A DNA stretch of 64,000 nucleotides from Pseudomonadota bacterium (GTDB taxonomy: Bacteria > Pseudomonadota > Gammaproteobacteria > Burkholderiales > Gallionellaceae). Shown here piece by piece: positions 1-64,000 of this stretch (position 1 is the stretch's first letter; each line of letters opens with the position of its first letter). The notes beneath the pieces are model-generated. The model was not told the origin of the DNA. It saw only the letters and a list, made by a program, of their open reading frames with translations, and searched no databases. Both the position numbers and the translations under genes were made by a program. The stretch is from positions 76,254 to 140,253 of the forward strand of contig JAZJXX010000019.1 in the NCBI GenBank assembly GCA_040390665.1. The letters are read 5' to 3'.

Positions 1-411
1 AAATTTATCGGTTTTGACGTATATCGCACCTATTACAATGAGTAGCACGCCGAGTGCAATTAAATAGCGCTCGCTTGTGAGATTGAAGCTAATTAAGGGA
101 ATGATAGAGGTAGTCAGAAATGCCAAATGTTCATAGCTGATGTCTTCGACTGACGTTATGGTAACCGGGATGGACTTACTTCCAGCGATTTTGTATTCGA
201 ATCTAAAATAGTAGAAGGCACTAAGCAATCCGAAAAATAAAGCTATGAGAGGAACAATATTTCGCTTTCCTAGGTTAGTTAAACCGATGAATTCGCAGTT
301 ATAATCAAAACAAAAAGGAATGTCGAGAGTGACAATAATGATTAGCAGAAATAGCAACCAAAGGGAGATAACATATAGCTCAAACTTCTCAAGTGTTCTG
401 TTTGTTGTCAT
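1..411 (-). CDS. kwaA: Kiwa anti-phage membrane protein KwaA-like (3' end runs off the window; not in ORF track)
   Basis: My translation from ATG 411: MTTNRTLEKFELYVISLWLLFLLIIIVTLDIPFCFDYNCEFIG...VEDISYEHLAFLTTSIIPLISFNLTSERYLIALGVLLIVIGAIYVKTDKF. 137 open codons, several TM segments, and LYxxSLWLLF / YEHLxFL / IYVKTD motifs that I recognise from KwaA. Confidence 0.75.
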   Translation of the reverse strand, partial: MTTNRTLEKFELYVISLWLLFLLIIIVTLDIPFCFDYNCEFIGLTNLGKRNIVPLIALFFGLLSAFYYFRFEYKIAGSKSIPVTITSVEDISYEHLAFLTTSIIPLISFNLTSERYLIALGVLLIVIGAIYVKTDKF

Positions 412-556
412 GTACTCGTCTCTTAGAGCTCTACGTGAGATGCTTAGTAATCATTGCCGCTACTTCTTCAGATTTATGATTTCCGGACAATCTAACACTC
501 CCCTATTCAGAATTTGAGTGTGGCTATTTTAGGAATGCTTGCTCCTGGAGTTATCA

Positions 557-686
557 TTTTACATATATGCCCACTTTGCCCGGAGAGTTAGTGCCCTCAA
601 TTGGCGAGTCTTACTTGCTAAACCACCGCCGATAACCTAAACCGCAATCAGCTCGCTTTTTGGCTTTGGGTGATTCCCGCCGTACA
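557..686. repeat. Copy A of ~130-bp imperfect direct repeat (relic of repressor 3' end plus downstream DNA)
   Basis: Aligns by eye with 1811-1942 (shared ccctcaattgg, ctaaaccaccgccgat, accgcaatcagctcgc, tttttggctttggg); retains codons for V.RE.PKAKK with a frameshift. Confidence 0.9.
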
Positions 687-742
687 CATATGAGATGAAC
701 GGCGGCCCGAAAGGCGCGAAGCGGTCTTTGGAACGTCCGCCC
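684..742 (-). repeat. Possible truncated attC remnant
   Basis: Minus strand gggcggacgttccaaagaccgcttcgcgcctttcgggccgccgttcatctcatatgt: attC-like hairpin interior directly after the attC1 R' site, but both boxes are damaged. Confidence 0.3.
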
Positions 743-808
743 GCATAACGTGGCGTTGAGGCGCCTGCGCGGCTTTTCGCGCAGGTTCTTCGAACGCAGG
801 GTTTATGC
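743..808 (-). repeat. Integron attC site (attC1)
   Basis: Minus strand GCATAAAC-CCTGC-GTTCGAAG-aaCCTGCGCGaaaagcCGCGCAGGcg-CCTCAAC-GCCAC-GTTATGC; R'' overlaps the stop codon of the 803-1303 gene and carries one extra A. Confidence 0.85.
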
Positions 809-1303
809 ATCTGAGCGGACATTAGCGTTGTAGACCTTGGCGTTGATGCCATCAAGGTGACCAACAGTTTTCGCGAACGGGCGCACCCTGCAGTTGAATT
901 CGATATTTCCATCCAGCGCGACGGGATTGTCTTTATAGAGTCTAGCCATTTGGTTGGCATGACCATCCGGGATGGTTCCGCTAATGTAGAACGTGGTGAG
1001 TTCGCCAGAAGAAATGGTCTGCTTTTTCAAGATTAAGGCATCTAGAGTGCCACCACCAAACCAGAACCGAAAGCTCGCGCGATCCAATTCGACGGAGAAC
1101 GGCGAGAGGTTGATGACTTGGAGGTACAGATTGAAATATGCCGTTTGCCCAAGATGGACTTCGGCTGAGTCATGGCGAGGCCGAACGTCGACGTAAATTA
1201 ACTGAGCCAGTCTTTCTTGCGTGAAGTACCGCTTAAGAAGAAAGCCAGGCAGCCGGCGCAACAAGAGCCAGACGCCTTGAATTGGGATGGTCTCAATTAC
1301 CAT
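803..1303 (-). CDS. Hypothetical protein (166 aa), integron cassette gene
   Basis: ORF fills the space between attC2 R' and attC1 R''; beta-rich sequence with no family I recognise. Confidence 0.85.
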   Translation of the reverse strand: MVIETIPIQGVWLLLRRLPGFLLKRYFTQERLAQLIYVDVRPRHDSAEVHLGQTAYFNLYLQVINLSPFSVELDRASFRFWFGGGTLDALILKKQTISSGELTTFYISGTIPDGHANQMARLYKDNPVALDGNIEFNCRVRPFAKTVGHLDGINAKVYNANVRSDA

Positions 1304-1322
1304 TTGCGGTCACCAAAAAGAT

Positions 1323-1385
1323 GCATAACGTGGAGCTAAGGGCTGCGCCGCTTTTGCGCAGTCCGGCTTGAGCGTAGGGTTAGGC
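1323..1385 (-). repeat. Integron attC site (attC2)
   Basis: Minus strand GCCTAAC-CCTAC-GCTCAAGC-cggactgcgcaaaagcggcgcagc-CCTTAGC-TCCAC-GTTATGC: canonical R''/L''/L'/R' boxes, spacers and two extrahelical bases. Confidence 0.92.
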
Positions 1386-1439
1386 TCATTGAACGCCATG
1401 CGCCAACACTCAAGCTTTAGCAGTGCAATAAACGGGCAG

Positions 1440-1700
1440 TCACTCTTTGCTTTCCAACGCGTCTGCAATTCGAGACAGAATGTCACCGAAGCCGCCCATT
1501 TGTTCGTCATGATAGTCACCAGCCAAAGACAAAATTGAGTTTTTGCGCTCCATTTCTAGCACGCGTTTTGCCTCGATTACAGATTCGATAGTTATTGAGT
1601 GTTTTTTTGCCATTTTTGCAGCCTCTGCAAGAAATGCATCGAGATAATCGTGTTGAACGGAGTAGGAATCTCTTGTAGGTTGACTTCCTAGTACAGCCAT
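1440..1700 (-). CDS. Hypothetical protein (86 aa, acidic/helical), possibly a cassette gene
   Basis: GGAG SD before ATG 1700 (MAVLGSQPTRDSY...); the track's upstream extension to 1853 is unlikely; stop lies 55 nt before attC2. Confidence 0.75.
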   Translation of the reverse strand: MAVLGSQPTRDSYSVQHDYLDAFLAEAAKMAKKHSITIESVIEAKRVLEMERKNSILSLAGDYHDEQMGGFGDILSRIADALESKE

Positions 1701-1810
1701 ATTAATTACTCCTAAGCGTGAAATTGATGAGACCAAAGTAAAATAGATGGCAAAACCTCCTGATATTCTGGAATGGTTCGCCGCATATTCCGTTGTATTT
1801 CTAATTATTG

Positions 1811-1942
1811 TTTCACATCGATGCCTACTTGCCCGAGAGTCTAGCGCCCTCAATTGGTGAGTCTTTACTTTCTAAACCACCGCCGATAAACCTTAACCGC
1901 AATCAGCTCGCCTTTTTGGCTTTGGGCAATTCCCGCTGTACA
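1811..1942. repeat. Copy B of ~130-bp imperfect direct repeat
   Basis: Covers the last ~13 codons of the intact repressor and ~90 nt downstream of it. Confidence 0.9.
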
Positions 1943-2175
1943 TCTTCTACTTCTGGATGTTTTTGTTTGACCACTTCGTCGCTTAACAGATAAGCCGCGT
2001 ATTCAGGCCACGCCTGCGCAATGGCGATGAGGATGCCCGCTTTCGGTTCTCTATTTCCTTGCTCTATTCCTATTAGCGTACCTTTGGGGATTCCGGTTTT
2101 ATCGACGAACTCCTGCCTGCCCATCCCCAGGGCTTCGCGCACATTTCTTATTTTTTCACCAATAGGGGTTGACAT
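1903..2175 (-). CDS. XRE-family HTH phage repressor (Pf4r/RstR-like position)
   Basis: GEKIRNVREALGMGRQEFVDKTGIPKGTLIGIEQG HTH; divergent from the phage late genes. Confidence 0.9.
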   Translation of the reverse strand: MSTPIGEKIRNVREALGMGRQEFVDKTGIPKGTLIGIEQGNREPKAGILIAIAQAWPEYAAYLLSDEVVKQKHPEVEDVQRELPKAKKAS

Positions 2176-2204
2176 GAACTTTCCGTATATGGTTATATCT
2201 CAAC

Positions 2205-2218
2205 TGTCATATATGACA
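2205..2218. promoter_or_regulatory. Candidate repressor operator
   Basis: Perfect 14-bp palindrome TGTCATATATGACA in the divergent promoter region, with a related CCGTATATGG about 20 nt to the left. Confidence 0.55.
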
Positions 2219-2263
2219 AAACAGGTATAGTTCAATATAGTGCTGCAACAACAGGAGCCGATT

Positions 2264-2494
2264 ATGAACGCCACATCCGAACCCGGTCAATTCACCCCTG
2301 AGCTGCTCGCTCAATCCCTTGCACTCCCTCTAATCGCACGCGAACGTTTCGCAGAACTCTGTGGCGTCTCCGACGGCGTCGTCCAAGGCTGGATTGCACG
2401 CGGTTATTTACCCGTCTATGAAATCGGCAAATACCGCTTGGTCAACCTGACCCTGCTGCATCAAATGGCCTTGAACAAGGCACCGTGGCTATGA
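2264..2494 (+). CDS. Excisionase/activator-like DNA-binding protein (XisF4-like)
   Basis: AGGAG SD; RERFAELCGV...VQGWIARGYLP..EIGKYRLVNL motif; sits opposite the repressor as in Pf phages. Confidence 0.8.
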   Translation: MNATSEPGQFTPELLAQSLALPLIARERFAELCGVSDGVVQGWIARGYLPVYEIGKYRLVNLTLLHQMALNKAPWL

Positions 2495-2715
2495 ACACCC
2501 CTCAGCCACCCGCCAAAGTACATCTCTCCATCGGCCACGACCGCTCCCTGTGCGGCCTCGCCCCGAAGAACGGCCCGTACCGCATCGTCTCACAATACAA
2601 CCTTTTCACCGCATCCGAAACCAATCAATGCGGTAAATGCATCGAAGCCCTCAAACGTCGCGGCTACACCCTCCCGCAGAAGCCCTCTGCAGCCCGTCAC
2701 CAACCCGCACGCTAA
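2491..2715 (+). CDS. Phage hypothetical protein, possible Zn-binding
   Basis: ATGA overlap with the previous gene; H..CG and CxxC residues. Confidence 0.65.
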   Translation: MNTPQPPAKVHLSIGHDRSLCGLAPKNGPYRIVSQYNLFTASETNQCGKCIEALKRRGYTLPQKPSAARHQPAR

Positions 2716-2854
2716 AGAGGCCCAATCATGCAAATTTACACCGCCCTGCGGAAGGGCAAAAAAAGTCGGGCGGAGGTAGTAGCACCGCCCGAAGGTCCCA
2801 TCTACGGGAATTTCACCGTCTGAACGGCCCCCTTCAAACCAGAGATTCCCGACC

Positions 2855-3085
2855 ATGACAAAACGGCCCGAATTTACCCACAAACCCGCTTCAGAAAAAC
2901 TCATTCTGTTGCGTAACGACCTCGACCAAACCGCCGACCGGCTGCAAACCCTGCGCGACCACCTCGCCTTGTGTACCGAAGACCCGATCCTCCAATCCGA
3001 TCCGCTGACTGCTGCCATCAAGTCCGCTGACACAGCGCAAAGCGCTATCGAAGAAACCCGCCTGCATCTGGCTGGAATACGGTAA
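2855..3085 (+). CDS. Phage hypothetical coiled-coil protein
   Basis: 76-aa ORF; TAATG overlap with rep. Confidence 0.6.
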   Translation: MTKRPEFTHKPASEKLILLRNDLDQTADRLQTLRDHLALCTEDPILQSDPLTAAIKSADTAQSAIEETRLHLAGIR

Positions 3086-4335
3086 TGGGCATCGACACCG
3101 TGAAACTTCGTTCCCCCTCACTAGATGCCGAACTTGCCGACAGGTTGGAGCGCCTCTCCATCCTCAAGCAAGGTATCGATCTTTTCTCCGGCGAAGAACT
3201 CTGGAACATCACCACCGGCGAACTGGACGGCAGCTATGACAGCCGCATCAGCTTTCGCGTCATGCGCGAAGACTTCGTCTGCGACAAAAACGGCACACCC
3301 CATCTGCAACCGTGCGACCCGTACATCACTGTCGAAGCCTCCTGGCCCAAAGTCTTCCACGGTCAGAACGTCTACGGCACCATAGACCACTTTCAGGACT
3401 CGGCCGAATGGTTCGTTGAAGTCCTGCAAAGCCTGTTCGGTCTGGCCGACGACGAACTGCCCTACGCCAAACACTGGGAAGTGCGCCGCATCGACTGGGC
3501 GGAAATGTTCGACCTGCCGCAGGCGGCTATCGGCGACTTCTTCCGCTGCTTCTCCGCCTGCAAATTCCCGCGCCGGGGCAAAAAAACCGCCAAGCATGGT
3601 GATCACTCCATGCACTTTCCCGGATCCACAACCACCTTGCGCCTCTATCACAAAGGCCCTGAATTCAAAGAACACGACCAAGCCAGAATCAAGCAATCCT
3701 TCGTCAAATACTTCCGCGAACGCTTCGAGCTCATGCCCATTGATGAAATCTACAAACTCACCAACCGCAAAGTAAAAGCCTTGCAACGACTCGCCGACCG
3801 CCGCCTGCGCTGTGAAGTCCAGATCAACGCCAGAAAACTTCAGGACGACTTCGCCGCGCAACTCATCGCCGAAGGCAAAGACCGCAAATACCCCAAGGTC
3901 TCCGAAATCACCGACGAGTACCTCATCAACATCTACCAGACCGAAATGCAAAAACTCCTCAAGGAAGGGAAATCCGACATGGACACCGTACGCAACCACG
4001 ACGCCGTAAGAAACCGCCTGATCAGCCTATACGGCAAACGCACCGCTCAACTCCTCATGGCCTTCTGGATGAATCTGGCCGCGCAGGGCGAAGACATCGC
4101 CAAAGACATGTACTCAAAATCGCGCTACTACGCCAACCGAAAAAAACTTATGGACGCCGGAGTTTCCTGGCATGCCTCCAACATCTACATCCTGCCGCCG
4201 CAATCGCTCCTGCCGGTGGACTTCCAACCCTTGCGCAACTCAGCGCGCATTTGCCAATTTCCGATCAGGCCCAGCTCGCTGCTCAACCTGTGCCCAACGG
4301 AATACCAGCAAGCCGTCACCCGTAGGGCGGCTTAA
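3085..4335 (+). CDS. Rolling-circle replication initiator, phage/plasmid gene II/X family
   Basis: N-terminal GIDTVKLRSP, plus RRIDWA and LYHKGPEF motifs typical of the family; position before SSB. Confidence 0.9.
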   Translation: MGIDTVKLRSPSLDAELADRLERLSILKQGIDLFSGEELWNITTGELDGSYDSRISFRVMREDFVCDKNGTPHLQPCDPYITVEASWPKVFHGQNVYGTIDHFQDSAEWFVEVLQSLFGLADDELPYAKHWEVRRIDWAEMFDLPQAAIGDFFRCFSACKFPRRGKKTAKHGDHSMHFPGSTTTLRLYHKGPEFKEHDQARIKQSFVKYFRERFELMPIDEIYKLTNRKVKALQRLADRRLRCEVQINARKLQDDFAAQLIAEGKDRKYPKVSEITDEYLINIYQTEMQKLLKEGKSDMDTVRNHDAVRNRLISLYGKRTAQLLMAFWMNLAAQGEDIAKDMYSKSRYYANRKKLMDAGVSWHASNIYILPPQSLLPVDFQPLRNSARICQFPIRPSSLLNLCPTEYQQAVTRRAA

Positions 4336-4364
4336 CCCACCACCAACCTTTGAAAGGAACCGTC

Positions 4365-4718
4365 ATGAACCAACCGCAAACCCAAGCCCCCGCAGTTACC
4401 CCAATGCCAGCTAAATCCCACACGCTGGCGTTAGCGCAAACCTATTTGCAGGGCCGCATCGTCTATATCCGCACCAAAAAAACCGACAACGGCCGCTTGT
4501 TCTTAACCATCCTCAAAATACCCGCTGTCGACCAATTCAGCCATCCGGCCACCGTAGAAGTTTCCAGCAACGAGAAACTCGGCGAGATCAACGACGACTG
4601 GAAAGGCGTCTGCCAGATTACCGGCTATCCACGAACCTACGACGGCAAACCAGATCCTGAAACAGGGGAAATACGAACCATGCGCACAGCGACCATCTCC
4701 CTGCGCGTGGTCGAATAA
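4365..4718 (+). CDS. Single-stranded DNA-binding protein (pV equivalent)
   Basis: AAGGA SD; beta-rich OB-fold-like 117 aa between rep and coat; GEIR near the C-terminus. Confidence 0.75.
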   Translation: MNQPQTQAPAVTPMPAKSHTLALAQTYLQGRIVYIRTKKTDNGRLFLTILKIPAVDQFSHPATVEVSSNEKLGEINDDWKGVCQITGYPRTYDGKPDPETGEIRTMRTATISLRVVE

Positions 4719-4793
4719 ATTTTTCAGCTTACTGGATTGGGGACACTTCCCCGAGGCGACCGGGCGCTACCCGGAAATCGAAAGGAGAAAGTC

Positions 4794-4985
4794 ATGAAAC
4801 GCAATACAAAACGCGCACTGGCAGCACTGGGCACCGCACTACCTACACTGTCGTTCGCCGATGTACCGACGAACGTCAGCACGGCCATAACCAGTGCCGG
4901 AACTGATGCAGCCGCAGCAGCCGGATTGGTGTTGGTGGCCATTGTCGGCATCTTCGCCGTGAAGTTGATCCGCAAGGGTCTGTAA
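4794..4985 (+). CDS. Major coat protein (pVIII)
   Basis: AGGAG SD; signal peptide ending SFA, Ala-rich amphipathic helix, TM helix and basic tail KLIRKGL. Confidence 0.9.
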   Translation: MKRNTKRALAALGTALPTLSFADVPTNVSTAITSAGTDAAAAAGLVLVAIVGIFAVKLIRKGL

Positions 4986-4986
4986 T

Positions 4987-5334
4987 ATGGGCGGCTATTC
5001 GGTGAACGGTATCTGCTACGCCTCGACGCAAGAGGCGGTGGACGCTTATTACTCGAATAGCCATCCTCAAATAATCCAGACGCCAACCGCCGTTTTCAAA
5101 GTCCAGTACCTGCAAACTGCGGGCGCTTGGCAAAGTGTTCAGGAGACAGTGTCCGGGAGCGGCGAAACCACCGCCGTGACCGTCGCGCCCGCTCCGGTCA
5201 ATGTGTATGGAGCATGTTCGCTGCCCAACTCCAGCTATGAGAATTTTTCAGACGGCCAGACGCTCGGCTGGGGCGTCGCCTCGGCGCTCACCGCCACGTT
5301 TGCAATCATGCTGCTCAGAAAGGTCTTCCCATGA
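4987..5334 (+). CDS. Inovirus virion-associated protein with C-terminal TM
   Basis: GYSVNGICY N-terminus; GWGVA..L...FAIMLLRK membrane tail. Confidence 0.75.
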   Translation: MGGYSVNGICYASTQEAVDAYYSNSHPQIIQTPTAVFKVQYLQTAGAWQSVQETVSGSGETTAVTVAPAPVNVYGACSLPNSSYENFSDGQTLGWGVASALTATFAIMLLRKVFP

Positions 5335-5405
5335 ATATCACGGATGTTTATACCCTTGCCGGGTTTCTGATCATCGTCCTGCCTTTCTGGATGATGATGA
5401 AATGA
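5331..5405 (+). CDS. 24-aa hydrophobic minor coat protein (pVII/pIX-like)
   Basis: MNITDVYTLAGFLIIVLPFWMMMK; ATGA overlaps on both sides; below the ORF-track cutoff. Confidence 0.65.
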   Translation: MNITDVYTLAGFLIIVLPFWMMMK

Positions 5406-6736
5406 AGATCATCATTGCCCGCCTGATGCTCCCGCTCTTTACCCTATTTACAATTATGACCCCGTACAGAGTAGTGCAAGCGGTAGTCATTCCGTTTCCT
5501 GCTGTGCCGCTCGCGGTCGAAGCGGTTACCCAAGCGGGTGCCGTTGTAGCGATGTCTAACCCGCTGGCGCTGGGGACCGTATTGGCACTGGGCGTCATCG
5601 CCTATTTCGTGCTGCGCGATAGTTCCAAATCTTCCGACCTGGCTAAAATTCCTGCGGGTAAGGCCGCAGGCAACGCGATAGCTGCTCCGACTGCGCCCGG
5701 CTCAACAAGTCAAATTCCTGGCGCACGTAAATGGTTTGTGAACACCGGCTGTTTGGGTGGCGTAACCCACACCGGTTTTTCGACCGGAGCCGCCGCATTC
5801 ACAGACTATGTCCAAACGATCAATACAGTCTCGGCATGTACCGGGAATGGCGCTTATAAATATTCAGTTTGCGATGCTGAGCAATCGACCGTGACGTATT
5901 CATATAATGGCGGACCTCAAGTTGCCTGCCATTCCCCCACGGGCGTTTTCTTTAGTCAGGAACCGACGACGTGCCCGAGCGGATATGCCATGAGCGGCAA
6001 TTCCTGCACGCTTACCAATGCCTATCAAGCCAACCCTAATGCTTCAGTAGACTTCAACCGCTCGGGTGAAACCTTCGGACAGCCCGCCGGAGCCCCCACT
6101 AAAAAGGGCGGTATAGCACCGCTGACCACTACTACAAGTACATCGAACGACACTATTTACCAGTCCGGCAAGGACGCCAACGGCAATCCGATGGCTGTCA
6201 GCCTGCAGGCTACCGCTGCCGGTACTACGCTAAATGTGCAAACCCAAAAAACCGACGCCAACGGAAACAGCTATGTTTCGAACAATGCCTATAATTTCGA
6301 TCCGGCTGGCGTACCCTTGGGGACGACCCAGAATGCTACTCAGCAAACCTTGGCCCTTGATCCCAATACAGGCCAGTTGCAGGCAGCTCCCGCGCCAGCC
6401 AACACCGCTTCACCGGCAACCTCGCAATCACCGGCGCCTGCCGCATCGCCTACTGACTGCCAGCTTTTTCCTGACGCCTCCGGCTGCCAGCCTCTGGGCG
6501 ACATTCCCGATAATGAATTGCAGCAAAAAAACATTCCCATCTCCATTACCCCGGTCTCGATAGGCGGCGCGGGTGTATGTCCGCAACCAAGGATATTCCA
6601 TGCCGGGGGTCACAATTACACCTTGAGCTATCAGATGATCTGCGATTTCGCATCAGGTGTCCGCCCTGTAATCCTCGCGCTGGCGTGGCTGTTTGCCGGC
6701 ATGACCTTAATCGGAGGAATGCGCTCAAATGGCTAG
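5402..6736 (+). CDS. Adsorption protein pIII-like with TspB-like C-terminus
   Basis: Signal-like N-terminus, Cys-rich Thr/Gly domains, Pro/Ala linker, CP.P...ICDFA..VRPVILALAW anchor. Confidence 0.85.
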   Translation: MKIIIARLMLPLFTLFTIMTPYRVVQAVVIPFPAVPLAVEAVTQAGAVVAMSNPLALGTVLALGVIAYFVLRDSSKSSDLAKIPAGKAAGNAIAAPTAPGSTSQIPGARKWFVNTGCLGGVTHTGFSTGAAAFTDYVQTINTVSACTGNGAYKYSVCDAEQSTVTYSYNGGPQVACHSPTGVFFSQEPTTCPSGYAMSGNSCTLTNAYQANPNASVDFNRSGETFGQPAGAPTKKGGIAPLTTTTSTSNDTIYQSGKDANGNPMAVSLQATAAGTTLNVQTQKTDANGNSYVSNNAYNFDPAGVPLGTTQNATQQTLALDPNTGQLQAAPAPANTASPATSQSPAPAASPTDCQLFPDASGCQPLGDIPDNELQQKNIPISITPVSIGGAGVCPQPRIFHAGGHNYTLSYQMICDFASGVRPVILALAWLFAGMTLIGGMRSNG

Positions 6737-7004
6737 CATTGGCAGCTTTCTGGCAATGATCGCCGCGCCGGTCGCGAAGCGCGTTCTTACCGGATTGGGG
6801 GTAGGTGTCATCACTTACGCGGGTCTCGATTCCGCGCTGGGTGTTATACAAAACGCAGTCATCAACAACCTCGGCGGAATGAGCGGGGACCTAGCCAACT
6901 TCTTTGCTTTGGCCGGGGGCAATCAGGTAATCGGCATTACATTAGGGGCATTGGCTGCGCGGGTGACCATGGCCACGCTTACCAGATTGGGGAGACTGAA
7001 TTGA
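6729..7004 (+). CDS. DUF2523-like minor coat protein (pVI)
   Basis: Hydrophobic 91 aa, LGVGVITYAG motif, between pIII and zot. Confidence 0.85.
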   Translation: MASIGSFLAMIAAPVAKRVLTGLGVGVITYAGLDSALGVIQNAVINNLGGMSGDLANFFALAGGNQVIGITLGALAARVTMATLTRLGRLN

Positions 7005-8044
7005 TCACCGTGATCACCGGAGTTCCCGGCACAGGCAAGAGCGCCCTGATCGTCTCGATGCTTCTCCAGATCGCCAAAACCGGCAGAAAAATCTACGTCG
7101 ATAACATCCCGGAGCTGGCTATCGATCATGAACCGGCTGGGGATATCCTGAAGTGGCCGGATTGGGCGGAGGAGGGTGCGCTAATCGTGATCGACGAGTG
7201 CCAGCGTCATTTCCGCCCGCGTCATTCCAGCGCGGCGGTTCCGCGCCATGTTGCCGAGCTGGAAACGCACCGTCATCGCGGTTTGGATTTCTGGCTGATC
7301 ACACAGCGCCCGGCCTTGATCGAATCAAACATACGCGGCCTGTGTGGCCGCCATATTGCCATACGCAATACCTTCTTCGGTCGCTATACCTATGAGTGGC
7401 CGGAAATGGGCGATGTCGAGAGCGAAACATCGCGTGCGATAGCGGCCAAGGCGCGCTACAAACTGCCCAGGCATGTTTTTTCCTTATATAAAAGCGCGTC
7501 GGTTCATACTAAAACATCGGCCAAGATGCCGACCCCGGCCAAAATTGCCTTGGGATGCCTGGCGTTTTCAATAATCGGCGGTACCTACTTCTATCAACAA
7601 TATGCCGCTCGATTCAGCCATGACAAAAATGCCGTTACAGCGCAGCTTGGTAACGGTGTAGTTCCATCGGTAGCAGTGGTTCCCGCAGCACAGCCAGCAG
7701 GATCGGGGACAGGAGTATTGGGTGAGTCGGTACAGGATTACTTGCCCGCGATCCCGAACCAGCCGGAAACAGCGCCACTATATCGCGCCGTGCGCCAAGT
7801 GGTTGCAATGCCTTGGCCATCAGCCTGTGTCGCTTCTGAAACCCGGTGTCTATGCTATACCTCGCAGGGCACCAGACTGGGCAATATTGATCAGGATGCT
7901 TGCCTGAAGATCGTCACCAATGGCCCACAGTTCAATCCCTACAGGGCGGTAACTGGGGAGCGGGAGGCGCAGCCGACGCACCCAGTATCCGCCGTAGTGG
8001 CGTCAGCATCGGCACCTTCGCCCCCGCTTTTTACTTTCCAGTAA
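7001..8044 (+). CDS. zot: Zot/pI morphogenesis ATPase
   Basis: ITGVPGTGKS Walker A, IVIDECQ Walker B, HRHRG.D..LITQ, TM segment. Confidence 0.95.
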   Translation: MITVITGVPGTGKSALIVSMLLQIAKTGRKIYVDNIPELAIDHEPAGDILKWPDWAEEGALIVIDECQRHFRPRHSSAAVPRHVAELETHRHRGLDFWLITQRPALIESNIRGLCGRHIAIRNTFFGRYTYEWPEMGDVESETSRAIAAKARYKLPRHVFSLYKSASVHTKTSAKMPTPAKIALGCLAFSIIGGTYFYQQYAARFSHDKNAVTAQLGNGVVPSVAVVPAAQPAGSGTGVLGESVQDYLPAIPNQPETAPLYRAVRQVVAMPWPSACVASETRCLCYTSQGTRLGNIDQDACLKIVTNGPQFNPYRAVTGEREAQPTHPVSAVVASASAPSPPLFTFQ

Positions 8045-8061
8045 TTTTCCGCGTGCATAAA

Positions 8062-8088
8062 TAAAGCCCTCGGGAGAGGGCTTATTTT
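8062..8088. terminator. Probable bidirectional intrinsic terminator
   Basis: taaAGCCCTC-ggga-GAGGGCTtatttt between convergent genes. Confidence 0.75.
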
Positions 8089-8095
8089 GACTCTG

Positions 8096-8254
8096 CTACG
8101 CTGTCGTGTGCTGCCTAACATCAATTTCTACGCTCTTCGATGCCGCCATATAAGCCTGTTGCAGCACGTTCGGGTAACTCTCAATGATCACACCGCTTTC
8201 GATTGCTTGCTCAATCTCCTCGTCCCCAAGATTGGCGACCGTTGAAATCACCAT
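8096..8254 (-). CDS. Small acidic hypothetical protein (52 aa)
   Basis: ORF MVISTVANLGDEEIEQAIESG... directly after the ankyrin gene; weak support. Confidence 0.3.
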   Translation of the reverse strand: MVISTVANLGDEEIEQAIESGVIIESYPNVLQQAYMAASKSVEIDVRQHTTA

Positions 8255-8286
8255 TGATTTATTAATTATCGAACCCCATTTTCTAT

Positions 8287-9051
8287 TTACTTCCGTTTCT
8301 TGTACTCAAAATCCGCGCCACGCTCCTTCAATATGGCGATCACTTTTTCTTTCCAGGGTTGCATTTTTGTGTTATCCGGCATCGGCATATGAGAAATCTC
8401 CGTAGCCAATTTATCTAACCCGGCCGTCAGTCCATGCTCGAGACAGTAAGCGATAATATCAAATCGAATAAGTACTAGTGCTCTATTCGCCGCAGTGCCT
8501 TCATATTTATCCTGCCAGTTGATATCGAGCCCGTGCTGCAAAAGGATTTGAATATTTTCCATGCGGCCCTGCCGAGCTGCAGTGAAGGAAATTCTCGCCT
8601 CCCCTGTAACTATGTCCGGCGCAATCAAATTGGGATTGCCGTGATGTTTCAGTAGCAATTTTAAAATCTCGGGCTTGTCGCCGCCGGCAGCGGCATACAT
8701 GGGCGACACCTGACGTTTGGGTGCCACATAGTTCGGGTCGGCGCCGGCTTTCAGCATGTATTCCAGACGTTGAACCTCCCAGCGCGTGCCGCCCATGATC
8801 CACAGCAAGGGAGTGATTTCCTCTTCACCGTTCATATTGACCTGTGCACCTTGTGCCAACAGGCGATCGGCTTTGGCATAATCGTCGTGCTCGATGGCAG
8901 TAACCCACTCTGCTGTGGCTTTATCATGGAACGCCTGTAGCGCCGTCATCCCGCCTACCTGGGTTTCCGCACAAACTGTTGTTACCATCGTCATCCCCAC
9001 CGTTAATAGGGCAATTCGCCAGCATTTAATAACACACGCTATTTGAGGCAT
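8287..9051 (-). CDS. Secreted ankyrin-repeat protein (phage accessory gene)
   Basis: GGGGA SD, N-terminal signal-like segment, repeats ITPLLW..LKAGADPN, SPMYAAA..LLKHHGNPN, LLQHGLDIN. Confidence 0.88.
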   Translation of the reverse strand: MPQIACVIKCWRIALLTVGMTMVTTVCAETQVGGMTALQAFHDKATAEWVTAIEHDDYAKADRLLAQGAQVNMNGEEEITPLLWIMGGTRWEVQRLEYMLKAGADPNYVAPKRQVSPMYAAAGGDKPEILKLLLKHHGNPNLIAPDIVTGEARISFTAARQGRMENIQILLQHGLDINWQDKYEGTAANRALVLIRFDIIAYCLEHGLTAGLDKLATEISHMPMPDNTKMQPWKEKVIAILKERGADFEYKKRK

Positions 9052-9066
9052 CGTGATTGTTGTCCC

Positions 9067-9330
9067 CTAATCGGAATGTTCTGCAAATAATTGTCTGTGA
9101 CCGCCATTGTTGTAATTCAAATTATATAGCAATGAATTATTGACCGAACTCATGAAATGCAGATCGAAAGCGCTGCCGAGGCGACCACCGAACGACATCG
9201 AATTATCGATGCACCTCATGCATCCGCTTGATTGCATGCTGCCGATAATAGCTTCATCCGAGGTTCTTTTGCAGTTTGAGCCGTTTCTCGTTGCTTTAGC
9301 GATCAGCTGAACTCTGTCAACCGAAATTAC
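9067..9330 (-). pseudogene. Possible 3' remnant of a toxin/lipase gene upstream of the ankyrin gene
   Basis: Stop-free frame with no convincing start, ending ...GSAFDLHFMSSVNNSLLYNLNYNNGGHRQLFAEHSD* 15 nt before the ankyrin ATG. Confidence 0.3.
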
Positions 9331-9554
9331 CGTTTCCTGAAAAAATTCCTCAAAGCCCGTTCCACCACCTGCGACTTGGTTTCATCCCGCGCCAGCATGA
9401 ACCCATTCAGCCGGGTGATGATCTCCGGCGCAACCAGAACCGTTAAAGTCTTCTTACCTGTCCGCGCGCGGAATGCAGCTACCCGCGCAGCATCGCTTTC
9501 ATACTTAGCCTCGCGCCCGCCGCGCACCCTTTTTCCTTCTCTGGTTATCCTCAA
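9327..9554 (-). CDS. Ribbon-helix-helix (CopG/Arc-like) regulator
   Basis: TTG start with AGGAGG SD; KTLTVLV..EI..RL.......ETKSQVVERAL RHH pattern. Confidence 0.8.
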   Translation of the reverse strand: MRITREGKRVRGGREAKYESDAARVAAFRARTGKKTLTVLVAPEIITRLNGFMLARDETKSQVVERALRNFFRKR

Positions 9555-9580
9555 AATAGCCTCCTGGACTGAACGTTAAA

Positions 9581-9593
9581 TGTAACGATTACA
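9581..9593. promoter_or_regulatory. Candidate RHH operator
   Basis: Inverted repeat TGTAA-cga-TTACA just upstream of the RHH gene. Confidence 0.45.
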
Positions 9594-9681
9594 ACTACCG
9601 CGTCTTTACCTATCATTTCTAGATTGTGAGCCCGCCGTTGATTTACTCTACGGTGCAGACACTAGGTTCAAGCTATCCATC

Positions 9682-9922
9682 ACTCCTGAGTTGCTCGCCC
9701 TGCGACATCCGCTCATAGCCGGAAAACAATGCAAGTGGTTGGTGCGGCCAGCGCGGAAGGCGGCTTTTTGCCTGAGCACTGCCACGGCCACTTGCAAGCA
9801 CGCAATCGAACAGGCGCGCCTGCGCGCTTCCACGCGCCGACAAAAAAGTGCGAAGCACAACCATCGTGCGTTTGTTTTTTGGCTATGAGAGGATTCGCGT
9901 CTAGGGCGGGTAGCTCAGGAGT
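9682..9922. other. Large structured intergenic element (candidate minus-strand origin or packaging signal)
   Basis: 9682-9729 pairs imperfectly with 9872-9922; inner stem TGCAAGTGG(9730-9738)/CCACTTGCA(9788-9796). Confidence 0.55.
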
Positions 9923-10088
9923 AACGCAGATGCGAAATGCTGCACGTCGAGGCAAAAAAGAAGCTCGGCGTAGCCGACTACCTGGACAGCAGATTCATCC
10001 GCTGGCCGCCAGAACAGTAGGAGTGTTTCCAGGTGGTGCCAGTTGGCACGACCGTAAATAGGTGATGGTTAGCCATGACCGGGATTAG

Positions 10089-10107
10089 GTGTCAACAGAG
10101 TGTCAAC
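10089..10107. repeat. Integrase arm-type direct repeat
   Basis: GTGTCAAC twice with 11-bp periodicity, ~100 nt inside the att core. Confidence 0.5.
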
Positions 10108-10210
10108 GCCGTAGTTTTACAACGGGGCATTACTGTAGTGTGGAATTTTTTAAGTATCTGTAGTCTTTGGTCTAGTGCTGTAAAGTGCAGCGAGTGAGTT
10201 CAAAGATATT

Positions 10211-10258
10211 GGACTCATAATCCCTTGGTCGCTGGTTCGAGTCCAGCACGACCCACCA
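10211..10258 (+). repeat. att site: 3' half of tRNA-Ile2 (CAT anticodon)
   Basis: GGACTCATAATCCCTTGGTCGCTGGTTCGAGTCCAGCACGACCCACCA resembles the 3' half of ileX; no 5' acceptor/D arm upstream, so it is not an intact tRNA. Confidence 0.9.
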
Positions 10259-10290
10259 ATTAGTAATCCAAGCAGTCCGATGTTGTATCT

Positions 10291-10315
10291 AAGCCCGTAT
10301 AACAGCGGGCTTTTT
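10291..10315 (+). terminator. Intrinsic terminator after the tRNA fragment
   Basis: AAGCCCG-tataacag-CGGGCTTTTT. Confidence 0.7.
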
Positions 10316-10410
10316 ACTTGCGAGTCTTCTGATGTAGTCTTATCCATCCATTGACATCTGTCCCGTGAGTGGGCAACATTTGAGGCAGGCCTCTAACGAG
10401 AATTGGTCAA

Positions 10411-10443
10411 ATGCCCCTGACCGATACAATGGGGCGCCAGTAA
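10411..10443 (+). pseudogene. P4-type integrase N-terminal stub
   Basis: ATGCCCCTGACCGATACA = MPLTDT, the typical start of P4-like integrases, ~150 nt after the tRNA end, then a stop after 10 codons. Confidence 0.55.
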
Positions 10444-10453
10444 TGGGGAGTAA

Positions 10454-10621
10454 ATGAAAACTGCAAAAGATCAAAAGTTTGAACAGAAAAATAATCCCGG
10501 CAAGGGGGGCGATGGGATGGCTTTGGGAGAACTTGCTACAGTGTTGTGGCTAGGAGGATTCTTCCTGGCAATAATCAGTTTTACTGTCTGGATTATTATC
10601 AGCCTGTGGCGATCAACCTGA
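10454..10621 (+). CDS. Small single-TM protein (55 aa)
   Basis: GGGGAG SD; MKTAKDQKFEQK...LWLGGFFLAIISFTVWIIISLWRST. Confidence 0.5.
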   Translation: MKTAKDQKFEQKNNPGKGGDGMALGELATVLWLGGFFLAIISFTVWIIISLWRST

Positions 10622-10729
10622 TTATTTTGCATTGGTCATGCATCTGCAATAGTGCAGTATTACCTTCGGAATATACGGTAGGCCTATGTATAGCGGATGA
10701 GTCGAAATAGTCTTGTTAAGGGAATTACA

Positions 10730-10900
10730 ATGAGCCTGACATTTGAAGAAGTTAAGTCTATTGCTTGTGCTATCGCTATTGTAAATAGACATTCCGACCC
10801 GGTCGGCTACGCTGCAGATGTTGCAAACGCCTGGCATCCGTCGCCAATAAATGATGTTTCTAACGCAGATTCAACAGAGGGCAATAACTCTTCACCATAA
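10730..10900 (+). CDS. Small hypothetical protein
   Basis: AAGGGA SD before ATG 10730; 56 aa. Confidence 0.4.
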   Translation: MSLTFEEVKSIACAIAIVNRHSDPVGYAADVANAWHPSPINDVSNADSTEGNNSSP

Positions 10901-11240
10901 AATTTGCCTGCCGGAAGTTTTGCCGCACGCTCCTGGAATATGGCTTGAAGCTGAGATTCCATGGTTTCCGGGGCCTGGGTTGCGTACGCTTTTTTTCTGG
11001 CTCACCAATCCCGGTTGAGCCGTCAGCTTTGACAACCTGTATGGAGAGGTGTTTTTCCGGTGGATATAGGGTACAGATACCATACCTCGCCATGAGCGAA
11101 ATCCGCTGTTTTCCTTGTTCGCTTCTGCCCACCCACGCTGTTTTCGTAGCAAAATTGAGTGGACGTACGTCCAGCTAGGTGTACGCATAACGGCTGGCGC
11201 ACAGTTTTATCTATATTCAAGTCGATAAGGTTGGGAAATT

Positions 11241-12263
11241 GTGTATGAAGATCTGAAGAAAACGAAATTGATTGTCGATCTATTGCGTCAGACCTCTAAT
11301 TTGCAGGTAGTGAGGGAATTTCTGAAAGCCAAGGGGGTCGCCAGCTCGGGCAACTGGGACGATATATTCAGTAAACGTATCGAGCCGGCGGTTGCTGCCT
11401 ATAAAATAACAAACGCCGACTTGATCGCTCTCCTGCGTTCGGTAGAGGAGTGCGGACGCCAGCATATATTTCTTTATACTTGTCCATCATCTCAAGCAAT
11501 TGAATTGATGGAAAGGCATCGTATATCTGGCATATTGAAAAAGCGCGGCCAAGTGGATTTATTGACCCATCCTCGAGTGTTGGATCAGCCACAAATACCT
11601 GAACTCGCTGATGTGCGGTGGGATACTGCTGATGTTGACATCAGCGTTACGATTAAAGAGATTGAATCCCGGGAATTTCATTACTTTATAGGCACCGAGC
11701 TACATGACGGCAATATTCATAAAGTTTATGGGCGGCAATTTCAGCGTGCGGTTAATGTGGCTAAGCTACACCGCGATGGATTACTTGAAATCAGATTGGC
11801 TTCACTCGCCAATACCAGCAAATATGAGGCTGCCATCCGTCGGTTCTGGAAACAGATTAATGATCTGATTCCACTCGATGGTTTTACCGAGCTTTCACTT
11901 TCTCCTGCCAAGGATAGGCTCTGGGTTGAACGTGTGCCACTGGCGAAACTGATACGCTATAGCGATTCAACTGTGCGGGACGATGCGGGCAATGTATTGC
12001 GGGCGGCGGCGGGCTCCGATAAAGATGACTTAAATCATAAGGTAGCGGTTGGCCAAAGTCTGGACTTTCTTCTGCAAACAGATAAGAATGCCTATTGTGA
12101 GGGCGCAAATATCTGGTTTAAGAAAGCGGATGGTCTCTCGGCAGAAAGCCATGTTTTATTAAACGGTGACTCGAATGAGTTTGCACTTCCAGCCAACTGT
12201 AGCGAGGCGGATTACAACTATGTCCTCAGCCAACTTAGATACTTTAATCGCAGAGTTCCCTGA
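11241..12263 (+). CDS. Hypothetical protein (340 aa) with SAP-like N-terminal motif
   Basis: Long ORF; VVREFLKAKGVASSGNWDDIFSKRI resembles a SAP motif. Confidence 0.85.
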   Translation: MYEDLKKTKLIVDLLRQTSNLQVVREFLKAKGVASSGNWDDIFSKRIEPAVAAYKITNADLIALLRSVEECGRQHIFLYTCPSSQAIELMERHRISGILKKRGQVDLLTHPRVLDQPQIPELADVRWDTADVDISVTIKEIESREFHYFIGTELHDGNIHKVYGRQFQRAVNVAKLHRDGLLEIRLASLANTSKYEAAIRRFWKQINDLIPLDGFTELSLSPAKDRLWVERVPLAKLIRYSDSTVRDDAGNVLRAAAGSDKDDLNHKVAVGQSLDFLLQTDKNAYCEGANIWFKKADGLSAESHVLLNGDSNEFALPANCSEADYNYVLSQLRYFNRRVP

Positions 12264-12576
12264 AGAAAAGGATGCTGTTGACCGGCTGGCGCGTATCCTA
12301 GATTCAAAGCCGGTGTCGGGTGCCATACGCGAACTCACCGTGCAGCGTTTGTATGACCTGATTCATCCGTCTTCCCAGCGGGTGCTGGCTAAAATCCTTG
12401 AGCGCCTTGTTCAACAGGGAGTCGTTGAGCAAGTTGTTCGTGTGGAATCCGATGCGCTTGGAGGAATAGGGGATTTCAATTCAATCATAGAGGTTCCGCC
12501 TGTTCTTTTCGATAGCAGAACCGGGCGCAATATCGAAGTCAGGTTTGACCAAATACGCTTGATCTACAAGTTATAG
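12220..12576 (+). CDS. Hypothetical protein (118 aa), winged-helix-like
   Basis: Overlaps the upstream gene by 44 nt; helix-helix-helix (LAKILERLVQQGVV) followed by beta hairpin pattern. Confidence 0.75.
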   Translation: MSSANLDTLIAEFPEEKDAVDRLARILDSKPVSGAIRELTVQRLYDLIHPSSQRVLAKILERLVQQGVVEQVVRVESDALGGIGDFNSIIEVPPVLFDSRTGRNIEVRFDQIRLIYKL

Positions 12577-12588
12577 CTGCATTGGCCC

Positions 12589-13452
12589 ATGCCGCTGTCT
12601 GGTCTCAAACAATTTCGTCTCTGGCTTGAAAGTTTTCCTGCTGAGCAGAAGCTCCCTCTGATACAAGAATTTCTGCGAGGAATTGACGATCCGGAAAAAC
12701 GCGCCTTAACAGAGATTTTTCTAATCCAGGGGCAACTTGAAACAAGAAAGCAAATTGTAGTGTTGATACATGGCATCCTGTCTCACGGAGTCTGGCAGGA
12801 GCGGCTCGTGCATATGTTTGCTGAAGCTGATATAGAGGCGCATGCAATTGGTTTCGGATATTTGGATATATTAACGTTCTGGTCGCCAGTTTTCACGAGA
12901 AAGAGTTCCATCAAGCGGGTTTTGCGCGAGCTCAGGAATCTTCGTGCAGCCAATCCAACTGCGGACATTTCAGTTGTTGCCCATAGTTATGGAACTTACA
13001 TAATTTCAAGAATTCTGGGCGAGGAAATGGATATAAAAATTCATCGCCTGCAACTTTGTGGCTCTATACTTCCTCAAGACTATCGCTGGGATAAGGCACT
13101 AGCCGGGGTAACCGGGACGGTTGTTAATGATGTCGGGACGGACGATATCTGGCCGGTGATGGCTAAACTCGCATCGTGGGGATATGGAGTCAGTGGAACA
13201 TTTGGATTCAAAACGATACGCGTGATTGATAGATTTCACCCTTGCAGCCATAATGATTTTTTCAAAGAGGAACATGTGAAAGCGTACTGGTTACCGTTTC
13301 TTATTTACGGGCAAGTGGTTCGCTCCAAGTGGACTCAGGAGCGGCCTGACCCCGGCTTGGGCATTACTTTGCTTAGCTGGTTACCGCTTAAGACTATTGT
13401 TGGGATCATTGCGTCAATTTGGCTCAGCTATAAGGTGGTTAGCTATTTTTAA
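12589..13452 (+). CDS. Alpha/beta hydrolase with C-terminal TM
   Basis: VVLIHGI oxyanion motif, AHSYG nucleophile elbow, candidate Asp (DDIWP) and His (HNDFF), hydrophobic C-terminal tail. Confidence 0.88.
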   Translation: MPLSGLKQFRLWLESFPAEQKLPLIQEFLRGIDDPEKRALTEIFLIQGQLETRKQIVVLIHGILSHGVWQERLVHMFAEADIEAHAIGFGYLDILTFWSPVFTRKSSIKRVLRELRNLRAANPTADISVVAHSYGTYIISRILGEEMDIKIHRLQLCGSILPQDYRWDKALAGVTGTVVNDVGTDDIWPVMAKLASWGYGVSGTFGFKTIRVIDRFHPCSHNDFFKEEHVKAYWLPFLIYGQVVRSKWTQERPDPGLGITLLSWLPLKTIVGIIASIWLSYKVVSYF

Positions 13453-13614
13453 TTTCTAAGTGCGTTATCTATTGCGTGATGTGGTTATAGGTGCAAGATA
13501 GTCAATCGAGCGGCTCATGACATTGCTGGCCTACTCAAGGTTGTTCGGTACTAAAAATGTATCAACTGAACTACAATATCCTCAACATACCTAAAGTTAA
13601 ATCAGGAGAGAGTC

Positions 13615-13683
13615 ATGGGAAGTAAGGACAAGAAAAAGGAATCAAAAGGAAAAAAACCCCAGCCTAAACCGGTAGGTAAGTAA
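13615..13683 (+). CDS. 22-aa Lys-rich peptide
   Basis: AGGAG SD; MGSKDKKKESKGKKPQPKPVGK. Confidence 0.45.
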   Translation: MGSKDKKKESKGKKPQPKPVGK

Positions 13684-13872
13684 CTGCACTGTATATGGCA
13701 GCGCAGCTCTACTAGCTTGGTTCAGGCAGGGCATAAATTACTTGTTGGTTGAGCTGCAGGCGGAAGCTTGGTGTCGGTACGAAAATACAATCAAATCTGT
13801 TGTAAAATTTTATTAGTTTACAAACACTTGTATTTATATTCAATTTTTCCGCAAAAATAATTAAAAAAAGCC

Positions 13873-13899
13873 TAAAGTTTTTTATCATTCCGCCGATGA
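13873..13899 (+). promoter_or_regulatory. Sigma-28 promoter upstream of flhD
   Basis: TAAAGTTT-N11-GCCGATGA. Confidence 0.8.
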
Positions 13900-14102
13900 C
13901 CATGTACAGACTTAAATTTGCATCCCCCCTGCAAATTGATTTTTCAAGTTCTGTCCACCCTCCAGCTGCAGCTGGAGGGTGTTCTTGTCATCAGGTAGGA
14001 AGTTTACCTACAGAGAATATGGAACTCTTCCGATTTCCTCCTTTTCCTTTCCCGGAGCAAAATGCAACTGTCGATAGAGACAGTGTTTTAGCGGGGGACG
14101 AG

Positions 14103-14423
14103 ATGAATACCAATCAAATGCATGAAGAAATCAAGGAAGCAAATCTTTCTTATATGTTGCTCGCGCGGCAAATGATTCAGGAAGACCAAGCCGCTGCTAT
14201 CTTCCGGCTTGGCATTAGCAAAGAAATGGCCGATCTGATTGCCGGCTTAAGCCCCGCTCAGTTGCTCAAAATGGCGGCCTCCAATATGCTGCTGTGCCGT
14301 TTCCGTTTCGATGAGAAGCTGCTTTTAAATATGATTACTGATTACAACAAGGACAGAATGATGTCGCAAGCTCATACGACCATTCTGATGACTGGACGGC
14401 CGATGGAAGTGCTGGCCGCCTGA
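14103..14423 (+). CDS. flhD: Flagellar master regulator FlhD
   Basis: IKEANLSYMLLARQMI, AAAIFRLGIS, LLCRFRFD; SD before ATG 14103. Confidence 0.95.
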   Translation: MNTNQMHEEIKEANLSYMLLARQMIQEDQAAAIFRLGISKEMADLIAGLSPAQLLKMAASNMLLCRFRFDEKLLLNMITDYNKDRMMSQAHTTILMTGRPMEVLAA

Positions 14424-14445
14424 AACGATCAGTAGTGGAGGCGTC

Positions 14446-15003
14446 ATGCGCAATAAAAGCGTAATAACCGAAGCTTATCAGATACAGGTGGCGGTAAAGC
14501 TAATCGAATTGGGCGCCCGCCTGCAGCTGTTGCAAGAAGAAACTTCGTTGAGCCGTGAGAGGTTACTCAAGCTGTACAAAGAGGTCAGGGGCGTTTCTCC
14601 TTCCAAGGGTATGCTACCTTACTCGACGGACTGGTTTATGAGTTGGTCCCCCAATATTCATTCCTCGCTGTTCATGGATATCCACCAGTTTCTGGTCGCG
14701 CACGCTGAGTTGTCCGGGGTTGAGGCGCTGGTTAAGGCATATTGCCTGTATCTGGAGCAAATCAATGTCAGCGGTGATGAAGCTGTCCTAAGCATAACCC
14801 GTGCGTGGTTTCTGGTACGCTTTTTTGATGCGAAAATGTTGCAACTGACTGGGTGTACAGAATGCACCGGGCATTTTGTAGTGCATGCCGACGAATTATA
14901 TGCGAACTATATCTGCGGCATTTGCCGGCCCCCTTCGCGTGCAGGTAAAACCAACAAGAATGGGCGCCGTTCTGTTTCGCTAAATACATCTCCCGCCATC
15001 TAA
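14446..15003 (+). CDS. flhC: Flagellar master regulator FlhC
   Basis: LIELGARLQ, KGMLPYSTDWF, CxxC...CxxC PPSRAGK. Confidence 0.97.
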   Translation: MRNKSVITEAYQIQVAVKLIELGARLQLLQEETSLSRERLLKLYKEVRGVSPSKGMLPYSTDWFMSWSPNIHSSLFMDIHQFLVAHAELSGVEALVKAYCLYLEQINVSGDEAVLSITRAWFLVRFFDAKMLQLTGCTECTGHFVVHADELYANYICGICRPPSRAGKTNKNGRRSVSLNTSPAI

Positions 15004-15027
15004 AGTTTTTTCCTGTTCCACCGATAG
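15001..15027 (+). promoter_or_regulatory. Sigma-28 promoter upstream of motA
   Basis: TAAAGTTT-N11-ACCGATAG. Confidence 0.75.
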
Positions 15028-15177
15028 CCTGATATTGTGCGCCGGTGGATTATTACCTTTCCCCTGAAACGGATGACTAGTACGTCGGCGATTCCCCGGA
15101 TGGGGGATGAAGCTGATGTGATACCCTATCACCCAGTTGCACAGCAACATAAACATAATAATTAAGGGGCGTGGGTT

Positions 15178-16032
15178 ATGCTGGTATTAGTAGGGTATGT
15201 AGTGGTTACGCTATCGGTGTTTGGCGGTTTCGCGCTTGCCGGCGGTCATCTCGCCGCACTAGTCCAGCCGATAGAGCTGGTGATGATAGGGGGCGCTGCG
15301 TTGGGTTCATTTTTTGTTGGCAACAGCGGCCAAACCATTAAAGCAACGCTGAAGGCGCTCCCCACTTTGTTGAAGGGCTCCAAATATTCCAAAGCTACCT
15401 ATATGGAATTGATGGCGTTGCTTTACGAGTTGCTAGGCAAAGTTCGCAAGGAAGGGTTGATGTCCATCGAGGGCGATGTGGAAAACCCGCATGAAAGCCC
15501 CGTGTTTTCCAAATATCCTAAAGTGCAACACGACCATCATGTGGTGGAGTTCCTGACGGATTATTTGCGTATCATGGTCAGTGGCAATCTGAACGCGATG
15601 GAAATCGAAAATCTGATGGATGTGGAAATCGAAACGCATCATCACGAAGCGTTAGTGCCTGCGCATGTGATCGGTGAACTTGGCCAGGCATTGCCGGCTT
15701 TTGGTATCGTCGCGGCAGTAATGGGGGTTGTGCATACCATGGAATCGGTCGGCCTTCCGCCTGCCGAACTGGGAATATTAATCGCGCATGCTTTGGTTGG
15801 CACCTTTCTCGGTATTCTGCTGGCCTATGGGTTCGTGGGTCCGTTGGGCAGTTTGCTGACGCAAAAGGCTGAAGAATCCAGCAAAATGCTGCAAACCGTC
15901 AAAGTGACGTTGCTGGCCAATCTGAATGGCTACGCACCTGCTATGGCAGTGGAATTCGGCCGTAAGGTATTGAATACGCCAGATCGTCCCACCTTCCTTG
16001 AGCTGGAAGCTCATGTCAAACAAAAGCGCTAG
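15178..16032 (+). CDS. motA: Flagellar stator MotA
   Basis: PAFGIVAAVMG, GTFLGILLAYG, AVEFGRK. Confidence 0.97.
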   Translation: MLVLVGYVVVTLSVFGGFALAGGHLAALVQPIELVMIGGAALGSFFVGNSGQTIKATLKALPTLLKGSKYSKATYMELMALLYELLGKVRKEGLMSIEGDVENPHESPVFSKYPKVQHDHHVVEFLTDYLRIMVSGNLNAMEIENLMDVEIETHHHEALVPAHVIGELGQALPAFGIVAAVMGVVHTMESVGLPPAELGILIAHALVGTFLGILLAYGFVGPLGSLLTQKAEESSKMLQTVKVTLLANLNGYAPAMAVEFGRKVLNTPDRPTFLELEAHVKQKR

Positions 16033-16176
16033 GCCGGGGATAGCCGCGCTAAAAAAAAGGGCGGTATATAAAACAAGTTGTTTAGTTCCGCCCGCTCCGG
16101 CTAGAGCAAACAATAAGCACTAATGCGATAGGCTGTGGCGGCGAAACTCTGACCAGATCAAAAACGGAAATCCATC

Positions 16177-17139
16177 ATGGCAAGCGACGATAAACGTCCC
16201 ATAGTAGTTAAGCGCATAAAAAAAATCACAGGCGGGGCTCACGGGGGGGCCTGGAAAATTGCCTATGCGGATTTCGTTACCGCGATGATGGCGTTCTTCC
16301 TGCTGATGTGGTTGTTGGGCTCGGTCAGTAAAGAGGATTTGTCTGGATTATCGGATTATTTCAAAACGCCGTTGCTGGTTTCGTTAATGGGGGGCAAGTC
16401 CGCAAGTGAAAGTCCCAGCAAGATTTCCGGCGGCGGACAGGATATAAACAGTAAAGAAGGCCAGGTCAGAAAGGGGGACATCAAGCCGGAAAAGAAAGTC
16501 ATATTGCAGTTGCCAATAGAAGAAATAAAACGCGTCGAAAGACTGAAGGAACTGGAAAAGCTGAAGGAGCTTAAATCCGCGGTGGAAAAAGCGATAGACG
16601 CCAGCGCACAGTTGCAGCAGTTCAAGAAACAGATACTGCTTGATATTACTACTGAAGGTTTGCGTATCCAGATTGTCGACGAAAAGAACCGTCCCATGTT
16701 TCAGGTCGGTAGCGCAAAACTTGAGTCTTACACCACTGAAATATTGCATGAAATAGGGAAACTGTTAAATCGGGTTCCCAACAAAATCAGCCTGTCCGGC
16801 CATACTGACGCTCAGCTTTATGCATTTGGTGATAAGGGTTACAGCAACTGGGAGCTATCGGCTGACAGAGCCAACGCGTCACGTCGCGAGCTCATTGCCG
16901 GCGGTATAGGTGAGGGCAAGATCGTGCGTGTAGTGGGGCTTTCTTCCGCGGTACTTTACGACAGGATTGATCCGCTGAATCCAGTAAATCGCCGTATCAG
17001 CATTATTGTAATGAACAAAAAAGCGGAAGAGGCGGCCAGTAATGATGGCGGAACTGTTGAGGTGGATGCACAGGCAGCAGATCCTTCGCAGCAAATCATC
17101 AGTGGCGTGGCTACATTGCCACCGCCGGCCAGTCATTAA
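16177..17139 (+). CDS. motB: Flagellar stator MotB
   Basis: WKIAYADFVTAMMAFF; OmpA-like domain NWELSADRA. Confidence 0.97.
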   Translation: MASDDKRPIVVKRIKKITGGAHGGAWKIAYADFVTAMMAFFLLMWLLGSVSKEDLSGLSDYFKTPLLVSLMGGKSASESPSKISGGGQDINSKEGQVRKGDIKPEKKVILQLPIEEIKRVERLKELEKLKELKSAVEKAIDASAQLQQFKKQILLDITTEGLRIQIVDEKNRPMFQVGSAKLESYTTEILHEIGKLLNRVPNKISLSGHTDAQLYAFGDKGYSNWELSADRANASRRELIAGGIGEGKIVRVVGLSSAVLYDRIDPLNPVNRRISIIVMNKKAEEAASNDGGTVEVDAQAADPSQQIISGVATLPPPASH

Positions 17140-17163
17140 AGTTTTCTAGTGCAGGGTCGTAAT
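17137..17163 (+). promoter_or_regulatory. Possible sigma-28 promoter upstream of cheV
   Basis: TAAAGTTT-N11-GTCGTAAT; the -10 box is degenerate. Confidence 0.4.
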
Positions 17164-17390
17164 GTTAGTCAGGGCCTTTGCTGATCCATAAAGGCGGTAA
17201 AAAAATAGTCAGCCGGAAATAGCGTCGGCCATAATATGTTTTCTGCCCTGTTCAGGCTATCTGAATAGTTGAGCGACTGCCAGACTGAGCCTGTTTGCCA
17301 AGCCGCAGTGTGCCGGAGCCGCCGGCCTATGTATTACTCCGCTCGACGTGTGCTTTGCGCTCTTGGGAATTAACAGTGATGGGGTTAGCA

Positions 17391-18341
17391 ATGTCCGAAT
17401 TGCTTAGAAGTATAGACGAACGAACCATGCTGGCCGGCACCAATAAGCTGGAAATCCTGATGTTCACGCTGGGTTCGGATAGCCGCAACGGTCGTCGCGA
17501 AATATTCGGTATCAATGTGTTCAAGGTGCGTGAGGTGATGCGCACACCTGCGATTACCCGTGCTCCAGAGATGCCCGATGCGGTCGAGGGTATGGTGAGT
17601 CTGCGCGGTGTGCTGGTGCCCGTGATCGATTTGGCGAAATATACCAAGGTACAAACCGCGGTCAAGCCGGAGATTATGATCGTCACCGAATACAGCGGGC
17701 ACACCCAGGGATTCCTGGTCGAGGCGGTCGATACGATATTGCGGCTGGACTGGTCTACCATGAAAGTGCCGCCAGATATGCTGAATAGCCAGATGGGAGG
17801 TTTGGTCACGGCGGTAACCGAACTGGCTGACGGACGGCTGGTGATGATGATGGATGTGGAAAAAATATTGGCTGATACCGGCAATTTGAACCATGACGCT
17901 GCATTACAGGCAATCGAGCCGCTGGCGGTCGCGGACCGCACCGTGTTTTTTGTTGACGATTCCGTGGTGGCGCGCAAGCAGATAACCAGCACTCTGGATG
18001 CGATGCGCATTCAACATATCTCGGCCATTAACGGCCGTCAGGCGTGGGCAGAATTGCAGAAGATCGCCAGCTATGCAGAAACGGCGAAAATCCCGGTTTC
18101 CAATTTAATTCAGATTATTTTAACTGACGTCGAAATGCCTGAAATGGACGGCTATATGCTGACGCGTAAGATCAAGGACGATAAACGGTTCGCGAACATT
18201 CCGGTACTGATGCATTCATCGCTTTCAAGTTCTTCCAACCAGCAGCTCGGCAAGGCGGTTGGGGTAGATGAATACGTATCCAAGCTTGAACCACAACGCC
18301 TCGCGCAAACGTTGAAACGTTTGCTGCTCGGGGGGGAATGA
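17391..18341 (+). CDS. cheV: CheV (CheW plus receiver)
   Basis: FGINVFKVREV; receiver domain ILTDVEMPEMDG. Confidence 0.93.
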   Translation: MSELLRSIDERTMLAGTNKLEILMFTLGSDSRNGRREIFGINVFKVREVMRTPAITRAPEMPDAVEGMVSLRGVLVPVIDLAKYTKVQTAVKPEIMIVTEYSGHTQGFLVEAVDTILRLDWSTMKVPPDMLNSQMGGLVTAVTELADGRLVMMMDVEKILADTGNLNHDAALQAIEPLAVADRTVFFVDDSVVARKQITSTLDAMRIQHISAINGRQAWAELQKIASYAETAKIPVSNLIQIILTDVEMPEMDGYMLTRKIKDDKRFANIPVLMHSSLSSSSNQQLGKAVGVDEYVSKLEPQRLAQTLKRLLLGGE

Positions 18342-19318
18342 TCATGTCACTGGACGAATATCGGGCGCAAACGGCCAGTAAGCTGCCGGCAGAAAACAGC
18401 AACAGCTTGCTGGATGCTGTTGACGCGCGCACCAGCCTCGCGGGCTCCAACAAGATGGAAATTCTGCTGTTTTCGCTGGGCACGCAGGAAATATTCGGTA
18501 TTAACGTTTTTAAGGTCAAGGAAGTATGCCGGGCCGTACCGATTACAAAAACCCCCAATATGCCGGTCGGCGTGGAGGGAATAGTCTCGTTACGCGGAAA
18601 AATTATTCCGGTATTGGCGCTGGCCCACTTCATCGGGCTGGAAGGCGAACTTACGCCACAGCGCACCATGATGGTGACCGAATACAGCCGCCACATACTC
18701 GGTTTCCTGGTGCATGACGTGGACCGGATCATACGCGTCGATTGGGACAAAGTACGCCCCGCCGACGGAATGCTGTCGCGCAATCAGGAAATGATTACCG
18801 CAATTACCGAGCTGCCGGATGGGAAACTGGTTTCCATACTGGATGTGGAACAGGTGCTGGCGAATGCTTTTGGCGAGGATATTGTCGGTAATGTCGACAA
18901 AATCGAAAGAGGTCATGAAATGTGCGTCTTTTTTGTCGATGATTCTACCGTCGCACGTAAGAAAATAGGCGAAGTACTGGACAGAATGGGTGTCAAGCAC
19001 ATGCATGCCAATAACGGCATGGAGGCATGGGGCCGTCTGAAAGGGCTGGCTGATACCGCACAAACTGCGGGGGCCGACTTGCATCGGCAGATCCAGGCGG
19101 TGCTGGTCGATGCGGAGATGCCGGTGATGGATGGTTATGTGTTAACCCAGAATATCAAGGCCGATAGCCGCTTCGACCATATTCCCGTGGTGATGCATTC
19201 ATCATTGTCATCTGAAGCCAACCGGGATATGGGGAAACGCGTCGGGGTAGACTACTATGTATCCAAGTTCGACGCGGCGGCATTGGCAAATACCTTGCGG
19301 CCGTTATTGCAGATTTGA
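18338..19318 (+). CDS. cheV: CheV paralog
   Basis: FGINVFKVKEV; LVDAEMPVMDG. Confidence 0.93.
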   Translation: MIMSLDEYRAQTASKLPAENSNSLLDAVDARTSLAGSNKMEILLFSLGTQEIFGINVFKVKEVCRAVPITKTPNMPVGVEGIVSLRGKIIPVLALAHFIGLEGELTPQRTMMVTEYSRHILGFLVHDVDRIIRVDWDKVRPADGMLSRNQEMITAITELPDGKLVSILDVEQVLANAFGEDIVGNVDKIERGHEMCVFFVDDSTVARKKIGEVLDRMGVKHMHANNGMEAWGRLKGLADTAQTAGADLHRQIQAVLVDAEMPVMDGYVLTQNIKADSRFDHIPVVMHSSLSSEANRDMGKRVGVDYYVSKFDAAALANTLRPLLQI

Positions 19319-19386
19319 TTCGCGCCTGATGGGGCGGACGTAGCGCTGAACATCTAGCGTTCCAGCCCTTGATACTGGAGGTTATT

Positions 19387-19773
19387 GTGGCAGATGTAAA
19401 TATGAAATTCCTGGTTGTTGACGATTTTTCAACCATGCGGCGCATTGTAAAGAACTTGCTCAAAGATCTTGGTTACACCAATGTGCAGGAAGCGGAGGAT
19501 GGTGTAGATGCGCTGAGCAGGCTGCGCGGCGGCGATTTCGATTTTGTCGTGTCGGATTGGAACATGCCCAACATGACTGGTATCGATTTGCTCAGGGCAA
19601 TACGGGCGGACGCGACGCTTAAGCATCTGCCGGTATTGATGGTGACCGCCGAGGCTAAACGCGAGAACATCATAGAAGCGGCCCAGGCGGGTGCCAATGG
19701 TTATGTGGTCAAACCATTCACTGCCGCTACGCTAGACGAGAAGCTGAAAAAAATATTCCAGACCATGCACTAG
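19387..19773 (+). CDS. cheY: CheY
   Basis: [31 protein letters not shown]. Confidence 0.97.
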
Positions 19774-19784
19774 GTGATGATGCC

Positions 19785-20510
19785 ATGACAAATAGAGCAG
19801 CTGTAGAGCAGGACTCGGAAGATTTGGAAGCGCTGTTCGACAGCATAGTCGCTGCCAGCAATCAGCAGGATGCTGGCGCCGCGACCGCCGCTGCGGATAG
19901 CAACCCGGCCGACAAAGTAATCAATCAGATCGGCCATATGACCCGAGCGCTGCATGACACGCTGCATGAGCTGGGCTATGACAAAAATCTGGAAAAAGCC
20001 GCTGCCTCGATTCCGGATGCGCGCGACCGGCTTAACTACGTTGCGACTATGACGGAGCAGGCCGCGGAGCGGGTGTTGAATGCTACCGAGGCGGCGCAGC
20101 CGGTGATCGAAACGATGGAGGTCGAATCGCAGCGGCTGGCCCGTGAATGGCAGAAACTTTTTGATAAGCAACTGAACGTCGAGCAGTTTAAAGCGTTGGC
20201 CATGCAGACCCATGCGTTTCTGAATGATGTTCCCCGGCAGACCAAAATCACTAATGGTTACCTGATGGAGATCATGATGGCCCAGGATTTTCAGGACCTC
20301 ACCGGGCAAGTCATCAAGAAAATCGTTGCGGTGACGCAGCAGGTGGAGAAACAACTGGTGGAATTGCTGCTTGAAAACCCGCCCTCCACGTCCTTAATTG
20401 ATGACCACGCCAGATTGATGACTGGCCCGGTAGTGAACGCAGCGCGGCATAACGATGTGGCAACCAGTCAGGATCAGGTGGACGATCTGCTGGAAAGTCT
20501 GGGGTTCTAG
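19785..20510 (+). CDS. cheZ: CheZ phosphatase
   Basis: MAQDFQDLTGQVIKK; DDLLESLGF. Confidence 0.97.
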   Translation: MTNRAAVEQDSEDLEALFDSIVAASNQQDAGAATAAADSNPADKVINQIGHMTRALHDTLHELGYDKNLEKAAASIPDARDRLNYVATMTEQAAERVLNATEAAQPVIETMEVESQRLAREWQKLFDKQLNVEQFKALAMQTHAFLNDVPRQTKITNGYLMEIMMAQDFQDLTGQVIKKIVAVTQQVEKQLVELLLENPPSTSLIDDHARLMTGPVVNAARHNDVATSQDQVDDLLESLGF

Positions 20511-20511
20511 C

Positions 20512-22398
20512 GTGAACGATTTCGCCGGCATGGAAGAATTGATGGAGGACTTCCTGACGGAAGCCTCGGATTTGCTGTCGGATGTCGATAGCAAGCTGAT
20601 CGATCTGGAGAAAACGCCGCACGACCGTGCCCTGCTTAATGTGATTTTCCGCGGTTTTCATACCATCAAGGGTGGGGCCGGTTTTCTAAACGCGACTGAA
20701 CTGGTCGCTTTATGTCATATAACCGAGAACCTGTTCGACAAGCTGCGCAACGGCGAACTGGCGCTGAATGCGAAACTGATGGATGCCATTTTCGCCGCGA
20801 CCGGGGAAGTGCGGCAAATGTTTGACGCATTGGCTCAAAGCCGTCAGCCGGATGCCGCATCTGCCGCGCTGATGGACGCCCTGCATAGCGCTCTGAAAGG
20901 CGAGGCGCAAATAGTTGCCAGCCCGCTGCGCGCAGATGTCGCCCCTGCAAGCAATATTGAATATGTAGCCGCCAGCGCTGCGTCGCTGCAGCTGGATTGG
21001 GACGCTCTATACCAGACGCTGGTAGGGCCGGTTCCGGTGTCCTTGGCGGAGGTGCCGGAGGTTGCTCCAGTACTGCATGTTGATGTCCGTGAGGCTTCGG
21101 AAACAGAACCGCCTGCGAGCGGCACGCAGGTAGTTGCCAAGCCGGAAATCAGTTCGCTGGGCCGACGCGCAACCGATATTCCAGCCGCCAAGGTTCCACC
21201 CACCGGGCGGCGCGAAAGTGACATTGCCAAGGACAATACCATCCGCGTCGACACGGATAGGCTCGATCAGGTGCTTAATTTATCCGGTGAGATCGGCCTG
21301 ACTAAAAATCGTCTGACCCATTTGCGCAGCGACATTCTGCAGGGACGTATGGATGGGGGCAGGCTCAAGGTACTGGACGAGTCAATCAGCCATCTCGATA
21401 TGCTGGTGGTGAATCTGCAAAACGCCGTGATGAAGACGCGCATGCAGCCGATCGGGCGTTTGTTCAACAAATACCCGCGTCTGGCGCGGGATCTGGCGCG
21501 CCAGCTGGGTAAGGATGTAGAGCTCGCACTGTCCGGCGAGGATACCGAGATAGATAAGACCATGATCGAAGATCTTAACGATCCGCTGGTGCATCTGATT
21601 CGCAATGCAGTGGATCATGGGGTGGAAGATCCGGCCGAACGTGCGGCAGCAGGCAAGCCGGAGAAGAGTGTGGTGCGCCTGGGGGCACATCAGGAGGGCG
21701 ACCACATCTATATAACGATAGTGGACGACGGTAAGGGTATGCACCCCGATGTCATCCGCGACAAGGCCGTGGAGAAGGGCTTGCTGAGCGCGGAGGCTGC
21801 CAGCAGCCTGGACGAGGAGCAAAGTCTGGGGCTGATCCTTTTGCCGGGATTTTCAACCAAGGATCAGGTTTCCAACGTGTCTGGGCGCGGCGTCGGCATG
21901 GATGTCGTTAAAACCAATATCGAGAAGCTGAACGGCACCATAACGATAGCTTCGGAGCCGGGAAAGGGCAGCAAATTTACCATCTCGCTCCCGCTGACCC
22001 TGGCGATCCTGCCAGTGCTTATTCTGCGCCTGCACGATCAGTCCTTTGCGGTACCGTTATCGATGGTGCGCGAGATACTTTCGATTACGCCGGATGAGTT
22101 GCAACAGGTATCCGGCAAAGCCACCATTGTGCTGCGCGGCGAGGTATTGCCGGTGTTACCGTTGGCGGGCCTGATTGGATGGGAACCCTCTGATAAATCC
22201 GAAGTGGGTGTGCTGCTTCGGGTAGGTGCCAACAGCTTTATTCTTACGGCCGAGGGTTTTGCCGGGCACGATGATGTCGTCATCAAATCGCTGGACACTT
22301 TCCGTCCCAAGGGCGTGGCCGGCGTTACCATGTCCAGCGAGGGAGAAATTGTGCTGATACTGGATGTCAAGGAACTGCTGGATGCGGCGCGCTTATAG
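20512..22398 (+). CDS. cheA: CheA histidine kinase
   Basis: IFRGFHTIKGGAG Hpt, HLIRNAVDHG, SGRGVGMDVV. Confidence 0.97.
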   Translation: MNDFAGMEELMEDFLTEASDLLSDVDSKLIDLEKTPHDRALLNVIFRGFHTIKGGAGFLNATELVALCHITENLFDKLRNGELALNAKLMDAIFAATGEVRQMFDALAQSRQPDAASAALMDALHSALKGEAQIVASPLRADVAPASNIEYVAASAASLQLDWDALYQTLVGPVPVSLAEVPEVAPVLHVDVREASETEPPASGTQVVAKPEISSLGRRATDIPAAKVPPTGRRESDIAKDNTIRVDTDRLDQVLNLSGEIGLTKNRLTHLRSDILQGRMDGGRLKVLDESISHLDMLVVNLQNAVMKTRMQPIGRLFNKYPRLARDLARQLGKDVELALSGEDTEIDKTMIEDLNDPLVHLIRNAVDHGVEDPAERAAAGKPEKSVVRLGAHQEGDHIYITIVDDGKGMHPDVIRDKAVEKGLLSAEAASSLDEEQSLGLILLPGFSTKDQVSNVSGRGVGMDVVKTNIEKLNGTITIASEPGKGSKFTISLPLTLAILPVLILRLHDQSFAVPLSMVREILSITPDELQQVSGKATIVLRGEVLPVLPLAGLIGWEPSDKSEVGVLLRVGANSFILTAEGFAGHDDVVIKSLDTFRPKGVAGVTMSSEGEIVLILDVKELLDAARL

Positions 22399-22486
22399 CT
22401 GGTCGGTGAGCGTTTACTGTGCCTCTATATGTAGCGTCTTTACAATTTGCCGGTCTTAGCGGTACTGCGTCTCCCGAGATAATTCC

Positions 22487-23392
22487 GTGAGTTCGAATCC
22501 TCCTTCGAGCGATGCCGCTCATCGTGAATTTGCATATACGGAAAGCGATTTCGAACGCATCCGGCAATTGATCTTCAAGCACGCCGGCATCGCGCTCAAC
22601 CCATCCAAATACGATATGGTTTATAACCGCCTGGCGCGCCGTCTGCGTGCCACGCGAACGACCAGTTTCAACGAATATCTGGCGCTGCTCGACAGCAGTC
22701 TGAGCAACGAATGGCAAGCGTTTGTTAATTCGCTGACGACCAATCTGACTTCGTTTTTCCGCGAAGCGCATCATTTTCCGCTGCTGGCCGAACATATGCT
22801 GAAGCACCGCCATCGCCGAGTCGCGCTGTGGTGTTCGGCCGCGTCGACCGGTGAAGAGCCTTATTCAATGGCGATGACTGCGGTGGATGCTTATGGCAGC
22901 TTTACGCCGCCAGTCACGATAATCGCCAGCGATATCGATACGCATGCGCTGAAACAAGGCGAGGCAGGTATTTATCCGGTGGAGCATGTCGAAAAACTTC
23001 CGGCGGAAACAGTCCGGCGTTTTTTCATCCGCGAAACGGGTGAGTCCCAGGACCATGTGCGCGTGCGCCCCGAACTGCGTGCAATGGTCACCTTTCGTCA
23101 GGTGAATCTGGTAGACGGCAACTGGCCGTTGCGCGGCCCACTCGACGCAATCTTCTGCCGCAACGTAATGATATATTTCGATAAGGAAACGCAACTCGGA
23201 ATATTGCATAAATTTGCGCCTTTGATGCAGCCTGACGGTTTACTGTTTGCCGGACACTCCGAAAGTTTCCGTCACGCGGCGCATCTTTTCAGGCTGCGCG
23301 GCAGGGCAGTGTATGAGCGTTATTCATCCGACCCGGCCAATGCGGGTGACAGGCCGGGCGTAGTGGTCGCCGACACGCTCAAAAAAAAATAA
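22487..23392 (+). CDS. cheR: CheR methyltransferase
   Basis: TTNLTSFFRE, STGEEPYS, IFCRNVMIYFD. Confidence 0.95.
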   Translation: MSSNPPSSDAAHREFAYTESDFERIRQLIFKHAGIALNPSKYDMVYNRLARRLRATRTTSFNEYLALLDSSLSNEWQAFVNSLTTNLTSFFREAHHFPLLAEHMLKHRHRRVALWCSAASTGEEPYSMAMTAVDAYGSFTPPVTIIASDIDTHALKQGEAGIYPVEHVEKLPAETVRRFFIRETGESQDHVRVRPELRAMVTFRQVNLVDGNWPLRGPLDAIFCRNVMIYFDKETQLGILHKFAPLMQPDGLLFAGHSESFRHAAHLFRLRGRAVYERYSSDPANAGDRPGVVVADTLKKK

Positions 23393-23728
23393 TCCGGACT
23401 GTTGAGAAGCTGAATACGGTGGACGCATGCATGAATAAGAACGCCGGCGAAGAAACCGGCCATCGAAATAGCTTAAAAATTTCACCGGCTACGCTCAGGC
23501 GCGAGAAATCGCGCAGCAGCGATCACATCCGTAAACCAGCAGGACCGGCTGGGGCGGCCGGGCAGTCATCCCATTGCTGATACGTGGATATGGAACTGTG
23601 ATCCACTGACACAGCAGACTGCAGATAGTGTCCGCTAGGCCGGGGATTGAATAAACCTACAAAGCAGGCTGTATTCGCAGGATTAAATGGATCCGTTTTG
23701 CAGATAATTCCATGACCAGGGAGTAGTC

Positions 23729-24880
23729 ATGGCTGAAGACAGTGATCTAGAAAAAACCGAACAACCCTCGCAGCGGCGTCTGGACCAGGCGCGCGAGGAA
23801 GGGCAGGTTGCGCGTTCGCGTGAGCTGACTACATTTACGGTGCTGCTGGCCGGCGGCGCGGGCTTGGCAATCATGGGCCCGGCGCTGTCCGGTCAGCTCA
23901 CCAAGCTGGTGCGCGACGGTCTTACCCTGAATGCCGAACTGGCTTTTCATCCAGAATTGCTTTTGCCGCATTTATATACCCTGTCGATAGACGCGTTGTG
24001 GGCTTTTACGCCGCTATTGCTGCTGTTGCTCGCGACCGCCGCGCTTTCTCCCTTGCTCCTTAACGGCTGGCTGTTCAGCTTGAAGCCGCTGCAACCCAAT
24101 TTTTCCAAGTTGAATCCGGTCGCCGGCCTGGGCCGCATGTTCGCGTTGCACGGCCTGGTCGAACTCGGCAAGGCCCTCGCGAAATCAGTCATCGTGGGCG
24201 GGGTGGGGGCGTGGGTCATCTGGCACAACAGGGATGGGGTAATGGCACTGATCACGCAACCGGTGGCCTCCTCTATCCCTCATCTGGGCCATATGTTATG
24301 GCTGGCTTTTGCCGCCATTATGGGCGGCATGCTGCTGATAGTGGCGGTTGATGTCCCATTCCAGCTGTGGGAGCACAACAAAAAATTAAAGATGACCAAG
24401 GAGGAAGTGCGCCAGGAAGCCAAGGAATCGGAGGGAAACCCGGAGGTCAAGGGCCGCATACGCAGTATGCAGCGTGAAATGGCTCGCCGTCGCATGATGG
24501 CGGAAATCCCTACGGCCGATGTGGTGGTCACCAATCCTACGCACTACGCAGTGGCTTTGCGATACACCGAAAACGGTATGAGTGCGCCAGTGGTCGTTGC
24601 CAAGGGCTCGCATTTCCTGGCGGCGCGTATCCGCGAAATCGCGGCCGAGCACAATGTTCCTATTCTGGAGGCGCCCCCGCTGGCGCGTGCGCTGCACAAA
24701 CATACCGAGTTGGGAGCAACCATCCCGGAAGCGCTTTATATCGCGGTGGCCGAAGTGCTGGCCTACGTTTATCAATTGCGCCGTTACCATAAAGGCGATG
24801 CCGATATGCCGCGACAACCACAGGATTTACCCGTCCCGCCGCAGCTTGATCCCGCGACGGTTGATCAGGAAAGGACATGA
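23729..24880 (+). CDS. flhB: FlhB
   Basis: EKTEQPS, TNPTHYAVAL cleavage motif. Confidence 0.97.
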   Translation: MAEDSDLEKTEQPSQRRLDQAREEGQVARSRELTTFTVLLAGGAGLAIMGPALSGQLTKLVRDGLTLNAELAFHPELLLPHLYTLSIDALWAFTPLLLLLLATAALSPLLLNGWLFSLKPLQPNFSKLNPVAGLGRMFALHGLVELGKALAKSVIVGGVGAWVIWHNRDGVMALITQPVASSIPHLGHMLWLAFAAIMGGMLLIVAVDVPFQLWEHNKKLKMTKEEVRQEAKESEGNPEVKGRIRSMQREMARRRMMAEIPTADVVVTNPTHYAVALRYTENGMSAPVVVAKGSHFLAARIREIAAEHNVPILEAPPLARALHKHTELGATIPEALYIAVAEVLAYVYQLRRYHKGDADMPRQPQDLPVPPQLDPATVDQERT

Positions 24881-26964
24881 TGGAGCAATCTCTGCGTATT
24901 GATAACTGGATCAGGCGTTTCGGACTGCGCAGCATCGCCGGGCCGATGCTGATTGTGATGATCCTGGCAATGATGGTGCTGCCGCTGCCGCCCTTCCTGC
25001 TGGATATTCTGTTCACGTTCAATATCGCACTGGCGGTCATGGTTTTGCTGGTGAGCATGAATACTACCCGTGCGCTGGATTTCTCGGTGTTTCCGACAAT
25101 ATTGCTGATTACCACTTTGTTGCGCCTGTCGCTTAACGTCGCCTCGACCCGGGTGGTATTACTTGAAGGCCATACCGGCCCCGCCGCGGCCGGCAAAGTG
25201 ATCGAATCTTTCGGACATTTTCTGGTCGGGGGCAATTACGCTGTCGGTATCGTGGTGTTTGCGATACTGGTGGTGATCAATTTCATCGTGATCACCAAGG
25301 GTGCGGGGCGGATCGCGGAAGTTGGCGCACGCTTTACTCTGGACGCTATGCCGGGCAAGCAGATGGCGATTGATGCCGATCTGAATGCCGGTCTGATAGG
25401 CGAGGACGAGGCGCGCCGCCGCCGCGCCAATATCGCCCAGGAAGCGGATTTTTTCGGGTCGATGGATGGTGCCAGCAAATTCGTGCGCGGCGATGCAATC
25501 GCCGGCATCATGATCATGCTGATCAATGTGGTCGGCGGCCTGATCGTCGGGGTGATGCAGCACAATATGGATATTGCCTCCGCCGCGCAAAACTACACGC
25601 TGCTGGCGATTGGCGACGGCCTCGTGGCGCAAATTCCGGCGCTGGTTATATCCACCGCGGCCGGCTTGGTGGTCAGCCGTGTTTCGACCGAAGAAAACAT
25701 CGGCCAGCAACTGGTCGGGCAATTGTTCAATCAGCCTCAAGTGTTGATGCTGACGGCCGGCATTATTGGAATGATGGGCCTGATCCCGGGCATGCCGCAT
25801 TTTGCATTTCTGCTGCTGGCTGGCGCACTGGGCGGTTCCGCTTATTATATTTTGCAGCGCGCCAGGCAGCCGGTCGAAAAGCCCGAGCCGGTCAGCGCAG
25901 GCACGCCGGCGTTGACCGAGGCGGCCGAAGCAAGCTGGGAAGATGTGGCCCAGGTGGATATCCTGGGGCTGGAGGTGGGCTACCGCCTGATTGCGTTGGT
26001 GGACAAGGTGCAGGACGGCGATCTGTTGCGCCGCATCAAAGGCGTGCGCAAAAAATTTGCCCAGGATGTCGGCTTTCTTCCCCCCGCAATCCATATACGG
26101 GACAACCTCGATCTGCGGCCGAACGGCTACCGTATCGCGATGAAAGGCGTAGAGATAGGCGCAGGCGAGGCGTTCCCGAATATGCTGCTGGCAATCAATC
26201 CGGGTAACGTGATGGGCACCTTGCCCGGCAATGCAACGCGAGATCCAGCCTTCGGTTTGCCGGCTATCTGGATCGACACGGCCTTGCGCGAACAAGCCCA
26301 GACCATGGGTTACACGGTGGTCGATGCCAGCACAGTAATCGCAACCCATCTGAGCCACCTGATCCATACCCACTCCGCGGAATTGCTGGGCCGTCAGGAA
26401 TTGCAGCAATTGCTCGATCATATAGGCAAGCTCGTGCCCAAACTCGACGATCTGATACCCAAACTGTTGTCGCTTGCCACCGTGCAGAAAGTACTTCAGA
26501 ACCTGCTTGAAGAAGGAATGCATATCCGCGATATGCGAACGATTCTGGAGACGCTGGCGGAATATGCCACACAGACCCAGGATATCAACCAGCTTACTGT
26601 GCTGGTACGGGTGGCGCTGGGGCCGGCTATCGTTCAGCAGTATTACCCGGCGGCGCAGGAATTACAGGTGATCGGCATGGATAAGGAACTCGAATACGTG
26701 CTGCTGCAGGCGATGCAGGCAGGCGGCGGCAACCGGGCCATCGAGCCCGGGCTGGCGGATACTCTGCTGCGCGAAGCGCGCAATGCGGCGCAGGCGCAGG
26801 AACGCCTGGGCCTGCCGACAGTGCTGCTGGTTCCGGCGCAGTTGCGTGAGCTGCTGGCACGCTTCCTGAAGCGCGCGGTGCCCCAGCTCAAGGTGATTTC
26901 ACACGATGAAGTCCCCGGGTTTAAAGCGGTGCGGGTAACGTCGATGCTGGGAGGCCGGGCATAA
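24877..26964 (+). CDS. flhA: FlhA
   Basis: RFTLDAMPGKQMAIDADL FHIPEP motif. Confidence 0.97.
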   Translation: MMEQSLRIDNWIRRFGLRSIAGPMLIVMILAMMVLPLPPFLLDILFTFNIALAVMVLLVSMNTTRALDFSVFPTILLITTLLRLSLNVASTRVVLLEGHTGPAAAGKVIESFGHFLVGGNYAVGIVVFAILVVINFIVITKGAGRIAEVGARFTLDAMPGKQMAIDADLNAGLIGEDEARRRRANIAQEADFFGSMDGASKFVRGDAIAGIMIMLINVVGGLIVGVMQHNMDIASAAQNYTLLAIGDGLVAQIPALVISTAAGLVVSRVSTEENIGQQLVGQLFNQPQVLMLTAGIIGMMGLIPGMPHFAFLLLAGALGGSAYYILQRARQPVEKPEPVSAGTPALTEAAEASWEDVAQVDILGLEVGYRLIALVDKVQDGDLLRRIKGVRKKFAQDVGFLPPAIHIRDNLDLRPNGYRIAMKGVEIGAGEAFPNMLLAINPGNVMGTLPGNATRDPAFGLPAIWIDTALREQAQTMGYTVVDASTVIATHLSHLIHTHSAELLGRQELQQLLDHIGKLVPKLDDLIPKLLSLATVQKVLQNLLEEGMHIRDMRTILETLAEYATQTQDINQLTVLVRVALGPAIVQQYYPAAQELQVIGMDKELEYVLLQAMQAGGGNRAIEPGLADTLLREARNAAQAQERLGLPTVLLVPAQLRELLARFLKRAVPQLKVISHDEVPGFKAVRVTSMLGGRA

Positions 26965-26997
26965 ATATTTTTACCAAAACTGATTTATTTGCGGCAG

Positions 26998-27026
26998 AAG
27001 CGGCGGGGATACCCGCCGCTTTTTTT
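26998..27026 (+). terminator. Intrinsic terminator after flhA
   Basis: AAGCGGCGGG-gata-CCCGCCGCTTTTTT. Confidence 0.8.
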
Positions 27027-27202
27027 ATCGTCTTTTTTTTGTCATTGTGAAATTTTGTTGCAGCAATGCTGTTGCGCGGAATAGCACGATAAACCCGCCC
27101 TTATTTGCTCGACCGGATTGAGCGCGGATGTTGATAATACTGAGGCCTGATAAAGGCAAGTCATGGCCGATTGCGGATGACTTTAGATAGCAGGGGAAGA
27201 AC

Positions 27203-28435
27203 ATGAACGCAAGGAAATTTATTGCAGCGACCTCACGTGATGCACTGAATCTGGTGCGTAACGAACTGGGCGCGGATGCGGTGATACTGGCTAACCGCAA
27301 GGTCGATGCCGGGATTGAGATCATGGCCCTGGCGAGCAGCGACTACGCGCGGCTGACGCAGGAACCGGCAGAACAAATGGCCCAGCCGCTACCGCCGGGA
27401 CGCAAGTCTGATCCCGAGGAAAATCCGGTACCGCTGGCGGTGGTGCGTGAAGCGCCCGTTGCACCGGCGATGACCTCGGACCAACAGGGGATACTGAGCG
27501 AGATTAAATCAATGCGCAACATGATGGAAGAGCAAATCGCTTATCTGTCCTGGTCTGATATGCAGCACCGTGACCCGCAGCGCACGCGCATGGTGCGCAG
27601 TTTGCTGAATGCCGGGTTCAGTCCCGCACTGTCGCGCCAGTTGCTCGATAAAATTCCCGCCGGAGCAGAATATCCGTGGATGCGGCAGGTCCTGCAGCAC
27701 AATCTGCGCGTTGCTACGCCGCAGGAAGATATCGTGACCCGCGGCGGAGTGGTCGCGCTGATCGGCCCGACCGGCGTCGGCAAGACCACAACCACGGCCA
27801 AACTGGCGGCGCGCGCGGTGGTACGCTATGGCGCCGACAAAGTCGCGCTGCTCACCACGGACAGCTATCGTATCGGTGCGCATGAGCAGCTGCGCATCTA
27901 TGGCAAGATACTGGGGGTGGCGGTTCATGCAGTGCGCGACACGGAAGATTTGCGGCTGACCTTGTCGGCAATGAAAAACCGCCATCTGGTATTGATCGAT
28001 ACCATAGGCATGGGCCAGCGTGATAACCGCGTCGCCGCTCAAACCGACATGTTCAATGAAACCGGGGTAGAACGCCTGCTGCTATTGAATTCCACCAGCA
28101 GCGGCGAAACGCTGAACGATGTGGTACGAATGTATCAGGGGCCGGGTGTGATCGGCTGTATTCCGACCAAACTGGATGAGGCGGTAAGGCTGGGCGGTAT
28201 GCTGGATGTGATTGTGCGCTACAAACTGACCCTGCACTATATTACCAGCGGGCAGCGCGTGCCTGAGGATTTGCACGAGGTGAATCTGGAATACCTGTTG
28301 CACCGCGCATTCAAGCCGGCAGTGCGGTCGGAGCCGTTCGACCTGCGGGACTCCGAGTTTCCCGCTTTGATGGCCGGGGCGGGCTCGGCCTCGGGCAACC
28401 AGCATGGCGAAGCGCGGGGGAATTATGCGCTCTGA
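27203..28435 (+). CDS. flhF: FlhF SRP-type GTPase
   Basis: GPTGVGKTTT, DTIG, TKLDE. Confidence 0.95.
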   Translation: MNARKFIAATSRDALNLVRNELGADAVILANRKVDAGIEIMALASSDYARLTQEPAEQMAQPLPPGRKSDPEENPVPLAVVREAPVAPAMTSDQQGILSEIKSMRNMMEEQIAYLSWSDMQHRDPQRTRMVRSLLNAGFSPALSRQLLDKIPAGAEYPWMRQVLQHNLRVATPQEDIVTRGGVVALIGPTGVGKTTTTAKLAARAVVRYGADKVALLTTDSYRIGAHEQLRIYGKILGVAVHAVRDTEDLRLTLSAMKNRHLVLIDTIGMGQRDNRVAAQTDMFNETGVERLLLLNSTSSGETLNDVVRMYQGPGVIGCIPTKLDEAVRLGGMLDVIVRYKLTLHYITSGQRVPEDLHEVNLEYLLHRAFKPAVRSEPFDLRDSEFPALMAGAGSASGNQHGEARGNYAL

Positions 28436-29360
28436 ACGGATAACTGATCAGGCTGAAGGACTGCGCCGCATGCTGGTGCGCGCTTCCGGGCGCGTTGTGA
28501 CGGTGGCTGCGGCACGGCATGGGCTGGGTGCCACCAGCGTGGTCGTCAATCTGGCGTCGGCGCTGGCGCAGGCCGGCAGGGACGTGCTGATACTGGATGA
28601 AAGTTTATCGCACAACAATGTTCCGGATATGCTGGCGCTCAAGCCATGCTACGATTTGCTGGATGCGGTGCGGGGCGGAAAATCATTGCGCGAAATCATA
28701 CTGACGCGCCAGGGCGTGCGCATTCTGCCGGTGGTGCGCGCATTGCAGGCCCTGCCGCTGTTATCCGCGCCGCAACGCGAAAAACTGCTGGAGTGTTTAG
28801 CTGAAATAACGAATGGGGTCGATGTCATCCTGGTGGACGCCGCGATCAGTAAAGAGCCCCAGAATTCGGCCATTGCACAGTCAGCGGATGACGCGCCAGC
28901 GGCCCGCCACATCACCGCCTGCCTGTCCCCGGAGCAACCGCTGCTGCTGGTGCTGAACGCCACGGCAGCGGCGATTACCGCGAGCTATGCGCTGATCAAA
29001 CGGATGGTGCTGCAGGACGGGCGCCAGAATTTTGAAATTGTGATAAACAAGGTGAGCGATGAACGCAAGGCGCAAATTGTATGTGGTAATCTGGCGCAGG
29101 TCGCGCGTCGCCATTTGCGTGTGCAGATAGAGTACCTGGGTTATATTCCAAATGATGAAAGTCTGAAGCGCGCAACTCAGCTGTGCCGTCCGGTGGTTGA
29201 AGTTTTTCCGGCGGCGCCGGCGGCGCGCGCATTTGGTGAGCTGGGGCGTAATTTAATTGCGTTGCCGACCGCCGGAAATGATACTGCAACGGGTTTGTCT
29301 GATGTACTATTACGGTTGATGCGTCAAGGGGTTGCACCGAATATGGCTCATGCCAGTTAG
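28425..29360 (+). CDS. flhG: FlhG/FleN MinD-like protein
   Basis: DQAEGLRR; MinD-like fold with a degenerate Walker A (GLGAT). Confidence 0.85.
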   Translation: MRSERITDQAEGLRRMLVRASGRVVTVAAARHGLGATSVVVNLASALAQAGRDVLILDESLSHNNVPDMLALKPCYDLLDAVRGGKSLREIILTRQGVRILPVVRALQALPLLSAPQREKLLECLAEITNGVDVILVDAAISKEPQNSAIAQSADDAPAARHITACLSPEQPLLLVLNATAAAITASYALIKRMVLQDGRQNFEIVINKVSDERKAQIVCGNLAQVARRHLRVQIEYLGYIPNDESLKRATQLCRPVVEVFPAAPAARAFGELGRNLIALPTAGNDTATGLSDVLLRLMRQGVAPNMAHAS

Positions 29361-29375
29361 TCAAGCCAGGTACCT

Positions 29376-30086
29376 ATGTACAACGCCAGCGGATTAGCCG
29401 ACAAGGATCAATGCGTCCGGGACTATGCTCCGCTGGTCCGGCGCATCGCTCATCACATGATGCTGAGATTGCCCAGCAGCGTGTCGGTCGACGACATTAT
29501 TCAGGCCGGCATGATCGGACTACTGGATGCGGCCGGACGCTACGACGGCGTGCGTGGGGCGCAGTTTGAAACCTTTGCCGCGCAGCGTATCCGTGGTGCG
29601 ATGCTGGATGAACTGCGGCAGGCTGACTGGCTGCCACGCAATCTTCGCCGCGACATGCGGCGCATCGAAACCGCCATCACCAAATTGCAGCAACGCCTGG
29701 GCAGGCCCCCCACTGAATCGGAAGTCGCCAAAGAGCTGGAGATGCCGCTGGCCGAATATCAGCAGATGCTGTTCGAGTCGCGCGGCGCCCAGTTGCTGTA
29801 TTACGAGGATTTCCATAACGAAAGCGATGAAAATTTTTTCGATCGCTATGATTTCGATAGCCATACCGATCCGTTCGAATTGCTGAAGGACGAGCATTTC
29901 CGCAGCGCCTTAATCAAGGCGATCGACAGCCTGCCGGAGCGTGAACGCCTGTTGATGGGCATGCACTACGAACAGGAAATGAATTTGCGCGAAATTGGTG
30001 AAGTCATGGGCGTGAGTGAATCACGGGTGTGTCAATTGCACAGTCAGGCAGTGGCACGTTTGCGCGGATTTTTAAAAGGATCCTGA
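29376..30086 (+). CDS. fliA: Sigma-28 FliA
   Basis: RIRGAMLDELR..DW.PR; GVSESRVCQLH. Confidence 0.97.
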   Translation: MYNASGLADKDQCVRDYAPLVRRIAHHMMLRLPSSVSVDDIIQAGMIGLLDAAGRYDGVRGAQFETFAAQRIRGAMLDELRQADWLPRNLRRDMRRIETAITKLQQRLGRPPTESEVAKELEMPLAEYQQMLFESRGAQLLYYEDFHNESDENFFDRYDFDSHTDPFELLKDEHFRSALIKAIDSLPERERLLMGMHYEQEMNLREIGEVMGVSESRVCQLHSQAVARLRGFLKGS

Positions 30087-30826
30087 TGGACAGGCTCAGC
30101 GTTGCCGGCTTGCTGCTCGGGATAGGCGGAATCATTGCCGGCCAGTTGCTGGAAGGTGGGTCGGTTTCCATACTGTTTCAGGCAGCGGCTTTTGTAATTG
30201 TAGTTGGCGGCACATTGGGCGCGGTGATGCTGCAAAGCCCGCCAAAAATTTTTTCTGCAGGGATCAGGATGGGCGGCTGGGCGTTTGCCACGCCGCAGTT
30301 CCTGCCGCAGAAGCTGGTGAATCAGATTACGGTATGGAGCACGCTGGCGCGCAAGGAAGGAATACTGATACTGGAGCAGCAAATCGTGATGAGTCTCGAT
30401 CCTTTCACGAGGAAAGGCTTGCAGATGCTGGTGGATGGCAACAGTGCGGAAAAAATCAGGGAAGTGCTGGAGGTCGATAACCGCACTTATGAACAGCTGC
30501 GTTTCCAGTGCGCGCGTGTGTGGGAATCCGCGGCGGGATATGCGCCTACCATAGGCATCCTGGGCGCGGTGCTGGGTCTGATCCATATCATGCAGAGCCT
30601 GAGCGATCCGGCCAATCTGGGCGCAGGCATTGCGGTCGCGTTTATTTCCACCATTTACGGCGTGGGTCTAGCCAATCTGGTGTTCCTGCCGATATCCAAC
30701 AAGCTCAAGATGTTGATCCTGCAACAGGTAATGATGCGGGAAATTCTGGTGGATGGTCTGGTGGCGATCGCCAACGGTGAGCATCCGCGTTTTATCGAGA
30801 GCAAACTGCAGGGGTATATCCCTTAA
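30086..30826 (+). CDS. motC: Second stator subunit MotC
   Basis: YAPTIGILGAVLG; MotA/PomA family. Confidence 0.9.
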   Translation: MDRLSVAGLLLGIGGIIAGQLLEGGSVSILFQAAAFVIVVGGTLGAVMLQSPPKIFSAGIRMGGWAFATPQFLPQKLVNQITVWSTLARKEGILILEQQIVMSLDPFTRKGLQMLVDGNSAEKIREVLEVDNRTYEQLRFQCARVWESAAGYAPTIGILGAVLGLIHIMQSLSDPANLGAGIAVAFISTIYGVGLANLVFLPISNKLKMLILQQVMMREILVDGLVAIANGEHPRFIESKLQGYIP

Positions 30827-30828
30827 TC

Positions 30829-31596
30829 ATGGCGCGTTCAACCAGACGTCTTGATCCGGAAAACCATGATCGCTGGCTGATTTCCTACGCCGATTTTATT
30901 ACGCTGCTGTTCGCGTTTTTCGTAGTGATGTACGCGCTATCCTCGGTTAACGAAAATAAATACAAGGTATTCAGCGCTTCACTTACCACCGCTTTCGGCG
31001 GAGCGGGTGCTGCCCGGTCGGACACCGTCACGCCGCTGAGTGAGCAGGATCAGCTCCTGAAATCACTGGTAGACCGCAGAAACGCGCGCATCGCGGAACG
31101 TCAGCGCAAACAGCAGGAGTCCGTGAATAACATGGTCAGGAATCTGAATGAAGTGCTGACTCCGTTGATCACCAGCGGGCAGGTCACCGTGAGCCAGAGC
31201 AGCCGCGGCGTGGTGCTGGAAATCAATGCCAGCGCCCTGTTCAACATGGGAGAAGCGGAATTGCGCGGCAATTCGGTTAAAACCCTGGCCGAAGTGGCGG
31301 CTGTGCTGAAAGGCGGGGAACAGTTGATTGAAGTCGAGGGGTTTACCGATGACGTCCCGATTAACACTGTGCGTTTTCCATCCAACTGGGAGTTGTCATC
31401 TGCACGCGCCAGCAGCGTGGTGCGTCTGTTTGTCGATCGGGGAGTCATGCCGTCGCGGCTCAGCGCGGTAGGGTCCGCGTCCAATCATCCGGTGAGTCCC
31501 AATGACACGGCGGAAGGACGCGCGCGTAACCGCCGTATCACCGTTACTGTGCTGTCATACGCAACGGATAGCCTGGCCCAGCAAGCGATTCAATAG
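30829..31596 (+). CDS. motD: Second stator subunit MotD
   Basis: RWLISYADFITLLFAFF; SNWELSSARA. Confidence 0.9.
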   Translation: MARSTRRLDPENHDRWLISYADFITLLFAFFVVMYALSSVNENKYKVFSASLTTAFGGAGAARSDTVTPLSEQDQLLKSLVDRRNARIAERQRKQQESVNNMVRNLNEVLTPLITSGQVTVSQSSRGVVLEINASALFNMGEAELRGNSVKTLAEVAAVLKGGEQLIEVEGFTDDVPINTVRFPSNWELSSARASSVVRLFVDRGVMPSRLSAVGSASNHPVSPNDTAEGRARNRRITVTVLSYATDSLAQQAIQ

Positions 31597-31598
31597 AT

Positions 31599-32054
31599 TT
31601 AAACGCTGCCCAGAGTGCGTCCGGGTTTGGAAAGATGCGGCTGGCCATCCGGGCCGTACAGGCCGTGTATATGACTGGCCACGCTGCTGAGAGCAGTCAG
31701 CGCCTGCTGGTTATAGCGCAGCTTGTTCTGTATAAGCAGGCCATTGGTGCGGTTTAGTTGCTGCGCCTGTTCGGCCAGTTTCTGGATATCCAGCCAGACC
31801 GACAAACTGGTGGGGGCGTGGGCTTTGAGCCACCCGGTGGTCCCGTCCTTTGCTGTCGCGCCGTGCGAGCGCAAATTGTTTTTGCGTGCGTCCGCCAGCC
31901 CGTTCAATTTTTCTACTGCCTCAGTCTTGCTGGCCGCCAGGGTCAGCAACAGATCGGTATCTCCGCTGAGCAAGGTATTCTGCTCGGTTTCAAGCAATGC
32001 AACGAAAGCCGCCAAGGCATGGTGTTCGGCTTGCAGATGAGGATTCAAATCCAT
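31599..32054 (-). CDS. flgN: FlgN chaperone
   Basis: QQLNRTNGLLI, LYGPDG; downstream of flgM. Confidence 0.9.
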   Translation of the reverse strand: MDLNPHLQAEHHALAAFVALLETEQNTLLSGDTDLLLTLAASKTEAVEKLNGLADARKNNLRSHGATAKDGTTGWLKAHAPTSLSVWLDIQKLAEQAQQLNRTNGLLIQNKLRYNQQALTALSSVASHIHGLYGPDGQPHLSKPGRTLGSV

Positions 32055-32082
32055 CGTTATATTAAGGCAATGTTAATGCCGG

Positions 32083-32388
32083 CTATGCCTTGCGCGCATT
32101 GATTAAATCAGTCACGGACTGGATCAGGCTGTCGGCCACTGCGCTGGATTGGACTTTAAAGCGCCCTTCGCTGATGGCTTGCCTGATCTCTGCGACCTTG
32201 GCTGCGTCCACCAGCGGGGTGCTGGCCATACTGCTTTCCAGGTTTTGTAACTGTGCGGATGTGGCACCCAGGTTAACACTGGTGCCGCCGGCAGCGGCAG
32301 CATCGCCCGATTTTGCCGCAGGCGCGCGCGGGCGGTTCTCATTCGAAGAAGCAGGCGGCAGAGGCTTACTGGTTTTATCGATTTTCAT
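32083..32388 (-). CDS. flgM: Anti-sigma-28 FlgM
   Basis: KVAEIRQAISEGRFKV..AVAD. Confidence 0.95.
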   Translation of the reverse strand: MKIDKTSKPLPPASSNENRPRAPAAKSGDAAAAGGTSVNLGATSAQLQNLESSMASTPLVDAAKVAEIRQAISEGRFKVQSSAVADSLIQSVTDLINARKA

Positions 32389-32419
32389 AATAGGTCACCT
32401 TTTTGCATTGCTAAGTGCA

Positions 32420-32446
32420 TTATCGACACCTGGCCGTGAAACTTTA
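32420..32446 (-). promoter_or_regulatory. Sigma-28 promoter of flgMN
   Basis: Minus strand TAAAGTTT-N11-GTCGATAA. Confidence 0.85.
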
Positions 32447-32663
32447 GACGGTGCCCATCGCAGCTTTTATACACCACCCCATGCTTCTGCACAATATATA
32501 CCATAGCTGATCAAGAGTAGCGCAAAGCATTCACAGGCCGACCTTTACAGTGACAGATTCCCATACGGCGTGGGCAAGCGCAAGGGCAAATGTTAATATC
32601 CGCAGTTCGATTTTGAAACTGCCTTGGAAGAGGCGGCATGAGGCTGAGAGCCATGGAGCATAA

Positions 32664-33761
32664 ATGACTAGAGATATAGCACCAATACTGGACATTATTG
32701 CTGAAATCCGCGCGGGGCGGATGGTCGTGCTGGTGGACGAGGAAGATAGAGAGAACGAGGGCGACCTGGTGTTTGCCGCGGAATTTGTGACGCCGGAAAA
32801 AATTAATTTCATGGCAAAACATGGGCGCGGGCTGATTTGCATGACCCTTACCGAAACGCATTGCGAGCAGCTCAACCTGCCGTTGATGGTGCGCGACAAT
32901 GGCGCGCCGCTGGGCACCAATTTCACTGTGTCGATAGAGGCGGCGAACGGCGTCACGACCGGTATTTCCGCCGCCGACCGTGCTCGCACCGTGCAGGCCG
33001 CGGCGCACAAAAATGCCCGGCCCGAAGATATCGTTCAGCCCGGCCATATCTTCCCGTTGCGGGCGCGCAACGGCGGCGTACTGGTGCGCGCCGGCCATAC
33101 CGAAGCCGGCTGTGATCTGGCGCAACTGGCGGGGCTGACCCCGGCGTCGGTCATCTGCGAAATTCTCAAGGATGATGGCGAGATGGCCCGTTTGCCTGAT
33201 CTCGTTACGTTCGCCCAGCTGCATGGTTTGAAGATCGGCACCATTGCCGACCTGATTGAGCATCGCAGCCATCACGAGAAACTGGTTGAGCGCGTAGCCC
33301 GCCGCACGGTGCAAACCGCTTACGGTACGCTAGAGCTGGTTACCTATGTCGACAAGACCACCCAGCGCACCCATCTGGCGCTGGTGAAAGGCACCATACG
33401 CCCGCAGGAGGAAACGCTGGTGCGCGTGCATGAGCCGCTGTCAGTGCTGGATTTTCTGGAACAGACGCATTTCCCGCAATCGACCAGTGTGCATGACGCG
33501 TTGCTGAAAATCAGCCAGTCGCCCGCGGGCGCTCTGGTGCTGATGCACTTCAATGAAACGTCGCAGAATTTACGCATGCGTGCCGCCGCCGCGCCGGAGG
33601 CGTATCATGCCGCCCACTGGGATCCGCGCAGTTATGGCATTGGTGCGCAGATCCTGCGCGATTTGAATGTCGGCAAAATGCGTTTGCTCGGCACCCCGCG
33701 CAAGCTGCCCAGCATGGCCGGGTTTGGGCTCGAAGTGGTCGGTTACACGCAACACGAATGA
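32664..33761 (+). CDS. ribB: DHBP synthase fused to a degenerate GTP cyclohydrolase II-like domain
   Basis: [18 protein letters not shown]; the C-terminal domain lacks the Zn-binding Cys residues. Confidence 0.92.
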
Positions 33762-33771
33762 GGAGTAAATA

Positions 33772-34224
33772 GTGCAGGAATTCGAACATAATTTAAACGG
33801 CACGGGATTGCGCATAGGCATCGTGCAAAGCCGATTTAATCTGCTGGTGTGCGAGGCTTTGCTGGCGTCATGCCGCGCCGAGCTGATCAAGCACGGAGTC
33901 AACGACGCTGATATTACGCTGGCCAGCGTGCCCGGAGCGCTGGAAATCCCGCTGGTGCTGCAGCGCATGGCATTGAGCAAACAATATGATGCGCTGATCG
34001 CGTTGGGCGCAGTCATACGCGGCGACACTTATCACTTTGAAATCGTGGCCAACGAATCCGCACGCAGCGTTGGCGATGTGCAGCTGGACTGCGGCATACC
34101 GGTGGCCAATGCGATCCTCACCACCGATACCGACGCGCAGGCCGAACAGCGTATGAACAGCAAAGGCGCGGAAGCTGCGCGCGTAGCGATTGAAATGGTC
34201 AATTTGTTGAAAGCGATGGCATGA
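33772..34224 (+). CDS. ribH: Lumazine synthase
   Basis: [18 protein letters not shown]. Confidence 0.97.
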
Positions 34225-34679
34225 GCGACACCGCCACCCGGGCTAAAGCGCCGCCCAAGAATCCGCGCCGTCGTGCGCGTGAACTGGCGTTGCAGGGCAT
34301 TTATCAGTGGCGCCTGACGGGTGATGATGACGCGCAGATTGAAAAGCAGATCCTCGACGAAAAAGGCAGCGGGCGTTATGACAACAAATTTTTCAGCAAC
34401 CTGCTGCGCGGCGTACTGATGCAGCATGCCGATCTGGAGCGCGCGCTGGCGCCCCATCTGGATCGCGACCTGGCAGAGCTCAGCCCGGTCGAATTTGCTG
34501 TGTTGATGGTAGGCGCTTATGAACTGGCGCAGCACCCGGAAACGCCTTACCGTGTGGTCATCAACGAAGCGGTTGAACTGGCCAAAACATTCGGCGGGAC
34601 AGACGGCCACAAATTCGTCAATGGCGTCCTGGATAAGCTCGCCGCACAGCTGCGGGCAACCGAAATCGCGGCCAGATAA
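34221..34679 (+). CDS. nusB: NusB
   Basis: [28 protein letters not shown]. Confidence 0.97.
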
Positions 34680-34690
34680 ACTCCTGCCGT

Positions 34691-35644
34691 ATGTCGGAAT
34701 TCGAACTGATACGCCGTTACTTTACCCGGCCTGCGCCGGGTGCAGTGCTGGGCGTTGGAGATGATGCCGCACTGTTGAACATAGCCAGCGGCATGCAGCT
34801 GGCCATATCCACCGACATGCTGGTGAGCGGTACGCATTTTTTTGCTGACGCAGATCCTTTCCTGCTTGGGCATAAGACACTCGCGGTGAATCTATCCGAT
34901 ATCGCAGCAATGGGCGCACAGCCGCGCTGGGCGACGCTGTCGCTGGCGCTGCCTGAAGTGGACGAAGCATGGCTGGAACGCTACAGCCGCGGTTTTTTTG
35001 AGTTGGCGCAGCAGTATGGGGTAGAGCTGATCGGCGGTGACACCACACGTGGACCGCTCAATCTGTGCGTGACCATCATGGGGGTGGTACCGGCGGGTTC
35101 AGCATTGCGACGTGACGGTGCACGATCGGGGGACGATATCTGGATATCGGGCACGCTGGGCGATGCGGCCCTTGCGCTGGCCCATCTGCAGCAGCGCATC
35201 CAGCTGGATGAGTCTGCCTGGCTGATATGCGCCGCAGCGCTGCATCAGCCGCAGCCGCGCGTGGCACTGGGGCTGGCGTTGCGCGATATCGCGCACAGCG
35301 CCATCGATATATCGGACGGGCTGTTGGCGGATTTGCTGCATATTCTGGAGGCGTCGCAACTGGGTGGCCAAATTGAATTTGCCGCGCTGCCGATTTCAGC
35401 CACTGCGCGGCGCTATCTGGATCGGCCGTTCGGGCGGCGCTGCGTGCTGGCGGGCGGCGATGAGTATGAATTATGTTTTACCGCGCCGGTCGCCCGCCGC
35501 ATCGAGATTGAAGATATCTCGGTCCGGCTGAATGTGCCGCTGACCCGCATCGGCAAGGCCGTGGCTGGGTCGGGTTGCGTCGTTTGTGCAGCGGACGGCA
35601 GCATCATCAATATCGAGGAGCACGGCTATGACCACTTCCGCTGA
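34691..35644 (+). CDS. thiL: Thiamine-monophosphate kinase
   Basis: GVGDDAA, NLSDIAAMG, DISDGL, GGDEYEL. Confidence 0.96.
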   Translation: MSEFELIRRYFTRPAPGAVLGVGDDAALLNIASGMQLAISTDMLVSGTHFFADADPFLLGHKTLAVNLSDIAAMGAQPRWATLSLALPEVDEAWLERYSRGFFELAQQYGVELIGGDTTRGPLNLCVTIMGVVPAGSALRRDGARSGDDIWISGTLGDAALALAHLQQRIQLDESAWLICAAALHQPQPRVALGLALRDIAHSAIDISDGLLADLLHILEASQLGGQIEFAALPISATARRYLDRPFGRRCVLAGGDEYELCFTAPVARRIEIEDISVRLNVPLTRIGKAVAGSGCVVCAADGSIINIEEHGYDHFR

Positions 35645-36131
35645 TCTACGGGTGCGCCCGAGCTGGGGGTTCATCTGCCGCCATCCGGCGCATTTTATCT
35701 CGTTCGGTTTTGGCAGTGGTCTGTCTCCGAAGGCCCCTGGGACGGCAGGCACATTGGCCGCATTTCCGTTATATTGGTTTTTGGCGCCGCGGCTGAGCGA
35801 CTGGGTTTTTATTGCAATGCTGCTGGCCGCATTCGCGCTGGGGGTATGGGCCTGCGGTAAAACCGGCAAGACGCTGGGTGTGGAAGACTACGGCGGTATT
35901 GTCTGGGATGAAATCGTCGCGTTCCTGCTGGTGCTGTTCTTTACGCCGCCGGGGTTATTCTGGCAGTTGCTGGCGTTCTCGCTGTTTCGATTTTTTGATA
36001 TTATCAAACCGCCGCCGGTGCGCCACTTTGATCGGACCTGGCATGGCGGCCTGGGCGTCATGTTCGATGATATTGTTGCGGCAGGCTACGCGTTGTTGTG
36101 TCTCGCGTTACTCAAAAACGTGTTGTCATGA
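35628..36131 (+). CDS. pgpA: Phosphatidylglycerophosphatase A
   Basis: GSGLSPKAPGTAGT, IVWDEIV, FRFFDIIKP. Confidence 0.96.
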   Translation: MTTSADLRVRPSWGFICRHPAHFISFGFGSGLSPKAPGTAGTLAAFPLYWFLAPRLSDWVFIAMLLAAFALGVWACGKTGKTLGVEDYGGIVWDEIVAFLLVLFFTPPGLFWQLLAFSLFRFFDIIKPPPVRHFDRTWHGGLGVMFDDIVAAGYALLCLALLKNVLS

Positions 36132-36670
36132 AGTGTTGTGCGGTGCTGTGGCTGTGCTGCATTTGCAATCTTGCGCTTGCCGAGGATTTCTCCGCCCGGG
36201 TAATTGCAGTGATGGACGGCGATACGGTATTGGCGCTGCACGACGGCCAGCGCATTAAACTGCGCCTGGCCAATATTGATGCGCCGGAAATGAGCCAGGA
36301 TTTTGGCCCGGCAGCCAGATTGTCCCTCGTCGAACTGGTGTTGCTAAAGCCGGTACGGACAACCATTGTCGGCGTCGATAAATACCAGCGTCTGGTGGCG
36401 ATTTTGCGCATTGCTGAGCACAGCATTAACGAAGAGCAAGTGCGCCGCGGCATGGCGTGGGCATCGGTGCGACGGCAAACCGGCGCAGCGGGAAAGCGTG
36501 GCAACGCTACGCCACAGAACTTTTCAACAGTCGGTTTGGCTGCTCGGGATCTGATTGCGCTGCAACGGCAGGCAAAAACGGCCAAGCGGGGATTATGGGG
36601 CCAGGCCCATCCGATACCCCCTTGGCGATGGCGCAAAACCCATCCGAACAGTCAGCAGTTCGCGCACTAA
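36128..36670 (+). CDS. Thermonuclease (SNase) family protein
   Basis: DGDT, IDAPE, DKYQR, RGLW, PWRWR. Confidence 0.9.
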   Translation: MKCCAVLWLCCICNLALAEDFSARVIAVMDGDTVLALHDGQRIKLRLANIDAPEMSQDFGPAARLSLVELVLLKPVRTTIVGVDKYQRLVAILRIAEHSINEEQVRRGMAWASVRRQTGAAGKRGNATPQNFSTVGLAARDLIALQRQAKTAKRGLWGQAHPIPPWRWRKTHPNSQQFAH

Positions 36671-36682
36671 TTTCCCGCCTGG

Positions 36683-37420
36683 TCAGTGGCTCTGTAACGC
36701 GAAGTTTTCCCAAGTGCAGCCTTCGGCGTTGCAGCATAGAGCGTTGCCTGTGTCATGCCAGTCGCCCAGTACCCAGCGTTCGCACAAATGGCCGTCAACC
36801 GTATGCAGATGGCGTTTGCGTCGGTGGGTATGGCCGTGAATCAGCCTCGGGTAGGCGTGCTGGCGCAACAGCGCGGCCACCGCTTCCGCATTTACGTCCA
36901 TGATCTCGCTACTCTTGTATTGCTTTTCATTTTCGCTGCGGTTACGCAGCTGCTGGATATATGCCTTGCGTTGCGGTAGCGGCCTGGCCAGAAACTGTTG
37001 TTGCCATGCCGGATCGTGAACCTGGCTGCGGTAAATCTGGTACGCAATATCGTCGGTACATAAAGTGTCGCCATGGACCAGCAGCGTTGCCGTACCGTAT
37101 AAATCCAGCAGAGTCGGATCAGGCAACAGCGTGGCGGCGCTAGCCTGCGCCAATTTGTGGCCCATCAATAAATCACGGTTGCCGTGCATCAGGTATACGC
37201 GGGTGCCGCGCGCATCCAGCTCGCGCATTGCTGCAACGATGGACTGATGGAATGGATCTTCCAGATCATCATCGCCAGCCCAGTATTCGAACAGATCGCC
37301 AAGGATATATAGCGCTTCGGCCCGGGGCGCGCGTTGCTGCATGAAGTCAAGAAATAACCGCGTGGCAGGAGGTTGCTCCGCGCGCAGGTGCAGATCGGAA
37401 ATGAACAGGGTGTGTTGCAT
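36683..37420 (-). CDS. lpxH: UDP-2,3-diacylglucosamine hydrolase
   Basis: FISDLHL, LGDLFE, HGNRD, HGHTH. Confidence 0.96.
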   Translation of the reverse strand: MQHTLFISDLHLRAEQPPATRLFLDFMQQRAPRAEALYILGDLFEYWAGDDDLEDPFHQSIVAAMRELDARGTRVYLMHGNRDLLMGHKLAQASAATLLPDPTLLDLYGTATLLVHGDTLCTDDIAYQIYRSQVHDPAWQQQFLARPLPQRKAYIQQLRNRSENEKQYKSSEIMDVNAEAVAALLRQHAYPRLIHGHTHRRKRHLHTVDGHLCERWVLGDWHDTGNALCCNAEGCTWENFALQSH

Positions 37421-37427
37421 GGGAAGT

Positions 37428-37451
37428 AAAACGGCGCCGAAGCGCCGTTTT
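37428..37451. terminator. Hairpin/terminator between ppi and lpxH
   Basis: AAAACGGCGC-cgaa-GCGCCGTTTT. Confidence 0.65.
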
Positions 37452-37452
37452 G

Positions 37453-38055
37453 TTATTTGACTACTTCTGCCTTGGTAATAACTACATCGTCCAATGGCAC
37501 ATTTTCGAATCCGTTGCGCCTGCCAGTCTTGACCTTGGCGATCGCATCCACCACGTCCTTGCCTTCCACTACTTTGCCGAACACGGTGTAGCCGTAACCC
37601 TGATTGTTAGGGGCGGTGAAGTTCAGGAAGCCGTTATCTTTTACGTTAATAAAAAACTGTGCAGTAGCCGAATGCGGATCGGATGTGCGCGCCATCGCAA
37701 CGGTGTATTTATCGTTTTTCAACCCGTTGGCCGCTTCATTCTGTACCGGAGGCCGGGTCGATTTCTGATCCATGCCCGCCAGGAAACCGCCGCCCTGAAT
37801 CATGAAGTCGTCAATGACGCGATGGAAGATGGTGCCGTTATAATATCCGGTGTTGACGTACTCGAGAAAGTTCTGAACGGTAAGCGGGGCTTTTTCATCC
37901 TCCAGTTCCAGCGTAATGATGCCGTGGTTTGTTTGTATTTTGACCATGCTGTGTTTTCCTTTTTGAACAGAGGATTGGGGAGTGGTGGCGGCGTGTGCGT
38001 TAAAGCACAAAAGTACTGCAAAAAAAAGGCCGGTAAAAGCTTTTAAAATAGTCAT
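37453..38055 (-). CDS. Cyclophilin-type PPIase with signal peptide
   Basis: [32 protein letters not shown]; N-terminal signal ending NAHA. Confidence 0.95.
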
Positions 38056-38104
38056 ATGAATTCCTGTCAGAATTGATTAATGCACGAGCGGATGCACGCC
38101 GGGT

Positions 38105-39277
38105 TTAGGCGGCACCCTCATAAATGATCTGCCAGCGATCATTACGCTTCATCCAGTACTGGCGTTTCTTCATACGGTTGGACAGGTTGCTGCTGCTGTA
38201 ATCCTGCTCGAAGTTAACAACTGCCATGTCGGACTGGTTGGGGTAGGCGAATACGCTGATGTCGGAAAGATTCACTTTGATCCAGGTCTTGGCTGAATTG
38301 ACCTGTTTTTTCTGGCGCGCCCAAGCCGAAAAATTTGCGTCGCCGCTGGAAAAATCGTTGGCGTAATGTTTGAGATAGGTATCGGTATCGAGGCTGGCCC
38401 AGTCACTGCGCCATTGCTCTATTTCTTTCAGCAGCGAGGCGCGTTCTTCGTCGTTCTGTTCGTTGCTCCAGTCCATCTGGCTGGTGATGATGACCGGCGT
38501 TACACCGATCTGCAATATCTTGGACAGGCTGACCAGATCTTCATTCGAAAGAACCACACAGCCATTGCTGGCGCGGGGCGGTCGGCTGTAGGTGGCGCTG
38601 GGGGTGCCATGCAGCCAGATGCCATGTCCGTCGCGGTTCTGTTTACGGTCCCATTCGTTCGGGTAGCTCAGCGGAAAGGCGCCACTACCGTAAAAATCGG
38701 TGAGCTTGTTCTTGGGCAGGCTGCCCTTGACGAAATAAACGCCGAGCGGGGTTTTCTGGTCGCCTTCAGCCAGCTTCTCACCTTCTTTTTTGCCTGTGCT
38801 GATATAAAAGTCAGTTACGTAGCGCGGCTGACCGTCTACATTCTGATACAGGTAGAGCGTTGATTTGCTGGTGTCAACAACGATCGCGTAGCGTTGCTGG
38901 GCATCCAGTTTCCACAGGAATTTGGGCACCAGTGCGGTCGAAGACGGATCCTGAACGCGGCGCAAACGCACCCGGGCTTCATCACGGAAATCCTGCATAC
39001 GCTTCGCTGCGTCTGGAGCATTGCCGAAATTGCTCAACGGGCGCGCGTGCGCCAGCAACAGGTCGCCTTTGACCAATTGGGCCAGCTGAAAATTGGGATT
39101 AAGCTTGAGTAGCGTGTCAACTTCATTGAGGGCCACATCAAGTTTGTTACCGGAAATGGACAGCAGGCTGTTCACCAGTAACTTTTCCATATTGCGTGGC
39201 CGCTGAGCGCTTTCATGCTCTCCGGCATGGGCCGGGGCAAGCATGAAAGCCATAATCAATAACGGGGTGATGCGCAT
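38105..39277 (-). CDS. L,D-transpeptidase family protein
   Basis: GDQKTPLG, IWLHG, SNGCV; C-terminal NTF2/SnoaL-like domain. Confidence 0.9.
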   Translation of the reverse strand: MRITPLLIMAFMLAPAHAGEHESAQRPRNMEKLLVNSLLSISGNKLDVALNEVDTLLKLNPNFQLAQLVKGDLLLAHARPLSNFGNAPDAAKRMQDFRDEARVRLRRVQDPSSTALVPKFLWKLDAQQRYAIVVDTSKSTLYLYQNVDGQPRYVTDFYISTGKKEGEKLAEGDQKTPLGVYFVKGSLPKNKLTDFYGSGAFPLSYPNEWDRKQNRDGHGIWLHGTPSATYSRPPRASNGCVVLSNEDLVSLSKILQIGVTPVIITSQMDWSNEQNDEERASLLKEIEQWRSDWASLDTDTYLKHYANDFSSGDANFSAWARQKKQVNSAKTWIKVNLSDISVFAYPNQSDMAVVNFEQDYSSSNLSNRMKKRQYWMKRNDRWQIIYEGAA

Positions 39278-39278
39278 G

Positions 39279-40268
39279 CTACTTGGAACGTTCCTCCTGA
39301 ATCAGCCAGTTTCCGGCGTCCTTGACCATAACCAGGGTCTTGTTGGAAGACTCAGTCAAGTGCGACGCCCGATAGGATTGTTTAAACGACACAGTAGCGT
39401 GGTTTTCATCGGTAAAGACAACATTTGGAGCATTGACTGTGACTTCTATCGCAGCGGGTTTGCTGATTCGGGTGTTGCGTTGGGCTTCCCAGGCACTGCG
39501 GCTTTCACCGCCCGGGGTCTTAAAATCCTTGGCATAGAATGCCAGATAATCTTTAACATTTTTGGCGGACCAGGCGCTGGCCCAACCCTGTACGGCCTTC
39601 AATACTTCATCCTTGTTGCCAGCAACAGTTTTTCCAGCCGTTCCTGACGTCGCTTCGGTTGGTGCTGTTGCTGGGGTTGGCGCTGACGGTGGCGGGGCAG
39701 TCTCGGAGGTGGCTACGTGCGTAGCTTTGCTGCCTTTGCTGCCCTTGGTGCCGGTAAACAGATCCTTGATCATTGCCAGCTTGGTTTGCGTGCTGGTGTT
39801 GTTGTGGTCCAGTTGCAACGCGCGGTCATAAGCCTGGCTGGCGAGCTTGGCATAAATATCGCCCAGGTTCTCGTGCGCAGTGGCATAGCTGGGATGGGTG
39901 CGGATCGCCATCTCCAGCGCGACGCGGGCTTTCTCATACTGGTTCTGGCTGGCATACAGCACTGCCAGATTGTTATAAGGCTCAGGCAACTCCGGATAGT
40001 CCTCGGTTAATTCGGTAAATACACGAATGGCGTCGGCAGTCTTGTTCTGCTCAGTCAGGATCAGCCCCTTGAGGAAACGGGCCTGCGCATCCTTCGGCTT
40101 GCTGGCAAGATAGGCATCGACCCGTTCCAGTGCCTTAGCCTGTTGTCCCTGCTTGAGCAGCTTGCTGATATCCTGGATTTCATCCGCGCTTGCGCTAAGG
40201 CTGAAGCACAATAGCAGAGCGCTTCCGCACAATGTGGCGCGTCGGCAGAAACGGTTGAGTTTGTCCAT
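39279..40268 (-). CDS. TPR protein with C-terminal NTF2-like domain
   Basis: Signal peptide, PEPYNNLAVLY TPRs, WASAWSAK domain. Confidence 0.88.
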   Translation of the reverse strand: MDKLNRFCRRATLCGSALLLCFSLSASADEIQDISKLLKQGQQAKALERVDAYLASKPKDAQARFLKGLILTEQNKTADAIRVFTELTEDYPELPEPYNNLAVLYASQNQYEKARVALEMAIRTHPSYATAHENLGDIYAKLASQAYDRALQLDHNNTSTQTKLAMIKDLFTGTKGSKGSKATHVATSETAPPPSAPTPATAPTEATSGTAGKTVAGNKDEVLKAVQGWASAWSAKNVKDYLAFYAKDFKTPGGESRSAWEAQRNTRISKPAAIEVTVNAPNVVFTDENHATVSFKQSYRASHLTESSNKTLVMVKDAGNWLIQEERSK

Positions 40269-40524
40269 TGTGTATTTTCCCGAAAATGATTTACGGCAAG
40301 ATTGGTTAATTAATATCGCTAAAATTTATGGACTTCGATTCGTGAGAGGGGTTCTCAAGGTAATCTGAATTCTACCAAAAAAACCGGATTGTTTCACAAG
40401 TTATCTGTTCGCCAATTAAGCCGCCGCGCCGTAGTTGTTTGAGTGCATGAGTTTTCGGGTAAAATTATGACTTAGGGCTATCATTCCCGCTTGCCCTCAT
40501 TCTGAACGAAAGAACCGCTGAATT

Positions 40525-42210
40525 ATGAGCAGTAACGCACAGATGCCTCTTCCGCACTTCATTCGTACTATTGTCGAGGCGGATCTGGCCTCCGGCAAGC
40601 ATCAGAGTGTGGCGACCCGCTTCCCGCCTGAACCGAACGGCTATCTGCATGTGGGGCACGCCAAATCGATCTGCCTGAATTTTGGTCTGGCGCATGACTA
40701 CAAAGGCATCTGCAATCTGCGTTTCGACGACACTAACCCGGAAAAGGAAAGCGATGAGTACGCGCTTTCGATCCAGCAGGACGTGCAATGGCTGGGTTTT
40801 CAGTGGCATGGGCCGGTGCGCTGGGCGTCGGATTATTTCGAGCAGCTGTATGGTTATGCGGTCGAACTGATCAAACAGGGTAACGCCTATGTGGATGAGC
40901 TGAGCGCCGACGAAATACGCGCGCACCGCGGCACACTGACCGAGCCGGGCAAAAACAGCCCCTACCGCGAGCGCAGTGTGGCTGACAACCTCGATTTGTT
41001 TGCGCGTATGCGAGCCGGAGAGTTCGCCGACGGCAGCAAGGTGCTGCGCGCCAAAATAGACATGAGTTCAGGCAACATCAATCTGCGCGATCCGGTGATT
41101 TACCGCATCCGCCGCGCACACCATATCCGCACCGGCGATCAGTGGTGCATTTACCCGATGTACGATTACACCCATTGTATTTCCGATGCGCTGGAAAAAA
41201 TCACTCACTCGCTGTGCACGCTGGAGTTTGAAGATCACCGGCCGTTGTACGACTGGGTGCTGGATCAGCTAACCGTGCCCAGCCATCCGCAGCAGATTGA
41301 ATTCTCGCGGCTGGAATTGCAGTACACCATCACCAGCAAGCGCAAGCTGTTGCAGCTGGTCAATGAGCGGCTGGTGTCCGGCTGGGATGACCCGCGTATG
41401 CCTACCATCGTCGGCATGCGCCGGCGCGGCTATACGCCGCAGGGCTTGCGTGAATTTGCCCGCCGCATCGGTATTTCAAAAAGTGAAAACATTGTTGACA
41501 TGGCCGTGCTGGAAGGCTGTATCCGCGAGGATCTGGAGAGTAACGCGCCGCGCATCATGGCGGTGGTTCGTCCGTTGAAAGTAATCATCAGCAATTTTGC
41601 CGCAGCCGATGCGCAATCCCGCGTAGCGGACTTTCATCCGCAACAGCCTCAACTGGGCAGTCGTACGGTGCCGTTCAGCCAGCAAATATGGATAGAGGCG
41701 GATGATTTTGCTGAAGCGCCGCCCGCCGGCTGGCAACGGCTGACCCCGGGCGGCGAAGTACGGCTGCGCTACAGCTATGTCATGCGTTGCGACGAGGTCA
41801 TCAAGGACCAGGCCGGCAATGTCATTGAACTACGTTGCTCGATCGACGCTGAAACGCTGGGTAAAAATCCGGTTGGCCGCAAGGTAAAAGGCGTGATCCA
41901 CTGGCTCAGTGCGGCGCACGCGCTGCCCGCGGAGTTTCGTTTGTACGATCGCCTGTTCACTGTGGCGGAGCCGGATGCCGACAAACAGCGCAGCTTTGTC
42001 GAATTCATCAATCCGGAATCACTCGCCGTGGCGCATGGCTGGGTCGAGTCCGCAGCCGCCGCAGCCGCCGCGGAAGCGCGCTACCAATTTGAACGCCTGG
42101 GCTATTTCTGCGCCGATCGCCACGACCACCGGCCCGGAGAAAAGCTGATATTCAACCGGACGGTCACGTTGAAAGATCCATGGGCAAAAAGCGCGGCAGA
42201 AAAAAGCTGA
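40525..42210 (+). CDS. glnS: Glutamine-tRNA ligase
   Basis: [28 protein letters not shown]. Confidence 0.97.
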
Positions 42211-42250
42211 ACCCCTGCGGCACATAACTGTATCAAGCTGAGTACTCGAC

Positions 42251-43690
42251 ATGCTGAAAATCCATAATACCCTGGCCCGCGACAAGCAGGAATTTACTCC
42301 CATCTCCCCCGGCAAGGTGCGTATGTATGTATGCGGCATGACGGTGTATGACTATTGCCACCTGGGCCACGCGCGGGTAATGGTCGTGTTTGATATGGTC
42401 TATCGCTGGCTCAAGGCGAGCGGGCTGGAAGTGATCTATGTACGCAATATTACTGACATCGACGACAAGATCATCAAGCGCGCCGCGGAGAATAACGAAT
42501 CGATCCATGCACTGACACAGCGTTTCATCGATTTCATGCATGAGGATGAACGCGCGCTGGGTATTTTGCCGCCCGATTTTGAGCCGCGTGCAACGCAATA
42601 TGTGCCGCAGATGTTAACGATGATCGGTGCACTGGAGCGCAACGGATTGGCTTATCGCGCTGCGGATGGCGATGTAAATTACGCCGTGCGTAAATTCCCC
42701 GGTTATGGAAAGTTATCGGGGAAATCATTGCAGGATTTGCGCGCTGGTGAGCGGGTCAATGTGAACGACGATAAAAATGATCCGCTGGATTTCGTACTAT
42801 GGAAACATGCGCGGGAAGATGAGCCGGCAGAGGTGCAGTGGACCTCGCCCTGGGGCGCAGGCCGCCCCGGCTGGCACCTGGAGTGTTCCGCGATGAGCAC
42901 CGAAATACTGGGCACGCACTTTGACATACATGGCGGCGGCGCCGATTTGCAGTTTCCCCATCATGAAAACGAGATTGCGCAGAGCGAAGGTGCGCAGCCT
43001 GCGGGGCATCGGCATCCTTATGTGAATTACTGGATGCATAACGGCTTTGTGCGGGTCGATAATGAAAAAATGTCGAAGTCGCTGGGCAATTTTTTTACCA
43101 TCCGTGAAGTGCTGGAGAAGTATGACGCGGAAGTCGTGCGTTTTTTTATCCTGCGTGCGCATTACCGCAGCCAGCTGAATTATTCGGATGCGCATCTGGA
43201 CGATGCCAGAAACTCATTGACCAGTTTGTACACCGCGTTGAAAAATGCGCCTTGCGTTGAACAGGCGGTGGACTGGAGCGCATCCAGCGCGCTGTCCTTC
43301 AAGGCAGCAATGGATGATGACTTCAATACGCCCGAGGCCATAGCGGTATTGTTCGATCTGGCAAAAGAAGTTAACCGCTCCAAATCAGTTAAGGCCGCCG
43401 CTCAACTAAAAGCTCTGGGCAGCATATTGGGATTATTGCAGAACGATCCTCAGGCCTTCCTGCAGGGCAGGCGCGTCGCCGGTTTCAACATAACGCCGGG
43501 AGAGGCGCAGACGACAGCGTCGGCCGGCGTCGATCAGATGTCGGCCACCATCGAGCATTCGATTGCCGCGCGCATCGCTGCGAAGCAAGCCAAAAATTAC
43601 GCCGAAGCCGACCGCATTCGCAAAGATCTGCTGGAAGCCGGAATTGTGCTGGAAGACCATGCGGCTGGCACCACTTGGCGGCGTATCTAG
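42251..43690 (+). CDS. cysS: Cysteine-tRNA ligase
   Basis: [27 protein letters not shown]. Confidence 0.98.
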
Positions 43691-43748
43691 CGCTCAGTCA
43701 GCCCAATTTTGATTAACTGGTGGATCAGGCTCGGTAGATATTTCACAT

Positions 43749-44483
43749 TCAAGGCAGCTTGCCCGCCGCGACCATGCGGTTAAACAAAATAGGGGTCGAT
43801 ATCCAGGCCACCAGATCGTCGTAACTGGGCGTTGCAGTATGGCTTACATAATTGTTGTTGGCACTGCCGTCGCTGTTTTCCCGCTCATCCGGATTGCTGC
43901 TGATCGTCAGCTGCAGGCCCTGCGGGGTATAGGCGCCGGCGCCATTTTTCCCGTGCGAGATGATGATGGCCGCGGTGCCGAGTGCAATTTTTGTTCCCCC
44001 GGTGGCCGCTGACAGCACGTCCAGGTTGCCGGCCGTGCATAGCGCGAAAGTGGCCTGCGTGGGAGCTGGACTGGGAGTGCAGCCGCTGCCGAATGTGCTG
44101 CCGATTCCGTCGGCGAAATAATCGGTGACGCGGTAGGTGTAGCGGTTTCCCCAGGCGTCGCTTTCGCTAACGCCGAGCGTGGCCCAGGGTAGCACACCCG
44201 CTGAGCTGGCACCGGTGCATGGCGGCGTGCGCGAAATGCCCGCGTTGATCTGCCCAGCTGCTAATCCGGGTATGGCCGGACAAGGCAATTGTCCGTTGAT
44301 AATCGCGTAGCCGGTTAGCGCATCTTTAATTTCGTCCAGATTTTTTTCTGTCGCTGCAATCCTGCGTTGCTCCAGCTGTGCACCGAGCGGGACCAGTAGT
44401 CCGCCCAGCAGCAAACCGGCGATCATCAGCACCAGGGCCATTTCAATTAACGTAAAGCCATCCTGTGGTTTCATGCGCGCCAA
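43749..44483 (-). CDS. Prepilin-type (minor pilin/pseudopilin) protein
   Basis: G|FTLIEMALVL class III signal. Confidence 0.9.
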   Translation of the reverse strand: MARMKPQDGFTLIEMALVLMIAGLLLGGLLVPLGAQLEQRRIAATEKNLDEIKDALTGYAIINGQLPCPAIPGLAAGQINAGISRTPPCTGASSAGVLPWATLGVSESDAWGNRYTYRVTDYFADGIGSTFGSGCTPSPAPTQATFALCTAGNLDVLSAATGGTKIALGTAAIIISHGKNGAGAYTPQGLQLTISSNPDERENSDGSANNNYVSHTATPSYDDLVAWISTPILFNRMVAAGKLP

Positions 44484-45878
44484 TCAGCAGGCAGTGACCG
44501 CGAGTAACGGGTCGATACAGAACAGAACGTCATTGAAGGTGGGGCTCGCAGCGGGGCTGGAATAAGGATCGCGGCCGGTTGAAGAAAAATCGCCGGTGCG
44601 CGCTTCGAGAAAATTGGCCATCACGTTCCTGGCCGTGCGCGTCTGCTCGAGCGCAGCCAGTCGTGGCCCAGCGAATAACACTACGGCTGCGTAGGGTCTG
44701 CCGTTGACGGTAATGCAGTTGCCGCAAGGAGCGGTAGCGCCACCCTGGGCGCTGTACGCCGCGGACAAGGCATAAAATAATTGATCCTTCCAGTTGTCCC
44801 ACCACGGGTATAGACGTTGCAGCTCAGTCGTTGGGGTGGCGGCGTAGCTGGGGCAGGCCAATCCGTTGGCTGGAGCCATCAGTGTCGCGCCGCTCATGTT
44901 ATTGTGGGTTTGCGCATTGGTGGTGGCGACATCATATGGGATACGGCCAAAATAAAGATTGCTCCGGTCGCCATAATTGCTGTTAACCGCATAATCGCTC
45001 AACGTCAACGGGGCTGGCCATGGCAGGCTGAGATTGCCGCTGGCATTATTACGGCCATAACTGGCCAGGCACTCGGCCACGCGCAGGCTGAGCTGCCGCA
45101 GCGTGCTGGCAAAATCAGTGCGCTGCTGAATCGCGTTCCACAGATCCTGCCGGGTGATGAATATGAGTTGGTCATTGACGGTTCCATCTGCGGTCGCCCG
45201 GATGAATTTCCCGGCAGCGATATCGGTGTTATTGATGCCATGGCCGACATCGTTATCGAGGTAGTCGGCGCTGCTGTAGCTACCGCACAACATTCCGGCG
45301 GCTGCATGATTTTGTCCGGGCCGGGCAGCGTTCGGTGCGAACACAACGGCGACCGCCTGATTGTCCTCGGTAGTAAGCAACGTTCCATCGCCGGAAACGA
45401 CCTGGAGTTTGCCATTGGTGTCCCAATTCATCAGGCCGGTTTTGGGATTGTTTTTATAGTTGCCGGATACGGCATACCACAGACATTCACCATTGCCATC
45501 GCGTAGCGCCTGCAGCCCCAGCGTGCGCCACGGCAGTCTGCCGATCGCGCTGACATCTTTGCTGCCACAACTGGCCCTGGCGCTTCCCTCGGCAGGATTG
45601 CCGGAAAGATCCTTGCCGTTGACATCGGGGCAGGGCAGATAACCATGGGTTTCTCCGCTGTGATTATCGCCATAGGTAATCGCATACCCGATCAATGCAT
45701 CTCTGGCTTGCGCCAGCGCTGCAGCGGTTTGCTGCTGACGCGCTTTTTGTACGGCCGAAAGATTGAGCGTACTGGCCAGAACGGCGGTCACGCCCAGAAC
45801 CATTATCAGCAGCACGATCATCAATGCAATTCCCCGTTGCCGGTGAAGCTGGCAGTGGCAGCCATGAGTGTCGTACAC
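44484..45878 (-). CDS. Large PilX/GspK-like pilin-associated protein
   Basis: RQRG|IALMIVLL N-terminus; GYLPCPD, GRLPWRTLG motifs. Confidence 0.75.
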   Translation of the reverse strand: MYDTHGCHCQLHRQRGIALMIVLLIMVLGVTAVLASTLNLSAVQKARQQQTAAALAQARDALIGYAITYGDNHSGETHGYLPCPDVNGKDLSGNPAEGSARASCGSKDVSAIGRLPWRTLGLQALRDGNGECLWYAVSGNYKNNPKTGLMNWDTNGKLQVVSGDGTLLTTEDNQAVAVVFAPNAARPGQNHAAAGMLCGSYSSADYLDNDVGHGINNTDIAAGKFIRATADGTVNDQLIFITRQDLWNAIQQRTDFASTLRQLSLRVAECLASYGRNNASGNLSLPWPAPLTLSDYAVNSNYGDRSNLYFGRIPYDVATTNAQTHNNMSGATLMAPANGLACPSYAATPTTELQRLYPWWDNWKDQLFYALSAAYSAQGGATAPCGNCITVNGRPYAAVVLFAGPRLAALEQTRTARNVMANFLEARTGDFSSTGRDPYSSPAASPTFNDVLFCIDPLLAVTAC

Positions 45879-45880
45879 GG

Positions 45881-46249
45881 TTATTCGTCCGGGGCCAAAC
45901 TGCGCGGCTGATATGGCTGATCCAGCATGACTTTCTGGCCCACTCTGATAGCCATCGGTTGCGTTTTGCCGGGGATCGGAATCAGTAATATCTCGGGATT
46001 TTGCTCAGTGCTGCTGCCCACGTTCTGTGCAACGCCATTTATCCATGCGATGCGTGCGCCGCGTCGTTTTTGCACGACGCCGTTCAGGGTGATCGCTACG
46101 GCGTGATTGGCATTTTCGGCCATTTTGTTCTGCCGATTTTCGAGTTGCCCGCGCTGGTTCGGGGTGAAGAACACCCGTCCGAGATCTTCTGCGGACATGC
46201 AGGGCGCGGGGCACAGGGCCAGCAATAATATCAACCGCCCCCATTTCAC
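45881..46249 (-). CDS. Hypothetical T2SS/MSHA-cluster protein
   Basis: LGRVFFTP..R..L motif; in operon. Confidence 0.7.
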   Translation of the reverse strand: MKWGRLILLLALCPAPCMSAEDLGRVFFTPNQRGQLENRQNKMAENANHAVAITLNGVVQKRRGARIAWINGVAQNVGSSTEQNPEILLIPIPGKTQPMAIRVGQKVMLDQPYQPRSLAPDE

Positions 46250-46866
46250 GATTTTCTGCCTTCATTCTGTAGGCTTAACCAGCCGCCGCTGCACTCTGCT
46301 TTAAGCGGTATCGCATCTGCGGGATATTCATCGTTTTCCGGCGCCGCTTGGCGTTCCACGGCGCAATGATCCAGCATAAACCAGCCCGGAATTTCCGCAT
46401 CCAGCGCATCAAAAAATTGGGTCAATTGTACTTCGTGCAGCAAGTCCAGATTCAGGGTCATGCTGCTAATGCTGGCGTTGACTGGTCCTATCGCCAGACT
46501 TTCGGGAGGCACGTAATTTTGCTGCGGTAACAGGGTATATCTAAAATTCAGCACCCATCTCTGCCGATAAATTTTATCCAGGCCTTCGATCCAGCCCAGG
46601 CGTGGGTGGTTACCGTCCACAACATTGCGGAGTTGCAGCTGTTTAAACTCCGGCGCATAGATTTGCAGGTTCGCTTCATCTTCCCTGGCAATCGCCAGTT
46701 CCCTGGTGGCCAGCTGGAGCTGTGCCTGCAGTGCATCATGTTGCGCTTGTGCGCGCCCCAGCATATGGCCGCTGATCGCTATTGCGCCACTGCCCGTGCA
46801 CAGCATCGCCAGCACAGTCAGCAAGCTCCATTTAAGTTCTGCCAGATCGGCTAACGACACCATCAC
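46246..46866 (-). CDS. PilO-like inner-membrane platform protein
   Basis: N-terminal TM, coiled coil, LDLLHE ferredoxin-like region. Confidence 0.65.
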   Translation of the reverse strand: MMVSLADLAELKWSLLTVLAMLCTGSGAIAISGHMLGRAQAQHDALQAQLQLATRELAIAREDEANLQIYAPEFKQLQLRNVVDGNHPRLGWIEGLDKIYRQRWVLNFRYTLLPQQNYVPPESLAIGPVNASISSMTLNLDLLHEVQLTQFFDALDAEIPGWFMLDHCAVERQAAPENDEYPADAIPLKAECSGGWLSLQNEGRKS

Positions 46867-48398
46867 ATCAGTGGCCTCCAGCTGATCTTCAGCTCAAACT
46901 GAGAAGACGTGGCAGCACTGTCATTTGCATCCGCGGTAATGCGTCCTTGCGGACTGAGGTCCAGAGGCATTGCCAGTGCCGTTACCAGGTGGCCGCGTTG
47001 CCGCAGCGTTTGCTGGAAGCGCTCCAGATAGTCCAGAGTGGCGCGGCGATTACCGGCAAAATTCTGCAGCTCACCATGCAGCGTTATCTCCGGTGTATTT
47101 GCGCCCATAGCGGCGGGTGTGGGTAACACCTGGGGCGGTGGTACCTGCCAAGCGAGTTTGTTGACCTGCAACGCCGGGAACTCTTCGAGGGTCTTGCTCA
47201 AGCTGCTGAATATCTGCCGCGGCGACGGGAATCGGGTGCGCAAATCGCGCGTCAGCAACACGGCGTTTTTCATATGGGCGACTTTGTCCATATCAGTGAT
47301 GCCTGCCATTTCGGCAGAAATCGCGGCGTCAATTTGATGCTTTTGACTGGTCAGAAAAGCAATCCCTGAATGTAGTGTCAGATTTGCCGCCAGAAGCCGA
47401 TTTTCCTGGTCGATGGTGGTAGTGCTCCAGACCAGGCTCGCTGACAGTACCAACACGCCTAACCATCGCAAGCCACGCCGGATTCTGAATAATCTGAAGA
47501 AATGGACGTGCTCCGCAGCGGCGTAATGGCGGGCCGGTGGGTGAGCTGCGAGCAGGCGAAGAAACAGCGGAGTTGCGTCGGCACCAAAATATTCTGAATC
47601 CGGGCCCGGCTTTTGCGCGGATGGTTGAATGTCGAGATAGGCGTAACGCAGGTCGGCGCTGTCACGCAGCTGGGCTTTCAGTTCAGGCTGGTCTTGCGGT
47701 GAACAAATAATCAGTACATCCAGAGCCTGATCGATGGAGAGCAGGTTCAAGCTATATAAATATTGCCGGGTACGCGCCAGTTCCGTAGCGATCACGTCAT
47801 GGAACATCTGGCTGCCGCCGAGCGGTGACAGGCGGGAAAACCGCAGCTGCCCTCCGGAAAAATAAGTTTGCCGCAAACCCGCCGCGTGTTCCCACGACAG
47901 CAATAATAAGCGCTCGGAAAAATGGTCTTTCAGCAGCTGTGCACTGATGCCCGAGATGGAATAAATTCCGGCCAGCAGTGTCCCTCTTTGTTGCAGAACG
48001 GCCAGCCAGGGCGCCAGCAGTGCGGGATTGGTCAGCGCGCACAATAGAATGTTGTCGTCTCGCCGCCCCGTTTTTTGACGTTGCAAAGGGAGCGCCAGGT
48101 GCAACGAGGTATCGCGGTAATATTGCTTGAGTTTCCGCTGAATCATTTCGGCACGCTCTTTATTGCGCAAATGCGGAATAGTCTCAACGCGAAAATCTTC
48201 CTCGATCAGATCAGTGAGCAGGTAGGCCGGGGCACGATGGCTGAGCAGGAAGGCAGAGAATTCTTCTCTGCCCGTCGCAGTATCAGCAAAATTTCGTGGC
48301 TCGGACAGCTTGCCCTTACTCCAGGTGCGGGCGTGGAAATGATCGGCCGCGAGGTAGAGCAGCGTTTTACGAGGCATAAGGCTGGCCTGCCAACGCAT
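46863..48398 (-). CDS. PilM/PilN-like (GspL-like) assembly protein
   Basis: Cytoplasmic actin-like N-domain, TM, periplasmic domain; operon position. Confidence 0.65.
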   Translation of the reverse strand: MRWQASLMPRKTLLYLAADHFHARTWSKGKLSEPRNFADTATGREEFSAFLLSHRAPAYLLTDLIEEDFRVETIPHLRNKERAEMIQRKLKQYYRDTSLHLALPLQRQKTGRRDDNILLCALTNPALLAPWLAVLQQRGTLLAGIYSISGISAQLLKDHFSERLLLLSWEHAAGLRQTYFSGGQLRFSRLSPLGGSQMFHDVIATELARTRQYLYSLNLLSIDQALDVLIICSPQDQPELKAQLRDSADLRYAYLDIQPSAQKPGPDSEYFGADATPLFLRLLAAHPPARHYAAAEHVHFFRLFRIRRGLRWLGVLVLSASLVWSTTTIDQENRLLAANLTLHSGIAFLTSQKHQIDAAISAEMAGITDMDKVAHMKNAVLLTRDLRTRFPSPRQIFSSLSKTLEEFPALQVNKLAWQVPPPQVLPTPAAMGANTPEITLHGELQNFAGNRRATLDYLERFQQTLRQRGHLVTALAMPLDLSPQGRITADANDSAATSSQFELKISWRPLM

Positions 48399-49618
48399 CA
48401 GACTTTTACCTTGGCGATGATGTCGTAAATCGGCGTGAGCACCGAGAGCATTACCCAGGCCAACAGCAGACCGACGATAATGGTCATCGTCGGCTCTATC
48501 ATGATCTGTACTTTTTTGATCGCGTCCTTTACGTCCCGGTCATAAAAATAGCTGATGTTGAGCAGCGCCAGATCGAGTTGGCCGGTAGTCTCGCCGACCT
48601 TAATCATGCGGATCACGAGCGGCGGAAACAGGCCGGTGTCGGCGAAACTCTGGGTGAGATTTTTGCCGGCGGCAATGTCTTCCGCTACTTGCTCAAGGCC
48701 GAATGAGATGACCTGGTTATTCGCCAGATTGCGCGAATTGGCGAGGCAATCGAGGATACCGATGCCCGAACTGTACATCATCGCGCAGGTATGGGCGAAA
48801 CGCGCCAGTATGATTTTTTGCAGGATGGGGCCGATGGGCCTCAGCTTCAGTTTGAGCCGGTCCAGCGGATAGTGCAGATCAGGCCTGAATTTCAGTGCCA
48901 GCCGGAACAGTATGTACGCTCCTGGCGGGAAGGCCGCGATCAGGTACCAGTAGTGCACGAACACACCTGAAGTGGCCAGCAGCACGCGTGTTTGCAGCGG
49001 CAGGCTTTGCCCCAGCGCATTGATGAAGCCGGCCAGTTGCGGTACCAGGTAGATCATCAGAAAAAAAGTGATGGCAGTGACGGTCAGCGTAATAATGACC
49101 GGATAGATCATCATGTTTTTTGTTTGCACCGCCAGCTCATCCTGCCATTTCAAGGAATTGGTGATCTGCCGAAACATTAGTTCCAGACGGCCGCTGGCCT
49201 CGCCCGCCGCGATCAGGCTGACCAGCACCTGATCAAACGCTCTGGGGTGTTGAGCCATTGCCTGGGATAAGGTGGCACCGTCCTGTATGGCCTCGACCAT
49301 GCTGGAAATCACACTGTGGAATTGCGCTGCGTCCATGCTGTCGCGTAAATCGGCCAGGCTATCCAAAAGTGGAACACCGGCGCTGGACAGCTGCTCCAGA
49401 TTGAAGAAAAAAGTGATCAGGTCGGTGCGCCTGATTTTGCCTAAACCAAACGGGAGTTTCAGTGCGTCTGCAATGCCGGAGTTGTTTATCCGTGCGGTAA
49501 TCAGCGCCAGACCGATCTGTTTGAGGCGGACTTCCAGATCCATTTCGTTGGCCGCGTCCTGCAGACCTGTTGCAATCACGCCATGCTGATTGACCGCCTT
49601 ATATACGTACAAAGTCAT
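48398..49618 (-). CDS. GspF/PilC-family platform protein
   Basis: SAGVPLLDSL, GEASGRL, GETTGQLD, EP. Confidence 0.93.
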   Translation of the reverse strand: MTLYVYKAVNQHGVIATGLQDAANEMDLEVRLKQIGLALITARINNSGIADALKLPFGLGKIRRTDLITFFFNLEQLSSAGVPLLDSLADLRDSMDAAQFHSVISSMVEAIQDGATLSQAMAQHPRAFDQVLVSLIAAGEASGRLELMFRQITNSLKWQDELAVQTKNMMIYPVIITLTVTAITFFLMIYLVPQLAGFINALGQSLPLQTRVLLATSGVFVHYWYLIAAFPPGAYILFRLALKFRPDLHYPLDRLKLKLRPIGPILQKIILARFAHTCAMMYSSGIGILDCLANSRNLANNQVISFGLEQVAEDIAAGKNLTQSFADTGLFPPLVIRMIKVGETTGQLDLALLNISYFYDRDVKDAIKKVQIMIEPTMTIIVGLLLAWVMLSVLTPIYDIIAKVKV

Positions 49619-49622
49619 TTGC

Positions 49623-51338
49623 TCAATTCATACGGTCAGTCAGGTCGACCACGCGGGCGACTTCTGCCAGCGAGGTGATGCCGAGCAGCGCATGGCGTAT
49701 GCCCTCCGCCGCGAGCGGACGGAAACCTTTTTCCAGCGCAGTCTTTTTCAGACTGCGTATGCTGGCCCGACAGGCCACCAGATCGTCCAGGTCGCTATCC
49801 ATCTTGAGCAGTTCCATAATCGCGATGCGGCCGCTATAACCCGTCTGGTGACACAGCGTGCACCCGGCGGCGCGGCACAGTTGGATGTCTTCGTCATGCG
49901 AAATACCCAGCATTTGGTATTCCAGCGCATCGGGGCGCTGGGAATATTTGCATTGTGGGCACAGCACCCGCACCAGGCGCTGTGCGATAATGCCTATGAT
50001 ATTGCCGGCCATGATATCCGGCAGAATTCCGATGTCGAGCAGCCGTGGTATGGCACCGATGGCCGAATTGGTGTGCAGCGTCGAATAAACCTGATGGCCG
50101 GTCATTGCGGCGCGGAAAGCCATTTCTGCGGTGGCATGGTCGCGTATTTCCCCGACCAGAATAATGTCGGGATCCTGCCGCATGATGGAGCGTATGCCGC
50201 TGACAAAATCGAGCTTGGCCGTTTCGTTTACCGAGGTCTGGCGGATAAGCGGAACCGGGTATTCGACCGGGTCTTCCAGAGTCATGATATTCACCGACTC
50301 GGTGTTAACGTGATTCAGGATTGAATACAGCGTGGTGGTTTTGCCGCAGCCGGTCGGGCCGGTGACCAGCACTATGCCCTCGGGCTTGGCAACGATCAGC
50401 TTGAGCGTATGCAGTGCTTTCTCGTCCAGGCCGATCTGCTCGATCGGAACAATTCCTTTTTGCCGATCCAGGATGCGCAGCACCACATTCTCGCCGTGCG
50501 CGGTCGGATGCGACGCAACACGGAAGTCTATCGGACGGCCGGACAGGCGCAGCGTAAGGCGGCCATCCTGCGGTGCGCGGGTTTCCGCAATATTCATCTC
50601 GCATAGCACCTTCAGGCGCACCACCATCGCCGGCCAGAAACTCTTGTGCAGGCTGTGCACCTGGCGCAGCACACCGTCGATGCGGTAACGGATGCGCAGA
50701 AAGCTGATTTCCGGCTCGAAATGTATATCTGACGCGTTGAATTTCACCGCTTCGGTAAGCAGCGCATTAATCAGGCGCACCACTGGATGGCTGAATTCAT
50801 TTACCCCGGCCCGCGACGGATGATGCGTCGTTTCGTTCGGCTGGATCTCGTGCAGTATGCCGTCGATCGATTGCACCGAACCATAGTGCTGGTCGATGGC
50901 GCACATAATGGCGGACTCTCCGGCCTGCTGTGGAATAACCCGCAGATCCTTAATCAACGCGTGCAATTGGTCGAGCGCGATAACATTGCACGGATCGGCC
51001 ATCGCCACAGTGAGCGTACTTTCCGATACGTTCAACGACAATGGCAGCAGCTGATAGCGGCGCGCGATTTCCTGCGGGATTAATTGAATGGCAGCCGGAT
51101 CAACGGGTACGGTCGCGACATCCACGCTTTCCTGCCCTAGCCTTTCCGACAGCACATCACGGATCACTGATTCGGACAGAAACCCCATGCCCACCAGCAA
51201 TCGTCCCAATGGCTGGTGGTTGCGCTTCTGTTCCTGGATAGCAATGCGGAGCTGATCTTCACTGATCGCGCCCTTTTCCAGCAGACGGTAGCCAATAGGT
51301 TTTTGTTTATGCGGAGCCGGGTAAGTAATTTTGTCCAT
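49623..51338 (-). CDS. GspE/PilB-family assembly ATPase
   Basis: GPTGCGKTTTLY, TLEDPVEY, RQDPDIILVGEIRD, CxxC. Confidence 0.95.
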   Translation of the reverse strand: MDKITYPAPHKQKPIGYRLLEKGAISEDQLRIAIQEQKRNHQPLGRLLVGMGFLSESVIRDVLSERLGQESVDVATVPVDPAAIQLIPQEIARRYQLLPLSLNVSESTLTVAMADPCNVIALDQLHALIKDLRVIPQQAGESAIMCAIDQHYGSVQSIDGILHEIQPNETTHHPSRAGVNEFSHPVVRLINALLTEAVKFNASDIHFEPEISFLRIRYRIDGVLRQVHSLHKSFWPAMVVRLKVLCEMNIAETRAPQDGRLTLRLSGRPIDFRVASHPTAHGENVVLRILDRQKGIVPIEQIGLDEKALHTLKLIVAKPEGIVLVTGPTGCGKTTTLYSILNHVNTESVNIMTLEDPVEYPVPLIRQTSVNETAKLDFVSGIRSIMRQDPDIILVGEIRDHATAEMAFRAAMTGHQVYSTLHTNSAIGAIPRLLDIGILPDIMAGNIIGIIAQRLVRVLCPQCKYSQRPDALEYQMLGISHDEDIQLCRAAGCTLCHQTGYSGRIAIMELLKMDSDLDDLVACRASIRSLKKTALEKGFRPLAAEGIRHALLGITSLAEVARVVDLTDRMN

Positions 51339-52328
51339 TTAAGGTCCGCTAAGCTGGTGCAGTCGCTGATCGATGGATGCTTTATCGAAACCGGTGTTCA
51401 CGGAAAGCCTGTCCGCCCGGTCCAATTGCAGTGCGCGGCGATAATACTGGGCGGAAAGCGGACGTTGCCCCAGATGGTCCAGACTGACGGCCAGGTTGAA
51501 CGCGAATTCGGCATTGTCCGGCTCCAGAGCGCTGGCGCTGAAATAGACTTGCTGAGCTTCGCTCCAGCGCGATTGCCGGGCGTAGAGATTGCCCAGCGTA
51601 AAATACAGCGGTGCTGCCTCGGGATGTCGGGAAAGCAGAGCTTTTAAACGGTGTTCGCTACCTTCGAGGTCGCTGTTATCAAGCAGAGCATACAGCCCGG
51701 CATGCGCGATGGGGTCTTGCGGATCCAGCGTCAGTACCTGGCCGTAGTAGCGCAGCGCCAGAACGTCATTCGATTGCTGCTGCTCCACTGCGGCCATACC
51801 CAGCAGTGCGTCCCGGCTGGGGCCGCCGCCTGCCTTATTCAGCACTGAAGTATAAAGTTCTCCGGCGGCTACATAATTCCCGGCGCGGTAAGCTTGGTAG
51901 GCCGCCAGTAGAATTGGATCGATCGGTTCGATAGTCGGATTTTTCTCAATACGGATAGGCGGGGCGGAATTGCGCACGGTAGAAATGAGGGCGGTGTCGC
52001 CTGGCCGTCCTGGGTCGACCCGCTGAGCTGCAGGTTTGGGCAGCCTCGGTAGCGCAGCTGAGCGCGGTTGCGTAATCGGGACCGGCTCTGGTATTTCAGC
52101 GATGTCTTGGGGTATGGCTGCATGGGCCGGAGGGGACGCAACCACCGGCGCTGCATTCCAGTCAGAATGGCCGCTCACTGGCAACGCAGAGGTTTCGTGC
52201 CAGACAAAAAGTCCTCCGGCGCCCGCCAGCATGCATGAGCTAATAAGTATCGCCGGGAATATTCCAATCCGGCCCGACGCCCGGTGATGGACAGCTGTAG
52301 GACCTCTTGGGATGCCTGTCATGATCAC
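51339..52328 (-). CDS. TPR protein (MshN-like)
   Basis: TM plus Pro-rich linker plus TPRs (FNLAVSLDHLGQ). Confidence 0.8.
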   Translation of the reverse strand: MIMTGIPRGPTAVHHRASGRIGIFPAILISSCMLAGAGGLFVWHETSALPVSGHSDWNAAPVVASPPAHAAIPQDIAEIPEPVPITQPRSAALPRLPKPAAQRVDPGRPGDTALISTVRNSAPPIRIEKNPTIEPIDPILLAAYQAYRAGNYVAAGELYTSVLNKAGGGPSRDALLGMAAVEQQQSNDVLALRYYGQVLTLDPQDPIAHAGLYALLDNSDLEGSEHRLKALLSRHPEAAPLYFTLGNLYARQSRWSEAQQVYFSASALEPDNAEFAFNLAVSLDHLGQRPLSAQYYRRALQLDRADRLSVNTGFDKASIDQRLHQLSGP

Positions 52329-52388
52329 GCAGTCTGTGCCGGCTGCGGCTCGAATAACGATATTGGCGCTGATATTCTCTCCATGAGT

Positions 52389-54152
52389 TCAGCGGGCCTC
52401 TGCGCCAGGCTGGAAGAAACGTGCATCAGGCAAAGCGTCGCGAAAATTTCTGAAGTCGCCGGCCAGGCTGGCATCCTTGAGTACCACCGGATGCAGGAAA
52501 ATGACCAGTTCCGATTTTTGCATCGTATCGTTGCGGTTCATGAACAGGTTCCCTGCCAGCGGGATTTGCGATAGCGCAGGGATGCCGTCGGATAATTTAT
52601 GGTTTTCCTCCTGCATCAGTCCACCCATCACCGCGATCTGATTGCTTTCAATCTTCAGTACCGACTCCATCTCACGCGTTTGAGTCTGCGGAATGCGGCT
52701 GACGACATGGGCTTGAGCGAGATCCGGATTTGGGTCGTTGACATAGCCGATCAGGCGCGAAATAGAGGGGCGCAGATTAAGCAGCACCGTATCTTTGTCG
52801 CTGATCTGCGGTGTCACGCTCATGGTGAAGCCGATCGGGACGGTGTTGGGCGTAGTGGCAAATGTGCTGAATGCCGCGCTGGTTGAGGTCGGGGCCGTGG
52901 TGGTGGTATTGATGATGAAGTACACCAGGTTGTCCACTACCCGTAACATCGCGGTCTGGTTATTCATCACGCTGAGTGTTGGGCTGGACAAAACCTTTAC
53001 TTTGCCGAAGGACTCGAGCAGTGAAACCTGGGCGCTCAGATTGCCGACCCAGGAAGTCGGGTTAACATAATCGAGCAAAAATATGCTGCCGGTATTGGTC
53101 GTCGGCAGTCCCGGCGTTGCCGCTTGAGTCAGCTGCAGACCGTTGCCCGCGCGCATTCTGGACCAGTTGATGCCCTGTTGATACTGGTCATTCAACACTA
53201 CTTCGATGACTGTCGCCTCGATCAATACCTGGCGCCTCACGCTGGCCATGATCTGATCAATGAATTCCGAAATTTTTTCGTGTTGCCTGCCGGTGGCGCG
53301 CACCGTAACAATCCCGCTTTCCGGATTGGAGATGACCGCCGCCGCTTCGCGGAAAGTACTGGTGCGCGTTACGGTGGTGGCGCCTTCCTGCACGTTGGCG
53401 GGGTGAGGGCTGCTTTCTATACCGGGTAATTTGGCTGATTTTTTGCCTGAAGCGGGCTGCACTCCAGTACCGCTGGTGCTGATGGCGGTATTCTGCTGCA
53501 CCACCATTTCACTCGAGCCGGCCGGCAAAATCTTATCCGTTTCGCGCAGGATGTCCTTGATATTCTGAGTGAGCGTTTCCCAGAAATGATTTTTGGAAGT
53601 GTTTCTAATGGTAAGGGCGGAATTGTTGCCAGGGACACTGCCTGATGAATTATTGGGAGATGCGGAGCCCACCTGGGTGGCGTTGGAGATTGCGCCTTCC
53701 GATTCGCGCGCCATATTTACATAGTCAATTTTGTAATGCTTCAGATAGGGTGTATCGGGCATTACCGTTAAACTGTGGCCGTCCAGCTCATGCCGCATGT
53801 CCACCTGCCTGGCGATACGATGAAGAATGCGCGGCAGGGTCTGGTTGATGGCATTCAGCGTGACCGTGCCTGCTATGCCATTATGGATGTCGAGATTCAG
53901 GTTTGCGTCGCGCGCTAAGGCGAACAAAATTTCCTGTACCGGGACCTGGCTGACGACTACGCTGTAAGTCTCGATTTTAGGGGCGGCTACAGGAGGGGGA
54001 AGCGGGATGGAGCGTTGGATAACCGGAAAGATATCGTGATCCTGTGGCGTTTTGTTATTTCCGTACTGTGCAACGGGCTGGACCGGATGGGCGGCGCAAG
54101 CCATCAGTAGAAGGCAGCTGTAGTGGGTCCACCCTCCTTTGCTGTGTGCCAT
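52389..54152 (-). CDS. Outer-membrane secretin (MshL/GspD-like lipoprotein)
   Basis: LLLMAC lipobox, RQVLIEATVIEV, KVLSSP, secretin core. Confidence 0.92.
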   Translation of the reverse strand: MAHSKGGWTHYSCLLLMACAAHPVQPVAQYGNNKTPQDHDIFPVIQRSIPLPPPVAAPKIETYSVVVSQVPVQEILFALARDANLNLDIHNGIAGTVTLNAINQTLPRILHRIARQVDMRHELDGHSLTVMPDTPYLKHYKIDYVNMARESEGAISNATQVGSASPNNSSGSVPGNNSALTIRNTSKNHFWETLTQNIKDILRETDKILPAGSSEMVVQQNTAISTSGTGVQPASGKKSAKLPGIESSPHPANVQEGATTVTRTSTFREAAAVISNPESGIVTVRATGRQHEKISEFIDQIMASVRRQVLIEATVIEVVLNDQYQQGINWSRMRAGNGLQLTQAATPGLPTTNTGSIFLLDYVNPTSWVGNLSAQVSLLESFGKVKVLSSPTLSVMNNQTAMLRVVDNLVYFIINTTTTAPTSTSAAFSTFATTPNTVPIGFTMSVTPQISDKDTVLLNLRPSISRLIGYVNDPNPDLAQAHVVSRIPQTQTREMESVLKIESNQIAVMGGLMQEENHKLSDGIPALSQIPLAGNLFMNRNDTMQKSELVIFLHPVVLKDASLAGDFRNFRDALPDARFFQPGAEAR

Positions 54153-54416
54153 ATATCGTTACCGACCCGGGTGGTTTACGGATATGCGTCTTGTGCGCAG
54201 TTCTAACCAACAGGGCACTATTCTACAAATGGATCAAACATTAACCAGCTGACAGAAATGATAGGTTTAGCCATAAGAGTGCGCTAAGTTACCGAGCGCA
54301 CTGAGCCCGAGCCTGATTAGCCTATGATGAGGCGCGTGTTCAGACTGCTCCCTAACATTATAGATACCGTGGCACCGCTTTCGCGCACGGATGCATAACG
54401 AAATCACCAGGAGACT

Positions 54417-54839
54417 ATGCGCTATACCTTACTTTTGCTCGCGGCTGTTTCGTCACCCTGTATTGCGGTTGATATGCAACCTGGTTTGTGGGAGGTTAAC
54501 GTGGATAACCGATCGGTCGTTTTCCCCGATCTTCCCCTTGAACCGGTCAAAGTGCAGCGCTGCGTCAGCGCAGAGGATGCGCGTGACCCGACCAAGGTGC
54601 TCGGAGATGCGGTCAACCAGGACGCGTCCAATTGCGTTTATACCGAGAAGACCTTTTCCGGAAATATGTTTCATTTCAAGGCGCGCTGCACCGGAACGGT
54701 TGCGCTTGATGTGGGCGGGGAAATTACTTATACGGCGACATCGTTCAGTGGAGCATTGATGTCCGATGTAGACATGGGCGACCAGAAAATGCAGTTTCAG
54801 AATAATGTTACCGGCCGTCGGCTGGGCGGATGCTCATGA
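54417..54839 (+). CDS. DUF3617-like secreted protein
   Basis: Signal peptide, MQPGLWEV, Cys pairs, GRRLGGC end. Confidence 0.8.
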   Translation: MRYTLLLLAAVSSPCIAVDMQPGLWEVNVDNRSVVFPDLPLEPVKVQRCVSAEDARDPTKVLGDAVNQDASNCVYTEKTFSGNMFHFKARCTGTVALDVGGEITYTATSFSGALMSDVDMGDQKMQFQNNVTGRRLGGCS

Positions 54840-54896
54840 CCGTCAGCTAACCCACGGCAGATTGACGCGCCGCGCACAATCCATTGAAGGAATCCA

Positions 54897-55529
54897 ATGT
54901 TGCACTGGGAGGATTATGCAAAAATATTCATGGCGCTGATGGTAATCGTGAATCCCCTGAGCGCCATTCCGCTGTTTGTAAGTATGACCGCCGGCAATAC
55001 TGCAGACGAAAGAAAAAATATTGCGCGGGTGGCCAGTATTTCGGTCGGGGTAGTGCTGGTCGTGGCGGCGTTGCTGGGCCAGCCGATGTTGCTTTTTTTT
55101 GGTATTACGATCGCTTCATTCAAAGTGGGTGGAGCGATCCTCATTCTGCTAATGGCGATTTCGATGATGTATGCGACAACCGGCAGGGAGAAGCAGACCC
55201 CGGAGGAAGCCAAAGCCGCGGAGGTTAAAGAAAATATAGCTGTGGTACCGCTGGCAATACCGTTGCTCTCCGGCCCGGGTGCGATTTCGACCACGATCAT
55301 TTATGCGACCGAACGTTCATCGCCGGCCCATCTTGTTGCACTTATTGCATGTTGCACGATGGTGGCGGTGGCGACCTGGATTGCGCTCAGAGTGGCCGAG
55401 CCGGTTAGCAGGATGCTGGGAGAAACCGGGGTAAATATTGCAATACGGCTGATGGGATTATTGCTGGCTGCAGTCGCGGTCGAAATATTCACCAGCGGAC
55501 TGGTGGTTTTACTGCCGGGGTTGAAGTGA
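54897..55529 (+). CDS. MarC family membrane protein
   Basis: VNPLSAIP, VPLAIPLLSGPG, RLMGLLL. Confidence 0.92.
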   Translation: MLHWEDYAKIFMALMVIVNPLSAIPLFVSMTAGNTADERKNIARVASISVGVVLVVAALLGQPMLLFFGITIASFKVGGAILILLMAISMMYATTGREKQTPEEAKAAEVKENIAVVPLAIPLLSGPGAISTTIIYATERSSPAHLVALIACCTMVAVATWIALRVAEPVSRMLGETGVNIAIRLMGLLLAAVAVEIFTSGLVVLLPGLK

Positions 55530-55617
55530 GCAGGCCAATACACAGATAGCGTAAGTTGGATTAAACAGGAGCGTAGTTTAGAATGCGGTACTTGAAATCA
55601 ATCCCAGGCATATCTTT

Positions 55618-56418
55618 GTGTCCTCAGCGCTAGTAGAAATCCGGGACGTTAACTTTTCCTACGACACCCGTCCGGTTCTGAATGGAATCAATATGACTTT
55701 TCCGAAGGGAAAGGTTATTGCCATTATGGGCGGAAGCGGATGCGGCAAGACCACACTGTTCCGCATCATAGGCGGCGCGTTGAAGCCGACCCGGGGTGAG
55801 GTGAAAGTTGATGGCCAGGTAATTCATCAGCTGGATCGCCAGGGGCTGTATGCGATGCGCCGCCGGATGGGCGTGCTGTTTCAGTTCGGTGCGCTGTTTA
55901 CTGACATGTCGGTGTTTGACAATGTCGCCTTTCAGATGCGCGAACATACCGATCTGCCGGAAGAAATTATTCGCGATCTGGTCATGATGAAGCTGCATGC
56001 GGTAGGTTTGCGTGGCACCCATAATTTAATGCCGGCGGAGCTGTCCGGCGGCATGGCGCGGCGTGTAGCGCTGGCGCGTACGGTGGCGCTGGATCCCATG
56101 CTGATACTTTATGACGAACCCTTTGCCGGGCTTGATCCCATTTCGCTCAGCGTGGTGGGCAACCTGATCCGGCGTTTGAATGACGCGCTGGGCGGGACTT
56201 CGGTGGTGGTGACGCATGACGTGCAGGAGTCGCTGAAAATAGTCGACTATATATATTTTATCGCCAATGGGGTGATCGTAGCCGAAGGAACGCCCGATGA
56301 AATCCGCGCTTCCGATATGCCGTTCGTGCGCCAGTTCGTGCACGGTGAAATTGATGGGCCGGTACCGTTCCATTATCCCGGCGGCGACTATAAGCGGGAT
56401 CTGGAAGTGAGCGCTTGA
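55618..56418 (+). CDS. mlaF: MlaF ATPase
   Basis: GGSGCGKT, ELSGGMARRVALAR, YDEPFAG. Confidence 0.93.
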   Translation: MSSALVEIRDVNFSYDTRPVLNGINMTFPKGKVIAIMGGSGCGKTTLFRIIGGALKPTRGEVKVDGQVIHQLDRQGLYAMRRRMGVLFQFGALFTDMSVFDNVAFQMREHTDLPEEIIRDLVMMKLHAVGLRGTHNLMPAELSGGMARRVALARTVALDPMLILYDEPFAGLDPISLSVVGNLIRRLNDALGGTSVVVTHDVQESLKIVDYIYFIANGVIVAEGTPDEIRASDMPFVRQFVHGEIDGPVPFHYPGGDYKRDLEVSA

Positions 56419-57203
56419 TGCTGGGCAGATTTTTGAAAGCGGTCGGCCACCGGACCGTGGAAGCGGTGTGGCGTTTCGGCTTTGCGGTACGTTTTCTGGT
56501 GCTGACCCTGTTCTATTCCGCCACCAGTTTCCGGCGTTTCCGGCTGACGGTAAATGAGATATTTTCTGCCGGCGTGATGTCGCTGATTATCATTCTGGTG
56601 GCAGGCATGTTCGTCGGTATGGTGCTGGGCCTGCAGGGTTACGAAACGCTTAAGCGCTACGGTTCCGAATCTGCGCTGGGGTCCCTGGTGGCGCTGAGCC
56701 TGGTGCGTGAACTGGGGCCGGTGCTGGCGGCGCTGCTGTTCGCCAGTCGCGCCGGTTCGGCTATGACTGCTGAAATCGGCTTGATGAAAGCCACCGAGCA
56801 GATCGCCGCAATGGAAATGATGGCGGTTAATTCGATTGGACGCGTGGTGGCGCCGCGTTTCTGGGCCGGTGTTATATCGATGCCACTGCTTGCGGCGTTG
56901 TTCTCCGCAATGGGGGTGTTCGGCGGCTATCTGGTCGGGGTCGTGCTGATAGGCGTGGACGCCGGATCGTTCTGGTCGCAAATGCAGGCCACGGTGGACT
57001 TCCGTCACGATGTATTGAACGGCGTGCTGAAAAGTTTTGTGTTTGGCCTGGCGGTAACAGCGATTGCGCTATTTGAAGGCTACGATGCGCCTCCCACTGC
57101 GGAGGGTGTGTCCGGGGCAACTACACGCACGGTGGTGCAATCGTCGCTGGCCATTTTAATTCTGGATTTTCTTTTGACTGCATTCATGTTTCGAGGAGCA
57201 TAG
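56418..57203 (+). CDS. mlaE: MlaE permease
   Basis: RELGPV, GSAMTAEIGLMKATEQ. Confidence 0.95.
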   Translation: MLGRFLKAVGHRTVEAVWRFGFAVRFLVLTLFYSATSFRRFRLTVNEIFSAGVMSLIIILVAGMFVGMVLGLQGYETLKRYGSESALGSLVALSLVRELGPVLAALLFASRAGSAMTAEIGLMKATEQIAAMEMMAVNSIGRVVAPRFWAGVISMPLLAALFSAMGVFGGYLVGVVLIGVDAGSFWSQMQATVDFRHDVLNGVLKSFVFGLAVTAIALFEGYDAPPTAEGVSGATTRTVVQSSLAILILDFLLTAFMFRGA

Positions 57204-57204
57204 T

Positions 57205-57666
57205 ATGGAACGCACCACGCTGGATTTATGGGTAGGTGTATTTGTGATTGCAGGCGTCGCAGCGCTGGTTGTTTTGGCGCTGAAGGTGGGCAATCTGAGC
57301 ACCTATAACGTGACCGAGGCTTATCAGCTGCAAGCGCATTTTTCGAATATCGGCGGGCTGAAACCACAGGCGTCGATCAAAAGCGCAGGTGTGCTTGTAG
57401 GCCGGGTCACCGGTATTACGCTGGACCCGGCAAATTATGAGGCCAAAGTCACAATGAGCATAGACAAACGTTATCAGTTTCCCAAGGATACCTTTGCCAA
57501 TATTCTGACCTCCGGTTTGCTTGGCGAGCAGTACATTGGCTTTGTGGCTGGTGGCGATGAGCACATGCTGGCGAATGGGGACGAAGTGAAGAAAACCCAG
57601 TCCGCCATGGTGCTGGAAGATTTAATAGGCAAGTTCTTATATAGCAAGGCCGAGAGCACTAATTAA
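57205..57666 (+). CDS. mlaD: MlaD MCE protein
   Basis: NIGGLK..A.VKSAGV.VGRV, TSGLLGEQYI. Confidence 0.95.
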   Translation: MERTTLDLWVGVFVIAGVAALVVLALKVGNLSTYNVTEAYQLQAHFSNIGGLKPQASIKSAGVLVGRVTGITLDPANYEAKVTMSIDKRYQFPKDTFANILTSGLLGEQYIGFVAGGDEHMLANGDEVKKTQSAMVLEDLIGKFLYSKAESTN

Positions 57667-57679
57667 TCAGGGGACGACA

Positions 57680-58315
57680 ATGAAAAAATTTACTGCATGG
57701 ATGGCAGCGATGTTGCTGGTCGGGACGACGATGGCTCAGGCTGAAACTGTGGCGCCGGACGTGCTGATCAAAAATACGGTACAGGATGTGCTGGAAATCG
57801 TGCGTCAGGACAAGGATATCAAGGCCGGCAATCAGAAGAAAATTCTGGAACTGGTGGATGCCAAGGTTCTGCCGCATTTTGACTTCAACCGGATGACGCA
57901 GCTGGCGGTCGGTAAAAACTGGCGCACTGCCACGCCGGAACAGAAAAAAAGGCTGATCACCGAATTTCGTAATCTGCTGGTACGTACTTACACCAAGGCA
58001 TTTACTGCATATAGCGATCAGGTTGTCGAAGTGAAGCCATTCAAGATGCCGGCTGACGCCACGGAAGTGACCGTCAAGACTGTTATCAGCAAACAGGGCG
58101 AGCAGCCGACTGCCGTTGACTACGATATGGAAAAAACGCCGACCGGCTGGAAGGCATACGATTTGTCGGTGGAGGGCGTAAGCCTGGTTACCAGCTACCG
58201 CAGCACGTTTTCGGAGCAGATCCAGAAGGGCGGGATTGACGGGCTGATCAACACCCTGGCTGAAAAAAATCAGGCCGCGGCCACTGCGCCGATGCGCAAG
58301 ACCGACGCAAAATGA
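57680..58315 (+). CDS. mlaC: MlaC
   Basis: FDFNRMTQLAVG..W, YDLSVEGVSLV. Confidence 0.93.
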   Translation: MKKFTAWMAAMLLVGTTMAQAETVAPDVLIKNTVQDVLEIVRQDKDIKAGNQKKILELVDAKVLPHFDFNRMTQLAVGKNWRTATPEQKKRLITEFRNLLVRTYTKAFTAYSDQVVEVKPFKMPADATEVTVKTVISKQGEQPTAVDYDMEKTPTGWKAYDLSVEGVSLVTSYRSTFSEQIQKGGIDGLINTLAEKNQAAATAPMRKTDAK

Positions 58316-58614
58316 TTACGCATGACGGCGATCGACTACAGCTAACCGGCAGATTGACCATAGAGGCAGTGCCTGCGTTGGCCAAGAGCGACTTATGGCC
58401 GGCGGGAAGTACTGACGCCGTGATAGATCTGGCTCAAGCCGAGGCAGTCGATTCTGCCACGGTAAGTCTGCTGCTTTCCTGGCTACGCCGTGCACAACGC
58501 GAGCATGTGACGTTATGTTTCGCCAATGTCCCGGAAAATTTATCAAGCCTGATACAACTGTATGACGTGACCGACATGTTGCCGCTCTGCGGTGAGCCGG
58601 CCGGTCAGCCCTGA
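58312..58614 (+). CDS. mlaB: MlaB STAS protein
   Basis: IDLAQAEAVDSATVSLLLSW. Confidence 0.9.
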   Translation: MITHDGDRLQLTGRLTIEAVPALAKSDLWPAGSTDAVIDLAQAEAVDSATVSLLLSWLRRAQREHVTLCFANVPENLSSLIQLYDVTDMLPLCGEPAGQP

Positions 58615-58623
58615 GCAGTCCTC

Positions 58624-59523
58624 ATGTTCCCAGCTGTTGATGTTCGCCAGGTGCATAAGCGCTATGGCGCCCTGCTCGCGCTGTCCGGGGTTGATCTCAA
58701 CATCGGACAGGGCGAATTCTTTGGGTTGCTCGGCCCCAACGGGGCGGGAAAAACGACGCTGATTAATCTGTTGTCGGGTCTGGCATTGCCGGATGCCGGA
58801 CAGATTAAAATTATGGGCCATGATGTGGTGGGGGATTACCGGGGCAGCCGCCGCATGCTGGGAGTAGTGCCGCAGGAATTGGTGTTTGATCCGTTCTTTA
58901 CAGTGCGTGAATCGTTGCGTTTGCAATCCGGTTATTTCGGCATACGCCGCAACGACGCCTGGATTGATGAGGTGATGCATCATCTGGATTTGACCGACAA
59001 GGCGGACGTCAATATGCGCCGTTTGTCCGGCGGGATGAAGCGCCGGGTGCTGGTGGCGCAGGCGCTGGTGCATAAGCCGCCAGTGATCGTGCTGGACGAG
59101 CCCACCGCGGGAGTCGATGTTGAATTGCGCCAGAGCATGTGGCGCTTCATCAATCAGCTCAACCGGGATGGGCATACTGTGCTGCTGACCACGCATTACC
59201 TGGAGGAAGCGGAAACGCTGTGTACCCGTATTGCGATGCTGAAGCAGGGCCGCATCGTGGCCTTGGACAGTACGCAGAATCTGCTTAACACCGTCGTAGG
59301 CTGCCGCGTTCGGCTGAAGCTCGCCGGCACATTGCCGGCAGGCTTGCTGCCGCAGGTGATAGAGCAGGAAGGCAACGAATATCTGCTGACCCTGGCATCC
59401 TATCCTGCGTTGGAGGCAGTGCTGGCGGAACTGCGCCAGGCAGATGTGGCCGTGCTGGAAATGGCCATGCAGCAGCCGGATCTGGAAGAAGTCTTCCTGC
59501 GCGTGGTAGGACGGAATCTATAA
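58624..59523 (+). CDS. ABC transporter ATPase (YadG-like)
   Basis: GPNGAGKTT, LSGGMKRR, LDEPTAGVD. Confidence 0.9.
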   Translation: MFPAVDVRQVHKRYGALLALSGVDLNIGQGEFFGLLGPNGAGKTTLINLLSGLALPDAGQIKIMGHDVVGDYRGSRRMLGVVPQELVFDPFFTVRESLRLQSGYFGIRRNDAWIDEVMHHLDLTDKADVNMRRLSGGMKRRVLVAQALVHKPPVIVLDEPTAGVDVELRQSMWRFINQLNRDGHTVLLTTHYLEEAETLCTRIAMLKQGRIVALDSTQNLLNTVVGCRVRLKLAGTLPAGLLPQVIEQEGNEYLLTLASYPALEAVLAELRQADVAVLEMAMQQPDLEEVFLRVVGRNL

Positions 59524-59533
59524 TGTGCCAGCC

Positions 59534-60289
59534 ATGCTGAGTTTTTATACCCTGTTTTACAAAGAAGTGCTGCGCGTATGGAAGGTCGGCTTTCAGACCG
59601 TACTGGCGCCGGTGTTGACCGCGCTGCTTTACCTGCTGATTTTTTCGCATGTGCTGGCGCAGCACGTCGAGGTATATGAAGGCGTGCACTACACGGCCTT
59701 TCTGATACCGGGACTGGTGATGATGTCGGTGCTGCAGAATGCATTCGCCAACAGCTCGTCCAGCCTGATCCAGTCCAAAATCACCGGCAACATCGTGTTT
59801 GTGCTGCTGGCCCCGGTTTCCTATACTGAGTTTTTTGCCGCTTATGTATTGGCTGCTGTGGTGCGTGGACTGGTGGTCGGAGCCGGCGTATATCTGGCCG
59901 CCCTGTTTTTTGCCCAGCCGCCATTGCTATATCCACTGTGGATTATGTTTTTTGCGATCGCAGGCAGTGCGTTGCTCGGTACGCTGGGGATAGTGGCCGG
60001 CATATGGGCGGAGAAATTCGATCAGTTGGCGGCGTTCCAGAATTTCATCATATTGCCGCTCACGTTTCTGTCGGGGGTGTTTTACTCTATACATTCCTTA
60101 CCCGAGTTCTGGCAGGGCATGTCGCGGCTGAACCCGTTTTTTTATATGATAGACGGTTTCCGCTACGGATTCTTTGGTGTGTCTGATGTTTCGCCCTGGC
60201 TCAGTATGACGGTTGTCAGCGGATGCTTAGTAATGCTCGCCGGGTTCACGCTCGCGATGTTGCGCTCAGGCTATAAGTTGCGTTTTTGA
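59534..60289 (+). CDS. ABC-2 permease (YadH-like)
   Basis: NAFANSSSS, LSGVFY, NPFFYMIDGFR. Confidence 0.9.
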   Translation: MLSFYTLFYKEVLRVWKVGFQTVLAPVLTALLYLLIFSHVLAQHVEVYEGVHYTAFLIPGLVMMSVLQNAFANSSSSLIQSKITGNIVFVLLAPVSYTEFFAAYVLAAVVRGLVVGAGVYLAALFFAQPPLLYPLWIMFFAIAGSALLGTLGIVAGIWAEKFDQLAAFQNFIILPLTFLSGVFYSIHSLPEFWQGMSRLNPFFYMIDGFRYGFFGVSDVSPWLSMTVVSGCLVMLAGFTLAMLRSGYKLRF

Positions 60290-60311
60290 TTATAATTTAG
60301 GATATCGGGAT

Positions 60312-61854
<1,543 letters not shown>

Positions 61855-61863
61855 CGGGCAAAC

Positions 61864-62520
61864 ATGATTACCATAGCTTTATCCAAAGGGCGCATTTTCG
61901 AGGAGACGTTGCCGCTGCTGCAGGCGGCAGGTATTGTCGCGCTGGAAGATCCGGAGTCCTCGCGCAAGCTGATCCTGCCCACCAATCGCGCCGACGTGCG
62001 TCTGATCATCGTACGCGCCTCCGACGTGCCGACCTATGTGCAGTATGGCGCCGCTGACCTGGGCGTAGCGGGCAAGGATGTGCTGAACGAGCACGGAGGT
62101 ATTGGCCTGTATCAGCCGCTGGACCTGAATATCGCGCGTTGTCGCATGATGGTGGCGGTGCGCAACGATTTCGATTATGAATCGGCGGTACGTCAGGGCG
62201 CCCGGTTGCGGGTCGCGACCAAATATCTGCAGACCGCACGCGAACACTTCGCCGCCAAGGGCGTGCACGTGGATCTGATTAAGCTATACGGTTCAATGGA
62301 ACTGGCGCCACTGGTGGGTTTGTCCGATGCCATTGTAGATCTGGTCAGCAGCGGCAACACTTTGAAGGCCAATAACCTCAAGGCCGTCGAGGAGATATAT
62401 GACATTTCCTCGCGGTTAGTCGTGAATCAGGCTTCATTGAAACTCAAGCGTGGAGATATCCAGCCGCTGCTGAATGCATTTGCCCGCGCAGTGGCGAGTC
62501 AGGGCGGGGCAGGCAGATGA
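61864..62520 (+). CDS. hisG: ATP phosphoribosyltransferase (short form)
   Basis: [21 protein letters not shown]. Confidence 0.97.
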
Positions 62521-63812
62521 ATATCAGAAGGCTTAACACCCGCCAGGCGGACTTCAATACGCAACTGGATCAGCTGCTGGCCTTTGAGGCCACGGCAGAT
62601 GCACAGCTGGAAGCAACCGTGGCGGCGATATTGGCTGATGTGCGTGTCCGCGGCGATGCCGCTCTGCTGGAATACACGCGCCGCTTCGATCGGCTTGATG
62701 CTGCTGCGGTAACGGCGCTGGAATTGCCGCAGCAGGCGTTGCAGGCTGCATTTGAAGGTTTGCCGGTAAAGCAGCGCGCTGCACTGCAGCAGGCGGCGGA
62801 ACGGATAACCGCATACCATCAGAAACAAATACAGCCGTCCTGGAATTATACCGACCAGGATGGCACCATGCTCGGACAGCAGATTACCCCGCTCGACCGC
62901 GTCGGCTTATATGTCCCCGGCGGCAAGGCGGCTTATCCTTCATCCGTATTGATGAACGCGTTACCCGCTAAAGTCGCCGGGGTGGCCGAGTTGATCATGG
63001 TGGTGCCGACCCCGGACGGCATCCAGAATGCCCTGGTGCTGGCGGCAGCGTATCTGGCCGGAGTGGATCGGGTCTTTACCATAGGTGGAGCGCAAGCGGT
63101 AGCCGCGCTGGCCTATGGCACCGAAACGGTACCCCGCGTGGATAAAATAGTCGGGCCGGGTAACGCCTATGTAGCCGCGGCCAAACGCCGCGTGTTCGGT
63201 GTAGTCGGTATTGACATGATCGCTGGCCCATCCGAAATACTGGTGATTTGTGACGGCAGCACTGATCCCGACTGGATCGCGATGGATTTGTTTTCGCAGG
63301 CTGAGCACGACGAACTCGCGCAGGCTATTTTGCTGACGCCGGATCCGGGTTACGCCGATGCCGTGGCGCGCAGCGCCGACCGTTTGCTGCCACAGATGCC
63401 GCGCCGCGACATTATCCGTGTCGCGCTGGAGCAGCGCGGCGCGCTGATAGAGGTAAGAGATATGGAAGAGGCTTGTGCGCTGAGTAACCGCATCGCACCC
63501 GAGCATCTTGAGCTGTCCGTGCAGGAGCCGCAGCAATGGCTGCCCCGTATCAGGCACGCCGGCGCAATCTTCATGGGACGTTATACTTCTGAATCTCTGG
63601 GAGATTATTGTGCCGGGCCGAACCATGTTCTGCCCACTTCGGGGACTGCGCGCTTTTCTTCCCCGCTCGGGGTGTACGACTTTCAGAAGCGCAGCAGTCT
63701 GATCCAGGTGTCTGCTCAGGGAGCTGTCGTGCTGGGCGAAATTGCGGCTGAACTGGCTCATGGAGAGGGCTTGCAGGCGCATGCCCAATCGGCATTGTAT
63801 CGAAGTAGCTAG
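62517..63812 (+). CDS. hisD: Histidinol dehydrogenase
   Basis: [30 protein letters not shown]. Confidence 0.98.
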
Positions 63813-63861
63813 CGTCCTTTTGACAAGGTTGGCGAAAACATGGATAATTATGAGTTCGTTT

Positions 63862-63946
63862 GGAGGGATTCCCGAGCGGTTAAAGGGATCAGACTGTAAA
63901 TCTGACGGCTCTGCCTTCGAAGGTTCGAATCCTTCTCCCTCCACCA
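63862..63946 (+). tRNA. tRNA-Tyr(GTA)
   Basis: GGAGGGA/TCCCTCC acceptor stem, CTGTAAA loop, long variable arm, GTTCGAAT, CCA. Confidence 0.97.
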
Positions 63947-64000
63947 CAATACAAGTTTGAGGCATTGTTTTTGTTAGGCTGGGCTGGATGGTGGTGCCAT

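Follow-up and report, generated by a model that had tools for sequence, protein, structure and literature searches.

A two-gene Kiwa operon in the integrase-repressor slot of a filamentous prophage at tRNA-Met of a Gallionellaceae/Nitrosomonadales bacterium

The left edge of the 64,000-nucleotide stretch of DNA analyzed here (the window, G000:C19:76254-140253) cuts through kwaA, the first gene of a two-gene Kiwa operon whose second gene, kwaB, lies immediately outside it. This operon is probably horizontally acquired, low-GC cargo in the integrase-repressor slot of a ~19-kb Pf-like prophage, which is inserted at tRNA-Met in an uncultured Gallionellaceae/Nitrosomonadales host. The window's own contig was extended 14 kb leftwards, and this extended sequence is referred to as L004, with L004 coordinates equal to window coordinates plus 14000.

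The kwaA and kwaB genes

The features of the Kiwa locus are as follows.

window 1..411, minus strand: 5′ 137 codons of kwaA (ORF list and PADLOC KwaA)
L004 13824..14411, minus strand: full kwaA, 195 aa, reaching 177 nt beyond the left edge of the window (ORF list of the extended sequence)
window 412..550, minus strand: AT-rich 5′ leader and putative promoter region of kwaA (sequence)
L004 ~12852..13827, same strand as kwaA: kwaB, 320 aa when intact, outside the window and immediately to its left (PADLOC and Pfam)

The list of open reading frames gives a frame of 137 codons with an ATG start on the minus strand at window 1..411, cut by the window edge. The first-pass annotation, made from the letters of the window, had read this frame as a multi-TM, KwaA-like gene running off the edge, had expected a YANP motif to continue it and kwaB (DUF4868) to follow immediately to the left, and had set a match to a KwaA HMM as the test, all of which was borne out in the extended sequence. 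The open codons close as an ORF of 195 aa. PADLOC KwaA model PDLC00219 matched the 137-aa partial ORF with E=9.7e-50, a match far above chance, and the full-length protein with E=1.4e-71 over profile positions 3-191 of 194. The cryo-EM structure of E. coli KwaA (PDB 9mrg_A) was matched by residues 5-192 with E=2.4e-37. Hydropathy peaks at residues 13-31, 51-69, and 109/116-134 indicate multiple TM segments, and the first residues past the window edge, 138-141, read YVNP (in the local sequence KTDKF-YVNP-TLA) at the positions where E. coli KwaA and the consensus of 17 aligned family members have YANP. PF28043 was precomputed for the 195-aa KwaA and for 120 homologues among the matches listed, several of which carry the NCBI name "anti-phage protein KwaA". 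The protein thus has the length (~175-215 aa), the multi-pass membrane character, and the profile match that define the KwaA component of Kiwa. Judged by its sequence, window 1..411 holds the initial two-thirds of a true kwaA.

It is next to impossible that this interval is instead a fortuitous reading frame or codes for a small membrane protein unrelated to Kiwa. Such a reading could point to the Pfam-A search, in which KwaA had no match, using a Pfam copy that contains no KwaA model. It is countered by the KwaA models at 1e-50 to 1e-71, the adjacent DUF4868 partner, and the precomputed PF28043, and was refuted by the KwaA profile matches together with the match to the solved KwaA at 1e-37. 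Upstream of the gene, a simple consensus scan of the window 412..550 region found no sigma-70 promoter, a negative that carries little weight; GC content across window 1-600 is ~38%.

kwaB starts 4 nt ahead of the kwaA stop on the same strand, forming an ATGA overlap at L004 13824-13827. The assembly to which the window belongs shows kwaB as two ORFs that overlap (154 and 200 aa), the first of which matches positions 1-141 of PADLOC profile PDLC00233 (E=3e-38) and the second positions 141-316 (E=1e-68), with a further match of the second half to Pfam PF16162 (DUF4868, E=2.8e-32). The break coincides with a run of exactly 10 N at L004 13404-13413, at codons 139-141, followed by the 12 nt TCATCGTCATCG, a hexamer repeated twice, which differs from sibling assemblies and stands where intact homologues have three codons. 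Read literally, the N run and these 12 nt shift the kwaB frame. A 35-kb contig of another assembly (L010), 99.88% identical to the element across 15.5 kb, has TACCCGATC (YPI) at the gap site and an unbroken 320-aa kwaB, which matches the solved E. coli KwaB (PDB 9o0i_H) with E=2.1e-40. Another sequencing run likewise gave a Logan contig (L012) that reads TACCCGATC through the gap site with the frame unbroken. KwaA was also recorded on further contigs besides the window's own. Since both L010 and L012 read through the gap, the 10-N run and TCATCGTCATCG are probably an artefact of a scaffold join; a short repeat polymorphism (TCATCGTCATCG versus TACCCGATC) might also account for the difference.

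These data bear on whether this Kiwa could be a dead remnant, its kwaB truly disrupted by a frameshift or a split and its defence lost. The 10 N and the divergent 12 nt at codons 139-141 would fit such a loss, and split KwaB loci are known (70 of 9,797; 10.1101/2023.02.26.530102). However, the halves contain no stops and are 71-83% identical to homologues with an intact gene, the unbroken frame is present in two further assemblies of the element, and a scaffold-join marker is the simplest account of the N run. We regard a dead remnant as very unlikely, and a split or frameshifted kwaB was rejected on these grounds.

KwaB accordingly has the DUF4868/PF16162 domain and the length (~300-320 aa) of the second Kiwa component; in the assembly that contains the window, the 10-N run falls on codons 139-141. 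The two genes are adjacent on the same strand, and the homologous loci L006, L007, and L009 are arranged alike. On these grounds kwaA and kwaB are a bona fide two-gene Kiwa operon, predicted to be translationally coupled via the ATGA overlap.

The filamentous prophage and its cargo slot

The operon lies within an element whose features, from left to right, are listed below.

L004 4979-5055: attL, the tRNA-Met (CAT) gene itself (ARAGORN)
L004 5160..6173, minus strand: tyrosine integrase beside attL (integrase domains)
L004 6687..8444, minus strand: retron type I-C RT-Toprim, 585 aa, ~5.6-7.3 kb left of the window (PADLOC single-gene models, E=7e-229)
L004 8897..10661, minus strand: umuD (Peptidase_S24) and umuC (IMS family), error-prone polymerase genes (Pfam)
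L004 10965..12723, plus strand: RmrT/RmrA pair, convergent with kwaB (PADLOC RmrT, E=4.5e-63; RmrA, HTH + M78 peptidase, E=2e-149)
window ~551..686, plus strand: decayed second copy, in direct orientation, of the repressor 3′ tail together with the DNA that follows it (86% identity, own-genome search; repeat families D3, D4, D6, and D8; alignment A1)
window 743..1853, minus strand: two small cassettes with ORFs of 166 and 137 aa, between Kiwa and the live repressor (ORFs; repeat D5)
window 1903..2175, minus strand: HTH repressor of the inovirus, 90 aa (Pfam HTH_19/HTH_3; PHROG transcriptional regulator; 76% aa identity to L016)
window 2240..8044, plus strand: inovirus core, comprising Xis-like protein, G2P replication initiator, SSB, CoaB major coat, TspB-like adsorption protein, DUF2523 (g6p-like), and Zot assembly ATPase (Pfam, PHROGs)
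window 10212..10258, plus strand: attR, repeating the 3′ portion of tRNA-Met, anticodon loop through CCA (exact 47-nt repeat)

The full core gene set of a filamentous phage (G2P Rep, SSB, CoaB, adsorption, g6p-like, Zot, repressor, and Xis) is therefore present, and Kiwa is located between the attL and attR sites. By blastn the att repeat extends to 52 nt at 98%, so that the direct repeat measures ~48-52 nt overall, and a pattern search allowing up to 3 mismatches found no third copy. Two att copies enclosing the integrase, the cargo, and the core delimit an element of ~19.2 kb. The first-pass annotation had placed the gene in a prophage, right after a relic copy of the repressor tail. Both statements agree with the extended sequence: the att repeats enclose integrase, cargo, and inovirus core in a layout shared with a 9.4-kb relative, and the decayed copy, whose partner is window 1805-1942, lies just upstream of the kwaA start.

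Proceeding rightwards from kwaA, the order is decayed repressor tail, two cassettes, HTH repressor, and inovirus core; leftwards from kwaB it is RmrA/RmrT, umuD/umuC, retron RT-Toprim, tyrosine integrase, and tRNA-Met, followed by the host genes yqeY, dnaG, and rpoD. The slot between integrase and repressor thus measures ~9.7 kb and contains the retron I-C RT, umuDC, RmrT/RmrA, Kiwa, and two integron cassettes. RmrA and RmrT together presumably constitute the RosmerTA system. With the retron, RmrT/RmrA, and Kiwa, three recognized defence systems are stacked in one filamentous prophage, and umuDC is unusual cargo for a phage of this kind. Neither cassette ORF had a PADLOC or Pfam match; behind each cassette lies an attC-like repeat, at window 743-810 and at window 1321-1385. 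The attC-like repeat, matched over window 1326-1383, has at least 7 further copies, 0.4-1.9 kb apart, at 26.7-32.7 kb of contig C13 of the same genome, which looks like a chromosomal integron cassette array.

Related prophages define the slot. A groundwater Nitrosomonadales MAG contig (L016, JACRPU010000016.1) carries a 9.4-kb prophage at tRNA-Phe, with amino acid identities to the present phage of 72% for Int, 76% for the repressor, 65% for Xis, 86% for Rep, and 79% for SSB. The two share an att running from the tRNA anticodon loop to the 3′ end (a 46-nt repeat in L016) and the integrase-slot-repressor layout, whereas L016 differs in its tRNA-Phe site and in a slot of ~0.9 kb, against ~9.7 kb here, which holds a single DUF2726 nuclease-like gene. 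Two other contigs, L033 and L036 (Rep 80-86%), have the same layout as L016, namely int / DUF2726 / repressor / xis / Rep ... Zot. In L016, L033, and L036 the integrase has been inherited together with repressor, Xis, Rep, and SSB, and it is therefore the phage's own, so that the cargo is bounded by a phage integrase and not by that of a separate island. The same comparison identifies the integrase-repressor interval as a variable cargo slot, with Kiwa inside it. Kiwa was found in none of the six related phages examined.

Several further observations were made on this lineage. The DUF2726/REase-like gene stands beside the repressor in L016 (8393..9235, minus strand), L033 (8148..9047, minus strand), L036 (1116..1958, minus strand), and L035 (2292..2948, minus strand); this gene may have been the slot's original occupant, and it could have a role of its own in exclusion or defence. 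The two integrases, 72% identical, use different targets, tRNA-Met (L004 4979-5055) here and tRNA-Phe (L016 7231-7306) in the relative, both duplicating 46-48 nt. Both ends of the 9,450-nt contig L036 fall within the att core and overlap by only 13 nt, a pattern compatible with a prophage and a circle alike. Between Zot and attR, an ankyrin-repeat protein is encoded at window 8287..9051 (minus strand) with a weak match to the PADLOC candidate PDC-M72A (E=1.6e-12), and this interval is a second variable region, occupied in relatives by other small genes or a ParB_N protein. Relatives of Rep were absent from IMG/VR, and the JGI metagenomes contained just two short contigs with 44% identity; the closest Rep in the phage record collection, 41% identical, belongs to phage WC36-1.

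The nearest named homologues of the host RpoD (85-88%) come from Gallionellaceae, Nitrosomonadales, Sideroxydans, and Candidatus Nitrotoga, and the host is placed by this likeness as an environmental betaproteobacterium of the Gallionellaceae/Nitrosomonadales. The pairing of rpoD with tRNA-Met is conserved in 31 of 34 congeners. Downstream of it, none of the right-flank genes were present within 1.5 kb in nine congeners or within 14 kb in four, and no unoccupied site was seen among them. In the latter four (L027-L030), the 14 kb after tRNA-Met contained none of the genes of this contig, flhDC included. The absence of shared genes in these flanks indicates that the region downstream of tRNA-Met is highly variable or rearranged across the genus.

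Other Kiwa loci and the origin of the cargo

kwaAB has a GC content of 41%, below that of the phage core (55.5%) and of the host (55.7%); the cargo overall is heterogeneous (41-52%). The kwaAB locus had no DNA match in 24 congeners. The nearest KwaA and KwaB homologues, at 77-80% amino acid identity, were found in the metagenomic loci L006, L007, and L009. These resemble the present locus in Kiwa subtype, in the overlap of kwaA and kwaB, and in protein length (194-201 and 320-326 aa), but their settings are defence islands (neighbours: TIR, Mrr, radical SAM + UDG) or an integrase/TrfA element, and not inoviruses. Low GC, the lack of a DNA match in congeners, and nearest homologues outside inoviruses together indicate that kwaAB is a recent foreign acquisition.

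Kiwa as cargo of a filamentous prophage in a slot beside the repressor has already been published. Pseudomonas phage PfAC02a (OR790968), a Pf phage at tRNA-Met, carries Kiwa and ShosTA in the slot beside repressor C (PMC11878078). Among 1,262 dereplicated loci, ~197 kwaA genes are prophage-associated (10.1101/2023.02.26.530102), and Pf phages with defence cargo are in general well documented (PMC11341870, PMC12328805). The present phage and PfAC02a are both filamentous prophages at tRNA-Met in which Kiwa is stacked with another defence system in an accessory slot adjacent to the repressor, and in the circular form both have the order structural genes, integrase, cargo, and repressor. In comparison, the present phage belongs to a different lineage, has attP on the other side of the integrase, an early instead of a late Rep, and a length of 19.2 kb versus 13.4 kb. 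The two Kiwa systems showed no detectable BLASTP relation (E=2.4 and 0.07). This, together with the differing phage lineages, points to different Kiwa subtypes that would have been captured independently. No close relative of the present Kiwa was found in viruses, either by an IMG/VR scan with KwaA or by a tblastn search with both proteins in 50,697 phage records, a collection that includes PfAC02a, whose Kiwa is too divergent to be detected by tblastn.

A composite element would offer another explanation of these features. In that case Kiwa, RmrT/RmrA, umuDC, and the retron would be cargo of a genomic or defence island at tRNA-Met, with which an inovirus module had merged or into which it had decayed, and virions would not mobilize them. 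It would be in keeping with a cargo block (~9.7 kb) larger than a whole related phage (9.4 kb), with the heterogeneous GC of the cargo, with the decayed second repressor tail as a sign of past recombination or of a lost second phage, and with the distribution just described, in which the closest KwaA homologues occupy defence islands and non-inovirus integrative elements and viruses yielded no close relative. A point against the reading as phage cargo is that, at 19 kb, the genome has about double the length of those of the relatives; the prophage might accordingly be defective or its cargo unpackaged. On the other side stand the presence of just two att copies, which together enclose integrase, cargo, and phage core, and the co-inheritance of the integrase with Rep and repressor in the 9.4-kb relatives (L016, L033, and L036), by which it is not an island's. 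Filamentous capsids lengthen with the genome, which also counts against a composite. Pf phages of 13-14 kb bearing defence cargo in a slot of the integrase-repressor type are likewise documented (PMC11878078). We consider a composite origin unlikely and favor acquisition of Kiwa as cargo of the phage itself.

Comparison with E. coli Kiwa and biological meaning

The locus was compared with the characterized Kiwa of E. coli (PDB 9MRG, 9MRR, 9MRX, and 9O0I; 10.1101/2023.02.26.530102). Both are two-gene operons with kwaA first, both have a KwaA of ~195 aa with multiple TM segments and a KTDK-Y-x-NPTLA block, and both have a KwaB of ~320 aa with DUF4868, with full-length matches of E=2.4e-37 for KwaA and 2.1e-40 for KwaB. 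In E. coli KwaB, mutation of the basic residues R142, R167, K187, and R233 abolishes DNA binding (10.1101/2023.02.26.530102). In the phmmer alignment with 9o0i_H these align to K145, R170, K190, and R236, and a basic DNA-binding surface is predicted for the present KwaB. In contrast, the KwaA loop K75/N77/Q79 that contacts KwaB in E. coli is A76/S78/S80 here, and its partner Y157 of KwaB is R160. By these alignments, the small KwaA-KwaB interface detail of the E. coli system is not conserved; the contact loop also varies among the tested E. coli Kiwa systems. A further difference is that the present Kiwa belongs to an environmental Gallionellaceae/Nitrosomonadales bacterium.

By homology to the E. 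coli system (10.1101/2023.02.26.530102), KwaA would form a tetramer embedded in the inner membrane, on which dimers of KwaB would dock. KwaB would be activated when the membrane is disturbed, whether in conjugation or as a phage attaches or ejects its DNA, and would then bind the incoming DNA through DUF4868, stalling replication forks and blocking late transcription. Both genes are required in E. coli, and Kiwa is inhibited by DNA mimics such as Gam (10.1101/2023.02.26.530102). Published Kiwa reduces the uptake of plasmids as well. A chronic, non-lytic inovirus would gain from a host that survives attack by lytic phages. The first-pass annotation suggested that the inovirus equips its host to resist lytic phages, which is reasonable in view of the work on Pf phages (PMC11878078, PMC11341870). 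We infer that the present Kiwa would be expressed, would act in defence by such a mechanism, and would be packaged with the rest of the cargo into virions.

A broader and rather doubtful proposal is that this lineage uses the slot as a stackable mini defence island. The retron I-C, RmrT/RmrA, Kiwa, and the cassettes double the genome, and recombination at the conserved repressor tail would pass whole modules from one inovirus to another, the decayed tail before kwaA being the scar of such an import. A membrane-sensing Kiwa would then have to ignore its own extruding carrier, or might exclude rival filamentous phages.

The reading from sequence correctly predicted both a kwaA cut by the window edge and a partner kwaB that could not be seen in it. 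The picture known from P. aeruginosa Pf phages, with Kiwa or other defence genes beside the repressor, is extended by this locus to an unrelated inovirus lineage, to environmental Gallionellaceae/Nitrosomonadales, and to another subtype of Kiwa, and this speaks for capture on repeated, independent occasions. Within a small space, the locus also offers a natural case in which a single filamentous prophage has several defence systems stacked in it. It could serve to examine whether inoviruses enlarged in this way continue to package their cargo and to spread it.

Follow-up and report, generated by a model that had tools for sequence, protein, structure and literature searches.

The question raised by this locus is how integron cassettes came to lie beside the repressor of a filamentous prophage, and whether they belong to that phage or to the chromosome around it. 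The window, i.e. the whole stretch of 64,000 nt that was analysed, corresponds to C19:76254-140253 in a draft genome of 2.69 Mb (55% GC, 22 contigs). Positions given without a prefix are those of the window, and L011 coordinates equal the window coordinate plus 18253. A perfect 48-bp repeat of a tRNA-Met 3' end is present at both ends of the integrated element, which is thus defined as C19:67261-86511 (19.25 kb). The left copy, attL, is found at C19:67261-67308, which places it 8.9 kb to the left of where the window starts, while attR is found at 10211-10258 on the + strand as a perfect copy of the tRNA-Met(CAT) 3' end (blastn 48/48); no further copy was detected between them by blastn. The tRNA-Met gene itself lies at L011 9232-9308, just after rpoD and ~ 9 kb left of the window. 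A tyrosine integrase adjoins attL and shares 73% identity with that of a related inovirus element, L020. The element hence shows both the defined integration borders and the recombinase of an inovirus prophage, and the cassettes are located ~ 9.7 kb inward from its left border. The initial annotation had placed them within a filamentous prophage while considering that the true attL could lie between 1900 and the cassettes; given the position of attL at the tRNA-Met gene, 9 kb further left, the former is confirmed and the latter excluded. The cassettes are therefore part of the integrated filamentous-phage element and not of an adjoining chromosomal array.

The same arrangement is observed in other assemblies. 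Indeed, the independent assembly L047 is 99.89% identical over 16.4 kb with identical junctions, as is likewise the case for two Logan run assemblies (L048 and L049), and the gene order repressor, 86-aa gene, 166-aa gene and KwaA is common to L047 and both Logan assemblies. Since the junctions are identical in independent assemblies, a misassembly is excluded. A search for circular or attP-form contigs, using the 75-aa right-end protein and the integrase, returned only short or integrated contigs.

The phage genes follow to the right of the cassettes. The repressor (1903-2175, minus strand) is an XRE-type HTH protein of 90 aa (Pfam HTH_19/HTH_3, PHROG transcriptional regulator), and the inovirus core as a whole extends over 2264-8044 on the + strand. 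It comprises a Cox-like HTH/excisionase gene (2264-2494), the G2P replication initiator (3085-4335; Phage_CRI 49.5 bits, 86% identical to the L020 G2P), a single-stranded DNA-binding protein (4350-4718; PHROG SSB), the major coat (4794-4985; PHROG), an adsorption protein (5399-6736), the minor coat (6729-7004; PHROG) and Zot/pI (7001-8044; PF05707, 82.8 bits), all on the + strand. An independent annotation calls Phage_Coat_B and DUF2523. The element thus displays the features by which an inovirus is recognised, namely a Zot/pI ATPase together with a rolling-circle initiator, an SSB and short major and minor coat genes running in one direction. Furthermore, full-length open reading frames are present for the integrase, the Cox-like protein, G2P, SSB, the coat proteins and Zot. 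Between Zot and attR, a long hairpin of ~ 245 nt (9682-9922, + strand; inverted repeats I3 and I7) folds as DNA at -74.1 kcal/mol with a z of -6.3, a value reached in 0 of 200 shuffles; it may be a packaging signal or an origin region.

Two well-formed attC sites had been reported at 743-808 and 1323-1385, and both were found at exactly these positions, by hairpin folding as well as by a covariance model. On the + strand, attC1 (743-808) reads GCATAAC...GTTTATGC and attC2 (1323-1385) reads GCATAAC...GTTAGGC. Both sites consist of imperfect inverted repeats in the order R''-L''...L'-R' with the conserved AAC and GTT triplets, as expected of attC. In both, the + strand hairpin is formed by a 7-bp R box, an unpaired spacer, the L box and stem, and unpaired bases on the 3' side. 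Given that the cassette ORFs are on the minus strand, which is the cassette orientation of both sites, the + strand is the attC bottom strand. As DNA, the + strand folds at -19.7 kcal/mol for attC1 and -15.3 kcal/mol for attC2, the minus strand being worse for both. In attC1, the + strand adopts the full attC hairpin as its minimum-free-energy fold while the minus-strand fold is broken; for attC2, the full attC pairing comes from the alignment to the covariance model, in which the unpaired bases of both sites sit in the 3' half.

This model, R1, was built from 13 length-matched attC sites of the chromosomal arrays on C13 and C5, with the window sites excluded; an alignment of 21 sites had given no usable inner-stem consensus. 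It is a home-built model and differs from IntegronFinder's own attc_4 model. Across the 13 array sites, 85% of cells are paired in the R1 structure versus 34-51% with slid partners, and compensatory changes are observed at 9 pairs. A simpler scan for the motif RYYYAAC...GTTRRRY followed by a fold test proved noisy and missed the window sites, and nhmmer and the covariance model were used instead. R1 matched attC2 with 65.1 bits (E 7e-15) and attC1 with 29.6 bits (E 3e-5 for window and loci, 3e-8 for a local search), in both cases on the + strand only. The check by covariance model that had been proposed is therefore passed by both sites, with the home-built model in place of IntegronFinder's. 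A possible third attC remnant had also been suggested, but nothing else rose above noise anywhere in the 19-kb element with R1 and filters off. Comparison of the region with Rfam, using gathering or E<=1 thresholds, gave no family and no attC-type match. The R'' box of attC1, GCATAAAC, contains one extra base, since the homologous Azospira site has GCATAAC as its R''.

Whole-genome BLAST and nhmmer searches showed that attC2 belongs to a genomic repeat family with ~ 22 copies on C13 (25.6-39.7 kb), 6-7 on C5 and one on C15. The copies on C13 and C5 form chromosomal cassette arrays, and the array site at C13:30663-30720 shares 95% identity with attC2. Moreover, members of the family are found in numerous genomes across the genus, some of them matching attC1 in part. 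Both sites are thus genuine members of the attC family of the genus. In IntegronFinder terms, a cluster of attC sites without an integrase is a CALIN, and an integrase without cassettes is an In0; with two attC sites 580 nt apart and no intI nearby, the locus corresponds to a CALIN.

The cassettes delimited by these sites were next considered individually. Cassette B (749-1328, minus strand) is complete, with 580 bp and an ORF of 166 aa at 803-1303, which upholds the earlier description of this gene as a complete cassette. It starts with TTATGC, and this start matches its own R'' (GCATAAAC) rather than the GCCTAAC of the upstream site, attC2, as had been noted initially. The 166-aa protein has 105 homologues and falls into no family of Pfam, NCBIfam or PADLOC. 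An attC overlaps the stop codon of the homologous genes in Azospira and Methylomonas (52.1 and 26.1 bits with R1), and a Gallionella homologue has a weak site at the same place (14.5 bits, E 0.35 with R1). The AF2 model of the protein (pLDDT 87) shows short N-terminal helices and an LEA-2/ApaG-like beta sandwich; a fold search for a function returned only this generic sandwich, which points to none.

Cassette A (1329-1747, minus strand, 5' limit approximate) carries the 86-aa ORF at 1440-1700. A homologue of this protein, 88% identical, is found in the metagenome contig L030 as the first of three cassettes, in an array whose attC sites score 44.3, 65.6 and 35.3 bits with R1. The DNA homology to the L030 cassette spans ~ 1747 to 1323 and runs unbroken through TTAGGAG, where L030 carries CTAAGGAG. 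TTAGGAG had been taken for a cassette start; given that the homology crosses it, and that the preceding base is C, it represents a ribosome-binding site instead of a cassette boundary. The proposal of the 86-aa gene as a second cassette hence stands by virtue of its homologue in a three-cassette array, while the boundary on which it was based does not. Neither an attC nor an attI-like sequence was found upstream of cassette A, where nothing resembles the host attI region either. Both genes of the window are true cassette genes. No copy of either cassette was found in the host's own arrays, and PADLOC assigned neither of the two proteins to a known defence family.

In order to see how the cassettes are joined to the phage, the two ends of the block were compared with the surrounding sequence. 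The segment at 551-687 (137 nt, minus strand) is 86% identical, with 6 indels, to the segment at 1805-1943 on the same strand. The latter contains the 3' end of the real repressor and a conserved stretch of 85 nt downstream, with the cargo starting at its left edge. The former contains the frameshifted last 13 codons of a second, related repressor, giving VRRESPKAKK in frame versus VQRELPKAKK in the real one, followed by the same 85 nt downstream. The 85 nt showed no significant RNA fold and no match in viral or metagenome collections. On the right of the remnant, the block begins with a truncated third cassette (688-748, minus strand), which consists of the first 61 nt only, with TTATGC right after the crossover G of attC1. 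This cassette ends at 687/688, where it is joined to the repressor remnant, and no homology of 688-748 to either repressor copy was found. At the other end, 57 unique nt follow beyond the limit of the cassette A homology (~ 1747), and no G|TT junction is present at this 5' end of the block. Thus, the array fragment consists of two complete cassettes and the first 61 nt of a third; neither of its ends is a junction of the integron-integrase type, and it lies between the att sites of the element with phage repressor sequence on both flanks.

The slot between integrase and repressor is otherwise filled with defence genes. The Kiwa genes lie leftward of the repressor remnant, and kwaA is the last gene of a 9.7-kb cargo region reaching left to the integrase. 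The 5' two-thirds of kwaA fall at 1-411 of the window (minus strand), the whole 195-aa ORF running leftward out of it (L011:18077-18664) and scoring 238 bits with PADLOC and 217 bits with NCBIfam. KwaB is present as well; it is split in this assembly, and an independent assembly of this population has it in one piece. The slot also holds a retron Ec67-type RT-Toprim gene (725 bits), umuD and umuC, and RmrT/RmrA (RosmerTA). The cassettes thus sit in a typical prophage defence-cargo hotspot.

As stated in the initial annotation, no intI is present in the window, and the whole genome contains just two short fragments of this gene: one corresponding to the N-terminal ~ 50 residues (1-51) beside the C13 array, the other to residues 229-315 (87 residues) on C5. 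No gene of the genome exceeds the TIGR02249 cut-off, the best whole-gene matches being XerC/XerD, and the tyrosine recombinase nearest to the cassettes is the phage integrase, with 40 bits for the same family. The combination of intI, adjacent attI and promoter that makes a complete integron was not found at the locus. Given that the host has no intact intI, nothing in this cell would be able to move cassettes. Across the genus, an intI above the family cut-off is found in 20 of 35 genomes, mostly without stops, so that hosts predicted to be capable of acting on the attC sites of the window exist nearby.

Turning to related phages, the only close relative comes from a groundwater Nitrosomonadales MAG. 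This element, L020, is a compact inovirus of 9.4 kb bordered by a 46-bp repeat of a tRNA-Phe 3' end, with the order tRNA, integrase, one 280-aa gene, repressor and core. A comparison of the same slot in related prophages had been proposed as a measure of cassette turnover; no attC was detected by R1 in nine related-phage loci (G2P identity from 86% to about 50%), and no Zot gene or Zot phage was found elsewhere among the 35 genomes of the genus. The IMG/VR contigs with the same attC type that were examined are tailed-phage fragments with arrays at contig ends, and not inoviruses. On present evidence, the capture of cassettes would appear to have been a single event and not a regular phage strategy.

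Together, we consider it probable that the block is a fragment of an integron array, i.e. a CALIN, situated in the cargo slot of a 19.25-kb inovirus prophage that carries its own integrase at tRNA-Met, and that it entered by a route other than IntI. The simplest history that we infer from the junctions would comprise three steps. The array fragment would have entered the phage genome through ordinary recombination with an array, either illegitimate or homologous. It would then have been part of the cargo of one phage at a time when two related prophages lay in tandem, and a later deletion from the repressor of the first phage into the cargo of the second would have fused the block to the remnant of the second repressor. 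If the phage excises by means of the integrase and the Cox-like protein and is packaged, the cassettes would travel along. The size of the element (twice that of its relative), the rearrangement scar, the extra base of attC1, the recovery of integrated forms only and the lack of an intact host intI are observations that weigh against this explanation.

A different origin was proposed in the initial annotation, in which the slot actively recruits cassettes, IntI having inserted them as circles at a secondary site downstream of the repressor. Insertion at secondary sites by IntI is established (Recchia, Stokes and Hall 1994, as cited in PMC9892861), the integrase is widespread in the genus with 20 of 35 genomes above cut-off, and the TTATGC of cassette B, in agreement with its own R'' but not with the R'' of the upstream attC, is the signature of a boundary made by IntI. 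However, this signature is present in any array, hence it does not indicate where the insertion took place. Moreover, attI, attC and a G|TT junction are all lacking at the 5' end of the block, TTAGGAG being a ribosome-binding site preceded by C, and at the 3' end the repressor remnant adjoins a cassette of which only the first 61 nt are left. With the host intI reduced to fragments and attC in 0 of 9 related-phage loci as well, recruitment by the phage is not borne out, and we regard this origin as unlikely. Still far less credible is that the cassettes are a chromosomal array beside the prophage, or that the contig is chimeric. The same attC type does occur in the arrays on C13 and C5 and as a single site on C15, but attL is 9 kb further left at tRNA-Met, repressor sequence flanks the block on both sides, and the independent assembly and the two Logan run assemblies share the junctions; neither a second att copy near 1800-1900 nor discordant assemblies were found.

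A more serious competitor, which we nevertheless hold to be clearly the less probable, is that the element is a defunct composite island that produces no phage, in which case the cassettes would be a fossil without a role in transmission. The remnant of a second repressor testifies to a past deletion or fusion, the element measures 19 kb versus 9.4 kb in its relative, KwaB is split in this assembly, attC1 has its extra base, and only integrated forms were found among the contigs searched. On the other hand, the 48-bp att repeats are perfect, the genes for the integrase, Cox-like protein, G2P, SSB, coats and Zot are open and full length, and KwaB is intact in the independent assembly of the same population. 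As to size, filamentous capsids have no fixed length limit.

In the lysogen, the cassettes may be expressed from the phage. A simple motif scan detected a promoter-like site ahead of the repressor, at 2290-2261 on the minus strand, while the interval from 1903 to 1700 contained nothing resembling a terminator. It is thus plausible, from these motifs, that transcription from the repressor promoter reads through into the promoterless, co-oriented cassettes. The same orientation bears on packaging. In Ff phages, it is the strand with the same sense as the replication and coat genes that is packaged; by analogy, the virion strand would be the + strand of the window, which for both attC sites is the bottom strand. 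The cassettes being co-oriented with the repressor, the strand expected to be packaged is thus the recombinogenic attC strand. Given two possible orientations, with a prior of one half, this match is an implication of the arrangement and not evidence for it.

If the analogy holds, each infection might inject attC bottom strands as single-stranded DNA ready to fold, and filamentous phages might constitute a dedicated vehicle between cassette pools, a speculative proposal to which we give little credence at present. Were it true, a host with an active IntI could excise cassette B from the incoming strand and capture it at attI, or the whole phage circle could insert into attI, and the delivery of single-stranded DNA would be a natural counterpart of the conjugation assay for attC recombination. 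Little is understood of how cassettes move from one large sedentary integron to another in environmental bacteria, and phage-borne attC clusters are a proposed route. In this regard, the present case extends the known carriers of attC to a filamentous phage, and such a phage could move cassettes between bacteria.

Another filamentous phage offers an analogy for this proposal. In CTX-phi, a hairpin folded from the single-stranded (+) DNA is reportedly integrated by a host tyrosine recombinase, as Val et al. are said to have found in 2005. Hypothetically, IntI would find a comparable substrate in attC bottom strands carried on the packaged strand; unlike CTX-phi, however, the phage of the window integrates via its own integrase at a tRNA gene.

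The cargo slot itself resembles that of the Pf-like inoviruses, which likewise encode an integrase, are located at tRNA genes and carry variable cargo beside a conserved core (bioRxiv 10.1101/2024.05.03.592413). Their cargo includes retron, Kiwa and toxin-antitoxin systems (same source). In contrast, these phages measure 10-14 kb, carry 1-7 cargo genes and have no reported attC (10.1101/2024.05.03.592413), while the element described here is of 19 kb with four systems and the cassettes. The cassettes, for their part, are of the same small, promoterless and attC-bounded kind as those in the defence-cassette stores of sedentary chromosomal integrons (bioRxiv 10.1101/2024.07.02.601686 and 10.1101/2024.07.02.601719). 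Unlike in those arrays (10.1101/2024.07.02.601686; 10.1101/2024.07.02.601719), only two cassettes are present, without attI or intI, and in a phage.

The closest precedent is the survey by Qi, Rajabal, Ghaly, Tetu and Gillings (2023), in which phage genomes were found to contain 17 CALINs, three complete integrons and one In0 (PMC9892861). The same paper reports that phage-borne attC bottom strands recombine with attI1 and proposes a lateral route of cassette transfer (PMC9892861). Like its CALINs, which are found in temperate, virulent or cryptic phages, the locus has at least two attC sites and cassette-like ORFs and no integrase. The string 'inovir' is absent from its text, and its three mentions of 'filamentous' are unrelated to a cassette-bearing phage. 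A full-text literature search, one general review aside, found no report of an attC cluster in an inovirus. The initial annotation was not aware of any description of such an association; this has to be narrowed, given that attC clusters and whole integrons in tailed phages and prophages are published (PMC9892861), while it stands, as far as this search goes, for inoviruses. The carriers named in the available text of PMC9892861 are tailed phages or a phage-plasmid (P1), whereas the carrier here is filamentous, with a single-stranded DNA virion expected. In addition, unlike in the cases described there, the attC type of the window is that of the chromosomal arrays of the host genus. Hence, the phage-borne attC cluster is already known as a kind, and it is the inovirus carrier that is new.

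A single cargo slot of the inovirus prophage holds four recognised systems or modules. Within this cargo, a gene for a retron Ec67-type RT-Toprim protein, umuDC and a RosmerTA pair (RmrT/RmrA) occupy positions 10940-16976 of L011, the stretch of the contig that reaches left of the window (C19:68940-74976), and are adjoined by Kiwa, whose kwaB lies immediately left of the window (L011 17105-18080; C19:75105-76080). The present assembly breaks kwaB into two ORFs, of 154 and 200 aa, that overlap. In L047, which was assembled independently from the same population and is 99.89% identical to the present assembly across 16.4 kb, kwaB is one 320-aa gene. The split reflects either true polymorphism or an error in sequencing.

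At the other side of the element, between Zot and attR, a hairpin of ~245 nt is found at window 9682-9922, with a DNA fold of -74 kcal/mol and a z of -6.3, which could represent an inovirus packaging signal or origin region. The same interval contains a minus-strand gene for an ankyrin-repeat protein (window 8287-9051); its N-terminus is signal-like and its PADLOC matches, to candidate-system and Ankyrin models, are weak.

As for the 86-aa gene of cassette A, a homologue is present outside any cassette in two metagenome contigs (L026 2501-3762 and L027 1596-2857). Since a 310-aa DUF4238 gene directly follows the homologue in both contigs, the pair hints at a two-gene module.

In the host genome, two large chromosomal cassette arrays are observed, one of ~22 attC sites (C13:24984-39733) and one of ~7 (C5:96316-113243). 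All that is left of intI is two fragments, the N-terminal one next to the array on C13 and the C-terminal one on the far side of that on C5, suggesting a sedentary integron that has been broken and rearranged.

Arrays of the same attC type, scoring up to 83 bits, also occur on predicted viral contigs from IMG/VR (L058, L061, L063, L064, L066-L071, L079, L083 and L085). In those checked, the encoded proteins are of tailed-phage type (RecT/YqaJ, DnaB, tail protein) and the arrays lie at contig ends; such contigs are either prophages adjoining integrons or phage-borne CALINs.
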